Below are positions 1 through 43,192 of a DNA stretch of 43,192 bases, piece after piece. Within the stretch, counting starts at the first letter, position 1. Each line of letters starts with the position of its first letter. The notes below the pieces were generated by a model. The model saw only the letters and a program-made list of their open reading frames with translations. It was not told where the DNA came from and searched no databases. Both the position numbers and the translations under genes were made by a program. The stretch covers positions 1 through 43,192 of IMG/VR virus record IMGVR_UViG_3300009095_000027; one strand, given 5' to 3'. This DNA is from a virus (Duplodnaviria; Caudoviricetes).

Positions 1-30
1 CAGCGGAGGCGCAGGGACGGAAGGTCAAGG
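1..30. repeat. 30-bp direct repeat identical to 43002-43031 (circularisation overlap within the HNH gene)
   Basis: CAGCGGAGGCGCAGGGACGGAAGGTCAAGG occurs at both positions. Confidence 0.95.
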
Positions 31-63
31 TGTGCATCGGCGAGGATGGATGGCCGATAGGAT

Positions 64-120
64 AGGGGGGGGAGGCAAACTATTCAGACCGACCCCGACG
101 GACACCGTCGCCCGGACCTC
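64..120. other. probable cos region between HNH gene and terminase small subunit
   Basis: G-run followed by GC-rich ACACCGTCGCCCG between the HNH C-terminus and terS, the usual cos location in HK97-like phages; exact cut site not determinable. Confidence 0.5.
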
Positions 121-165
121 TTCTTCGATAAGTCGTAACAATTTCCAAACGCGTAGGAACAAAAC

Positions 166-573
166 ATGAGCAAGAAATCATCGGCCAGCCTGAGTGTGCT
201 GCCGGTGCAGCCGCTTGCGCGCTTGGCGCCCCCGGAGGGCTTGAGTAAGGCTGAGGCCGAAATGTGGCAGGCCGTGGTGGATAGCAAGCCGGCCGACTGG
301 TTCGCGGAGGACTCTGCCCCGTTACTGCTTGAATACGTGCGGGCAAAGGTGTCGTGTGATGTGCTTCATGCGCAGGTTCAGGCGGCTTTGTCCGGGGGTG
401 ATCCGAAGGAGATTAAAGAGGCGATGCAGCTTCGGGATATGGAGTCCCGTCGGCTGCTGTCCATCGGGACGAAGTTGCGCTTGACGCAGCAAAGCCGATA
501 CACGCCCAAGGCGGCGTCGACGGCCAACCGTGGGGCATCAAGCAGGAAGCCGTGGCAGGTCGCCGCAAAGTAA
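166..573 (+). CDS. terS: terminase small subunit (P27-family-like)
   Basis: PPEGLS..EAEMW N-terminus and KLRLTQQSR C-terminal motif; overlaps terL. Confidence 0.8.
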   Translation: MSKKSSASLSVLPVQPLARLAPPEGLSKAEAEMWQAVVDSKPADWFAEDSAPLLLEYVRAKVSCDVLHAQVQAALSGGDPKEIKEAMQLRDMESRRLLSIGTKLRLTQQSRYTPKAASTANRGASSRKPWQVAAK

Positions 574-2069
574 GCCGAGGGGAGCGCAACGCCGCGTGGA
601 TTGAGGCTATGTGCTGCGTGCCGGAGGGCGCGTTGGTCGGGCAACCGGTGAAGCTGCGGAAGTGGCAGCGCGAAATTCTCAAGGGGATATACGACACCCC
701 GACGCGCCGGGCGATCATTTCGTTTGGGCGGAAGAACGGAAAGACCGCTCTTTCTGCTTTTCTGCTGTTGCTGCACCTAGTCGGCCCCGAGGCCAAGGCA
801 AATAGCCAACTGTTCAGTGCGGCGCAGTCGCGAGAACAGGCCTCAATTCTGTTCGCGCTTGCGGCGAAATGCGTTCGCATGTCTCCGGACCTGGCGCAAT
901 ACGTCGTGGTCCGGGATACGGCGAAAGAGTTGCTGTGTCCGGAGTTGGGCACGAAATACCGGGCACTGTCCGCCGAGGCGTCAACGGCATACGGCTTGTC
1001 GCCGGTGTTTGTGGTGCACGACGAGCTTGGGCAGGTCAAAGGCCCGCGATCGGAGTTGTACGAAGCGCTCGAGACCGCGTCCGCCGCTCAGGAGGCCCCG
1101 CTGTCGATCATTATCAGCACGCAGGCGCCTACAGATGCGGATCTGCTGTCGTTGCTGATTGACGACGCGAAGGCGAAGGCCGACCCGGAAACGAAGTTGT
1201 GGCTCTATACGGCGCCGGATGATCTCGATCCATTCGCGGACGAGGCGATCATCGCGGCCAATCCCGCGTTCGGTGACTTCCAGAATCCTAAGGAGGTGCG
1301 TAAGCAGGCCGAGACGGCGAAGCGCATGCCGAGCGCGGAGAACGCCTATCGAAATCTGATCCTTAATCAGCGCGTGAACATGAGCAATCCATTCGTGTCG
1401 CGCGCGGTGTGGGAGATGAATGCGGAGGCGCCGGATTACGAGGCGTTTGATAGCGACGTCTTTGTCGGGCTGGACCTGTCGGCGCGGCATGACTTGACCG
1501 CGGCGGTTGCGGTGGTGAAGCGCGACGGCAAGTGGCATGTCTGGCCGACGTTCTTCGTGCCGCAGCAGGGCATTGCGGAGCGATCGGCACGCGACCGTGT
1601 TCCGTATGACGTGTGGGCGAAGCAGGGGCTTTTGATGCTCACGCCGGGCAACACGGTGGACTATGAGTTTGTCGCCAAGTGGCTGGTCGAGTTCTGCGAG
1701 GATCATGGCGTTAAGTCGATCCGGTTTGACCGGTGGCGCATGGACGTGTTCAAAGCAGAGCTTGCGCGGCTGGGCGTCGAATTGCCGATGGAGGAATTCG
1801 GCCAAGGCTACAAATCCATGACCCCGGCGCTCGACACGCTCGAGGCCGAATTGGTGGAAGGCAATCTGCGGCACGGCAACCATCCAGTGCTGAATATGTG
1901 CGCGGCCAACGCGGTCGCGATATCTGACCCGGCCGGCAACCGGAAACTCGACAAGAGCAAGGCGACAGGCCGTATCGACGGGATGGTTGCTTTAGTGATG
2001 GCGATCGGCGGTGCTGCGGAGGCGGTGGACGAGCCTCCCAAGAAACTGCAGATGTTCATGCTTGGGTAA
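552..2069 (+). CDS. terL: terminase large subunit
   Basis: Walker A GRKNGKT, Walker B VVHDELG, ISTQ coupling motif, nuclease GLDLS and KSKATGRIDGMVA. Confidence 0.97.
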   Translation: MAGRRKVSRGERNAAWIEAMCCVPEGALVGQPVKLRKWQREILKGIYDTPTRRAIISFGRKNGKTALSAFLLLLHLVGPEAKANSQLFSAAQSREQASILFALAAKCVRMSPDLAQYVVVRDTAKELLCPELGTKYRALSAEASTAYGLSPVFVVHDELGQVKGPRSELYEALETASAAQEAPLSIIISTQAPTDADLLSLLIDDAKAKADPETKLWLYTAPDDLDPFADEAIIAANPAFGDFQNPKEVRKQAETAKRMPSAENAYRNLILNQRVNMSNPFVSRAVWEMNAEAPDYEAFDSDVFVGLDLSARHDLTAAVAVVKRDGKWHVWPTFFVPQQGIAERSARDRVPYDVWAKQGLLMLTPGNTVDYEFVAKWLVEFCEDHGVKSIRFDRWRMDVFKAELARLGVELPMEEFGQGYKSMTPALDTLEAELVEGNLRHGNHPVLNMCAANAVAISDPAGNRKLDKSKATGRIDGMVALVMAIGGAAEAVDEPPKKLQMFMLG

Positions 2070-2079
2070 AGGAATTCAC

Positions 2080-2628
2080 ATGGAAACGAACCGCGCCTAT
2101 TCGGTGCTTGAGATCAAGTCGGTGGACGGCGACGAGCGCGTGATTAAGGGCTTGGCGACCTCGCCTGTCCCTGATCGCGCGGGGGATATTGTAGAGCCGC
2201 TGGGTGTGAAGTTCACGAACCCACTGCCGCTGCTGTGGCAACACCAGCACGATAAGCCGATTGGTCATGTGGTGTTCGACAAGCCGACCGAGAAGGGCAT
2301 TACCTTTACGGCGACGCTGCCGAAGATCGAAGAAGCAGGCCCGCTGAAAGACCTCGTCGATATGGCGTGGCAGTCAATCAAGGCGAAGCTGGTGCGTGGC
2401 GTGTCGATTGGTTTCCGTGCGCTTAAATATGCGTACATTGAAAACGGCGGAATCCACTTCCAGGAGACTGAGGTTTACGAGTTGTCGGCGGTGACGATCC
2501 CGATGCATCAGTTGGCGACGATTCAGGCCATCAAGGCGATGGACGCGGCGACGCGAGGTAGTGCGGTGCCGCTCATTTCCGCCCGTGATGAGCACATCAG
2601 ACGCGGGGCTGTATCGCTGACGCGCTAA
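2080..2628 (+). CDS. HK97-family prohead protease
   Basis: DRAGDIVEP, PLLWQHQHDKPIG, GVSIGF, ELSAVTIP motifs; AGGA RBS before ATG 2080. Confidence 0.93.
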   Translation: METNRAYSVLEIKSVDGDERVIKGLATSPVPDRAGDIVEPLGVKFTNPLPLLWQHQHDKPIGHVVFDKPTEKGITFTATLPKIEEAGPLKDLVDMAWQSIKAKLVRGVSIGFRALKYAYIENGGIHFQETEVYELSAVTIPMHQLATIQAIKAMDAATRGSAVPLISARDEHIRRGAVSLTR

Positions 2629-2649
2629 GGCGCAATCACTCAATTTTAA

Positions 2650-2674
2650 GGCTCGCTTCGGCGGGCCTTTTTTG
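2650..2674 (+). terminator. intrinsic terminator after protease
   Basis: GGCTCGC-TTCG-GCGGGCC stem followed by T-run. Confidence 0.75.
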
Positions 2675-2793
2675 TTGGTTCACGCAGGCAGAGTTCCCCG
2701 TGGAACGGGAGCCAAAGGGCTGCGCGGCGACTGTCTTATTGACGGTCATTTCTCGCTGTGAAGCGACACATTCCCCATGACGGAGAACTGAAT

Positions 2794-4197
2794 ATGAAAA
2801 CTTATGCGGAGCAGATCGCTGATCTGCAAGCGACCCGCAAAGCGAAAGCGGATCGCATGAAGGAAATTCAAGCCAAGGCTGCCGAGCAATCTCGCACGCT
2901 GGATACCGGCGAGCAGGAAGAGTTTGACACGCTGAAGGGCGAAATCGGCACCATCGACAAGAACATCGCAAACCTGCGCGATCTTGAGGCGATGGAAAAG
3001 GCTGACGCCGCCACGGCTCAGCCGGTGAGCGACGCTGACAAGCGCAAGGCGACGGTTTCGACCGTGCGTACCGTGCCTGTCGAAGTGAAGAACACGCAGA
3101 AGCTGGAGCCGGGCATCGGTTTCGCCCGTCTGGCGCGCGTGAAGGCGCTGGCGCACATCAATCACGCCGACCCGGCGCAGATCGCGCAGCACGTCTACCC
3201 CGGCGACGACCAGTTGATGAACAACATCAAGACGGCGGTGCCTGCGGCGAACACCGCAAATGCCAACTTCATGGGTAACCTGGTGCTCGATAACGGCGCG
3301 TATTTCGCCGACTTCGTCGAGTATCTGCAGCCGCGCACCGTCGTCGGTCAGATCAGCGACCGCTTGCGTCGTCTGCCGTTCGATACGCAGGTGATGATTC
3401 AAACGTCGGCCGGCACCGCGAAGTGGGTGAAGGAAGGCGCAGCCAAGCCGCTGACCTCGTGGAGCTACACGAAGACCAAGCTCGCCCCTCTCAAGATCGC
3501 CGCGATTGCTGCGGCCACGAAAGAGCAGCTTGCGAGGGCTTCGGCCGCCGCTGATGCGTTGATCCGTGACGAACTGGCCCGCGCGATTGGTTCGGGCATC
3601 GACACCACGTTCATCAGTGATGCGGCTGCGGTTTCCGGCGAATCTCCTGCCGGTATCCGCAACGGCGTGGCGGCGCTGACGCTGGAAGGCGACGGCACCG
3701 TGGCGGGCATCCGCTGCGACATCGCGGCTTTCCTCAAGGCGCTGGTGGGCGACAACCTGTCGGTGTCGGGCGCGTTCTGGATCATGTCCGAAGCGACCGC
3801 GATCGACTTGTCGATGGCGACCAACGAGGTCGGTGCTCCGGCGTTCCCGGGCATCACCCCGAATGGCGGTACGCTGGCGGGTCTGCCGGTGTTCACGTCG
3901 CAGTACGTGGCCGACGAGTCGGAAGGCGCTGTTGTGATGCTGATCAAGGGCGACGAGATCTTCCTCGGCGACGAGGGCGGTATCCAAGTCTCGATGAGCG
4001 ATCAGGCGTCGTTGGTGATGGACGATGCACCGTCGATGAACAGCACGACCCCGACCGGCTCGAACTCGTTGGTCAGCCTCTGGCAGACCAACAGCGTCGG
4101 CTTTCTGGTCGAGCGCTTTATCAACTTCCAGAAGCGTCGCGACGCCGCAGTGGTGTGGGCGCACGTCAACTGGAACGCATGCGGCACGTCGGTATAA
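2794..4197 (+). CDS. major capsid protein, HK97 fold with N-terminal delta domain
   Basis: coiled-coil N-terminus, AKWVKEGAAKP, KIAAIAAATKEQL, GTLAGLPVFTS; GGAG RBS before ATG 2794. Confidence 0.95.
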   Translation: MKTYAEQIADLQATRKAKADRMKEIQAKAAEQSRTLDTGEQEEFDTLKGEIGTIDKNIANLRDLEAMEKADAATAQPVSDADKRKATVSTVRTVPVEVKNTQKLEPGIGFARLARVKALAHINHADPAQIAQHVYPGDDQLMNNIKTAVPAANTANANFMGNLVLDNGAYFADFVEYLQPRTVVGQISDRLRRLPFDTQVMIQTSAGTAKWVKEGAAKPLTSWSYTKTKLAPLKIAAIAAATKEQLARASAAADALIRDELARAIGSGIDTTFISDAAAVSGESPAGIRNGVAALTLEGDGTVAGIRCDIAAFLKALVGDNLSVSGAFWIMSEATAIDLSMATNEVGAPAFPGITPNGGTLAGLPVFTSQYVADESEGAVVMLIKGDEIFLGDEGGIQVSMSDQASLVMDDAPSMNSTTPTGSNSLVSLWQTNSVGFLVERFINFQKRRDAAVVWAHVNWNACGTSV

Positions 4198-4211
4198 CCG
4201 CAGCAGCTTGA

Positions 4212-4242
4212 AGGCGGGGCGGCTTCGGTCGCCCCGTTTTCT
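4212..4242 (+). terminator. intrinsic terminator after capsid gene
   Basis: GCGGGGCGGC-TTCG-GTCGCCCCGT stem plus TTTT. Confidence 0.75.
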
Positions 4243-4261
4243 ATCTATGGCGAGGGCGTGA

Positions 4262-4474
4262 ATGCTCATTGAATACGTTTTGACGCGCAGCCGGCGCAAT
4301 GTGAGCGAAGCGGCCGGCAAGCGTTTGATCGCGTGCAAGGTCGCGCGCGAAGTGGTGGTCGAGACGCGGCGGGAACTGCCGGAGACGACCGCGCCGGATG
4401 TGGAAATTTCGCCGCGCACCGGCAAACCGAAGCGGCGATATAAGCGCCGCGACATGCGGGCAGAGGACGAATAA
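4262..4474 (+). CDS. small basic head-region protein
   Basis: fills the gap between capsid and portal, stop abuts portal ATG; C-terminal KRRYKRRDMRAE. Confidence 0.7.
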   Translation: MLIEYVLTRSRRNVSEAAGKRLIACKVAREVVVETRRELPETTAPDVEISPRTGKPKRRYKRRDMRAEDE

Positions 4475-5854
4475 ATGCGGATTTTCGGGCTGGAGATTAA
4501 ACGCGCGCAGAAAGCGCTGTCGCCTGTCTCTAGCTGGCGCCAGGGCTGGCGCGTGATCCATGAGCCGTACACCGGCGCGTGGCAGCGAAACGACGAGGTT
4601 CTGCACGGCGATCTGGTGTGTTACCCGACGCTGTACGCTTGTCTAAACCGCATTTCGAGCGACATCGGCAAACTGCCGTTTCTTCTCAAGCGCAAAGACA
4701 ATGACGGCATTTGGCAGGAGGAAGAAAACCCCTCTTATTCGCCGGTCTTGCGCAAGCCGAACCAGTATCAAACGGCGCAGCAATTCCGCGAGGCATGGAC
4801 GCTGTCGAAGCTGATCGCCGGCAATGCCTACATTCTCAAGCAGCGCGATAACCGTGGCGTCGTGGTCGCACTTTATGTGCTGGATCCGTGCCGCGTGATT
4901 CCGATGGTGTCTGACGCTGGCAATGTGTTCTATCAGTTGAACTACACCAGCTCGCAAAATTTACTTCCTGAAGCATACCCGGCGCAGCAAATTGTTGTTC
5001 CTGCGTCTGAAATCATTCACGATCGGCTCAACTGCTTTCACCATCAGTTGATCGGCGTGCCGCCGCTGTGCGCTGCGCACTGGCCTGCGGTGAAGAACCT
5101 CCGCATCCTGCGTTCTGCGTCTGAGTTCTTTGGGAACAACGCGCAGCCCGGCGGCATTCTGACCGCGCCGGCGGGCATGAGCGAAAAGGACGCGGAAGAA
5201 TTAAAAGAGTATTGGAACAAGAACTACAGCGGCGCTAACGCTGGTCGAATTGCGGTGATCGGTGCTGATATGAAGTTCACGCCGTTTGCGATGAAGTCTG
5301 CGGATTCGCAGTTGGTTGAGCAAATGCGCTACTCGGACGAGCAAATTTGCCAGCCGTTTGGCATTCCGCCGTTCAAGATCGGCATCGGCTCTATTCCTGC
5401 GGGGATGAAGGTCGACGACATCAATCAGCTTTATTACTCCGACGCGCTGCAGTCGCACATCGAGGCGATGGAAAACCTTCTCGATGAGGGGTTGAAGATC
5501 GGTCGTCCTCTTGGCGTTGAACTTGACCTGGAGCCGCTGCTTCGGATGGATGAAGGCAAGCGGGCCGAGGTGGCGACCAAGCTTGTAGGCGGTGGCGTCG
5601 AGACCCCGAACGAGGGACGGCTCCGGTTCAACCTCCCGCCGCTTGAAGGTGGCGATACGGTCTACATGCAGCAGCAGGACTTCCCGCTTGATCAGGTGCG
5701 CAAGAACAAGATTGTGGACGCGGCGGTCTCACAGCCCGACCCGGAGCCTGACGAAACGGAGGAAGAAGCTGAGCAGCGGCGAGCTTTAAACCTTTCTGCG
5801 GTTATGTATCACGCATCGAAGGAAATTCACCAAAGGATTCGCAATGCAGCTTGA
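4475..5854 (+). CDS. portal protein, HK97 family
   Basis: YACLNRISSDIGKLP, PNQYQTAQQF, GNAY, PGGIL, TPNEGR motifs. Confidence 0.95.
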   Translation: MRIFGLEIKRAQKALSPVSSWRQGWRVIHEPYTGAWQRNDEVLHGDLVCYPTLYACLNRISSDIGKLPFLLKRKDNDGIWQEEENPSYSPVLRKPNQYQTAQQFREAWTLSKLIAGNAYILKQRDNRGVVVALYVLDPCRVIPMVSDAGNVFYQLNYTSSQNLLPEAYPAQQIVVPASEIIHDRLNCFHHQLIGVPPLCAAHWPAVKNLRILRSASEFFGNNAQPGGILTAPAGMSEKDAEELKEYWNKNYSGANAGRIAVIGADMKFTPFAMKSADSQLVEQMRYSDEQICQPFGIPPFKIGIGSIPAGMKVDDINQLYYSDALQSHIEAMENLLDEGLKIGRPLGVELDLEPLLRMDEGKRAEVATKLVGGGVETPNEGRLRFNLPPLEGGDTVYMQQQDFPLDQVRKNKIVDAAVSQPDPEPDETEEEAEQRRALNLSAVMYHASKEIHQRIRNAA

Positions 5855-6635
5855 CGTAAAGGCGTTGGGCGTCGAGATCGGCGCCCTTGTCGCGGATGCT
5901 ATCGCGCCTCTTGCGAAGGAGATCGAGGGCTTGCGCGCCAAGGTGGCCGAACTGGAGTCCCGCGAGCCGGTTAAGGGCATCGACGGGAAAGACGGTCGCG
6001 ACGGGCAGGATGGCCAATCGGTGACGGTTGACGATGTTGCGCCGCTGATCAAAGAGTTGGTAGACAAGGCTGTTGCCGGGATCCCGCAGCCCAAAAATGG
6101 CGAGCGTGGCGAGAAGGGGGACAAAGGCGATAAAGGCGACAAGGGCGACAAGGGCGACCCAGGTGCTGACGGGAAAGACGGCGCTGGCATTGCCGACCTG
6201 CTGATTGACCGTGACGGCGTTTTAGTCGCGACGTTCACTGATGGCCGTATGAAGTCGCTTGGCTGCGTTGTTGGCCGCGATGGCAAGGATGGGCGCGACG
6301 GCAAAGACGGCCTTAGCTTTGAGCACGCTAAAGGGGTGTTCGACGCTGAGCGTGGCTTTGTAATCACGCTGACCAATGGCGAGTGTTCTGCTGAATTCGT
6401 GTTGCCATACATGCGGCACGCGGGGTTCTGGAGTGAAGGCAAGATGGCTCAGGCCGGGGTTTCTATGACGCACGATGGCGCGTTGTGGATTGCCAAGCGC
6501 GACACGAAGGCGAAGCCGTGCCTCGAAAACAGCGAGGACTGGATTCTGGCCGCGCGCAAGGGTAGGGATGGCAAAGAAGGGCCGCGAGGGCCAAAGGGCG
6601 AACCGCCTGCGCCTGTGCCGATTACGGGACGCTGA
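5844..6635 (+). CDS. collagen-like (Gly-X-Y) head-associated protein
   Basis: several GKDGRDG/GDKGDKG tracts separated by globular segments; overlaps portal stop. Confidence 0.8.
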   Translation: MQLDVKALGVEIGALVADAIAPLAKEIEGLRAKVAELESREPVKGIDGKDGRDGQDGQSVTVDDVAPLIKELVDKAVAGIPQPKNGERGEKGDKGDKGDKGDKGDPGADGKDGAGIADLLIDRDGVLVATFTDGRMKSLGCVVGRDGKDGRDGKDGLSFEHAKGVFDAERGFVITLTNGECSAEFVLPYMRHAGFWSEGKMAQAGVSMTHDGALWIAKRDTKAKPCLENSEDWILAARKGRDGKEGPRGPKGEPPAPVPITGR

Positions 6636-6651
6636 TTTCAGGCGAGAGGAC

Positions 6652-6660
6652 TGATAAAAT
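6652..6660 (+). promoter_or_regulatory. extended -10 promoter of moron
   Basis: TG-A-TAAAAT upstream of a structured leader. Confidence 0.45.
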
Positions 6661-6686
6661 CAATCGAACTTGATTTATTATTGGTT

Positions 6687-6770
6687 TGTGCGGCTAGGAT
6701 AGCTTCCGAAAGCCCCGTTTCCTACCGGGGTTGCCGCACACCTGATTAAGTAGGAGTCACGATAGGAGGT
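6687..6770 (+). ncRNA. candidate cis-regulatory leader RNA (multi-stem, anti-SD loop)
   Basis: TGTGCGGC(6687-94)/GCCGCACA(6733-40) outer stem; AGCCCCG/CGGGGTT inner stem with loop TTTCCTAC complementary to downstream GTAGGA and TAGGA(GGT). Confidence 0.55.
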
Positions 6771-6773
6771 GAC

Positions 6774-7262
6774 ATGGAAGTGAAAGAAATAGCAGAACAA
6801 GTTGCTGCTGCGTTGAGCGCTGACTTCAAGGAAGACCGCCAACTACTAAGGGATTTGGTTAAGCAGGCTACGCTAAGTCGGATTGTTAGCGAGGTAGAAA
6901 ACTACACAACAGCCGCGTTATCCAATCAATATAGCAGCGAGTTTTCAGAAATAATTGCGGCGACAATAAAAGTCTGGATTGAAAGCGGGGCGCTCAAGGT
7001 TAGGCCAACCGCAAGAGCCAAAAGAGCGTTTGAACGGACCTTGGAAGAGGTTTCATCTCCCGAGTGGGAGAGGCTGTTTCCGGCGCGGGACTGGCAAATT
7101 TATATTGCGCACAAAAGCAAGCAATCGACAAAAAAAGAACTGGCAGAGCAGTTTGATGTTAGCCAGACCAGAGTGAATCAGATAATTCGCCGCGTAGATC
7201 GTGATGTGCAGAGGACAATTGGTCTTTTAGAGTCGGTTGGGTATACAGTTTCGCCGGGATAG
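6774..7262 (+). CDS. moron protein with C-terminal sigma70 region-4-like HTH
   Basis: TAGGAGGT RBS; AT-richer than flanks; STKKELAEQFDVSQTRVNQIIRR. Confidence 0.75.
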   Translation: MEVKEIAEQVAAALSADFKEDRQLLRDLVKQATLSRIVSEVENYTTAALSNQYSSEFSEIIAATIKVWIESGALKVRPTARAKRAFERTLEEVSSPEWERLFPARDWQIYIAHKSKQSTKKELAEQFDVSQTRVNQIIRRVDRDVQRTIGLLESVGYTVSPG

Positions 7263-7281
7263 TAGGCAGATGGGATGTGAT

Positions 7282-7310
7282 AGGCCGCCATTGTGCGGCC
7301 TTTTTTTATT
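7282..7310 (+). terminator. intrinsic terminator closing the moron
   Basis: AGGCCGC...GCGGCCT stem plus T-run. Confidence 0.75.
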
Positions 7311-7321
7311 GGGTCGAATAT

Positions 7322-7750
7322 ATGTCGTTTGAACTTGTCACGATCGAGGACGCCCGCGCGCATCTGCGACTCGACTATGAGTCGGATTCGGACGGTGATA
7401 CTCATGGCCCGGACGATCCGTGGTTGCAGACGGCTATTCCCGCGATCAGCGAAGCGGTGCGCGGCTGGCTGAAAGACGACTGGCGCTTGTACCTGCCCGC
7501 GCGCGATTCAACCGGGGCGGTTGTGCTGGATAGCAACGACGACCCGGTGCCGGCCGAGGACAGCAACGGCGACCCCATTGTGCATCCGACGGTGCGACTC
7601 GCCGTGCTGGTCGAACTGGCCTCGGTGTTTCGATTCCGCGAAGGCGAAGGCAAGGACAACGTCGTCACGCCCGATGCCGGATACGGCTATGTGCTCAACA
7701 AGGCGTCCACGGCTCTGCTCACGCCGCTGCGCCGCCCGACGGTGATTTGA
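7322..7750 (+). CDS. head-tail adaptor (HK97 gp6/SPP1 gp15-like)
   Basis: LVTIEDARAHLRLD, VRLAVL, FRFREG, ALLTPLRRP. Confidence 0.85.
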   Translation: MSFELVTIEDARAHLRLDYESDSDGDTHGPDDPWLQTAIPAISEAVRGWLKDDWRLYLPARDSTGAVVLDSNDDPVPAEDSNGDPIVHPTVRLAVLVELASVFRFREGEGKDNVVTPDAGYGYVLNKASTALLTPLRRPTVI

Positions 7751-8091
7751 TGTCTGGCATCGCGTCGGGGAAACTGGAGAACCAAGTCAAACTCCAGCGC
7801 AAGATCGTCCAGCAGGATGCCATTACTGGCGAGATGAAGACCACGTGGTCCACGGCGGCGACGGTCTGGGCGGATATGAATTATCAGTCGGTCCGCGAAT
7901 TCGTGGCGGCCGGCGCCGAGCAGTCCGAGGTTCGCGGTTACGCGCAAATCCGCTATCGGTCGGATGTGGATGCGACGTGGCGAATCTTGCACCGGGGCCG
8001 ATACTACAGAATCTTGGGCGTGATGCCGGATAACGATTCCGGACTTGAGCATTTGACGCTGGCGCTATCCGAAGGCGTCCGCGTTGCCTGA
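7750..8091 (+). CDS. head closure protein (SPP1 gp16-like)
   Basis: GKLENQVKLQ, TW..ATVWA, IRYRSDV..WRI.HRGRYY.I. Confidence 0.88.
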   Translation: MSGIASGKLENQVKLQRKIVQQDAITGEMKTTWSTAATVWADMNYQSVREFVAAGAEQSEVRGYAQIRYRSDVDATWRILHRGRYYRILGVMPDNDSGLEHLTLALSEGVRVA

Positions 8092-8600
8092 TGCTGTGGT
8101 TCTGCCTTGCGCCTGGCCCTTCGATGAGCCGGGAACTGGCTGAGCGCGTCCGGGGGCAAAAGGTCTGCGTCGTTGGGAATACCTACGAGCTGGCGCCGTG
8201 GGCCGATGTGCTGGTCGCGAACGACACGAAGTGGTGGCGACTGCACCCGGAGGCTCATGGTTTCGCAGGACGGAAGTTCAGCGCGAACAAGATTGCCGGC
8301 GTCGAGCAAATCCAGCCCAACACATTCGGCAGCCGCAGCAATAGCGGCGTCTTGGCTTTGGACTGCCTGCGCAACCTGGGCGCAACCCGCGTTGTGCTGC
8401 TGGGGTTCGATATGCACGGCACGCACTTTTTTGGGCCGTACACGAACGGCTGCGCCAATACGAGCGACTTCCGCCGAAAAGCGCATCTGCAGCAGTTCAA
8501 GCAATGGCGAGCGAAGAACAAAGAAATCGAGATTTTTAACTGCACACAAGGCAGCGCCTTGAAGTGCTTCCCATTGGCGAGGTTGGAGGATGTGCTTTGA
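8091..8600 (+). CDS. CstII/Maf-like (GT42/DUF115-type Rossmann fold) putative glycosyltransferase
   Basis: CLAPGPSM, VVGN, NSGVLAL..LGATRVVLLGFDM..HFF, IFNCT..SAL motifs. Confidence 0.65.
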   Translation: MLWFCLAPGPSMSRELAERVRGQKVCVVGNTYELAPWADVLVANDTKWWRLHPEAHGFAGRKFSANKIAGVEQIQPNTFGSRSNSGVLALDCLRNLGATRVVLLGFDMHGTHFFGPYTNGCANTSDFRRKAHLQQFKQWRAKNKEIEIFNCTQGSALKCFPLARLEDVL

Positions 8601-9154
8601 GAGATGATCGGGATTCTGAGATTGCCCTGTACGTCGAGCACTACAAGTCACCGAAGTACGGGATGGGGTCGCGGCGGCAAGCCGACGTTCAGCGCATCCT
8701 GAAGGATCTGCGGCGTGGTTCGCTATTGGATGTCAGCACCGGCCGAGGGGAGACGCTGAAGTTCGCCAAGAGGCTTGGTTTTGAGCCAGTGGCGGGTACG
8801 GAGGTGGTGCCTGACCTGCTGAATGATGAAGTCGTATTCGCCCAAGCGCATAGCCTGCCGTTCGAGGACAACAGCTTCGATCACGTGACCTGCTTCGACG
8901 TGCTGGAACATTTGATTGAAGAAGACATTAGGCCCGCTCTGATGGAAATGTACCGGGTCGCCCGGATGTCCGTCACGGTCAGCGCCAGCGAGCGCCCCAG
9001 CATCTTTGGCGGAGTGGACCTGCATATCAGCAAGCGTCCGGCACCGGAGTGGCACCGGCTGATTCGGGACTGTTGGGACCGCAACACGAAGCGAATCGGC
9101 AAGGCCGGCGGGAGTCCTGCATTTCAGGTCATCAAGTATGGCCCTGTTGGCTGA
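8597..9154 (+). CDS. class I SAM-dependent methyltransferase
   Basis: LLDVSTGRG motif I, SLPFEDNSFDHVTCFDVLEHL; TTG start overlaps upstream TGA with GGAGG RBS. Confidence 0.88.
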   Translation: MRDDRDSEIALYVEHYKSPKYGMGSRRQADVQRILKDLRRGSLLDVSTGRGETLKFAKRLGFEPVAGTEVVPDLLNDEVVFAQAHSLPFEDNSFDHVTCFDVLEHLIEEDIRPALMEMYRVARMSVTVSASERPSIFGGVDLHISKRPAPEWHRLIRDCWDRNTKRIGKAGGSPAFQVIKYGPVG

Positions 9155-9845
9155 TCTGCTTCCTGCCGTCAAGGGCAGGCCAGCGGTGATCATGGGCGGG
9201 GCGCCGAGCCTGCCTGATGATGTGGAGAAGGTGAAGGGCGATGCCATCTGGTTCAGCGCCAATCAGCACGGCGCCATGCTCAGGCAGTGCGACTACATCG
9301 TCTACGTGGACCCGGTTCATCAGGTCACACGGGAGCGGATGCAGGACAAGCTGTCAGCATTCGGCGTGCCGACGATCTCGCCATGTTTCGGCGCCGACTA
9401 CCGCGTTCCGAATTGGAACGCGGCCGGGTTCCGGGGGAACTGCGGAATGCAATCCATCTGGTTCGCGTCGATGCTAGGCGCCAATCCGATCATCGTATGC
9501 GGCATGGAGTGCTACCGGGGCGGCGTGTACTGGCACGACGCGGAGGCCAAGAGTTCGAGCAAGGGCAGGCCGGAGAAGTTCTTCGACGCGCGCATTGCGG
9601 ACCTAAAGCGGCTTGTTGATGGGGCTAACATCCGTGCTGTCACGCCATCCATGCAGAAGCACTTTCCGGCCTACGATCCCGCCGAGGAGGTCAGTCCTTC
9701 GGCGGCCGCTCTGGCGGTGTCGGAGCAGGAAATAGAGGTCAGGTTCAGACGGTCAACCGTGATTGCCAAGACAAGATTCGGGGCGGGAAGCAAGGCAATG
9801 CTCACTCAATTCGAGTGTGAGCGGTGGCGGAGGTATGTGCAGTAA
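9138..9845 (+). CDS. second CstII/Maf-like putative glycosyltransferase
   Basis: AVIMGGAPSL, FSANQH, DYIVYVD, NCGMQSIWFASMLGANPIIVCGMECY motifs. Confidence 0.65.
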   Translation: MALLADLLPAVKGRPAVIMGGAPSLPDDVEKVKGDAIWFSANQHGAMLRQCDYIVYVDPVHQVTRERMQDKLSAFGVPTISPCFGADYRVPNWNAAGFRGNCGMQSIWFASMLGANPIIVCGMECYRGGVYWHDAEAKSSSKGRPEKFFDARIADLKRLVDGANIRAVTPSMQKHFPAYDPAEEVSPSAAALAVSEQEIEVRFRRSTVIAKTRFGAGSKAMLTQFECERWRRYVQ

Positions 9846-10309
9846 TGGATATCCAGGTTGATGTCCGGGGGCTCGACGAGATCGAGCGAAAGCTGCGCCT
9901 GCTTCCGGACAGGCTCGGCAACAACGCCATGCGCCGCGCTTTGCGCAAAGGCGCGAACATCGTGCGCGATGCCGCGCGCAAGAATGCGCAGAAGATCGAC
10001 GATCTGAAAACCCGCGAGCAGATTTACAAGAACATCGCCGTGTATGGCGGTGGGCGTCGGCGGGAAAAAGAAGTCGGCGGCGTCATGATGCGTGTTGGCG
10101 TCCGGGGTGGGGCGCGTCCGACTCGGGGCGATATTGCTGCGCCTGGGGGGAATACTACGCATTGGCGCTTTATAGAGTTTGGCACTTCGGAGGCATCGGC
10201 TAAGCCCTTCATGCGCCCGGCGATGAATTCGACCGCAAGCCAGGTTTTTAATGCTGTAGCAGAGTCTGCGACGAAGGAACTGGATAAGGAACTGGACAAG
10301 CTGAAATGA
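9845..10309 (+). CDS. HK97 gp10-like tail component
   Basis: GLDEIERKL, HWRFIEFGT, KPFMRPA. Confidence 0.9.
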   Translation: MDIQVDVRGLDEIERKLRLLPDRLGNNAMRRALRKGANIVRDAARKNAQKIDDLKTREQIYKNIAVYGGGRRREKEVGGVMMRVGVRGGARPTRGDIAAPGGNTTHWRFIEFGTSEASAKPFMRPAMNSTASQVFNAVAESATKELDKELDKLK

Positions 10310-10683
10310 CGCCGCCGCTATTCACATGGGTCACGGCCTCAGCCGCAGTCAAGAATCTGCTAGGCACCAACCCGACGCGCTTTTGGCCGTTCCATCAAGC
10401 GCCGCATGCGAATGATGCGGTTGCTGCGGCGCCATACGCTGTCTGGCAAGTTGTGTACGGCGCGCCGACGAATTACATCGGCACGATGCCGGATTCCGAC
10501 AACACTGGAATTCAAGTCGACTGTTATGCGGCGACGGCAACGGCGGCACGGAATGTCCTGCTTGCTCTGCGTGATGCATTTGAGCCGCATGGGATCGTGA
10601 CGAACTACAACGGCGAGGAACGTGATGCACCGACCGGGCTTTACCGTGCGGGCATGACACTGGAGTTCTGGACGGATAGATAA
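10306..10683 (+). CDS. tail terminator (DUF3168-like)
   Basis: PYAVWQVV, IQVDCYA; position between gp10-like and tail tube genes. Confidence 0.82.
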   Translation: MTPPLFTWVTASAAVKNLLGTNPTRFWPFHQAPHANDAVAAAPYAVWQVVYGAPTNYIGTMPDSDNTGIQVDCYAATATAARNVLLALRDAFEPHGIVTNYNGEERDAPTGLYRAGMTLEFWTDR

Positions 10684-10685
10684 GG

Positions 10686-10730
10686 CCCCGGTTAGGCCCG
10701 TCGGGAGACGCCCCGAAGCCGGGCATTTTT
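10686..10730 (+). terminator. probable terminator-like structure after tail terminator gene
   Basis: CCCGGTT/AGCCGGG outer stem, inner CGTC-GGGA-GACG hairpin, then TTTTT. Confidence 0.45.
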
Positions 10731-10786
10731 ACTACACCTGAGTGGCGACAGGTGTTATACCCCGCGTTTTGAGAGCGGGAGGAAGC

Positions 10787-11164
10787 ATGGCCAAAACATC
10801 AGGTTTGACGAAAGCATTCGCGTGGTTCTTTGCGTTGACCGGCGTGCTGACGGTGTACGTCGCCGCGACATCGGAGAGTTCCACGAGTGGAGGCGATGGC
10901 AGGGAAACGCTGCTGTCGAGCGGTGCATGCGCCACGGCAAAGAATGCCGTGCGTGATTATCTAAAGGCGCCGTCAACAGCAAAGTTCTCGGATTGCTATG
11001 AGGTGCGCGCGAACGAGGAAGGAACGCGCTTCTTTGTTAAAGGCCACGTTGACGCACACAACAGTTTCGGTGCGATGCTGCGTAAGGAGTATGCGGTCTT
11101 TGTCGTTATGCCAAAGGGCGGGACGATTTCAGATATGACCGCCGAGAAGATCGCAATTAATTAG
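10787..11164 (+). CDS. membrane-anchored moron protein of unknown function
   Basis: GGGAGG RBS; N-terminal TM segment AFAWFFALTGVLTVYVAA; YLKAPSTAKF and VDAHNSFGAM motifs. Confidence 0.75.
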   Translation: MAKTSGLTKAFAWFFALTGVLTVYVAATSESSTSGGDGRETLLSSGACATAKNAVRDYLKAPSTAKFSDCYEVRANEEGTRFFVKGHVDAHNSFGAMLRKEYAVFVVMPKGGTISDMTAEKIAIN

Positions 11165-11181
11165 AGCAACCAAGCTCATCA

Positions 11182-11210
11182 AGGCCCCGCCAAGTGCGGG
11201 GCTTTTTTTT
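11182..11210 (+). terminator. intrinsic terminator closing the moron
   Basis: GGCCCCGC-CAAGT-GCGGGGCT plus T-run. Confidence 0.8.
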
Positions 11211-11306
11211 GGCCCGAGTTCGGTCTGCAGGCCGAATCCGCCTGTCGTGATGACACGCGGAAACCGCGTCGTGAGACGCCACATTCCCATCTGATGGAGA
11301 AACACT

Positions 11307-11786
11307 ATGTCTTTAAACGTACAAGGGTCGCAGCTGTATTTCATTGACCCGGAAGGGTCGAACGGCGGCGAGGTTGTCGAGGTTGGTTGCGTCACCACGC
11401 TGGACGGCCTGACCGCTTCGCGTGATCAATTGGATGTCACGTGCATCAGCGACGAGGCGCGCCGCTTCGAGGCGGGCTTGCTGACGCCCGGCGCGGCGAC
11501 GTTCGCGATCTTTTTCGATCTGGACGACGAATCGCACCAGCGTATGCACGAACTGTATCGCGCGGGCACGACGCTCAAGTGGGCATTGGGCTTTTCGGAT
11601 GGCACTAGCGATCCGTCCGGCGTTGACTCCGACGGCGATTTCGTTCTGCCGACCAGCCGGTCGTTCATCACGTTCGATGGCTACATCAGCGACTTCCCTT
11701 GGTCGTTCGCTGTGGGGCAGAAGGTGACGAACAACCTTTCGGTGCAGGTTTCGGATTTCCCGGTTCTGGTTAAGGCAAGCACCTAA
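11307..11786 (+). CDS. major tail (tube) protein
   Basis: QGSQLYFIDP, DQLDVTC, GLLTPG, FDGYISDFP. Confidence 0.88.
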   Translation: MSLNVQGSQLYFIDPEGSNGGEVVEVGCVTTLDGLTASRDQLDVTCISDEARRFEAGLLTPGAATFAIFFDLDDESHQRMHELYRAGTTLKWALGFSDGTSDPSGVDSDGDFVLPTSRSFITFDGYISDFPWSFAVGQKVTNNLSVQVSDFPVLVKAST

Positions 11787-11870
11787 ACGGCGACAGCAGA
11801 ATCAACGGGCGGTCGTGTGGGCTGTTTCTCGCCGTGCAGATTCCCGCGCCCACCTATTTAACGGCGAACT

Positions 11871-12197
11871 ATGAAATCTCTCAAAGACCTTAAAGCAGTT
11901 GGCGGCGTTATCCCGGAAGCTCCGGTCACTAAGCAAATCACGTTCAAGCTGGACGATGACCAGGAATACACCGCGACGATTCACGTCAAGCGGTTGTCGA
12001 TTGGCGATCATGAAAAGCTGTTTGCGGCAAAGCTTGAGGAAGGCGCTGCATCGGCGCATCTGATCTCGTATGCGGTGATGTTGGGCGAGGACGGCAAGGA
12101 GCGAATCCCGTTTAAGGATGCGGAGCGTTTTCACCCTAATCTTGCCAAGGCGATGATTGATGCGGTGCAAGAGGTCAACGAGCCAAAAAAGTCTTAA
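11871..12197 (+). CDS. tail assembly chaperone (gpG-like)
   Basis: between tail tube and tape measure genes; ends EPKKS on a slippery sequence. Confidence 0.85.
   Translation: MKSLKDLKAVGGVIPEAPVTKQITFKLDDDQEYTATIHVKRLSIGDHEKLFAAKLEEGAASAHLISYAVMLGEDGKERIPFKDAERFHPNLAKAMIDAVQEVNEPKKS
12185..12191 (+). other. programmed -1 ribosomal frameshift site A-AAA-AAG
   Basis: -1 frame is open (KKVLTAHDKFLHELALALGMTVAEL...) to 12532. Confidence 0.88.
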
Positions 12198-12532
12198 CCG
12201 CGCACGACAAGTTCCTGCATGAACTTGCGCTAGCTTTGGGGATGACGGTTGCCGAGTTGCGCGGCCGGCTCAGTTATTCCGAGTACTGCGACTGGCAGAC
12301 CTACTTCGAGGAAATGGGGCCAGCGAATATTGCTGTGCGGTTCGAGTGGGCAATCGCAAGGGCTGTCTCCCCATTCCTAAAGAACGTGAGACCACGCGAC
12401 CTCGCTATCTGGCCGAAAGAGCCGGAAAAGGTCGCAACCCCTCAAGACGTTGTCGCCTTGTTGACCAACATGGCGCATCAGACAAAGGCAGCAAAGAATG
12501 GCAGCGCGAAATCTCGGAACGCTCACCGTTGA
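12185..12532 (+). CDS. frameshift extension of tail chaperone (gpGT-like)
   Basis: LALALGMTVAEL...SEYCDW; no separate strong RBS. Confidence 0.8.
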   Translation, partial: KKVLTAHDKFLHELALALGMTVAELRGRLSYSEYCDWQTYFEEMGPANIAVRFEWAIARAVSPFLKNVRPRDLAIWPKEPEKVATPQDVVALLTNMAHQTKAAKNGSAKSRNAHR

Positions 12533-14513
12533 CGTAGTCGCCAAGACCGGCGGTCTCGTGCAGGGCATGGAGAAGGCCGAGCGTGAAACGTCGAAGCGGA
12601 TGGACAAGATTGCGGCTGACGCCAAAAAGGCGGGCGCTGCAATCGGCATTGCCCTGGCCGGGATTTCGACTGCTATTGCAGTAGGCGTTCGCAACACCAT
12701 CAAGGAGATCGACAAGCTATCCCTGATGTCCGATCAGATCGGTGTTACCACCGAGGCCTTATCTAGCTTGCGTTATGCGGCTGAGCAGATGGCCGGCGTG
12801 TCCGAGGGGCAATTCGATATGGCGCTGCGCCGGATGACGCGGCGCATCACCGAAGCAGCGGACGGTGCCGGCCCTGCTGCTGCAGCGCTGCGCGCGCTGG
12901 GCTTGTCTGCGGAGGATCTGGCGAAGCTCAGCCCTGACGAGCAGTTCCGCCGACTTGCGGACGCCATGAAGCAGACGGAGGATCAGGGCACGCGCCTACG
13001 CGCGACGATGGCGATATTCGATACCGAGGGCATGCCGCTGGTCAACATGCTCAAGGAGGGCGCGGAGGGAATTCGCCAGTTTGAAGAAGAAGCTAATCGT
13101 CTCGGTGTCACCATTGATGAGCAGACGGCCGCAGCGGCTAGAGCGTTTGGCACGGAACTGAACACGCTCAACGCTATAAAGAACGGCTTGTACAACAGTA
13201 TTACGGCCGAACTTTTGCCGACACTTGTTGCGCTCACGCGCAGATTCACCGAAACCACAAATGGCGTTGATGCGTTCTCTAAAGCCACGCAGATCGCGGT
13301 CAGTGGCGTCAAGCTCCTGGTGTCTGTCGGCGCGTGGGTGATCGGTACGTTCAAAACCTGGGGTGAGGCAATCGGTGGCGTGGCGGCCGCAATGGGGGCG
13401 TTGCTGTCAGGAAATTTCCGAGAAGCGGCGGACATCGTCAAGATGGTCGGCTCGGATATTGTCAAGAACATTAAAGACACGGTCTCTACCGTTGAGTCCG
13501 TTTGGGATGACGTAAAAGTAAATTACGAAGTCCCGGCGCGAAAACTCGCCGCTCCCGTTTCCTTTGCTGTGGAAAAGGTCAAGGCGGAAGGCAAGAAGGT
13601 CGTTAGCGAGGCTGAGAAAATTTATCAACAGGTGGAGCAGCGGCTTGCTCGCCTGTCTACGGACATTGCAACCTTCGGAATGGACGAGGGGCAGCGTCTC
13701 GTTTTTGAAATCGAATTGCAGGGTGCAACGCCCGAGCAGATCGCCCGCGCGCAGTCGCTAACTGACACATTGCGGCGCTTGCGCGAGGAAGAAGAAGAAC
13801 GCGAGAAGGCGCAAGAGCGCCAGAAGCGCGCACAGTTCGTTCTCGATACGCTTAACCTAGAGATCGAAGCGCTGGGCAAATCCGCCGAATGGATCGCAAA
13901 GCGGAACGCTCTGCTGAATGCCGGCGTGACGGCCGAGTCGGAGATGGGACAGGCCATCATCGCGACCGTGGAAGAACTGTATCGGCAGGGCGACGCGATG
14001 TCTGCTCAGATCGAGGCAATGGACGCTTTCCGCAGCAGCGCGTCAAATGCTTTGTCCGATTTCATGAGCGGCGCGAAGTCCGCCAAAGAAGCCGCAATCG
14101 ACTTTCTTGATTCCTTCCGCAAGCGATTGATGGACATGATCTCCGAGCGGTTGATGGATCAACTATTCGGGCAGCTTGGCCAGGGTGGCGGCGGCATGTT
14201 CGGAGATTTCTTCGGCGGCCTGTTCGGCGGGATCTTTGGTGGAGGCCGGGCTTCTGGTGGTGCAGTTGGCCCGAACCGAATCTATGAGGTCAACGAAGCC
14301 GGAATGGAAATGCTCACTGTTCGTGGGCGGGACTATCTCTTGACGGGGAATAACTCCGGTGAGATCACCCCCGCGCATGAACTGAGCGGCGGTCCGAATG
14401 TGACCATCAATCAGAACTTTGCCCCTGGCACGCCTGATGAGGTGCGTCGTGCCGCTGGTGCCGGTGCGCGCTCTGCGCTGTCGTTCATGAACAACGCTCA
14501 ACGGTACGCCTGA
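12498..14513 (+). CDS. tape measure protein
   Basis: LGTLTVDVVA start, Ala-rich helical body, GGRASGGAV..YEVNEAGME C-terminus. Confidence 0.92.
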   Translation: MAARNLGTLTVDVVAKTGGLVQGMEKAERETSKRMDKIAADAKKAGAAIGIALAGISTAIAVGVRNTIKEIDKLSLMSDQIGVTTEALSSLRYAAEQMAGVSEGQFDMALRRMTRRITEAADGAGPAAAALRALGLSAEDLAKLSPDEQFRRLADAMKQTEDQGTRLRATMAIFDTEGMPLVNMLKEGAEGIRQFEEEANRLGVTIDEQTAAAARAFGTELNTLNAIKNGLYNSITAELLPTLVALTRRFTETTNGVDAFSKATQIAVSGVKLLVSVGAWVIGTFKTWGEAIGGVAAAMGALLSGNFREAADIVKMVGSDIVKNIKDTVSTVESVWDDVKVNYEVPARKLAAPVSFAVEKVKAEGKKVVSEAEKIYQQVEQRLARLSTDIATFGMDEGQRLVFEIELQGATPEQIARAQSLTDTLRRLREEEEEREKAQERQKRAQFVLDTLNLEIEALGKSAEWIAKRNALLNAGVTAESEMGQAIIATVEELYRQGDAMSAQIEAMDAFRSSASNALSDFMSGAKSAKEAAIDFLDSFRKRLMDMISERLMDQLFGQLGQGGGGMFGDFFGGLFGGIFGGGRASGGAVGPNRIYEVNEAGMEMLTVRGRDYLLTGNNSGEITPAHELSGGPNVTINQNFAPGTPDEVRRAAGAGARSALSFMNNAQRYA

Positions 14514-15397
14514 TGTCACAGCCTTTCCTCGAAGAGCAACTTCCGGGCTGCATCCGATACGGATCGTCCTGGCAGGACGATTACAGCGTCCGCATCGTGC
14601 AGACCGCAGACGGCAGCGAATATCGGACGCTCGTACATCCGTTCCCTGTGCGCCGGTTCAGCGTGTTCTACACGAAAGAGAAGTCGCGGCTGTGGGATGA
14701 AATCGTCTCGTTCTATCACCGGTGCTATGGCCGGTTCGCCGGATTCCGCGTACGCGCCGAGGACGACTTTTCCACCAATGGCACAACCGGCACCCCTACG
14801 GCCTGGGACCAGGAATTAGAGCTAGTTTCTGCTGGCGTCTATCAACTCCGAAAAGAATACGGCACTGGCGCGAACGGCCTGCCGATCATTGGCCGGCCGT
14901 GGCGCACCATCTTCAAGCCGGTATCTGGCACGGTGAGGGTTGGGATCCGCAACCCCATCACCGGGGATTTTGAGTCCACCGCATTTACGGTTGACACGAC
15001 GACCGGCCGGGTCTCTTTTGCCGCGAACAAGAATCGCGCAATCACCAATATCACCCAAGCAAGTCAAGCCGTGATTACCGTAGGGGCGAACACCTATATT
15101 AATGGCGAGCAGGTCCATATCTCTGGTGTGGAGGGCATGACCGAAATCAACGGCATGCGCGCAACGATTGTCGGGCGGACATCGACCGATATTACCGTTG
15201 ACATTGATACCACAGGGTTTAGCGCTTACACGTCTGGCGGCGAGGTCAATACGCAACCACAGGCAGGCGAGGATATCTATGGCGGGTGTCTGTTCGACCT
15301 GCCTTGTCGTTTCGATTCCCCATTGGATGTTACGCCTGTTTCGCCCGAGCTTCGGGAGACGGGTGTGCTTGAGATCGTGGAGTTATTGAAACCGTGA
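14513..15397 (+). CDS. distal tail protein, GTA DUF2460-like, with inserted FCCH-like beta domain
   Basis: FYHRCYGRFAGFRVR, RTIFKPVSGTV, FDLPCRFD; insert ITNITQASQAVITV..ISGVEGMTEING. Confidence 0.78.
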   Translation: MSQPFLEEQLPGCIRYGSSWQDDYSVRIVQTADGSEYRTLVHPFPVRRFSVFYTKEKSRLWDEIVSFYHRCYGRFAGFRVRAEDDFSTNGTTGTPTAWDQELELVSAGVYQLRKEYGTGANGLPIIGRPWRTIFKPVSGTVRVGIRNPITGDFESTAFTVDTTTGRVSFAANKNRAITNITQASQAVITVGANTYINGEQVHISGVEGMTEINGMRATIVGRTSTDITVDIDTTGFSAYTSGGEVNTQPQAGEDIYGGCLFDLPCRFDSPLDVTPVSPELRETGVLEIVELLKP

Positions 15398-16224
15398 AGC
15401 CGCATGTCGCTGATTATCACTATCGCACGACCTGCTTGCGGATCGAGCCGACCTTCGGTCCCGTTATTCGGCTGACGCAGTTCCCGCGCGATCTGAAAAT
15501 GAGTAACGGCGAGGTCTACGTCAGTAGTTCGGGCTATCAGTTCACCGGCTATACGTCTGCGTCGAGTTTATCGCCGGCCTTGATTGATCTGGAAGGAATC
15601 GCCGGGATTGCGGGAATCACCCGCGCGCAGCTTTCGAGCGGGCAGTATGACAACGCCCGGTGCTACTGCTTCGCGACGACATGGCACACGCCCATCGAGG
15701 ACGAGGAACCAATCGTCGCGAGCATCTTAGGCAAAACAACGCTTGTCGATGATCGGTATCGCATCGAGGAAATGGCGCTGCTGGATGCGCTGAATCAGTC
15801 CGTGGGGGAGACGTACGGGCCGACGTGTCCCAAGGTGTTCGGCGGACAGGAATTTGCGGGCTGCAAGGTTGATCTCGGCCCCTTGCGGGTGACGGGGTCT
15901 ATTACTGACGTGTCCGGTCCCTATGTGTTCCGCGACTCGACTCGAAGCGAGGACGACGACTGGTTCGCGGCGGGCGACATTGTGTTCACCACCGGGCCGA
16001 ATGCCGGCCTACCTCCGCAGAAGATCAAAGCATATGAGTCGGACGGCACGATTGAGTTGTTTGAGCCGTTTTACTATGCCGTGTCGGTTGGGGATGAATA
16101 CGAAATGACGCCCGGTTGCCGGAAACGAAAACAGGACTGTCACGGCAAATATAACAACATCGTCAACTTCGGTGGATTCCCCGATGTGCCTCTGCAGAGC
16201 ACCTATCAGAAGTGGGGTACCTGA
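15394..16224 (+). CDS. tail hub protein, GTA DUF2163/BR0599-like
   Basis: Cys pattern CPKVFG..GCKVD and PGCRK...C..KYNNIVNFGGFP. Confidence 0.85.
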   Translation: MKPHVADYHYRTTCLRIEPTFGPVIRLTQFPRDLKMSNGEVYVSSSGYQFTGYTSASSLSPALIDLEGIAGIAGITRAQLSSGQYDNARCYCFATTWHTPIEDEEPIVASILGKTTLVDDRYRIEEMALLDALNQSVGETYGPTCPKVFGGQEFAGCKVDLGPLRVTGSITDVSGPYVFRDSTRSEDDDWFAAGDIVFTTGPNAGLPPQKIKAYESDGTIELFEPFYYAVSVGDEYEMTPGCRKRKQDCHGKYNNIVNFGGFPDVPLQSTYQKWGT

Positions 16225-16622
16225 TGCAGGAGCAAATCATCAATGCGGCGCGCGAGTGTATTGGCACGCCGTTTCGTCATCAGGGGCGTATCCCCGGGAA
16301 AGCGCTTGATTGTGCTGGCTTGGCGGTAGTCGTATTCCGAAGGCTTGGTTTTGATGTGGTCGACGTGCAGGGCTATTCCCGGTTGCCTCATCGTGGCCGG
16401 TTGAAGGCGGCCATCGAGGCGCAGCCGTTTATCGAGCGTGTGCATGATGAAAGGCCGGGTGACGTGCTCTTAATCCGTGTCGGGTCCGAGCCGACGCACA
16501 TCGCCATTGATGCGGGCGGAACGATGATTCACGCTTATGAGCATGTGGGCAAGGTGTGCGAGCACGTTATTGATAAGTCATGGCGTGACGGGATTGTCGC
16601 GCGGTACAGGGTGAAGCAATGA
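16224..16622 (+). CDS. NlpC/P60 tail-tip peptidase
   Basis: GTPFRHQGR, LDCAGL, HIAI..MIHAY catalytic Cys/His. Confidence 0.92.
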   Translation: MQEQIINAARECIGTPFRHQGRIPGKALDCAGLAVVVFRRLGFDVVDVQGYSRLPHRGRLKAAIEAQPFIERVHDERPGDVLLIRVGSEPTHIAIDAGGTMIHAYEHVGKVCEHVIDKSWRDGIVARYRVKQ

Positions 16623-19600
16623 GCGGTCGCGGTCTTGGTCAACTGATCGGCGGCGCTGCGGGCTATTACTTCTTCGGCCCGCTTGGCGGCATGATCGGGT
16701 CGATCATTGGTAATGCCATTGATCCGCCCAGAGGTCCGACGATTCATGGCCCGCGTCTTAATGACCTGTCAGTCCAGACGAGCACTTATGGTGCTGCGAT
16801 TCCGCGCGTGTATGGCACGATTGCTGTGCATGGGAACGTGTTCTGGCTGGAGAACAACCAGCTTAAAGAGGTCGTCAAAAAATCGAAGGAAGGCGGCAAA
16901 GGCGGCGGTCCTGTCTCTAAAGTTTACACTTATACCTATTACGCGACCTTTGCCGTCGGCTTGTGCAAAGGACCGATCCAAGGCGTGCGTCGAATCTGGG
17001 TCGGCCCGAAACTGATCTATGACGCCGGCTCCGATGATCTTGACTCGATCGTCGCCAGCAATCAATCGGCGAAGGGCTTTTGCATCTACTACGGCACGGA
17101 CGATCAATTGCCGGATGCTCGTATACAGGCGGATCGTGGGGTAGACAATACGCCCGCATATCGTGGGCTGGCCTACATCGTTTTTTACGACCTGCCCTTG
17201 GCGGATTTTGGAAATGCGCTCCCTGCCGCTCAGATCAAAGTTGAGGTATCTGCTGATGCAGAGCCGCCGTCTGATTGCCCAACCATCCGGACGCTTGCGC
17301 AAACCCTCCCGCTGATGGACCTGGGGTCTATCAACAGCGAACACGTCATTAGCGTGGCGCACGATAATGGGACGCTGCTTACCGGCCGGCTTGAAAATAA
17401 CAGCGTTCGTGTAGAACGTCGCAAATTGGACGGGACTCTCATCGGTCTCGATAAGATCATGCCCGTTGGTCCGGCAGAGACGGTGCGGCCGCCCGCGAGG
17501 AACTGGCCGTATTCATATTTCGCCTATCGGGGGAATAGAAACTGCGTTGTTTATAACAACGGCGTCCGTTGCAATCTTGAGGGTAGGGGATACGGGCGAG
17601 AAATTATCCAAGTCGGTGACACGACTTATGCTTTCTATGGTGGATACATTCGTGCGATTCGGCTCATGCCTGACTTTGATACGGGGGAGACTGGCGCTGC
17701 TGTCGTCGCGGAATATGGCCCCGGTGGTGAGGTTGATAGGCACGCAGGCCTTTCCACAGATGGAGAGGTGATCTATGCATGGATTGCCCATAATGATTAC
17801 AACGCGCTGATTGAGCTTGATCTTGAGCTAAATGAGATCATGCGCTGGCCCAGCTTCAATGGCCCGCCTAACTTCTCGTGGATGCCTTGGCCTATCGGAC
17901 GCCGCATCCTCTACGGTGGGACAGACACTGGAGACGTGGCGCAGCAAGTGCTGATACTGAATGATGACGGCACGATTACAAAAACGTGCTTAGGCTCGAC
18001 AAGCGGGAACCATAGCGCTGTCCGCCCCGATGGGCTAAACATTTGGTACGGCTACAACAAGGTTTTTATCCCGGCCGGCACGCCTCATGTTGTCGGCGAA
18101 ACAGAGTTGTTGTCTGACATCGTTGCGGCTGAGTGCTTGCTGTCTGAGGTTCTGGAGCCGTCCGATATTGACGCATCAAGCCTGACCGATGAGGTCGAGG
18201 GCTACATGGTGGCAAACCCCGGCGCAATCCGTGGTGGCATCGACCCGCTGCAAGCGGCGTGGCCGTTTGACATTATTCAAAGCGGGTATAAGGTCGCGTT
18301 TCGTCGTCGTGGCGGCTCTCCTGTGCTCACGATCACGGCGGACGAACTAGGCGCGCGCCCTGCTGGCACGTCGTTTGATCGTCGACTTGTTGAGCAAAGG
18401 GAAATGGCATTGCAACTGCCTAGTGCAGTGCATATGACCTACCTTGATCGTCAGCGCGAATACGATGTCGGCGAGCAGCGAGCAGAACGGTTCCGTGACA
18501 GTCATCCGAACCAGCACAACCTAGAATTGCCGATCGTCATGACGGCGGATGGTGCCGCTCAAAAGGCCGAAGTATTGCTGCATCTGTGGTGGCTGGAGCG
18601 CACTGATCTGGAGTTCGAGCTGTCGCCGGAATATCTGGCCCTTGAGCCTGCCGACGTCATCAAGGTGGTCGGCGATTGGGGCGAATATGAATTACGCTTG
18701 ACCGAGATCCACTACCAGTCAGACGGCGTGCAGAAGTGCCGTGCCAAGTTTCACTCGGCCAGTGTTTACATGTCTGACGCGAAGGGTGACGCAGGTGATT
18801 CCCCTGAGCAGGTCATCGGGCTTGAAGGCCCGAGCGATTACGTCTTGCTGGATGTTCCGGCCGTAGTCGACACAATGGATGATCCGGGATTCCTCGGTGC
18901 GATGACCGGATTTACTGATGCATGGCCTGGGGGGATTCTGTTCCGCACGCCGGATGACGGTCAGACTTGGACGGACATTCAGGCTTTCGCCGCGCCGGTC
19001 ACGATGGGGCGCGCGGAGAATGTAATCGGAACGTGGGACTTCAACGTTATCGACCCGAGTAACGTACTTGAGGTGCGTCTATTCGCGGGTGACTTGGAAA
19101 GCGTTTCCGAGCTTGCCATGCTGAACGGGGCAAATCACTTCGCGTATGGCGATGATGGGCGTTGGGAAATCATCGGCGTTATGAACTGCGAAGAAGATTC
19201 CGATGGCATTTGGCATTTGAGCGACATGCTCCGTGGCCGGTTTGGCACTGAGTGGGCCGCGAGCCTTCATCAGCCCGGCGACCGCGTTGTCCTACTGAAC
19301 GATCCAGACGTTGCGTTTATTGCGATGTCGCTGAACACGGTCGGCATTCCGTTCGGGTATCGGGGCATTACGTCTAACGCGACCATTGATTCCGACGCGA
19401 CGGAAAACTTTACCTATCGCGGCGTCAACATGAAGCCGCTTTCGCCGGTCTATCTGAACGGGGAGCGCGGCACCAATGGCGACTGGACGTTGACATGGGT
19501 TCGACGCACCCGGATCAACGGTGAATGGCGCGATAACGTCGATGTGCCCGTCGCAGAGGAAACCGAGGCGTATGAGATCGACATTCTTAGTTCTGATTGG

Positions 19601-20599
19601 AGCACGGTTATTCGGACCCTGAAATCGACTATGCCGAGCGTCACTTATACCAGCGCGCAGCAGGTGGAGGATTTTGGCAGCAATCAGTCGGAATTGAACC
19701 TGCGTATCTATCAAATGAGTGCCCGGGTTGGGCGCGGGTATCCGCTTGAGCAGACCATCGCACGTCAGCGGTTGTGGACACCGCTCAATATGGTGAATCC
19801 GCCGAAGATCTTGCTTGATTGGAATTCGAGCGTGACGAATGCGTCGGGCAATGCGAGCCAGTGGGGAGACCGTAGCGGCAATGGATACCACTATACCCAA
19901 GGCACATCTGGGCGAAGGCCGGCGATCCTTGACGGTGAGTTGAATGGCTTGCGCGTGTTGAGTTTCGATGGTGTAGATGACTCGCTCATCAACCAGGCAG
20001 CGCAGGCCGTTATGAGAAACGTCAGCGCGGGTTGGGGGTTCTCGGTTTACAAGAAGCGCACTCAAGATACTGCAGCAACTACCATCCCCAACAGGGTATT
20101 GATTCAGTTCTCCAGGGGTGACGGTACCAGCCGATATGCTATTCATGTATCGCATGCGAGCACAGGCGAATACAACAAGTCATATATTTTTGTGCGCCCG
20201 CTGGATGCTTCGGGAGACGTTGCGTTGCGCAGATCCTCCACACCGAGATTTGGCGATTGGGTCTTGGGGTATTGGGCTTGGGACGGCGCAAACGATTCAA
20301 TACAGATTATTGAGAATGGCGGAACGCCTGAGGACTTCTCATCGCTTGGCATTGCAACCACGACATCCAACACACAGTCTAATTCTGTGCCGTCAAATAT
20401 CGGCTGTAGCCAAGATAGCACCGGCACGCGATTCGCGTTTGCCGATATAGATGTTGCATGCGTGGTGGTTGGCTCTGGCTCTTTGCCGACCGAGGACGAA
20501 ATCGACAGGTTATTTGGATGGGCGGCATGGGAACTTGACCTTGTAAACGAACTTCCGATTGGCCATCCATACAAAGACAATCCGCCGTTCTTCGACTGA
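16619..20599 (+). CDS. tail tip / host-specificity protein (GTA megatron-like) with C-terminal lectin-like domain
   Basis: YGAAIPRVYG, PAYRGLAYIVF, LLRGR-like MLRGRFGTE, WVRRTR; C-terminal SQWGDRSGNG..FDGVDD. Confidence 0.88.
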   Translation: MSGRGLGQLIGGAAGYYFFGPLGGMIGSIIGNAIDPPRGPTIHGPRLNDLSVQTSTYGAAIPRVYGTIAVHGNVFWLENNQLKEVVKKSKEGGKGGGPVSKVYTYTYYATFAVGLCKGPIQGVRRIWVGPKLIYDAGSDDLDSIVASNQSAKGFCIYYGTDDQLPDARIQADRGVDNTPAYRGLAYIVFYDLPLADFGNALPAAQIKVEVSADAEPPSDCPTIRTLAQTLPLMDLGSINSEHVISVAHDNGTLLTGRLENNSVRVERRKLDGTLIGLDKIMPVGPAETVRPPARNWPYSYFAYRGNRNCVVYNNGVRCNLEGRGYGREIIQVGDTTYAFYGGYIRAIRLMPDFDTGETGAAVVAEYGPGGEVDRHAGLSTDGEVIYAWIAHNDYNALIELDLELNEIMRWPSFNGPPNFSWMPWPIGRRILYGGTDTGDVAQQVLILNDDGTITKTCLGSTSGNHSAVRPDGLNIWYGYNKVFIPAGTPHVVGETELLSDIVAAECLLSEVLEPSDIDASSLTDEVEGYMVANPGAIRGGIDPLQAAWPFDIIQSGYKVAFRRRGGSPVLTITADELGARPAGTSFDRRLVEQREMALQLPSAVHMTYLDRQREYDVGEQRAERFRDSHPNQHNLELPIVMTADGAAQKAEVLLHLWWLERTDLEFELSPEYLALEPADVIKVVGDWGEYELRLTEIHYQSDGVQKCRAKFHSASVYMSDAKGDAGDSPEQVIGLEGPSDYVLLDVPAVVDTMDDPGFLGAMTGFTDAWPGGILFRTPDDGQTWTDIQAFAAPVTMGRAENVIGTWDFNVIDPSNVLEVRLFAGDLESVSELAMLNGANHFAYGDDGRWEIIGVMNCEEDSDGIWHLSDMLRGRFGTEWAASLHQPGDRVVLLNDPDVAFIAMSLNTVGIPFGYRGITSNATIDSDATENFTYRGVNMKPLSPVYLNGERGTNGDWTLTWVRRTRINGEWRDNVDVPVAEETEAYEIDILSSDWSTVIRTLKSTMPSVTYTSAQQVEDFGSNQSELNLRIYQMSARVGRGYPLEQTIARQRLWTPLNMVNPPKILLDWNSSVTNASGNASQWGDRSGNGYHYTQGTSGRRPAILDGELNGLRVLSFDGVDDSLINQAAQAVMRNVSAGWGFSVYKKRTQDTAATTIPNRVLIQFSRGDGTSRYAIHVSHASTGEYNKSYIFVRPLDASGDVALRRSSTPRFGDWVLGYWAWDGANDSIQIIENGGTPEDFSSLGIATTTSNTQSNSVPSNIGCSQDSTGTRFAFADIDVACVVVGSGSLPTEDEIDRLFGWAAWELDLVNELPIGHPYKDNPPFFD

Positions 20600-20606
20600 G
20601 AGTGAT

Positions 20607-21911
20607 ATGGCAAACAGCACATCGAACATCGACCTGATTCAGCAGAACCAGTCCGGGAAAGAGGTTACGGCTAATGCGTTCTTCAATGCAGCGTCCCAGG
20701 CCGCGACGTATGGCCGCAGAGCAAGCGCGTCCTCCGGGCTGACGTGGGCGTATTACGGCGGGAATGTTCGCCTATCGAGCGGCGCAACTGCGCAAATCGC
20801 GAACGGTTCGGTGACGCTTACCGCGTCGAGCACGAACTACATCGTTGCGGACAAGTCATCGGGCGCTGTCAGCGTCGGCGTTGACGATACCAATTGGAAC
20901 GACGAGGAAAACTACTGGCGTCTGTATTCCGTTGTGGTTGGCGAATCAACCGTCACAAGTTGGACAGACGCCAGAATCCTCGGGGAGTTCGGAGGCGGCG
21001 GGGGTGGAGGCGCGGTCAGCAGCGTCAACGGCCAGACGGGCGCCGTGGTATTAGACGCCGAAGATGTCGGCGCGGTTGCTTCCCTCGTACCCGGGTCTGG
21101 CATCACCGTGGACGCCTCAGACCCGCAGAACCCGATTGTTAGTGCGACCGGCGGCGGTGGAGGCCGCGAGGTTCTAACTGCGAATCGCACCTACTACGTG
21201 CGTGCAGATGGCGACGACAATAACGATGGATTGAGCAATACGGCGGGTGGGGCGTTCCGTACGATACAACGCGCAATAGACGTTTCAGCTGCGCTCGACA
21301 CATCAATCTACAATGTGACGATCAGCGTCGGTTCTGGCACCTACACTGAACCGCTAGTGCTCAAAGACCCGGTTGGCGCCGGGAGCGTGACTTTGACCGG
21401 AACGGCGGCGGTCGTGCATACCACCTCAGCGACGGCCATTACAGCGACGGCGTCACACAGATTCATTCTCGGTCCAGGTATTAAGCTGCAAACGACAACT
21501 AGCGGGAACGGAATCACCTCGACCGGGAGCACGATATTCCTCGATAGCGTTGAGTTTGGCCCGTGCGTGGGGGCGCATCTATTCGCTAACGCGGGATCGT
21601 ATGTGCAAATCCGGCAAAACTACACCATATCCGGCGGCGCTTCTGACCATGTGCAATGCGCAAACAGCTATGTCCAGTATTTGAGCGGGCTGACCGTCAC
21701 GCTGACAGGCGCGCCAGCGTTTACCGGCGCGTTCGCACGCGCGATCCGCGTCGGCGTCTTTGCCGCCCCAAATGCAACTTTCACTGGAACGGCGACCGGA
21801 ACCCGGTACATATTGACGACAAACTCGGTGATTGATACCGCTGGCGGTGGCGCTTCTTATCTGCCTGGGAGCGCGTCGGGATCGGCAGCGACGGGAGGAC
21901 AATATGTCTGA
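20607..21911 (+). CDS. tail fibre/spike protein
   Basis: Gly hinges, VSSVNGQTGAV, RTYYVRADGDDNNDGL..AFRTIQRAID start of a beta-helix domain. Confidence 0.8.
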   Translation: MANSTSNIDLIQQNQSGKEVTANAFFNAASQAATYGRRASASSGLTWAYYGGNVRLSSGATAQIANGSVTLTASSTNYIVADKSSGAVSVGVDDTNWNDEENYWRLYSVVVGESTVTSWTDARILGEFGGGGGGGAVSSVNGQTGAVVLDAEDVGAVASLVPGSGITVDASDPQNPIVSATGGGGGREVLTANRTYYVRADGDDNNDGLSNTAGGAFRTIQRAIDVSAALDTSIYNVTISVGSGTYTEPLVLKDPVGAGSVTLTGTAAVVHTTSATAITATASHRFILGPGIKLQTTTSGNGITSTGSTIFLDSVEFGPCVGAHLFANAGSYVQIRQNYTISGGASDHVQCANSYVQYLSGLTVTLTGAPAFTGAFARAIRVGVFAAPNATFTGTATGTRYILTTNSVIDTAGGGASYLPGSASGSAATGGQYV

Positions 21912-22446
21912 TTACCGACCTCATGATTGGTACTGGATCATCGGCGGCGACGATTCCCGCTATTGGTCGAGCGCGTCGGTATCCTACGTGACCGAATTAC
22001 CGCCCGATGCAGGTGTAACCCGCATCGCCTCTGAGCAAGAGCTGTGTGATGTGCTTGAGGCGGCAGGCTGTGGCGACCGTGCCCCGTGGTCGTTCGAGCA
22101 GCGCAAGGCGCGGAAGCTCGCCGAGATCAACGCCGCGTACAAAGCTGCCATGCTCCCGATCACATCGACCTATCCGAGCGAAGAGCGCGACTCCTGGGCG
22201 AAGCAGGAGAAAGAAGCGCGCGCTTATCTCGCCGACTCAAATGCGCCGACGCCGTTCATCGACTACATGCTGCAAGAGCGGCCCGTAGAAGGCGGCAAGG
22301 CCGAGCTCGTCAATCGCATCATGGCGAAGGTCGAGGCGTATGAACAGTATGTTGGAGTCCATACCGGCATCAGGCACCGGCTAGAGGACCAGCTTGAGAC
22401 AGCTCAAACGGAGGATGACTTAGCCCTTATTGTTTGGCCGGCGTAA
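21904..22446 (+). CDS. tail fibre assembly/chaperone-like protein
   Basis: YPSEERDSWAKQEKEARAY..TPFID; follows fibre gene. Confidence 0.7.
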   Translation: MSDYRPHDWYWIIGGDDSRYWSSASVSYVTELPPDAGVTRIASEQELCDVLEAAGCGDRAPWSFEQRKARKLAEINAAYKAAMLPITSTYPSEERDSWAKQEKEARAYLADSNAPTPFIDYMLQERPVEGGKAELVNRIMAKVEAYEQYVGVHTGIRHRLEDQLETAQTEDDLALIVWPA

Positions 22447-22465
22447 GTTCGGTCGGTATCAACGC

Positions 22466-22495
22466 AAGCCGTCCTTCGGGGCGGCTTTTTTATTT
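22466..22495 (+). terminator. intrinsic terminator
   Basis: AAGCCGTCC-TTCG-GGGCGGCTT plus T-run. Confidence 0.75.
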
Positions 22496-22507
22496 CCAGG
22501 ATTCGCT

Positions 22508-22717
22508 ATGAGTGACCAGCTACAGAGAGACGTGGGGCGACACGACGCCGAGATTGCGGCATTGAAGGACGATATGGCTGAGGTAAAGTCGGACGTGAAA
22601 CAAGTCTTGTCAACGCTTTCTGAGGCGAAGGGCGGGTGGAAAACGCTGATGCTGGTTGCGGGTGCCGCCGGTTCTGTTGGCGCGTTTATTGGCAAATTCT
22701 TTCCGTTCTTGAAATGA
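22508..22717 (+). CDS. small coiled-coil plus single TM protein (holin/antiholin-like)
   Basis: heptad N-terminus, hydrophobic C-terminal LMLVAGAAGSVGAFIG. Confidence 0.6.
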   Translation: MSDQLQRDVGRHDAEIAALKDDMAEVKSDVKQVLSTLSEAKGGWKTLMLVAGAAGSVGAFIGKFFPFLK

Positions 22718-23025
22718 AGCGCCCAGCATCTCTCCGCATAGTAGGGAAGAGGGTGCGCGTTGAGTACAAGCCAGATTTCCCCGATTACGGCGAGTCTTTC
22801 TTTGTAGAGCAGCGCATCACGATTCGGGACGGCCTTCCGCTCAACAACGAGCAAGACACGCTCTTGCACGAAGCTATCCATTTCTTAGAGGACGCGGCCA
22901 ACCTTGAGTTGAGTGAGAAGCAAGTCACCGTCCTCGCAACGATGCTGCTTGGGTTCTTTCACGATAACCCGAGCTTTGCGCGGTATCTCTTACGGCGGGA
23001 AAAGGGCGATCCGAATGCGCGTTAA
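22714..23025 (+). CDS. small HEXXH zincin-like protein
   Basis: EQDTLLHEAIH motif and LSEKQV; ATGA coupling with upstream gene. Confidence 0.7.
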   Translation: MKRPASLRIVGKRVRVEYKPDFPDYGESFFVEQRITIRDGLPLNNEQDTLLHEAIHFLEDAANLELSEKQVTVLATMLLGFFHDNPSFARYLLRREKGDPNAR

Positions 23026-23920
23026 AGTTTCTGACGCAGTGGTGGTTGAAACGCTTAAGCGGTTTAACGGTAATAAGACGCAAGCAGCGAGCGCGCTCGG
23101 ATTAAACCTGCGTTCCTTTATTCGCAGGGTGCAGGGTCTGGAGCAGCGCGGCTTAGTCGTGACGGGGGAGGGGAAGCCGAGGGCGGAATACACGCTGCCC
23201 GATGGTGAAATCATTGTTTTCTCGGATGCTCACTTTTACCCCGGCGTTGATACCCCTGCTTTTATCGGTCTGCTTCAAGTCATCGAGAAGCTAAAGCCCA
23301 AAGCGGTCATCTGTAACGGTGATGCGTTTGATGGGGCTTCTATTTCTCGCCATCCGCGTATCGGTTGGGACAAGGCTCCTACGGTTAAACAGGAGCTAGA
23401 GGCGGTCCAGGATTCACTTCATCGAATCCAGCAAGCGGCTGGGGGTGCCAAACTGTTCTGGCCGCTAGGGAACCATGATGCGCGGTTTGAGACTCGCTTG
23501 GCTGCGCAGGCCCCCGAATATGAGGGCGTGTTCGGCTTCTCTTTAAAGGATCATTTCCCGGCGTGGATCCCTTGCTGGTCGGTGATGGTGAACAACAACA
23601 CCATGATTAAACACCGCTGGCATAACGGCGTGCACGCGGCTTACAACAACGTCCTAAAGGCTGGCGTCTCCATCGTTACGGGGCACCTGCACAGCCTCAA
23701 GGTCACGCCCTACACGGACTACACGGGCGACCGTTACGGCGTGGATACGGGAACGCTTGCAGACCCGACCGGCCCACAATTCCTCTATGTCGAAGATAAC
23801 CCGCTCAACTGGCGCGCGGGCTTTGTCGTGCTGACGTTCCGGGACGGGAAGTTGATGCCGCCCGAACTGGCGCAGGTGGTGGATGAGCAACTGTATTTCC
23901 GAGGTGAGTTCTATGACTGA
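23015..23920 (+). CDS. calcineurin-like metallophosphoesterase with N-terminal Fis-like HTH
   Basis: SDAH, NGDAFD, GNHD, KH, GHLH motifs; N-terminal GNKTQAASALGL. Confidence 0.88.
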   Translation: MRVKVSDAVVVETLKRFNGNKTQAASALGLNLRSFIRRVQGLEQRGLVVTGEGKPRAEYTLPDGEIIVFSDAHFYPGVDTPAFIGLLQVIEKLKPKAVICNGDAFDGASISRHPRIGWDKAPTVKQELEAVQDSLHRIQQAAGGAKLFWPLGNHDARFETRLAAQAPEYEGVFGFSLKDHFPAWIPCWSVMVNNNTMIKHRWHNGVHAAYNNVLKAGVSIVTGHLHSLKVTPYTDYTGDRYGVDTGTLADPTGPQFLYVEDNPLNWRAGFVVLTFRDGKLMPPELAQVVDEQLYFRGEFYD

Positions 23921-24134
23921 CCAAAACGCAGCAGAACACCTAGTGTTTCTCACGAACCTCATGCCTCGTCTACAAGCGGCGTATGCGGCTAGTGACTGGC
24001 AAACAATCCTGGAGCTATCAGTCTATGCCCGCGAATATGCGGAAAACCTTAAACGGCACGCAGCGCACAAGCTACAGCCGATTCCCGCAGTAGAGCGGCC
24101 AATGGTCGCAGCGTATTTCCCCGGTCAGTACTGA
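23913..24134 (+). CDS. hypothetical protein
   Basis: GAGGTG RBS; overlaps upstream stop. Confidence 0.55.
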   Translation: MTDQNAAEHLVFLTNLMPRLQAAYAASDWQTILELSVYAREYAENLKRHAAHKLQPIPAVERPMVAAYFPGQY

Positions 24135-24156
24135 CCATTTAACCCCGGAGGTTGTT

Positions 24157-24489
24157 ATGTCTCGCTTCTGGCAAGTGGTGTATTCGCTCATCCCTACAAT
24201 CCGTGCATTTTTTGCAACGGTTGTTGATCGCGTTTTGATGGCGATGAAAAAGCCTGCCGCTAAGGTGGTGCTCGCTGTTGTCGCTGCGCTCTTCGTCATC
24301 GCCTTTCTTACGCAGGGAGCTATGGCGTTTACGGAGCATAAAGACGGCTCGGTTACGTTCACGGCATCGGAGATGAACGAACTTCGGTCCATGCATCAGT
24401 TCATGGTGAACGCCCTTGAATTCCAGCACCAGGAAATCCAGCGGCTTGAGGGCCAACTAAAGGCCGAGAAGGACAAGCGCTGCCTATGA
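24157..24489 (+). CDS. membrane protein with C-terminal coiled coil
   Basis: GGAGGT RBS; TM segment VVLAVVAALFVIAFL; coupled to endolysin. Confidence 0.6.
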   Translation: MSRFWQVVYSLIPTIRAFFATVVDRVLMAMKKPAAKVVLAVVAALFVIAFLTQGAMAFTEHKDGSVTFTASEMNELRSMHQFMVNALEFQHQEIQRLEGQLKAEKDKRCL

Positions 24490-25028
24490 GCTTCGACCTT
24501 GCCTTTGCCCGCGTCCTAGGGATTGAGGGCGATTTCAGCAACGATCCTGCTGACTCTGGCGGCTCTACCCGGTACGGCATTACGGAGCACGTCGCCCGCT
24601 CGTTTGGCTACAAGGGCGATATGCGGGACCTGCCTTTAGAGACGGCCAAGCAAATCTACAGACGCTGGTATTGGGATTATTTGTCTTTGGACGCCGTGTC
24701 CCACCTGTCCTACGCCATCGCAGAGGAACTATTTGATAGCGCCGTCAACTGCGGGCAAGGTGTCGCGGGAACATGGCTACAGCGCGCTCTAAACGTGCTC
24801 AACCGTCAGGGTAGGGATTACGCCGATCTCGCGGTGGACGGTGTTGTCGGCCCGCGCACTGTAGAGGCTCTAGGGGCTTATCTGGCCCACCGCAAACAGC
24901 ATGGTGAGAAGGTGCTTCTGCGTGCCCTGAATGCGCTACAAGGCGAGCACTACATCAGCCTGGCCGAGAAGCGCGTCAAAGATGAGGCGTTCGTTTACGG
25001 CTGGCTCTTAAACAGGATAGAGATATGA
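24486..25028 (+). CDS. endolysin, glycoside hydrolase family 108 with peptidoglycan-binding domain
   Basis: EGDFSNDPADSGGSTRYGIT, FDSAVNCG, LQRALN, VDGVVGPRT, FVYGW. Confidence 0.93.
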   Translation: MSFDLAFARVLGIEGDFSNDPADSGGSTRYGITEHVARSFGYKGDMRDLPLETAKQIYRRWYWDYLSLDAVSHLSYAIAEELFDSAVNCGQGVAGTWLQRALNVLNRQGRDYADLAVDGVVGPRTVEALGAYLAHRKQHGEKVLLRALNALQGEHYISLAEKRVKDEAFVYGWLLNRIEI

Positions 25029-25225
25029 GCAGCGACGTTAAATGCTGGTGGAAGTCGAAAACCATCATCCTCAACACCGTAGCGGCTGGCCTGGTGGCCT
25101 TAGAAGCAGGAACCGGCATGCTCCAGCCCTATCTGCCCGTCAACATCTACACCGCCGTCGCTGTCGGCCTGCCGATCCTAAACGCGATGCTGCGGGTTAT
25201 CACGTCTCAGCCGATCCGTGCTTAG
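25025..25225 (+). CDS. holin
   Basis: 66 aa, two hydrophobic segments, WWKSKT start and LRVITSQP end; between endolysin and spanin. Confidence 0.75.
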   Translation: MSSDVKCWWKSKTIILNTVAAGLVALEAGTGMLQPYLPVNIYTAVAVGLPILNAMLRVITSQPIRA

Positions 25226-25658
25226 CATCCCCAAATGGGCCTATGCGCTCGCCCTAGCCGTTGTTGTGGCGGGGATATGGGGGCATGGGTACAGAATGGC
25301 CTCTAAGGCTGGTCAGGAGCGCCTAGAAGCGTTTAAAAACGAAGTGGCGGCCAAAGCAGCAAGGGCCGAGCAGGAGGCCGCACAACGCGTTATAGAGCAG
25401 CAGAGAATCACACAGGAAACAACCGATGCTTACCAGAGCCGCCTTGATCGCCTTAACGCTGAGCTTAAGCGCCTGCGCAACTCAGTCCGTCCCGATGGCA
25501 GTAGAGTGCCCACCGTTCCCCAAGCCTCCGAAAGCCCTGATGACGCCCCCGGAGAATGCGTACCTCTTGGAGAGTACCAAGCCCTAGAGGAGCGCTCCGC
25601 AAGGGATGCGCTGAAGCTGCAAGAGCTGCAGAAGTGGGCGCAGGAGCAGGCAGGGTAG
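25218..25658 (+). CDS. Rz: i-spanin (Rz-like)
   Basis: N-terminal TM, coiled coil, LQELQKW end. Confidence 0.8.
   Translation: MLSIPKWAYALALAVVVAGIWGHGYRMASKAGQERLEAFKNEVAAKAARAEQEAAQRVIEQQRITQETTDAYQSRLDRLNAELKRLRNSVRPDGSRVPTVPQASESPDDAPGECVPLGEYQALEERSARDALKLQELQKWAQEQAG
25426..25587 (+). CDS. Rz1: o-spanin lipoprotein embedded in Rz, +1 frame (53 aa, not in ORF track)
   Basis: MLTRAALIALTLSLSAC lipobox followed by Pro-rich ECPPFPKPPKALMTPP. Confidence 0.85.
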   Translation: MLTRAALIALTLSLSACATQSVPMAVECPPFPKPPKALMTPPENAYLLESTKP

Positions 25659-25694
25659 TAGATTGCTACTCGTTTTGAGCTTCATGCACCATTT

Positions 25695-25946
25695 CTAGGT
25701 CGTCGTGATCGGTGGCGCATCCTCTCCGCGCACCCAATGCTGCCAGCAGTGCCACAGCACAGGGTCCATGCGCCGGTTACTCTCTGTAGCGGACTCGATT
25801 CGTTGCCACCATGACAGACTGCGGCCTAGAACGGCGGCCGCCTCTGTCTGTGTGAGGTTAAGCGCCTCGCGTGCTGCGCGGATTTGTGCGGGGGTGGGAT
25901 TGCGGGCCGGTGATTTGGCCCGGCTGCGGTTGGGGTGGTTTGCCAT
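25695..25946 (-). CDS. XRE-family HTH protein, last gene of the accessory operon
   Basis: IRAAREALNLTQTEAAAVLGRSLSWWQRIE. Confidence 0.85.
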   Translation of the reverse strand: MANHPNRSRAKSPARNPTPAQIRAAREALNLTQTEAAAVLGRSLSWWQRIESATESNRRMDPVLWHCWQHWVRGEDAPPITTT

Positions 25947-26459
25947 CTATGCGGTCTCAGGCTCCCACGCTTCGGAAAAGTCATCTTCCTCAAAAAGCTC
26001 CGCCAAGCCACTGACCTGCTTGAGACGTAGAACCTCGTCGGCGTCCATGCCAAGCTCTTTGGCAATCTTCGCATCGCTCCAATTGCGGCGAGAGAGTTCG
26101 ACCACAATATCGGACATGCTCGCGATCTTATGCTTACCCCTGGCTCGATTGTGACGGATCGTAGATGCGATGCGATCATTGCGATCCGTGCTCTCTTGAT
26201 TCACCACCACCACAGGCAGGTGTGAAAGCCCAATTTCTTTGCCCACCAGGTGGCGGTGGAACCCGTCCACGACCTCATACACACCATCCTCGCGCAGCCA
26301 TGTCACTATCGGTTGGGTGTATCCGTCGGCCTCGATACTGCGGCGTAACAGGTCCATTTCTGGTTTTGCTACGGAGTTAGGGTTGTAGTCGTTTGCCTCC
26401 ACCTTATCGGTGGACACCCACTGCACATTGCTAACCGGGTGCTTTTTAGTCCATTCCAT
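25947..26459 (-). CDS. ibrB: ParB/Srx-like protein (IbrB/YbdM-like)
   Basis: ANDYNPN, GYTQPIV, VVDGFHR, STIRHNRARG, ELGMDADEVLRL. Confidence 0.88.
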   Translation of the reverse strand: MEWTKKHPVSNVQWVSTDKVEANDYNPNSVAKPEMDLLRRSIEADGYTQPIVTWLREDGVYEVVDGFHRHLVGKEIGLSHLPVVVVNQESTDRNDRIASTIRHNRARGKHKIASMSDIVVELSRRNWSDAKIAKELGMDADEVLRLKQVSGLAELFEEDDFSEAWEPETA

Positions 26460-27679
26460 TATGCAACTCTCCCGTATGTTTTTTCTCTTTCGGCCTTCAT
26501 TCGTTTCATATATCGCTCATAGAAGAAGCCGTGTTTTGTTTGGGTAAAACTCAGGCCCTTAGCCCAATAATCATTTCTCAGCAGCATCTTTGCGATGCGA
26601 CGCCAGCTAGGCGCTTTGCGGGCGGCTTCAAGCTTGGGGTCAGCCTCGTCGGGGATTCCAGTGGGGTAACCCTTGTTAGCCCACCAGCGCAAAAATACAA
26701 AGATTTTGTTCTCGTAGTGTTCGCGCATGTGCGTTGGCATTGATTCCAACAACACCTGACTAAACGATTCCCATGTATGTCCGTCTGGCTTGCTAATCCG
26801 GACCTGCCCGCTGGCGTTGCCATTGAACTGTACAAACTCTGCTCCCGAGTTGACCCCGGCTACCCGTGCCACAATCGCGGCCCACGTCTCAGGCTCAATT
26901 ACGTGATATAGCCATAGCCCCTTGCGCTGGTCGTCGCCGTAGGGTTGGCAAATCCGCTGCTGGTGGATTGATAGTCCGGCTTGGTGCATCAGGTCGTAGA
27001 GTCTGTTATATCGCTTCCTAGTCTTGCCTAAATAGCGCCACACGTCCTCAGTGCGCCAATCATAGATTGGGTAACAGTTATAGACCTGCGTATCCCATAG
27101 CTTCGTGGTCCAACACCGTCCGCCGAATGTTTTTTTCTTTTGGTTAGTAATCGTGCGGAACCTGTTAAGCGATTCGTCTGTGCGAATGCCAACTAGACAG
27201 GCAGTTGGCTGGCCTTGCGAGTACCATTCCCCGAACTTCGGCACGAAGTCCTCGAACTCCATTCCGCGCTCGAAAAACGGGAAAAATGATTCGTCCGTTA
27301 TGCTGCGAGGATCAGGCTGACGGACCCAAATGTTTTTCGCGTTGGGGTCCCAACAAAGCCATTTTGGCTGATAGACGCTAACGGCATTCCTTAGCGCTAT
27401 AGGGAGCGCAATCCAGTAGACATCAACGCAATCTTGATACTCATCAAGCATTTCTTGGATATGGTTGATCGTGTGCTGATATTGCGCCTCAAGATCAACA
27501 ATTAACACCGCGAACCGTCTGCCGGTTTTGCGCGCTTCATTTGCCGCCAAATGGAACATAACGGCGGAATCCTTGCCTCCCGAGAATGACAGGTATATGC
27601 GCGGGAAAAACTTGAATACGTCAGCGATTCGCTGGCGTGCCGCAGTCAGAACATCAATCCCAAGCCCGCGCTTCGGCAT
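26459..27679 (-). CDS. ibrA: PAPS-reductase-family PP-loop protein with DUF3440 (IbrA/YbdN-like)
   Basis: SFSGGKDS, GIRTDES, YPIYDW, RICQPYGDDQR, PSWRRI..LLRNDYW. Confidence 0.9.
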   Translation of the reverse strand: MPKRGLGIDVLTAARQRIADVFKFFPRIYLSFSGGKDSAVMFHLAANEARKTGRRFAVLIVDLEAQYQHTINHIQEMLDEYQDCVDVYWIALPIALRNAVSVYQPKWLCWDPNAKNIWVRQPDPRSITDESFFPFFERGMEFEDFVPKFGEWYSQGQPTACLVGIRTDESLNRFRTITNQKKKTFGGRCWTTKLWDTQVYNCYPIYDWRTEDVWRYLGKTRKRYNRLYDLMHQAGLSIHQQRICQPYGDDQRKGLWLYHVIEPETWAAIVARVAGVNSGAEFVQFNGNASGQVRISKPDGHTWESFSQVLLESMPTHMREHYENKIFVFLRWWANKGYPTGIPDEADPKLEAARKAPSWRRIAKMLLRNDYWAKGLSFTQTKHGFFYERYMKRMKAEREKTYGRVA

Positions 27680-28028
27680 AGAATTCCTCCGCTAATAATT
27701 TGATTGCGTCTCTAGTTTTAGCTCCAGCGTAACGCCGGTTAGTAAATTTCCAAATGATCCAACTAAGCTCCCAGTTCTTGCCAACGGCAACAATGAAGAT
27801 GTCGTTGGCCTCAACGTCATAGTACGCTCGCTCAAGCGAGTCCAGGGCCGGGCGACGGTTTTGGCTCCAGAGGTCGATATAGAGACGAACTCCGTGTTTT
27901 GTCCACGGTCCGGAGATGCGATCAATCGCTTTGTGATCGCGGAATCTCGTTTGAAACCATTCAATCCGTTTTGCGAGGACCTCAGATAGTCCGAGGTCCT
28001 CTACATAGAACGCGGCCGGCGTCGTCAT
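27654..28028 (-). CDS. hypothetical protein
   Basis: ATG at 28028 overlaps stop of upstream gene (ATGA); overlaps ibrA start. Confidence 0.6.
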   Translation of the reverse strand: MTTPAAFYVEDLGLSEVLAKRIEWFQTRFRDHKAIDRISGPWTKHGVRLYIDLWSQNRRPALDSLERAYYDVEANDIFIVAVGKNWELSWIIWKFTNRRYAGAKTRDAIKLLAEEFYAEARAWD

Positions 28029-28372
28029 TTGTAGGCTTCTTGCAGGGCATGACGCTGCTCGTCCGCGAGCATCGCGCGCAGGACGCACCGCTCAATCTCT
28101 CCATCCGTGAGCAGAGCAGCCATGTCGCTGAATTGGCGTTGCAGCCTGGGGGTTGGCGCGACAGTTGCGAGACGTTCCGCGATGCCCCGGATGCGGCGCA
28201 ATTCGCGTACAGTTGTTTTGCCGCCGGCCTCCATTGCTGAATGTTCATTTCCACGAAGCCGTTCCAAGGCTTCGCGCGCGTGCTCGATCGACACTTGAGA
28301 TATCGCAACGTTCGGATCGCCAGCGAGGGAAAGCAGATCGTCAACTGTGGCGATAACTTGTTTGTTCTGCAC
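28025..28372 (-). CDS. hypothetical protein, first gene of accessory operon
   Basis: AGGAGAG RBS before GTG start. Confidence 0.65.
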   Translation of the reverse strand: MQNKQVIATVDDLLSLAGDPNVAISQVSIEHAREALERLRGNEHSAMEAGGKTTVRELRRIRGIAERLATVAPTPRLQRQFSDMAALLTDGEIERCVLRAMLADEQRHALQEAYK

Positions 28373-28428
28373 GTTTCTCTCCTAGCCCCTGTCCCCGAGG
28401 CGCGGTGTAGCGTTGTGCTACAAAACCA

Positions 28429-28457
28429 ATAGTACAGACAATGTCCGCATCAGGCAA
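28429..28457 (-). promoter_or_regulatory. sigma70 promoter of accessory operon with palindrome in spacer
   Basis: TTGCCT-17nt-TACTAT on - strand; CGGACATTGTCTG imperfect palindrome at 28435-28447. Confidence 0.6.
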
Positions 28458-28593
28458 GCGTTTTCTTCGCCGAGTGTGAAATATTTCGCACCATTTCCAC
28501 CGCGCGCCTTTCCGCCTCTCTCCGCGTCATCCCTGCATCGTATTCTAGGATGGCTGCGCGTTCCTCGAACGCCTCTCGTTCGTCGGGGGTCAT
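28450..28593 (-). CDS. small protein (47 aa, not in ORF track) with EAFEERAAILEYDAG motif
   Basis: MTPDEREAFEERAAILEYDAGMTRREAERRA; ATGA-coupled to upstream gene. Confidence 0.7.
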   Translation of the reverse strand: MTPDEREAFEERAAILEYDAGMTRREAERRAVEMVRNISHSAKKTLA

Positions 28594-28790
28594 ACCAACT
28601 CGACACGCAGGCGCACTGAATCGCATAGCGTCTTGCTGCGCCGATCTTCCATTGTTGTAACGTCGATCAGATGAAACTGCACCTCTTGGATTGTTAAGCC
28701 GGTCGCCGACATAAAGCGGTTAATGGCGTCACGGATTGCGGTTTCTGCCTCAATCTTTGCATCGCTTGCTTGATCAATCGTCATTTCCAT
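28590..28790 (-). CDS. small acidic protein, candidate SOS-induced antirepressor
   Basis: GGAGAGG RBS; directly downstream of two CTG-N10-CAG boxes. Confidence 0.6.
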   Translation of the reverse strand: MEMTIDQASDAKIEAETAIRDAINRFMSATGLTIQEVQFHLIDVTTMEDRRSKTLCDSVRLRVELV

Positions 28791-28799
28791 TTTCCTCTC

Positions 28800-28837
28800 C
28801 TGTATGTCTATCCAGTATAGGCTGGATGCCTGTTCAG
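28800..28837. promoter_or_regulatory. tandem LexA (SOS) box-like sites flanking a TATACT -10
   Basis: CTGTATGTCTATCCAG (28800-28815) and CTGGATGCCTGTTCAG (28822-28837); - strand TATACT at 28819-28814. Confidence 0.65.
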
Positions 28838-28844
28838 TGGTCCG

Positions 28845-29054
28845 CGTGTCTAAAACTTGCACACCCCTAATTGCTGCATCAATGACTTAGGGGCGCATTC
28901 CTCGGCGAAGTTTATTAGACGACGATTGCTATTTTACTATACTGCTCAATGCTTTAGTGCGCTTTCTGTCTATACTGCTGCATTATTTTCGTATGCTCTT
29001 TCGGCTTATCCATTCAATAACTTATGAGCCGGTGTCTTTTAGACGTCTAAAACT
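28845..29054. mobile_element. probable attP region
   Basis: AT-rich non-coding stretch downstream of int; repeated GTCTAA/TTAGAC motifs; IHF-like ATCAATGACTTA and TTCAATAACTTA. Confidence 0.6.
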
Positions 29055-30002
29055 CGGGCCGTCCACAACCGGCGCTTTCTTGCCTCTGAGGTAGCGGGCG
29101 GTCATTGCTTCGTTAGCGTGGCCGAGCAGTTTGGTTGGGTTAATTCCCTGCGCCTCAGCGAAGGTCGCAGACATGGCCCGTAGGTCGCGCATATCGGCAT
29201 CCTCAACGCCTGCGGCCTCGCAAGCTGCCTTCCATTGCGCGTAGATGCTCTTGTAATCCGGGGCCTTGCCTCGACGGTTGCAGAACAGCGTGAGCGCTTT
29301 GACGTTCGTAGATAGAGCCTTGGCTCGCTCGATGGCGGCTTCTAGCTCTGGCGTCCAACGAACGACGAGTTTGGCATCAGTCTTGTCCTGCTTGAAGTAG
29401 ATGCCATCCGGCTTGAGGTCGGCTCTGTGTATGTTCACCACATCCATAACCCGTTGCCCGGTGAGGAAGGCTAGCTCCATAATCGAGCGGATTCGCGGGT
29501 GCGCATTGGTGTAGATCGCTTCGTATTCCTGCGGGCTTAACAGGCGGTCGCGCTGCTTCTCTGGCAGGCGCTTAATTCCGGCGCAGGGGTTGGAATCGAC
29601 AATCTCATGGTCAACGGCGTAATCAAACACCATCCGCAAAACGGATAAGCGCCGGTTAAACATATTGGGATTGCCGCGCCCGGCCTGCTTCATCTTGGCG
29701 ACGTGCTTGCCCTTGACCTGTTGCGGTGCAAACTCCTGGAATATCTTCTTTAGCTGCCGTGCCGCGACGTTGTATTGCTCCTTCGTGGCCTTCGCCTTGC
29801 CGTGCAGAATGCCGGGGAGGGCGTCGTCTATCAGGTCAGCCATGCCGCCTTTAGGAGCCGCCGTGAGCTTCGCATAGGCGGTTAGGGCTTCGGCTAAGTC
29901 TTTGCCTAGCCGCTCCCATTTCCCCTTTTTGACGAGCCAGTACGCACCGTGCTTAAGATACACGCAAGGCGGCAGGTGCTTGTCCTTGGTTCTGGCTCTC
30001 AC
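29022..30002 (-). CDS. int: tyrosine integrase
   Basis: TGQR, QDKT, RDLR (H-x-x-R variant), LLGH, RY catalytic residues. Confidence 0.93.
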   Translation of the reverse strand: MRARTKDKHLPPCVYLKHGAYWLVKKGKWERLGKDLAEALTAYAKLTAAPKGGMADLIDDALPGILHGKAKATKEQYNVAARQLKKIFQEFAPQQVKGKHVAKMKQAGRGNPNMFNRRLSVLRMVFDYAVDHEIVDSNPCAGIKRLPEKQRDRLLSPQEYEAIYTNAHPRIRSIMELAFLTGQRVMDVVNIHRADLKPDGIYFKQDKTDAKLVVRWTPELEAAIERAKALSTNVKALTLFCNRRGKAPDYKSIYAQWKAACEAAGVEDADMRDLRAMSATFAEAQGINPTKLLGHANEAMTARYLRGKKAPVVDGPSFRRLKDTGS

Positions 30003-30187
30003 AGGTGCAGGACCGGTTCCGGCTCATACATGGCGGGAGCAGTAGGGTAGGCGTGAACGCTATAGACGACAAGCGAGCCGTCCGTCCGCTCCTTGAACGG
30101 GATGCCCAACTGCACAAGCTGGCGCTTTTGGGCATCGCACCGCTTACGCCCCGTCAATTCCCTAATTTGCGCTTCGCTCAGGATCAT
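29999..30187 (-). CDS. xis: excisionase-like protein (DUF4224-like)
   Basis: LSEAQIRELTG..Q...L..LGIPF..R.DG; overlaps int start. Confidence 0.75.
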   Translation of the reverse strand: MILSEAQIRELTGRKRCDAQKRQLVQLGIPFKERTDGSLVVYSVHAYPTAPAMYEPEPVLHL

Positions 30188-30207
30188 ATCTCTCTAATAC
30201 TCTGCGT

Positions 30208-30366
30208 TTATTGCTGCTGCCAAAGTTCCGGCCACGCCAAAGCGGTTAATCGCTCCGTGTCCTTTCGCGCTTCCGCTAGTGCCTGCCTCACATACTCCAG
30301 CGGCACCATATCTGTATGTGCGAGCATGTTTGTTCCTGCGCGGATGATGACTTCGTCGGGGATCAT
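30208..30366 (-). CDS. hypothetical protein
   Basis: ATGA-coupled within early-left operon. Confidence 0.5.
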
Positions 30367-30848
30367 GGCTTGGCTCCTTCGATTGCGCGGCATGTCTGCT
30401 CGTAGTTGATGCACGCCTCACGGAATGCAGCCTCGATCTCGCAAAGGCGCGGCGCTTCGTACAGCACTAGATCATCCATGCCGAGCAACTTGCCGTAGTA
30501 CACACTGTCATCCTCGGACCATTCGATGCTGCCGCGATAGCTGTGCGTTGACGTGCTGTATCGGAGTAACCCTCGCTCCACCTTCTCCCGTAGCTCTGCT
30601 ATCTCCCTCACCGCGCAGTCATAGTGCCGTGGGGCGTATGAGTAGCACTCAGGCCCATGCGTACCGATCCTGCCGTCTCTGTCGTCCTGGTAGCGCAGGG
30701 CTTGGCGTAGGCGCTCTATCTCCTGCGCTTGGGCGGTGAGGGCGTCGGCGGCGCGCGCACATAAGCCTGCTGCGCCATCCCATACACCGTTCATCACTCG
30801 GGCATGCTCGCGCAGCCGCTCCACCAGCGCCGTCTCGTCTGTGGTCAT
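30363..30848 (-). CDS. early protein with C-terminal HicB-like domain
   Basis: [42 protein letters not shown]. Confidence 0.65.
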
Positions 30849-31027
30849 GCTCCCTCTCCCCCTGTCTGCGCCTGTGTGGTGGTGCGCGCCTGATGCCGCC
30901 GCAGTTCAGTAGCGAGCATCACCTTGATGACTGACGACACGGCTACACCGGCCATCTTTGCGATTGCCTCTACTTCATCGGCCACTTGGCGCGGCAAGTG
31001 GAACTGCACATCGACGTTCTTAGCCAT
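30845..31027 (-). CDS. ribbon-helix-helix (CopG/Arc-like) protein
   Basis: [34 protein letters not shown]. Confidence 0.6.
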
Positions 31028-31430
31028 CGTTTTCCTCCTGTGCGTCTGCCTTGTTGCGTAGGGCGCGGAGCAGTGCGTCGAACTTTCGCTTGTAGTGGTT
31101 ACCGATGAACTCGTTCGCCACGCCGCAATAGCGGGTCCACCCGTCCTCATGCACGGCGCGCATCATGTCGTTGAAAGAGCCGGGGAGACGGCGAAACTCA
31201 TCGCACTCATCATCGGTGAGCGGCTTGTATGCCTCGGCCGTCTCTGTGGTGTCCCAAACCGTATCGACCTCGTCGTACCCGCCGTCGAAGTTCTTCACGC
31301 GCTCGATGGCATCGTCCAGCTCGTCAACAGCGGCGCTTGCGCGTTCACGATCCACGCCATTGTTGCGAAGGAACCGACGTGCGGCTTCGTATACGGCGCG
31401 GAGTAACGTCACTTCGCGGTTGTCCGTCAT
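31020..31430 (-). CDS. hypothetical protein
   Basis: coupled ORF in early-left operon. Confidence 0.6.
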   Translation of the reverse strand: MTDNREVTLLRAVYEAARRFLRNNGVDRERASAAVDELDDAIERVKNFDGGYDEVDTVWDTTETAEAYKPLTDDECDEFRRLPGSFNDMMRAVHEDGWTRYCGVANEFIGNHYKRKFDALLRALRNKADAQEENDG

Positions 31431-31654
31431 GCTCCAATCCTCTCTAAACTGTGGTGCTCAGGGCACAGGTCGTAGTGCAAATCCAGCAGGGCAACACCGA
31501 TGGGCCAGTCCATGCGTACAGCTTCACCACGCGCCCACCGCTGTAATACAGACTCATCGCAGCCGATCTTCCTCGCCGCTTGGGCGAGCGATAGGCCATA
31601 GCCACGGATATTCATCAGCACTCGTTCCCAATCGATACGATCCAAGGTCCGCAT
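31427..31654 (-). CDS. small HTH protein
   Basis: GLSLAQAARKIGCDESVLQRWARG. Confidence 0.7.
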   Translation of the reverse strand: MRTLDRIDWERVLMNIRGYGLSLAQAARKIGCDESVLQRWARGEAVRMDWPIGVALLDLHYDLCPEHHSLERIGA

Positions 31655-31657
31655 GGC

Positions 31658-32068
31658 TTAGATCGCGTACCCGCCGATGCCGCGCGCAAGGCGGTCGAAT
31701 GGGATGTCGTCGTCCATCCCGCCACCGGCTGGCGCTTTCGCACTTGCGTTGCCTTGGTCCTGTCTTGCTTCGCCAGAGCGCCCGCCGAGCAACGTCACGT
31801 CGCGCACGTCGAGCGTGAGGTATGTTTTGCCTTCGTATTCCCGCGTGCCGAGTTCGCCGGTTACGCCAAGCTGTGCGCCTTTGGTGATGTACTCGGCAAG
31901 GCGTTCGTAACGCTCGCCCCATGCAGAGCAGTCAATCCACAGCGTTTGCTTGTTCTGCCCGAAGCCCTTATCCACGGCGAGACTCCAGCCGGTGACGGAC
32001 TTGCCGTTAGCGGTGTGGCGAGTTAATGCGTCCTTGCCGACGCGGCCGATTGCGTTAAAGACGTTCAT
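31658..32068 (-). CDS. ssb: single-stranded DNA-binding protein
   Basis: IGRVGKDA, YITKGAQL.VTGEL.TREY, acidic DDDIPF tail. Confidence 0.95.
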   Translation of the reverse strand: MNVFNAIGRVGKDALTRHTANGKSVTGWSLAVDKGFGQNKQTLWIDCSAWGERYERLAEYITKGAQLGVTGELGTREYEGKTYLTLDVRDVTLLGGRSGEARQDQGNASAKAPAGGGMDDDIPFDRLARGIGGYAI

Positions 32069-32718
32069 GCAGCTTTCCTTTGGTTGGCTTTCTCAAGTTC
32101 TGCTTGCTCTTTCAGGCGGCGGCGCTGCTTGCTGTCCAGGTACGTCCAAAGAGCGATCTTTTCTTCCGCGTCAAACCCGCTCGTTTCCAGCAGGGAATAG
32201 GCGTCGAAGTCCTTATCCTGTGCGAGCAGGGTGATTGCCTGATTGGCGGTTTGCTCCACTACGGCCAAACGCTCGGGCGTCAGGTTCTCTCGCGCTCCTG
32301 CGGTCGGCGTGACTTTGGACGCGGGCTTGTGCTCGATGTTGTCCCGCTCCGGGTCGTCGCCCGTCTCCAGCGCAAAGGCTTTGAGATAGGCGTACTTCAC
32401 GGCGTAGGAAATCGCTTTGCCCGGTCCTTTGTCCTGCGGGTCGATGCCGTAGCCGAAGCAGGGGATCGTGATTCGTTCGTCGGGCTTGTCGGCGTTGATG
32501 AAGTCAACCTCTACGTCTGCTTCGGTGCGATTGCCGTCCTGCTCATGTCGAACGACTCGCGCAACAGCCAGAATGCCGTTCTTCACAAGCTCAGGCCGGA
32601 TCTTCGCCGTCACCGCATCGTGACTGACAAACGTGTACTGACCGTTGACCTTCTTCTGCTCCTTCTGCACGTAGTCCACGGCCTCCATTACTTTCAGCAT
32701 TCGCTGATAGATATTCAT
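32065..32718 (-). CDS. erf: ERF-family single-strand annealing protein
   Basis: MNIYQRM..V, DKGPGKAISYAVKYAY..F...GDDPE. Confidence 0.88.
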   Translation of the reverse strand: MNIYQRMLKVMEAVDYVQKEQKKVNGQYTFVSHDAVTAKIRPELVKNGILAVARVVRHEQDGNRTEADVEVDFINADKPDERITIPCFGYGIDPQDKGPGKAISYAVKYAYLKAFALETGDDPERDNIEHKPASKVTPTAGARENLTPERLAVVEQTANQAITLLAQDKDFDAYSLLETSGFDAEEKIALWTYLDSKQRRRLKEQAELEKANQRKAA

Positions 32719-32897
32719 GCTCGGCTCCCTTCGTCTGCCACCATTCCAGTTCGTCCATAAACCTTCTCCACCCATTGCTGCCATGTGGTTTGAGGGACTT
32801 CCCGCTTCTCTACAGGCCGATCCAGCACGTAGCGATTGCGTTCGCGCAGATATCGGATGGCGTCGGCGAGTTTCAGTTGAGCTTGGTACCCCTGCAT
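32715..32897 (-). CDS. hypothetical protein
   Basis: AAGGAG RBS; coupled to erf. Confidence 0.55.
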   Translation of the reverse strand: MQGYQAQLKLADAIRYLRERNRYVLDRPVEKREVPQTTWQQWVEKVYGRTGMVADEGSRA

Positions 32898-33122
32898 GTC
32901 GTTCTCCTTCACAGCAGATTGATCAGGTCGTATGCAATGGCAAAGGCAAGGCCGATGCAGCACACGGTGTAGTTCACGCGGTCACCGAGGGTCGTCATAG
33001 TTCGTCCTCCCACATACGATCCAAAACGCTCCATTGCCCCATCCGATAAGCACCCCACAGCGCAAGAAATACAAGCGACACACCACACCAGAAGGCCAGC
33101 CACGGAAATTCACCGCACTCGC

Positions 33123-33509
33123 TCATGACTCACCCCTTGCCTTGGCGATGGCGGCGCGGGCGCGCTTGATCAACTCATTGCTCTCGGCTACATGCTTTTC
33201 CGCGTACTCATTGCATCCGGCACACCAAATCTCTCGGCACTTGTTGCCGTGGCATGACTCAACAACGTCGGTCACAACGTACGACAGGATCGAATCGAGC
33301 ACCTCAAGCAGATCAGGAGCGGCTGCGATCAGGTGCAGGCTCGCTACGCCCTCAGGCCAGTCGATGATTTCCTGCTCGTCTCGGTAAACCCCGGCCATGC
33401 GTCGCGTGCGGACGAGGGCGATAACGTTTGTCGGTCTGCCCTCAGACCGATGTACAACCTCGGTCATGTACGCGCCGTGCTCCGAGCCAATTTCCCATTG
33501 CACGCTCAT
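33123..33509 (-). CDS. phage early protein with LIAAAPDLLE motif
   Basis: LIAAAPDLLEVL and ARAAIAKARGE, a recurrent phage early-gene signature. Confidence 0.7.
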   Translation of the reverse strand: MSVQWEIGSEHGAYMTEVVHRSEGRPTNVIALVRTRRMAGVYRDEQEIIDWPEGVASLHLIAAAPDLLEVLDSILSYVVTDVVESCHGNKCREIWCAGCNEYAEKHVAESNELIKRARAAIAKARGES

Positions 33510-33808
33510 GACTCCCTCGCCGCCAGCGTGGCGTCGGCGATTTGATAGGCCCAGAACTGTTTGCGGTATTCCTGCTCGATCAACCGCCGTACATGCCGTC
33601 CTAGCTCGGTGTCGTCGTCGTGGTGTACGTCCACCAGTTCCGCAACGGCGGCGACAAAGTTCTGTGCGTAGACCTTGTCCATGCTGCCGGTGATGTCGTG
33701 CTCGGCGCGGTGCTTCTCGTAGGCGAGTTCCGTGTCCCAAGCGCGGGATTCGCTGTTCAGGTGCTTGGCAAGATCGCGCATTACAGGGTCGTGGATAGTT
33801 ACGCTCAT
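33506..33808 (-). CDS. hypothetical protein
   Basis: coupled ORF, AGGAGG RBS. Confidence 0.65.
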   Translation of the reverse strand: MSVTIHDPVMRDLAKHLNSESRAWDTELAYEKHRAEHDITGSMDKVYAQNFVAAVAELVDVHHDDDTELGRHVRRLIEQEYRKQFWAYQIADATLAARES

Positions 33809-34311
33809 CGCTTTCCCTCCTGCTCCTTGGCCGCTTGCAGGCGCTTGTCGGCTTCAACGATGTCGCACGTCTCAAGGGGGAGGGTCGGCGCGGCGAAGTT
33901 GCCGTCCGCGTCGAAGCGCGCGGCGTATTCCGGGTCCTCAGACGTAAACAGCGCGTCGATGCGGTTGAGGATCGCGCGGGCTTCGCGCACATCGCGCAGG
34001 GCGATGCTGGGGTATCGGGCGGCGTTAGCGAGCTTGATCTGCGCATCGAGCGCCAGATCCGTGACCGCCCGGTCGAAACCGTTCTGCCCCTGTTCCATGT
34101 CCTTCCCTCCTGTGGTCGGTCGATTACTTGCGCTTTGCCGCTCCCGACCGCCTTCTGCAAGTTCGTTTAGCAGCGCCTTGACAGCGCCCACCCCCGTTTC
34201 ATGGAGCCAAGCGAATCCCGGGAACAAACGGTGACACTCGTCCCACACCTCGCCCCATGCAGCTGCGCGCTCACACTCGTTTTCGGCTAGTTCGCGTTGT
34301 TCGGCGGTCAT
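33805..34311 (-). CDS. hypothetical protein (possible internal start at 34098)
   Basis: GGGAG RBS at 34311 start; second AGGAGG-ATG inside. Confidence 0.55.
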   Translation of the reverse strand: MTAEQRELAENECERAAAWGEVWDECHRLFPGFAWLHETGVGAVKALLNELAEGGRERQSASNRPTTGGKDMEQGQNGFDRAVTDLALDAQIKLANAARYPSIALRDVREARAILNRIDALFTSEDPEYAARFDADGNFAAPTLPLETCDIVEADKRLQAAKEQEGKR

Positions 34312-34332
34312 GTCGTTCTCCCTTGAACGTGG

Positions 34333-34518
34333 TTACTTCCGCGCTTGCTTCTTCGCGGCTTTCGATTCAGCAAACACAACGCTGATCACCGTTTTGCTCT
34401 TGCTGTCAGCGCCCTTGATCGTGATGCGCTGAGACGTGCCGCCGTTGACCTTGCGCGGCTTGGAAACCACCAGGCCGGCGTCTGCATCGGCCCCGCTGAT
34501 CGTCATCGTCGTAATCAT
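34333..34518 (-). CDS. small basic protein, first gene of pL operon
   Basis: GGGAG RBS just downstream of pL. Confidence 0.55.
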   Translation of the reverse strand: MITTMTISGADADAGLVVSKPRKVNGGTSQRITIKGADSKSKTVISVVFAESKAAKKQARK

Positions 34519-34551
34519 TTCGGCTCCCTGTTCGGTTCGTTGCTGAAACCG

Positions 34552-34596
34552 ATTACACCAAAAACTTTAGCGACGTGTCAACTAAAATTTTAGCGA
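34552..34596 (-). promoter_or_regulatory. pL promoter with two operators
   Basis: TTGACA(34581-34576)-18nt-TGTAAT; CCAAAAACTTTAGCGA and CTAAAATTTTAGCGA. Confidence 0.75.
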
Positions 34597-34603
34597 TGGA
34601 GCA

Positions 34604-34629
34604 CAAAAGAATGCCCGCCGAAGCGGGCT
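34604..34629 (-). terminator. terminator for repressor-side transcript
   Basis: GCCCGC-TTCG-GCGGGC on - strand followed by ATTCTTTT. Confidence 0.6.
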
Positions 34630-34638
34630 GTTGATTTT

Positions 34639-34896
34639 CTAGGCGGTTTTGGCGAGCAAGCCGTGCAGGCGAAAGGAAACGCGCTCAAGGGCGTCGATCA
34701 GATCCTCGGCGTGACGGCGACGGACCCCTTTGTTGCCGTTATATACCGATCCTTCGCGGTCGATCAGCATGTAGATCGCCGCCTCTAGGTCGATGTGGTG
34801 GGTTGTTTCGTAGAGCGGGCAACCATCCATATGCGGACAGGCGCGCTCCTGTTTTGATGTTGTTCCTTGGCGGATCGGAATTACTTTCGCTGCCAC
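34639..34896 (-). CDS. hypothetical protein downstream of repressor
   Basis: GGGGAG RBS; lies in the lambda rex position. Confidence 0.55.
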   Translation of the reverse strand: MAAKVIPIRQGTTSKQERACPHMDGCPLYETTHHIDLEAAIYMLIDREGSVYNGNKGVRRRHAEDLIDALERVSFRLHGLLAKTA

Positions 34897-35049
34897 AACG
34901 TCTCCCCTGTTCTTATCGCCACGACCGTCCGGATGACGAATCGTTGACAGGCGAAATTCTATGGTAGGGGGTGGCTCATACCGTGAGGCGAATGTCTCAG
35001 GCAGGAGACATTAGGGTAGGCCGCCCAGGACACCTGTAGACCTAAAGGT

Positions 35050-35451
35050 CTAAGCTACCTTGGGTTTTCTCGATGGATGCTTGTTGTGCGCGTCGGCAAG
35101 TGGCTCATCGTCCTCCACTCGCTTAGTGAATTCCGCCTGTACCAGCTCGTAGAACTTCTGGGCGCGACGAGCATGCTCTACATCTGGATGCAGTAGTTCC
35201 CAGACCTCGACGCCGAGTAGGCCGGCAACGACAGCCAGCTTGTCGATAGTGGGATAGCCCGCAAACTTCTCAGTAGTGGTGGGGCGCTGCTTGGGATCGG
35301 TCAAGTTGCGGACGGTCTGCGGAGACACGGCCCCCCTGGATTTCACCGATAGCGCGTTGGGGTTCTTGCAATCCGCGCTGCGCTCCATGAAGTAGCGCAG
35401 ATTGCGCGCTACAACCTGGTTCAAGTCCAGTTTTTTAGGGGGCGAAGTCAT
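35050..35451 (-). CDS. cI: repressor-like XRE protein lacking an S24 peptidase domain (start may be 35463)
   Basis: divergent from cro; VARNLRYFM, VSPQTVRNL, PTIDKLAVVAGLLGVEVWELL. Confidence 0.75.
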   Translation of the reverse strand: MTSPPKKLDLNQVVARNLRYFMERSADCKNPNALSVKSRGAVSPQTVRNLTDPKQRPTTTEKFAGYPTIDKLAVVAGLLGVEVWELLHPDVEHARRAQKFYELVQAEFTKRVEDDEPLADAHNKHPSRKPKVA

Positions 35452-35468
35452 GCGGGGGAGCATAGCGC

Positions 35469-35515
35469 TTGACATGCCAAAAACTTTAGGTCCATAATCG
35501 CTAAAACTTTTGGGA
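35469..35515 (+). promoter_or_regulatory. pR promoter with two operators
   Basis: TTGACA-18nt-CATAAT; CCAAAAACTTTAG in spacer (identical to the pL copy) and TCGCTAAAACTTTTGGGA. Confidence 0.8.
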
Positions 35516-35522
35516 ACAAGCA

Positions 35523-35729
35523 ATGGATGACCCGCTGTTTGTAGAGGTTCAAAGCGGCCTTGCGGCGCAGAAAGGCAACTGGCGCGAGATCGCCGCAGAC
35601 CTGGAGGGCGTCGTTTCCTACGGCTGGATCGCGGCTGTTGGTCGCGGCGAATACAAGTCCGCGCCAACGTATCGACGCTTGCGCGCTGTCGCTGATTACC
35701 TCCGCTCGTTGAAGAAAAAACGCAAGTAG
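35523..35729 (+). CDS. cro: Cro-like protein
   Basis: 68 aa HTH WREIAADL..VSYGWIAAVGRG..PTYRRL; first gene after pR. Confidence 0.78.
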   Translation: MDDPLFVEVQSGLAAQKGNWREIAADLEGVVSYGWIAAVGRGEYKSAPTYRRLRAVADYLRSLKKKRK

Positions 35730-35738
35730 CACTTGGCT

Positions 35739-35764
35739 GGCCGTGTTTAAACGCGGCCTTTTTT
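35739..35764 (+). terminator. tR1-like terminator
   Basis: GGCCGTGT-TTAA-ACGCGGCC plus T-run. Confidence 0.7.
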
Positions 35765-35811
35765 ATCGGCTTTGTTCAATCGTTAACGCAATAGCTAACA
35801 ACGTAAAAAAC

Positions 35812-36174
35812 ATGCAAACGCAGACGAACCGCGAAATACCGCTGCCCTTCGGGGCGATGAACGGCATGCCTTCGCCGGTAGATGACGAGGTTCTAGGGCT
35901 GTGCAAGAGCATGCAGCACGCCCTTGTCCTTAGCTGGCGGTTACGCCGTCGCAAGATCAGCCAAGCAGAGGCAGCAGGCGAGTTAGGCATGCACGCGCCG
36001 GTGTTCTCTAACGTGCTGCGTGGCATTCGTCATTTGCCCGCAAACATGTACCCGAAGTTCATGGAGCTAACCGGCAATACGCTGTTGCTCCAATTCCTCG
36101 CGCAAGAGATGGGCAAGCGCGTGGAGTACGACGAAGTAGCTACAGCTAAGTGGATTCTGAAGCGCGCCGCATGA
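35812..36174 (+). CDS. CII-position HTH regulator
   Basis: ISQAEAAGELGMHAPVFSNVLRG, GNTLLLQFLA. Confidence 0.7.
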   Translation: MQTQTNREIPLPFGAMNGMPSPVDDEVLGLCKSMQHALVLSWRLRRRKISQAEAAGELGMHAPVFSNVLRGIRHLPANMYPKFMELTGNTLLLQFLAQEMGKRVEYDEVATAKWILKRAA

Positions 36175-36371
36175 CAGCCGTTGTCCACATAGACGACGCA
36201 ATACGAGAGCGCGAACTATCGCGCCTGATGCAGAGAATTACGGAAGCGCAGGACCGCGAAACACGCCAAGTCCTGTGGGGTGAGTTTAAGCGCCTGCACG
36301 CTGAAAGATCGGCGGGGCAGGTTCAAGCGATGGAAAGAGGGTGGGCCAGTAATGCCGAACAGGATTCTTAA
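36171..36371 (+). CDS. hypothetical protein
   Basis: ATGA-coupled to upstream gene. Confidence 0.55.
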   Translation: MTAVVHIDDAIRERELSRLMQRITEAQDRETRQVLWGEFKRLHAERSAGQVQAMERGWASNAEQDS

Positions 36372-37008
36372 AGAGTCGGTTTGCACGTCAGAGCAGATCG
36401 ACGCCCTGACGCCCGAGCAAGAGGTTTTCTTCTACCGCCTGATTACAGCGTGCGACGACTTTGGGTTGATGGATGCTCGCCCGAAGATACTTGCTAGCCG
36501 TTGCTATCCGTTGAAATCAATTGATAGCAAGTGCATTCAAGAGATGTTGGCTGCTTTGCAGGTGCAAGGGCTTGTAATCCTCTACGAAGTGGATGGAAGA
36601 CCGTTTTTGAAGATGACTGGATGGGAAAAACATCAACAAATCAGGGCTAAACGGGCGAAATACCCCACCCCTGAGCAGGGACGTGAAATCACTTGCAATC
36701 AAGTGCAATCAAATGTCCCCGTAATCCAATCCAATCCAATCCAATCCAATGACGAACCCCCCGAGCCTGTCGGCTCGGCATCGAGTTCTGACGATCCAAG
36801 AAAGCGCCTATTCGATCTAGGCGTTCAAATCCTCACATCGCACGGCGACAAGGAATCCACTGCGCGCGGTTTCATCGCCAAGCACGCGAAATCCGACGAG
36901 AACAAGTTGGCCGAAGTCCTGGGCTACTTGGCGGCAAACCCGAAGGTCGAGCCGAAAAGCTACATCGCGGCGTCCATGAAACCCAAGGAGCGGAGGGTGC
37001 AGTTTTGA
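36352..37008 (+). CDS. replication initiator (replisome organiser-like)
   Basis: MPNRILKES, RLITACDDFG, WEKHQ; internal repeats. Confidence 0.75.
   Translation: MPNRILKESVCTSEQIDALTPEQEVFFYRLITACDDFGLMDARPKILASRCYPLKSIDSKCIQEMLAALQVQGLVILYEVDGRPFLKMTGWEKHQQIRAKRAKYPTPEQGREITCNQVQSNVPVIQSNPIQSNDEPPEPVGSASSSDDPRKRLFDLGVQILTSHGDKESTARGFIAKHAKSDENKLAEVLGYLAANPKVEPKSYIAASMKPKERRVQF
36688..36750. repeat. putative origin iterons within the initiator gene
   Basis: ATCACTTGCA-ATCAAGTGCA-ATCAAATG then (AATCC)x5. Confidence 0.6.
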
Positions 37009-37082
37009 GAAGCGCGCTTTGGGCTTTGGCGTACTGGTGGGCTGAGCGACGACATTGGCGAAACGGGAAGTGGAAAGAATGA
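37005..37082 (+). CDS. 25-aa Trp-rich coupling mini-ORF
   Basis: GGAGG RBS; TTG overlaps upstream TGA, its TGA overlaps primase ATG. Confidence 0.4.
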   Translation: MRSALWALAYWWAERRHWRNGKWKE

Positions 37083-38800
37083 AAACGCTAGCGGATTACG
37101 GAATCGACGTTGGAGGGCGTAGCGGGGTAGAGGTCAAGACGACCTGCCCGCAGTGCTCCGCATCGCGCAAGAAGTCGCGCTACCCCTGTTTAAACGTGAA
37201 TACGGAAAAGGGCGTCTGGCACTGCTGGCACTGCGGCTGGACGGGCGGGCTTGCAAAGGGCGTGGAGCACCGCCCGCAAATCCGCAAGACGTATCGCAAG
37301 CCGGATTATGTGGCGAAGTCCAGTGGCCTGCCTCAGTCGGTTGTCGAGTGGTTTGAATCGCGCGGCATCACGGAGCCGGTGTTGCGCCGCAATCAGATCG
37401 GCGCGGCGAAGGTGTACTTCCCCCAGGTCGAGGAAGAGCGGGCCTGCGTGTCCTACCCCTACTTGCGTGGCACTGACGTTGTGAACGTGAAGTATCGGAC
37501 GCGCGACAAGCTGTTCCGCATGGAGTCCGGCTGCGAGCGTGTGCTGTACGGGCTGAACGACATTGCGACGACGCTTGTATGGGTTGAAGGCGAGATGGAC
37601 AAGCTCTCGCTTGAGGTCGCCGGGTTTGTGTCCTGCGTATCGGTCCCGGATGGAGCGCCGACGCCTGAGACGAAGAACTACGAAAGCAAGTTTGAGTTCA
37701 TGTGCGCGCAGGAGCTTGAACGGGCGACGACGCACATCATCGCCGTGGATAACGATGCGCCGGGGCTTCGCTTGCGGGAAGAGTTGGTTCGCCGACTCGG
37801 CCCTGAGAACTGCTTGGTCGCCGATTGGCCGGACGGCTGTAAGGACGCCAATGATGTGCTGGTTAATCACGGCCCCGATGTGCTGGCGCAGTGCATCAAG
37901 GACGCGAAGCCGCTGCCGATCCAAGGCGCGTATGAGGTCCAGGACTACGCCGACGATTTGCGCAAGCTCTACGAACACGGCACGCCGCGCGGCTTCTCTA
38001 CCGGCTGGCCTAGCGTGGACGAGTGCTACACGGTTCGCCCCGGCGATTTAACGATTGTCACGGGCATTCCTAACTCAGGAAAGTCGGAGTGGATTGATGC
38101 GCTGTTTGTGAATCTGGCGCGCAACCAGGGCTGGACGTTTGGCGTGTTCTCCCCGGAAAACCATCCCGTCCCGGAGCACATCAAGAAGATCGCCGAGAAG
38201 TACATCGGCAAGCCCTTTGAGCCGGGCTTTAACGAGCGCATGACGGCGAGCGAGTGGGATACCGCGCAGTCGTGGATGAATCGGCACTTCATCTTCACGG
38301 AGCCGGAAGAGCCGTCGCTAGACGCGATCCTTGATATTGCGCGGCAGCTTGTGAAGCGAAAGGGCATTCGCGGATTCGTTATTGATCCGTGGAACGAGGT
38401 GGAACACGCCTGCCCCGAGCACATGAGCGAGACGAACTACATCTCAATGGCGCTCGCAAAGATTCGCCGCTTTGGCCGCAATCATGGCGTGGCGACCTTC
38501 GTTGTTGCTCATCCGACAAAGCTCTCGAAAGACCGCGATGGAAACTACCCGGTGCCAACGCCTTACGACATTTCCGGCTCTGCGAACTGGCGCAACAAGG
38601 CCGACAACTGCATCACGGTATGGCGCGACCTCAACCCGGAGGCACGTAACGCCCCGGTCGAGATTCACATTCAGAAGGTACGACACAAGGTGGTCGGGCG
38701 CATCGGCATGGCGCAACTGCGCTACGACCGAGTCTCAGGGCGTTATTTCGAGATGCCGCACGCGGTCGAAAAGTACGCGAGCAAATACGCGGAGGAATGA
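37079..38800 (+). CDS. fused primase-helicase (T7 gp4/Twinkle-type architecture)
   Basis: Zn finger CPQC..CWHC, Toprim EGEMD and DND, KDAND, Walker A GIPNSGKS, VIDP, VAHP, ISGS. Confidence 0.92.
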   Translation: MKTLADYGIDVGGRSGVEVKTTCPQCSASRKKSRYPCLNVNTEKGVWHCWHCGWTGGLAKGVEHRPQIRKTYRKPDYVAKSSGLPQSVVEWFESRGITEPVLRRNQIGAAKVYFPQVEEERACVSYPYLRGTDVVNVKYRTRDKLFRMESGCERVLYGLNDIATTLVWVEGEMDKLSLEVAGFVSCVSVPDGAPTPETKNYESKFEFMCAQELERATTHIIAVDNDAPGLRLREELVRRLGPENCLVADWPDGCKDANDVLVNHGPDVLAQCIKDAKPLPIQGAYEVQDYADDLRKLYEHGTPRGFSTGWPSVDECYTVRPGDLTIVTGIPNSGKSEWIDALFVNLARNQGWTFGVFSPENHPVPEHIKKIAEKYIGKPFEPGFNERMTASEWDTAQSWMNRHFIFTEPEEPSLDAILDIARQLVKRKGIRGFVIDPWNEVEHACPEHMSETNYISMALAKIRRFGRNHGVATFVVAHPTKLSKDRDGNYPVPTPYDISGSANWRNKADNCITVWRDLNPEARNAPVEIHIQKVRHKVVGRIGMAQLRYDRVSGRYFEMPHAVEKYASKYAEE

Positions 38801-39531
38801 TGGAACAGGCAAACGGCTATGCCGCGCCTTATTGGCAGGAGGGGGAGGTGAGAAAAGAGGTAATCGGCAACGCAACGCTTTACCTTGGCGACTGCCTGGA
38901 AATTATGGCGAGAATCCCGGCGGGGAGCGTGGGCGCTGTGATTACGGACCCGCCATACAGCACGCCCACGGTCGCCAGCTTCGGGCGAAAGATGGTTAGG
39001 CGCCTGTCCGACCTAGCGATTCAGGAGTTCTATTTTTCAGAGGTGAAGGAACGCATAGCGCGATGCATGAAAGAGGACGCACCCCTGCTTGCGTTTTGCG
39101 ATGACGCCTATTACGCGGTTCTCTTTAGCTTGTTCTACGACTGGCAACAAACAAACCTTTTGGTTTGGGATAAAGGAAGAATTGGCATGGGGAATCCGTT
39201 TCGCAGGCAGCACGAGCTGATCTTCTACGCGAACCGTGCGAGCCTCCAGTTACAGGATGAGGCGTCCCATCTTCCGACCATCTTGAAGGCCGGAATCAAT
39301 AAAGAGTTCCACGGTGCGGAGAAGCCAGTTGGGCTAATTGAAAGGCTGATAAGCGGACTGCTGCCCAAGGACGCCACTGTTCTCGACCCGTTTATGGGAA
39401 GCGCATCAACAGGCGTCGCGGCGCTGTCTTCCGGCAGGAAGTTCGTCGGGTGCGAGCTAGACCCAGCCTACTTTGATGTGGCTTGCAGGCGAATAGAGGA
39501 TTTCCAGCGCCAGGGGAGGTTGATCGCATGA
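38797..39531 (+). CDS. DNA N4/N6 methyltransferase (beta class)
   Basis: TDPPY motif IV before DPFMGSAST motif I; H..EKP. Confidence 0.92.
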   Translation: MMEQANGYAAPYWQEGEVRKEVIGNATLYLGDCLEIMARIPAGSVGAVITDPPYSTPTVASFGRKMVRRLSDLAIQEFYFSEVKERIARCMKEDAPLLAFCDDAYYAVLFSLFYDWQQTNLLVWDKGRIGMGNPFRRQHELIFYANRASLQLQDEASHLPTILKAGINKEFHGAEKPVGLIERLISGLLPKDATVLDPFMGSASTGVAALSSGRKFVGCELDPAYFDVACRRIEDFQRQGRLIA

Positions 39532-39752
39532 TCCACCGCCGCCAAGTACACGAAGCAATCCTGGCGATGTGGAGACAAGCCAAGGAGCGGGGTGAGGTGA
39601 AAGACGCACTGAGCCTACCGAAAGACGAGCGCAGGAAGGCAATGCCGAAGATGGCCGATAGCGTGGCGCTGTGGATACGCGAGTTTGATTCGCCGCAGTG
39701 TGAGGTTTACGAGAACGGACACGGAATGTTGTGGAGGCGGGGGAAGAAGTGA
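39528..39752 (+). CDS. hypothetical protein
   Basis: GGAGGT RBS; ATGA coupling. Confidence 0.55.
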   Translation: MIHRRQVHEAILAMWRQAKERGEVKDALSLPKDERRKAMPKMADSVALWIREFDSPQCEVYENGHGMLWRRGKK

Positions 39753-39937
39753 GGAAGGATTGGACGGCGCAGGAAAAGCAGTACTTGGCAGCGAACCATG
39801 CGGAAAAGACGAACGCAGAGCTAGCGGTAGAACTGAAGAAAACGAAGGCGGCAATTGCGGCGATGGCTCATGACATGGGCCTGCGAAAGACCAAGGAGCA
39901 CAAGGTGCGTGCGTGGCGGAAAGCGAGGGGATTGTGA
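39749..39937 (+). CDS. Myb/SANT-like small DNA-binding protein
   Basis: WTAQEKQYL..AELAVEL.KT..AI...A..MGLRK. Confidence 0.6.
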   Translation: MRKDWTAQEKQYLAANHAEKTNAELAVELKKTKAAIAAMAHDMGLRKTKEHKVRAWRKARGL

Positions 39938-39987
39938 CGTTGGAACGCCTGTTCGCGCATTTAACGGAGCAATTCGGAGAGGCGAAA

Positions 39988-40136
39988 TGATCAAGGGTAT
40001 TCGTAACGCATTCCACACGACTCACAAGCTCCTGTCTGCGTTTGCTGGTGCTGTGTTGGGCCTTGCAATCCTGATTGGCTCGCTGTGGCGTTTCTGGCTG
40101 TCTGCTGCGGCGCTCAAATACCTGTGGGGGTGGTGA
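39988..40136 (+). CDS. small membrane protein
   Basis: GGAGAGG RBS; hydrophobic AFAGAVLGLAILIGSLW. Confidence 0.5.
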
Positions 40137-40412
40137 GTGAGCGCAGCAAGCCGTCGCCACATTGGAAGGGTTAAGGAGTTGCCGTGCAGCGTTTGCGGCG
40201 AACCTGGCCCGTCTGATGCCCACCACATCCTAGAGGGCAGAACGCCTAACCGGAAGTCGCCCGATTGGCTGGTGATACCGCTTTGCAAAGACTGCCACCA
40301 GGGCGCGCTTAACGGCATCCACGGTCAGCGGCGCATGTGGGACGTGATGAAGGCGACGGAGTTGGGGTGCTTGGCTGACACGCTGGAAACGCTTTACGGG
40401 AGCGCGAAATGA
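40137..40412 (+). CDS. DUF968/Ref-like HNH-related zinc-binding protein
   Basis: CSVC..AHHI..PLCKDCHQG. Confidence 0.75.
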   Translation: MSAASRRHIGRVKELPCSVCGEPGPSDAHHILEGRTPNRKSPDWLVIPLCKDCHQGALNGIHGQRRMWDVMKATELGCLADTLETLYGSAK

Positions 40413-40582
40413 ACGACTGCGACCACGACGACGCCGATAAGGTGGACGTATGCAAGAACGGCGCTTTGACTTGGCGCACCTACCGCTGCGTGTGTGGCGA
40501 GCTATTCCGAACGGTAGAGGTGCCGGTAAACGAGGCTGACATGGTCGAGATTGAGCGGATTGCAGCGGAGTGGGTGCAGTGA
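40409..40582 (+). CDS. small zinc-ribbon protein (57 aa, not in ORF track)
   Basis: C.H...RTYRCVCGELFRTVEV; coupled on both sides. Confidence 0.55.
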   Translation: MNDCDHDDADKVDVCKNGALTWRTYRCVCGELFRTVEVPVNEADMVEIERIAAEWVQ

Positions 40583-40914
40583 AGTGTCCGGCCTGTGGCT
40601 ATCGAGACGACCGGCGCTCGCTGGATCAGAACGCAATGCTTCACGCGGCCCTGTCCGATATTGCCCGGCAAGTGGAATGGCACGGCCAGCGGTTCAGCGT
40701 GGACGTATGGAAGCGGCTCTGCACGGCGGCATGGCTGAGAGAGGAAAAGCAGTCGCCGATAATGGTTCCGTCATTGGATGGCGCAGGGGTGGACGTGATT
40801 TACGAGCGAACTTCGCGGCTGACCAAGTCGCAATGCTCGCGGCTGTTGGAATGGGTGCTCGCGTTCGGGAGCGAGCAGGGCGTGGTGTGGTCTGAGGAAC
40901 GGAGGGCGGTATGA
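40579..40914 (+). CDS. ninB: NinB-family recombination protein
   Basis: RSLDQNAMLHA.L.DIARQVEW.G, TSRLTK, FGSEQGV.WS. Confidence 0.88.
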   Translation: MKCPACGYRDDRRSLDQNAMLHAALSDIARQVEWHGQRFSVDVWKRLCTAAWLREEKQSPIMVPSLDGAGVDVIYERTSRLTKSQCSRLLEWVLAFGSEQGVVWSEERRAV

Positions 40915-41225
40915 GCGCATCACAACGACGCAAAGGGGCGGGCTACGAAAACGAGCTATGCCGCTACTTCACAGCAGAGCTAGGCATGAAGATAAGCCGG
41001 AACCTTGACCAATGCCGAGACGGCGGAAACGACATCAACGTAGGCCCGTTCCGGTTTGAGGCAAAGCGGCGCAAGAGCATTGCCGTGTATGCGTGGATGG
41101 ATCAGGCCGTAGAGGCGTCAGCACCGGGAGAAAAGCCCGCAGTGCTGTGCAGGGGAGACGGGCGGGAAACGCTGGTGATTATGCGGCTGAAGGACTTCAT
41201 GCCGCTGCTTAGGGGTGAGCTATGA
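40911..41225 (+). CDS. PD-(D/E)XK Holliday junction resolvase-like protein
   Basis: RKGAGYENE, D, FEAKRR. Confidence 0.75.
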   Translation: MSASQRRKGAGYENELCRYFTAELGMKISRNLDQCRDGGNDINVGPFRFEAKRRKSIAVYAWMDQAVEASAPGEKPAVLCRGDGRETLVIMRLKDFMPLLRGEL

Positions 41226-41386
41226 ACTTGAGAGGCAGAAGGGCGAAAGCAAAGGTGCGTGGGACTCGTCCTGCATGGATTATCCGCTCATGGGAGCGCA
41301 GGACGCACGTCAAGTGGCTCAACGAAATGCGAGAGACGCTTGATCGGTTGCGCAAAGCCTTTCCCGGAGAACTGCACGTTGGGTAA
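41222..41386 (+). CDS. small basic hypothetical protein
   Basis: ATGA-coupled 54-aa ORF. Confidence 0.35.
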   Translation: MNLRGRRAKAKVRGTRPAWIIRSWERRTHVKWLNEMRETLDRLRKAFPGELHVG

Positions 41387-41439
41387 AGGGGTTCGGGGAA
41401 GAGGGGTTTCCCCGGAACTTCGACCGATGAGCATCGAAG

Positions 41440-41784
41440 GTGAAACCGGAGAAGCGAATTATTGTCACTGTATGGACGTACAGCATGCCAAACATTGACC
41501 AAGATCAAGGTTCATCAGGAAAGAGAAGTACTTTACCGAAACGGTCTTGTCGCGTGAATTGGCCGGGAGTCGTGAAGTTCTTGCGGGATCACTATGGTTC
41601 GTTGCCGGATGTGTCAGCGGCCATTTCTGCAAGGCTTGGGCGGCAGGTAAGTAGGCACCGCTTGCAGGCGATGCTTGGCAAGGGATGGCAGCCGCATTGG
41701 CAGCCGGTGTGGGACGTGGGCGACGAGCTTTTGGCTATGCAACGGGAGGCAGAGGAAAAGCATGACACTGAACGAGCGGCTTGA
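41440..41784 (+). CDS. hypothetical HTH-like protein (start uncertain)
   Basis: VNWPGVVKFL...PVWDVGDELLAM resembles 31427-31654. Confidence 0.45.
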   Translation: MKPEKRIIVTVWTYSMPNIDQDQGSSGKRSTLPKRSCRVNWPGVVKFLRDHYGSLPDVSAAISARLGRQVSRHRLQAMLGKGWQPHWQPVWDVGDELLAMQREAEEKHDTERAA

Positions 41785-42223
41785 GAATTGGGGGCGTTGG
41801 GCGAGGGATCGCCGTCGCTACAACCATTGTGGCTCTGTGGAGCATAAGTACCGCAGCCCGCAGACTTGGCACCCGCCGCAGCCGAAAGTGCCTGTTGACG
41901 TGCTGGATGCGCAGTTCATCCAAGACCTGATCGCCTGGGCCGTAGATCAGCGCGTGATGACTCCAAGCCACAGCAAGGCGCTCAAGTACGCCTTCATTGA
42001 GCCGGGATACAACCGCTGGAAGGCGGCGACTAAGTGTGGCGTGTACACACCGAAGCGCCTTGAATGGCTCATTCACGAAAGTAAAGTACTTCTCTGCAAT
42101 CTACTGGAACTTCGTACAGGTGTACGATATCCTACTCGGGACAATTTGCGAGACGGACGCTTCTTAGCGCAACCGGACTTCCGCCCGATGGGAGGGGCGG
42201 CTGTTGCCGCGAAATCTGTTTAG
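41762..42223 (+). CDS. Q-like late antiterminator
   Basis: LNERLENWGRWAR, VDVLDA; last gene of early-right operon. Confidence 0.6.
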   Translation: MTLNERLENWGRWARDRRRYNHCGSVEHKYRSPQTWHPPQPKVPVDVLDAQFIQDLIAWAVDQRVMTPSHSKALKYAFIEPGYNRWKAATKCGVYTPKRLEWLIHESKVLLCNLLELRTGVRYPTRDNLRDGRFLAQPDFRPMGGAAVAAKSV

Positions 42224-42236
42224 CAAAACCAAGAAG

Positions 42237-42474
42237 AAAGCCGCTTGTACGCGGGGCAACACTGGCAGTATTGAACGTCCTGCTGGTGGCAAGCGGTTTT
42301 ACTTGCTGGGGCTAAGACGCATAGCGATTAGGGGCCGCGAGACAGGAGTGACAACCCGTAAAGCCGGGCCTGCCTGCCTCTGAGGGTCTTGAACCGAACG
42401 CACTAGTCGCTAGTCGTGTTGGTGCGAGCAGCTTCGTTGTTTTGCTTTCTTCCCTCCTTGGCGTGGAGACACGC
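42237..42474 (+). ncRNA. candidate structured RNA after Q-like gene
   Basis: several long complementary segments in a non-coding gap. Confidence 0.4.
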
Positions 42475-42477
42475 TTT

Positions 42478-42508
42478 AGAGCCACCTTCGGGTGGCTTTT
42501 CTTTTTTT
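42478..42508 (+). terminator. intrinsic terminator (tR'-like)
   Basis: AGAGCCACC-TTCG-GGTGGCTTT plus long T-run. Confidence 0.8.
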
Positions 42509-42531
42509 GTGACTTCTTGCTGAGAGTGCAC

Positions 42532-42675
42532 ATGGTCCGTTGTTCCGGCTGCGCCAAGCGGCGAGAGGCAATTAAACGGCGAGCGAGACAGGCATGGGAT
42601 CGAGTGAACAAGCGGCTGGGCAGAGATCGCCCGTATCCGAAATGGATGCAACCGTCCAAGCCCTCAACCGAATAG
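42532..42675 (+). CDS. small CxxC basic protein
   Basis: MVRCSGCAKRREAIKRR. Confidence 0.45.
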   Translation: MVRCSGCAKRREAIKRRARQAWDRVNKRLGRDRPYPKWMQPSKPSTE

Positions 42676-42782
42676 CAGACGCAATAGTGCTACTGGCCCG
42701 TGCTACTGCGGGCGAGTTCGATGAGCAGCCTGAGGGTGTGGAGCATGTCGCCACGGACATGGCAGGAAGGTCGATCCGATAG
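42642..42782 (+). CDS. hypothetical protein
   Basis: stop overlaps HNH start. Confidence 0.45.
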   Translation: MDATVQALNRIADAIVLLARATAGEFDEQPEGVEHVATDMAGRSIR

Positions 42783-43099
42783 TGAGCCGCTGGGGCAAGG
42801 GCAGAGGCGGTCGGCCGTGGCGTCGTCTGGTCGATGCAGTAGCACGCCGGGATCAATACACCTGTCAAGCATGTGGCCGCGTTACCGTTGAGGGCGACTG
42901 CGATCACATCGTGCCCGAGTGGAAGGGCGGCAAGTCGATCATGAGCAACCTGCAGTGGCTATGCCGCGTGCCATGCCACGCAGACAAGACGGCGCGAGAG
43001 TCAGCGGAGGCGCAGGGACGGAAGGTCAAGGCGCGAATCGGTGTCGATGGCTGGCCTAGTGATGTGGACAGGCCAGGGGGGGTAGGCGCACAAAAATGA
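42782..43099 (+). CDS. HNH endonuclease (HK97 gp74-like, terminase-associated)
   Basis: RDQYTCQACG, DHIVP..GG...NLQWLC..CH..KT; immediately upstream of terS in the circular map. Confidence 0.9.
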   Translation: MSRWGKGRGGRPWRRLVDAVARRDQYTCQACGRVTVEGDCDHIVPEWKGGKSIMSNLQWLCRVPCHADKTARESAEAQGRKVKARIGVDGWPSDVDRPGGVGAQK

Positions 43100-43111
43100 G
43101 CGACCCCACGG

Positions 43112-43192
43112 ACACCGCCGCCCGAGGGGAACCTGCTCGACCTCGGCTGCGGGTACGGGCCGATCGCGTTGACGCTGGCCATGCGGGCGCCG
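43112..43192 (+). other. fragment of a probably non-phage class I SAM methyltransferase gene (RsmC/MTS-like)
   Basis: frame reads TPPPEGNLLDLGCGYGPIALTLAMRAP. Confidence 0.7.

Follow-up and report, generated by a model that had tools for sequence, protein, structure and literature searches.

A widespread, exchangeable neck-operon cassette encoding putative Maf/CstII-fold sugar transferases in tailed phages

A three-gene cassette of putative sugar-transfer function, encoding two proteins of Maf/CstII-like fold (GTa and GTb) and a methyltransferase, lies between virion-assembly genes of a tailed phage. Comparison with other phages shows that the cassette is real and widespread and that it is accessory and exchangeable. 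The window analysed here is a whole virus record of 43,192 nt (completeness 85%). Family scans place its genes in the order terminase, protease, HK97-type capsid, 70-aa protein, portal and collagen-like protein, followed by an HTH gene, Ad1, head closure (Hc1), GTa, methyltransferase, GTb, gp10, tail terminator, tail tube and tape measure, with lysis genes, integrase and replication genes 3′ of the tape measure. The window phage is thus temperate, long-tailed, integrase-bearing and HK97-like. A Xanthomonadales-type host is likely because the closest GTa relatives in bacterial genomes are from Luteimonas (72%) and Stenotrophomonas contigs, in keeping with the proteobacterial host proposed in an earlier, sequence-only reading. 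Phage neck genes flank four of five such bacterial loci; the remaining one lies on a contig of 2 kb.

Setting and composition of the cassette

The sequence-only reading had placed three genes between head closure and a gp10-like gene with overlapping stops and starts at every junction, and both points agree with the sequence (Table 1). Hc1 and GTa have 1 nt in common within TGATG at 8089-8093, GTa and the methyltransferase meet at TTGA (8597-8600), the methyltransferase and GTb overlap by 17 nt (9138-9154), and GTb and gp10 join at TAATG (9843-9847). Such overlap is ordinary for this operon, as the neighbouring structural genes Ad1/Hc1 and gp10/terminator overlap likewise. The same reading saw no promoter or terminator of the cassette's own. 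Our scan found no terminator-like site inside the cassette and no promoter-like site within 6500-11400, but shuffles yield only 1.5 promoter-like sites, so the absence of a promoter is weak evidence and late co-expression is proposed from position. GC3 values of 0.76 for GTa, 0.72 for the methyltransferase and 0.78 for GTb fall within those of the structural genes (0.64-0.80), unlike the HTH moron at 6774-7262 (GC3 0.48, with a terminator 3′ of it), and a recent low-GC moron insertion of the cassette was rejected. In contigs from a separate compost study (runs X2 and X3), the methyltransferase and GTb genes are recovered over most of their length, differing from the window at 1-10 positions per 176-410 nt (about 97-99.8% identity), so neither gene is an artefact of assembly.

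Table 1 Features of the cassette and its surroundings in the window
Feature	Position	Strand	Evidence
Post-capsid small protein of 70 aa, the standalone domain in its short form; possible adaptor or acceptor	4262..4474	+	PHROG 10209, E 0.0017
Collagen-like protein, post-portal; candidate surface acceptor	5844..6635	+	PHROG 1289
Head closure Hc1, left slot border	7750..8091	+	PF05521, E 8.3e-22; PHROG 25
GTa, 169 aa, Maf/CstII-fold putative transferase; fixed core gene of the cassette	8091..8600	+	PHROG 4603, E 1.7e-35
Class I SAM-dependent methyltransferase, 185 aa from TTG 8597; exchangeable module	8597..9154	+	PF08241, E 9.7e-13
GTb, 235 aa, Maf/CstII-fold putative transferase, distant second clade; exchangeable module	9138..9845	+	PF01973, 25.9 bits, sub-threshold
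GTb C-terminal domain, ~42 aa, DUF7210-like by family; possible head-docking module	9717..9842	+	Profile comparisons
HK97 gp10-like neck gene, right slot border	9845..10309	+	PF04883, E 7.4e-11; ATG 9845

Fold and sequence affinities of the three proteins

Both flanking proteins had been described as CstII/Maf-like from their motif order, a description borne out by fold search, profile alignments and individual residues. GTa carries PGPS(8-11), N30, D45, NSG(84-86) and G105-x-D107, and GTb carries GGAPS(20-24), N42, D58, NCG(101-103) and G122-x-E124, with C102 and E124 replacing the S and D of most relatives. Residues D45, S85, G86, G105, D107 and H112 of GTa are invariant in 120/120 sequences. 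GT42 enzymes (CstI and CstII) possess a lid domain and a catalytic His (His188); H132 of GTa is kept in 116 of the 120 sequences, and the GT42 catalytic-His region lies past the end of the CstII profile alignment. When models of GTa (pLDDT 97) and GTb (pLDDT 92) were compared with 48,161 chains, the best fold for both was Maf 5mu5 (GTa, Z 13.9, rmsd 3.0, 156 aligned; GTb, Z 11.4, rmsd 4.6, 191 aligned). SteA (Z 10.6 and 9.8), CstI 2p56 (Z 10.3 for GTa and 9.3 for GTb), the MptE kinase HPPK (Z 10.1 and 9.9) and thiamine pyrophosphokinase (TPK; Z 9.8) trail Maf in a narrow band, so that fold alone does not part transferase from kinase. In Foldseek, Maf and CstII head the list for GTa (E about 1e-3), and the top match of GTb is CstI (E 7.8e-5). 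Structural comparison therefore goes halfway: Maf ranks top and CstII is recovered by profile, whereas MptE and TPK tie with CstI, and only sequence profile and gene context separate them.

Sequence appears to separate transferase from kinase better than fold does. A joint 63-member profile (A3) matches CstII in the PDB with E 1.3e-7 and MptE (HPPK) with E 0.071, the latter over 28 N-terminal positions only; PDB searches with the single GTa sequence and with the A1 profile gave chance matches only. The joint profile reaches 12,206 clusters at E <=0.001 and 3,466 at 1e-10, counts that will include bacterial superfamily members. Neither GTa nor GTb passes GT42 or Maf family tests. PF06002 (CST-I) matches neither protein and one of the 63 family members (E 4e-4), and an NCBIfam scan of all 63 named no credible family. 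The only Pfam label is PF01973 (MptE-like), found in 47/63 members at E up to 0.1; against its curated cut-off of 34.6 bits, the GTb score falls short and GTa has no match. Relative to CstI and CstII, GTa and GTb share the variant GT-A fold (Z 9-10), the motif order GxGPS..N..SG..LG..GxD and the best sequence-profile match, but differ in lacking a PF06002 match, in an identity of about 15% and in being shorter.

A study of Maf (10.1101/2020.06.03.131540) reports essential residues E324 and D415 in Maf and D272, S334 and D357 in CbMaf, of which S334 and D357 are required for activity, shows that in E. coli Maf adds Kdo to Ser/Thr, and notes that the core domain of Maf falls within PF01973. Judged only by spacing and aligned range, D45/S85/D107 of GTa and D58/C102/E124 of GTb probably match the Maf essential residues, the Ser-to-Asp spacing being 22 in GTa (S85/D107) and 23 in CbMaf (S334/D357). 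Likeness to Maf (M. magneticum 5mu5, CbMaf and GkMaf) thus consists of the best fold for both proteins and an acid-Ser-acid pattern that is likely kept in GTa. The differences are that GTa and GTb comprise only the catalytic core, at a quarter to a third of the 632-residue 5mu5 chain and without the large acceptor-binding domains of Maf, that they reside in a phage neck operon with no flagellin locus, and that GTb has a DUF7210-like tail and the Cys/Glu variants. The two proteins are also distant from each other. GTa matches PHROG 4603 over its full length (residues 7-169), GTb matches the same family only partially (E 8e-4), and a search with GTb returned 19 matches including itself. Comparison of GTa with GTb identifies distant homologues (hhalign 86%, 18% identity) whose clades split 100/100 in a tree of 42 selected rows, and on these grounds an origin of GTb by recent GTa duplication was rejected.

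The middle gene is a class I SAM methyltransferase, as had been read from the sequence. It passes the Pfam cut-offs (PF08241, E 1e-12; Methyltransf_11/25) with a glycine-rich motif I, and D45, G49 and R50 are invariant in 48 sequences. We found 153 homologues, and the profile matches D-glucose O-methyltransferase in the PDB with E 3.9e-7, amid generic methyltransferases. TTG 8597 is the most likely start, because GGAGG lies 7 nt upstream and three of the five best matches are 184-185 aa long.

GTb ends in a 42-aa domain that is DUF7210-like in its family, and a gene next to that for the capsid encodes a standalone version of this domain. In the window, the small post-capsid protein occupies this position; it has a basic tail, its position-matched relatives match DUF7210, and it occurs in empty-slot phages too. 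We tested 82 tails from new representatives against two profiles, the standalone one seeded with 14 small proteins chosen by their post-capsid position. At >=10 bits, 33/82 tails match their own domain profile and 10/82 the standalone profile, compared with 0/1640 shuffles in each case. With the long-form standalone profile, the tail of the window's own GTb has a score of -1.6 bits, and the link runs through the family. Pfam DUF7210 matches 7/95 longer representatives (weakly), 2/7 tails and proteins encoded alone after the capsid gene (best E 2e-7). When the tail-domain profile was compared directly with 49 small standalone proteins, most of them short forms, the two did not match; a match (80%, score 25, where 100 shuffles reached at most 14.5) came only with 15 long standalone forms picked by eye. 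A second, separate fusion to the tail domain occurs within the GTa clade (L291). Two sequence-profile searches of the PDB gave no match to the domain and did not reproduce a possible likeness to lambda gpFI, and a literature search found no paper naming both 'DUF7210' and 'phage'. From these comparisons, the tail domain of GTb is possibly a head-docking module.

The slot and its contents in other phages

In nearly all of the best 80 viral loci for GTa, the surrounding genes are those for portal, Ad1, head closure and gp10, and the cassette position surveyed in related phages is accordingly a conserved place among virion-assembly genes. To lessen circularity, we recruited 80 loci with a profile of the Ad1 gene, which was built from cassette-bearing phages and was used because a gp10 single-protein search gave no matches. 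Both slot borders are visible in 47 Ad1 loci, of which 40 hold a GTa-superfamily gene and 7 are empty; none of the 47 holds other genes without a GTa-superfamily gene. Owing to the source of the profile and the redundancy of the loci, 40/47 is no estimate of frequency, and the pattern is the informative part. An empty slot is also seen in the cultured phage SOVA965. GTa is alone in the slot in L038, L084 and L316 and elsewhere has up to six or seven partners, including methyltransferases of several families, GT2, GT8-like, GT-D and MUCI70-like proteins, sulfotransferases, a 2OG-Fe(II) oxygenase and some unnamed clusters. A KpsC-like partner family (PF05159, with 2 of 20 scanned above the cut-off) matches KpsC in the PDB (E 0.006), a GT9-like family (PAJU2 ORF11 and D3 orf12) matches heptosyltransferase II (E 0.0012), and nucleotide-sugar enzymes are partners in one GTb locus (L095). 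In one locus (L088) the same trio as in the window is found with another GTa-clade gene, and in a compost contig about 92-99% alike where aligned, GTa is kept and other sequence replaces the methyltransferase and GTb. From this slot pattern of GTa-only loci, variable partners and swapped neighbours, GTa behaves like a priming gene of the slot and the downstream genes like exchangeable elaboration.

Members of the wider family occur outside this slot and as fusions. In head modules of unrelated kinds, GTb-like genes adjoin those for terminase, portal or capsid, many of them lying between terminase and portal. Family proteins fused to GT9, GT34 and pyruvyl transferase exist, P0319 is fused to a terminase small-subunit-like Nu1/DUF1441 domain, and P0318 is fused to an HTH. 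The collagen-like protein (PHROG 1289) was considered as a cassette-specific acceptor and is unsupported in that role because empty-slot phages also encode one, the protein occurring in cassette-bearing and empty-slot loci alike; a control search with it returned mostly generic collagen repeats.

Relatives of GTa are present in 73 cultured-phage records, including P1 PmgO, P7 HdmB, D3 orf7, PAJU2 ORF10 and CcrColossus gp126, and GTa is 30-35% identical to PmgO, D3 orf7 and PAJU2 ORF10. As PHROGs already labels 4603 'alpha-2,3-sialyltransferase' and has members in P1, P7, D3 and PAJU2, the cassette genes are not new, only uncharacterized. The sets P1 PmgO/PmgP/PmgQ (P7 HdmB-D), D3 orf7/12/13, PAJU2 ORF10-12 and CcrColossus gp126-131 all contain a GTa of the same family. 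In PAJU2 the slot is the same, and the partners there are a GT9-like gene and a methyltransferase; P1 likewise has two Maf-fold genes. They differ from the window in that its second transferase comes from the distant GTb clade, and in P1 the relatives lie outside the head genes, with a sigma-70 promoter predicted for them. A C1 operator precedes P1 pmgN-Q, which are annotated as C1-controlled; this counts against lysogenic conversion. PAJU2 ORF10 carries the annotation 'structural protein'. P1 pmgO, pmgP and pmgQ are described as non-essential (PMC10695390), and in-frame deletions of each exist (PMC9024508); in the paper on the P1 virion proteome, the main text does not name PmgO, PmgP or PmgQ. 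In the literature searched, in which subscription papers were few, we found no publication that describes the cassette or its function, none that ties D3 or PAJU2 to glycosylation and none that reports glycosylated virions for a phage of Gram-negative bacteria. A gene of this kind is named in one phage paper, with the guess that its product interacts with exopolysaccharide (PMC12772287), and ten phages in another study, which may or may not carry the cassette, gave no glycoprotein stain (PMC12894461).

Possible roles of the cassette

We give about an even chance to the cassette being a late-expressed accessory module that adds a short methylated Kdo-type glycan to a virion head or neck protein. 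The three genes would be expressed with the late operon. GTa, found in every occupied slot, would serve as the priming enzyme and, as Maf does on flagellin, modify Ser/Thr of the acceptor with an ulosonic acid supplied in CMP-activated form, most likely as CMP-Kdo of the host. GTb may add a second such sugar or serve a second site, with its DUF7210-like tail bringing it to the head, the methyltransferase would cap or tailor the sugar, and swapping of downstream modules would diversify the coat. The absence of a transmembrane segment in our search was counted in favour of a virion-protein target. The sequence-only reading had named nonulosonate or Kdo-type sugars, possibly methyl-capped, with a putative role in shielding or host recognition. 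Of these sugars, Kdo is the likelier donor: CMP-Kdo is made by every LPS-bearing host, the KpsC-like and WaaZ-like neighbours use it, and no sugar-synthesis gene was recognized among the scanned window ORFs. Several observations were counted on the other side of the ledger, namely that the fold is also that of MptE/TPK and SteA (Z about 10), that GTb has C102/E124, that the nearest named neighbours of the family and its partners include the LPS/capsule enzymes WaaZ, WaaF and KpsC, that P0319 is a fusion, and that the P1 genes are off the head module with a predicted sigma-70 promoter.

The same enzymes could instead remodel the host LPS core or capsule linker during lytic growth, with a WaaZ-like Kdo transferase and heptosyl, Kdo and methyl tailoring blocking superinfection or the sticking of progeny to debris, an explanation we regard as unlikely. 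WaaZ, the E. coli LPS Kdo III transferase, whose donor is CMP-Kdo, has the superfamily motif order and groups with PmgP in the tree, on a long branch; Atlas structural neighbours carry WaaZ_KDO_III, the PAJU2/D3 partner and another partner family match heptosyltransferase II and KpsC, respectively, and LPS core transferases are soluble enzymes of the cytoplasmic face. Yet similarity to a single WaaZ sequence is not significant (hhalign 5.8% and 0.5%), and WaaZ acts on LPS from a chromosomal waa locus. The cassette also has none of the moron traits of two real morons nearby, being of native GC3, without its own terminator and embedded in an operon; its genes recur at head and neck positions in unrelated phages, C1 control is annotated for the copies in P1, and the tail domain resembles a post-capsid protein.

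Action on phage DNA, or on a DNA-bound internal protein at packaging, would fit the many GTb relatives between terminase and portal, the Nu1/DUF1441 and HTH fusions, the basic tail on the small post-capsid protein and the 2OG-Fe(II) oxygenase of some cassettes. We know of no enzyme of the GTa/GTb fold that acts on DNA, no base-hydroxylating gene was recognized among the scanned ORFs of the window (a record 85% complete), and variable sets of several transferase partners fit oligosaccharide building better. Phage DNA glycosyltransferases are known (10.1101/2023.12.21.572611). We consider such a target quite unlikely, and other acceptors very unlikely. Faintest of these possibilities is that GTa and GTb are MptE/TPK-like nucleotide-using enzymes or non-catalytic scaffolds. 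The Z scores of HPPK, TPK and SteA and the MptE-like Pfam label speak for it; against it, PF01973 spans the Maf core as well, the profile favours CstII by five orders of magnitude, and neighbours and fusion partners are glycan enzymes.

Virion glycosylation, the reading we prefer, has a precedent in another host phylum. To our knowledge, the virion transferases of mycobacteriophages are not of Maf fold. Glycosylation of mycobacteriophage capsid and tail tube has been shown experimentally (Freeman et al. 2023 as cited in PMC12619734), and there too phage-encoded transferases are proposed to glycosylate virion proteins. More tentatively, and with somewhat less than an even chance of being right, we suggest that a modular virion glyco-coat system is widespread in Gram-negative tailed phages, in which a Maf-fold primer using host CMP-Kdo would O-glycosylate a head or neck protein, DUF7210-like domains would provide docking, and swappable transferases and methyltransferases would generate glycan 'serotypes', with P1 pmgO/P/Q and D3 orf7/12/13 as overlooked members. 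The question is testable at once, because deletions of P1 pmgO, pmgP and pmgQ exist and PAJU2 (cassette) and SOVA965 (empty) share the slot. If true, the 'putative morphogenetic' genes of P1 would gain a function, minimal 169-aa protein ulosonate transferases would serve as glyco-engineering tools, and a Kdo-type coat on phages of Gram-negative bacteria would bear on adsorption, on recognition by antibodies and on which phages to choose for therapy.

Further genes of the window

Two morons lie within the structural operon of the window, each followed at its 3′ end by a terminator-like hairpin, and both are absent from a close compost relative. The 450-aa open reading frame, which returned no match in Pfam or PHROG scans, is a probable receptor-binding protein. 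Paired ParB-like and PAPS-reductase/DUF3440 genes possibly constitute a DNA-modification pair or an IbrAB-like pair. The pmgO-Q operon of phage P1 contains the phosphatase gene ppp; the metallophosphoesterase of the window precedes the lysis genes.

Features of the window and of related phage loci (L-numbers)
Feature	Position	Strand	Family	Remarks
Moron 1	window 6774-7301			low-GC HTH protein
Moron 2	window 10742-11205		PHROG 13160	
450-aa ORF	window 20559-21911			after tail tip gene
Metallophosphoesterase, N-terminal HTH	window 22913-23920		PHROG 221	upstream of lysis genes
ParB-like and PAPS-reductase/DUF3440 genes	window 25947-27679	(-)	 	between lysis genes and integrase
D3 orf7 region	L003:5816-6409			phage D3
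ATP-grasp-like (weak) and glycerophosphodiesterase-family proteins	L008:5494-6369; L257:2691-3374; L272:8189-9094			in cassettes
2OG-Fe(II) oxygenase	L010:3114-3839; also L286, L295, L302		PF13640	within large cassettes

Putative transferase genes in other phages

Because the match to D3 orf7 begins at 5864, upstream of the annotated start at 5951, the deposited start of this gene may be too late. Among GTb-family proteins, the putative transferase domain is fused to a terminase small-subunit-like domain (Nu1/DUF1441) in P0319 and to an HTH domain in P0318. A large GTb subclade (L104-L166) lacks the C-terminal tail domain, and its members mostly stand alone, either between terminase and portal or directly 3′ of portal.

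Possible tailoring genes in related cassettes

Some related cassettes carry further enzymes. The co-occurrence of ATP-grasp-like (by a weak match) and glycerophosphodiesterase-family proteins in several of them suggests amide or phosphodiester tailoring, and the cassette 2OG-Fe(II) oxygenase could act on the sugar, the collagen-like protein or DNA.
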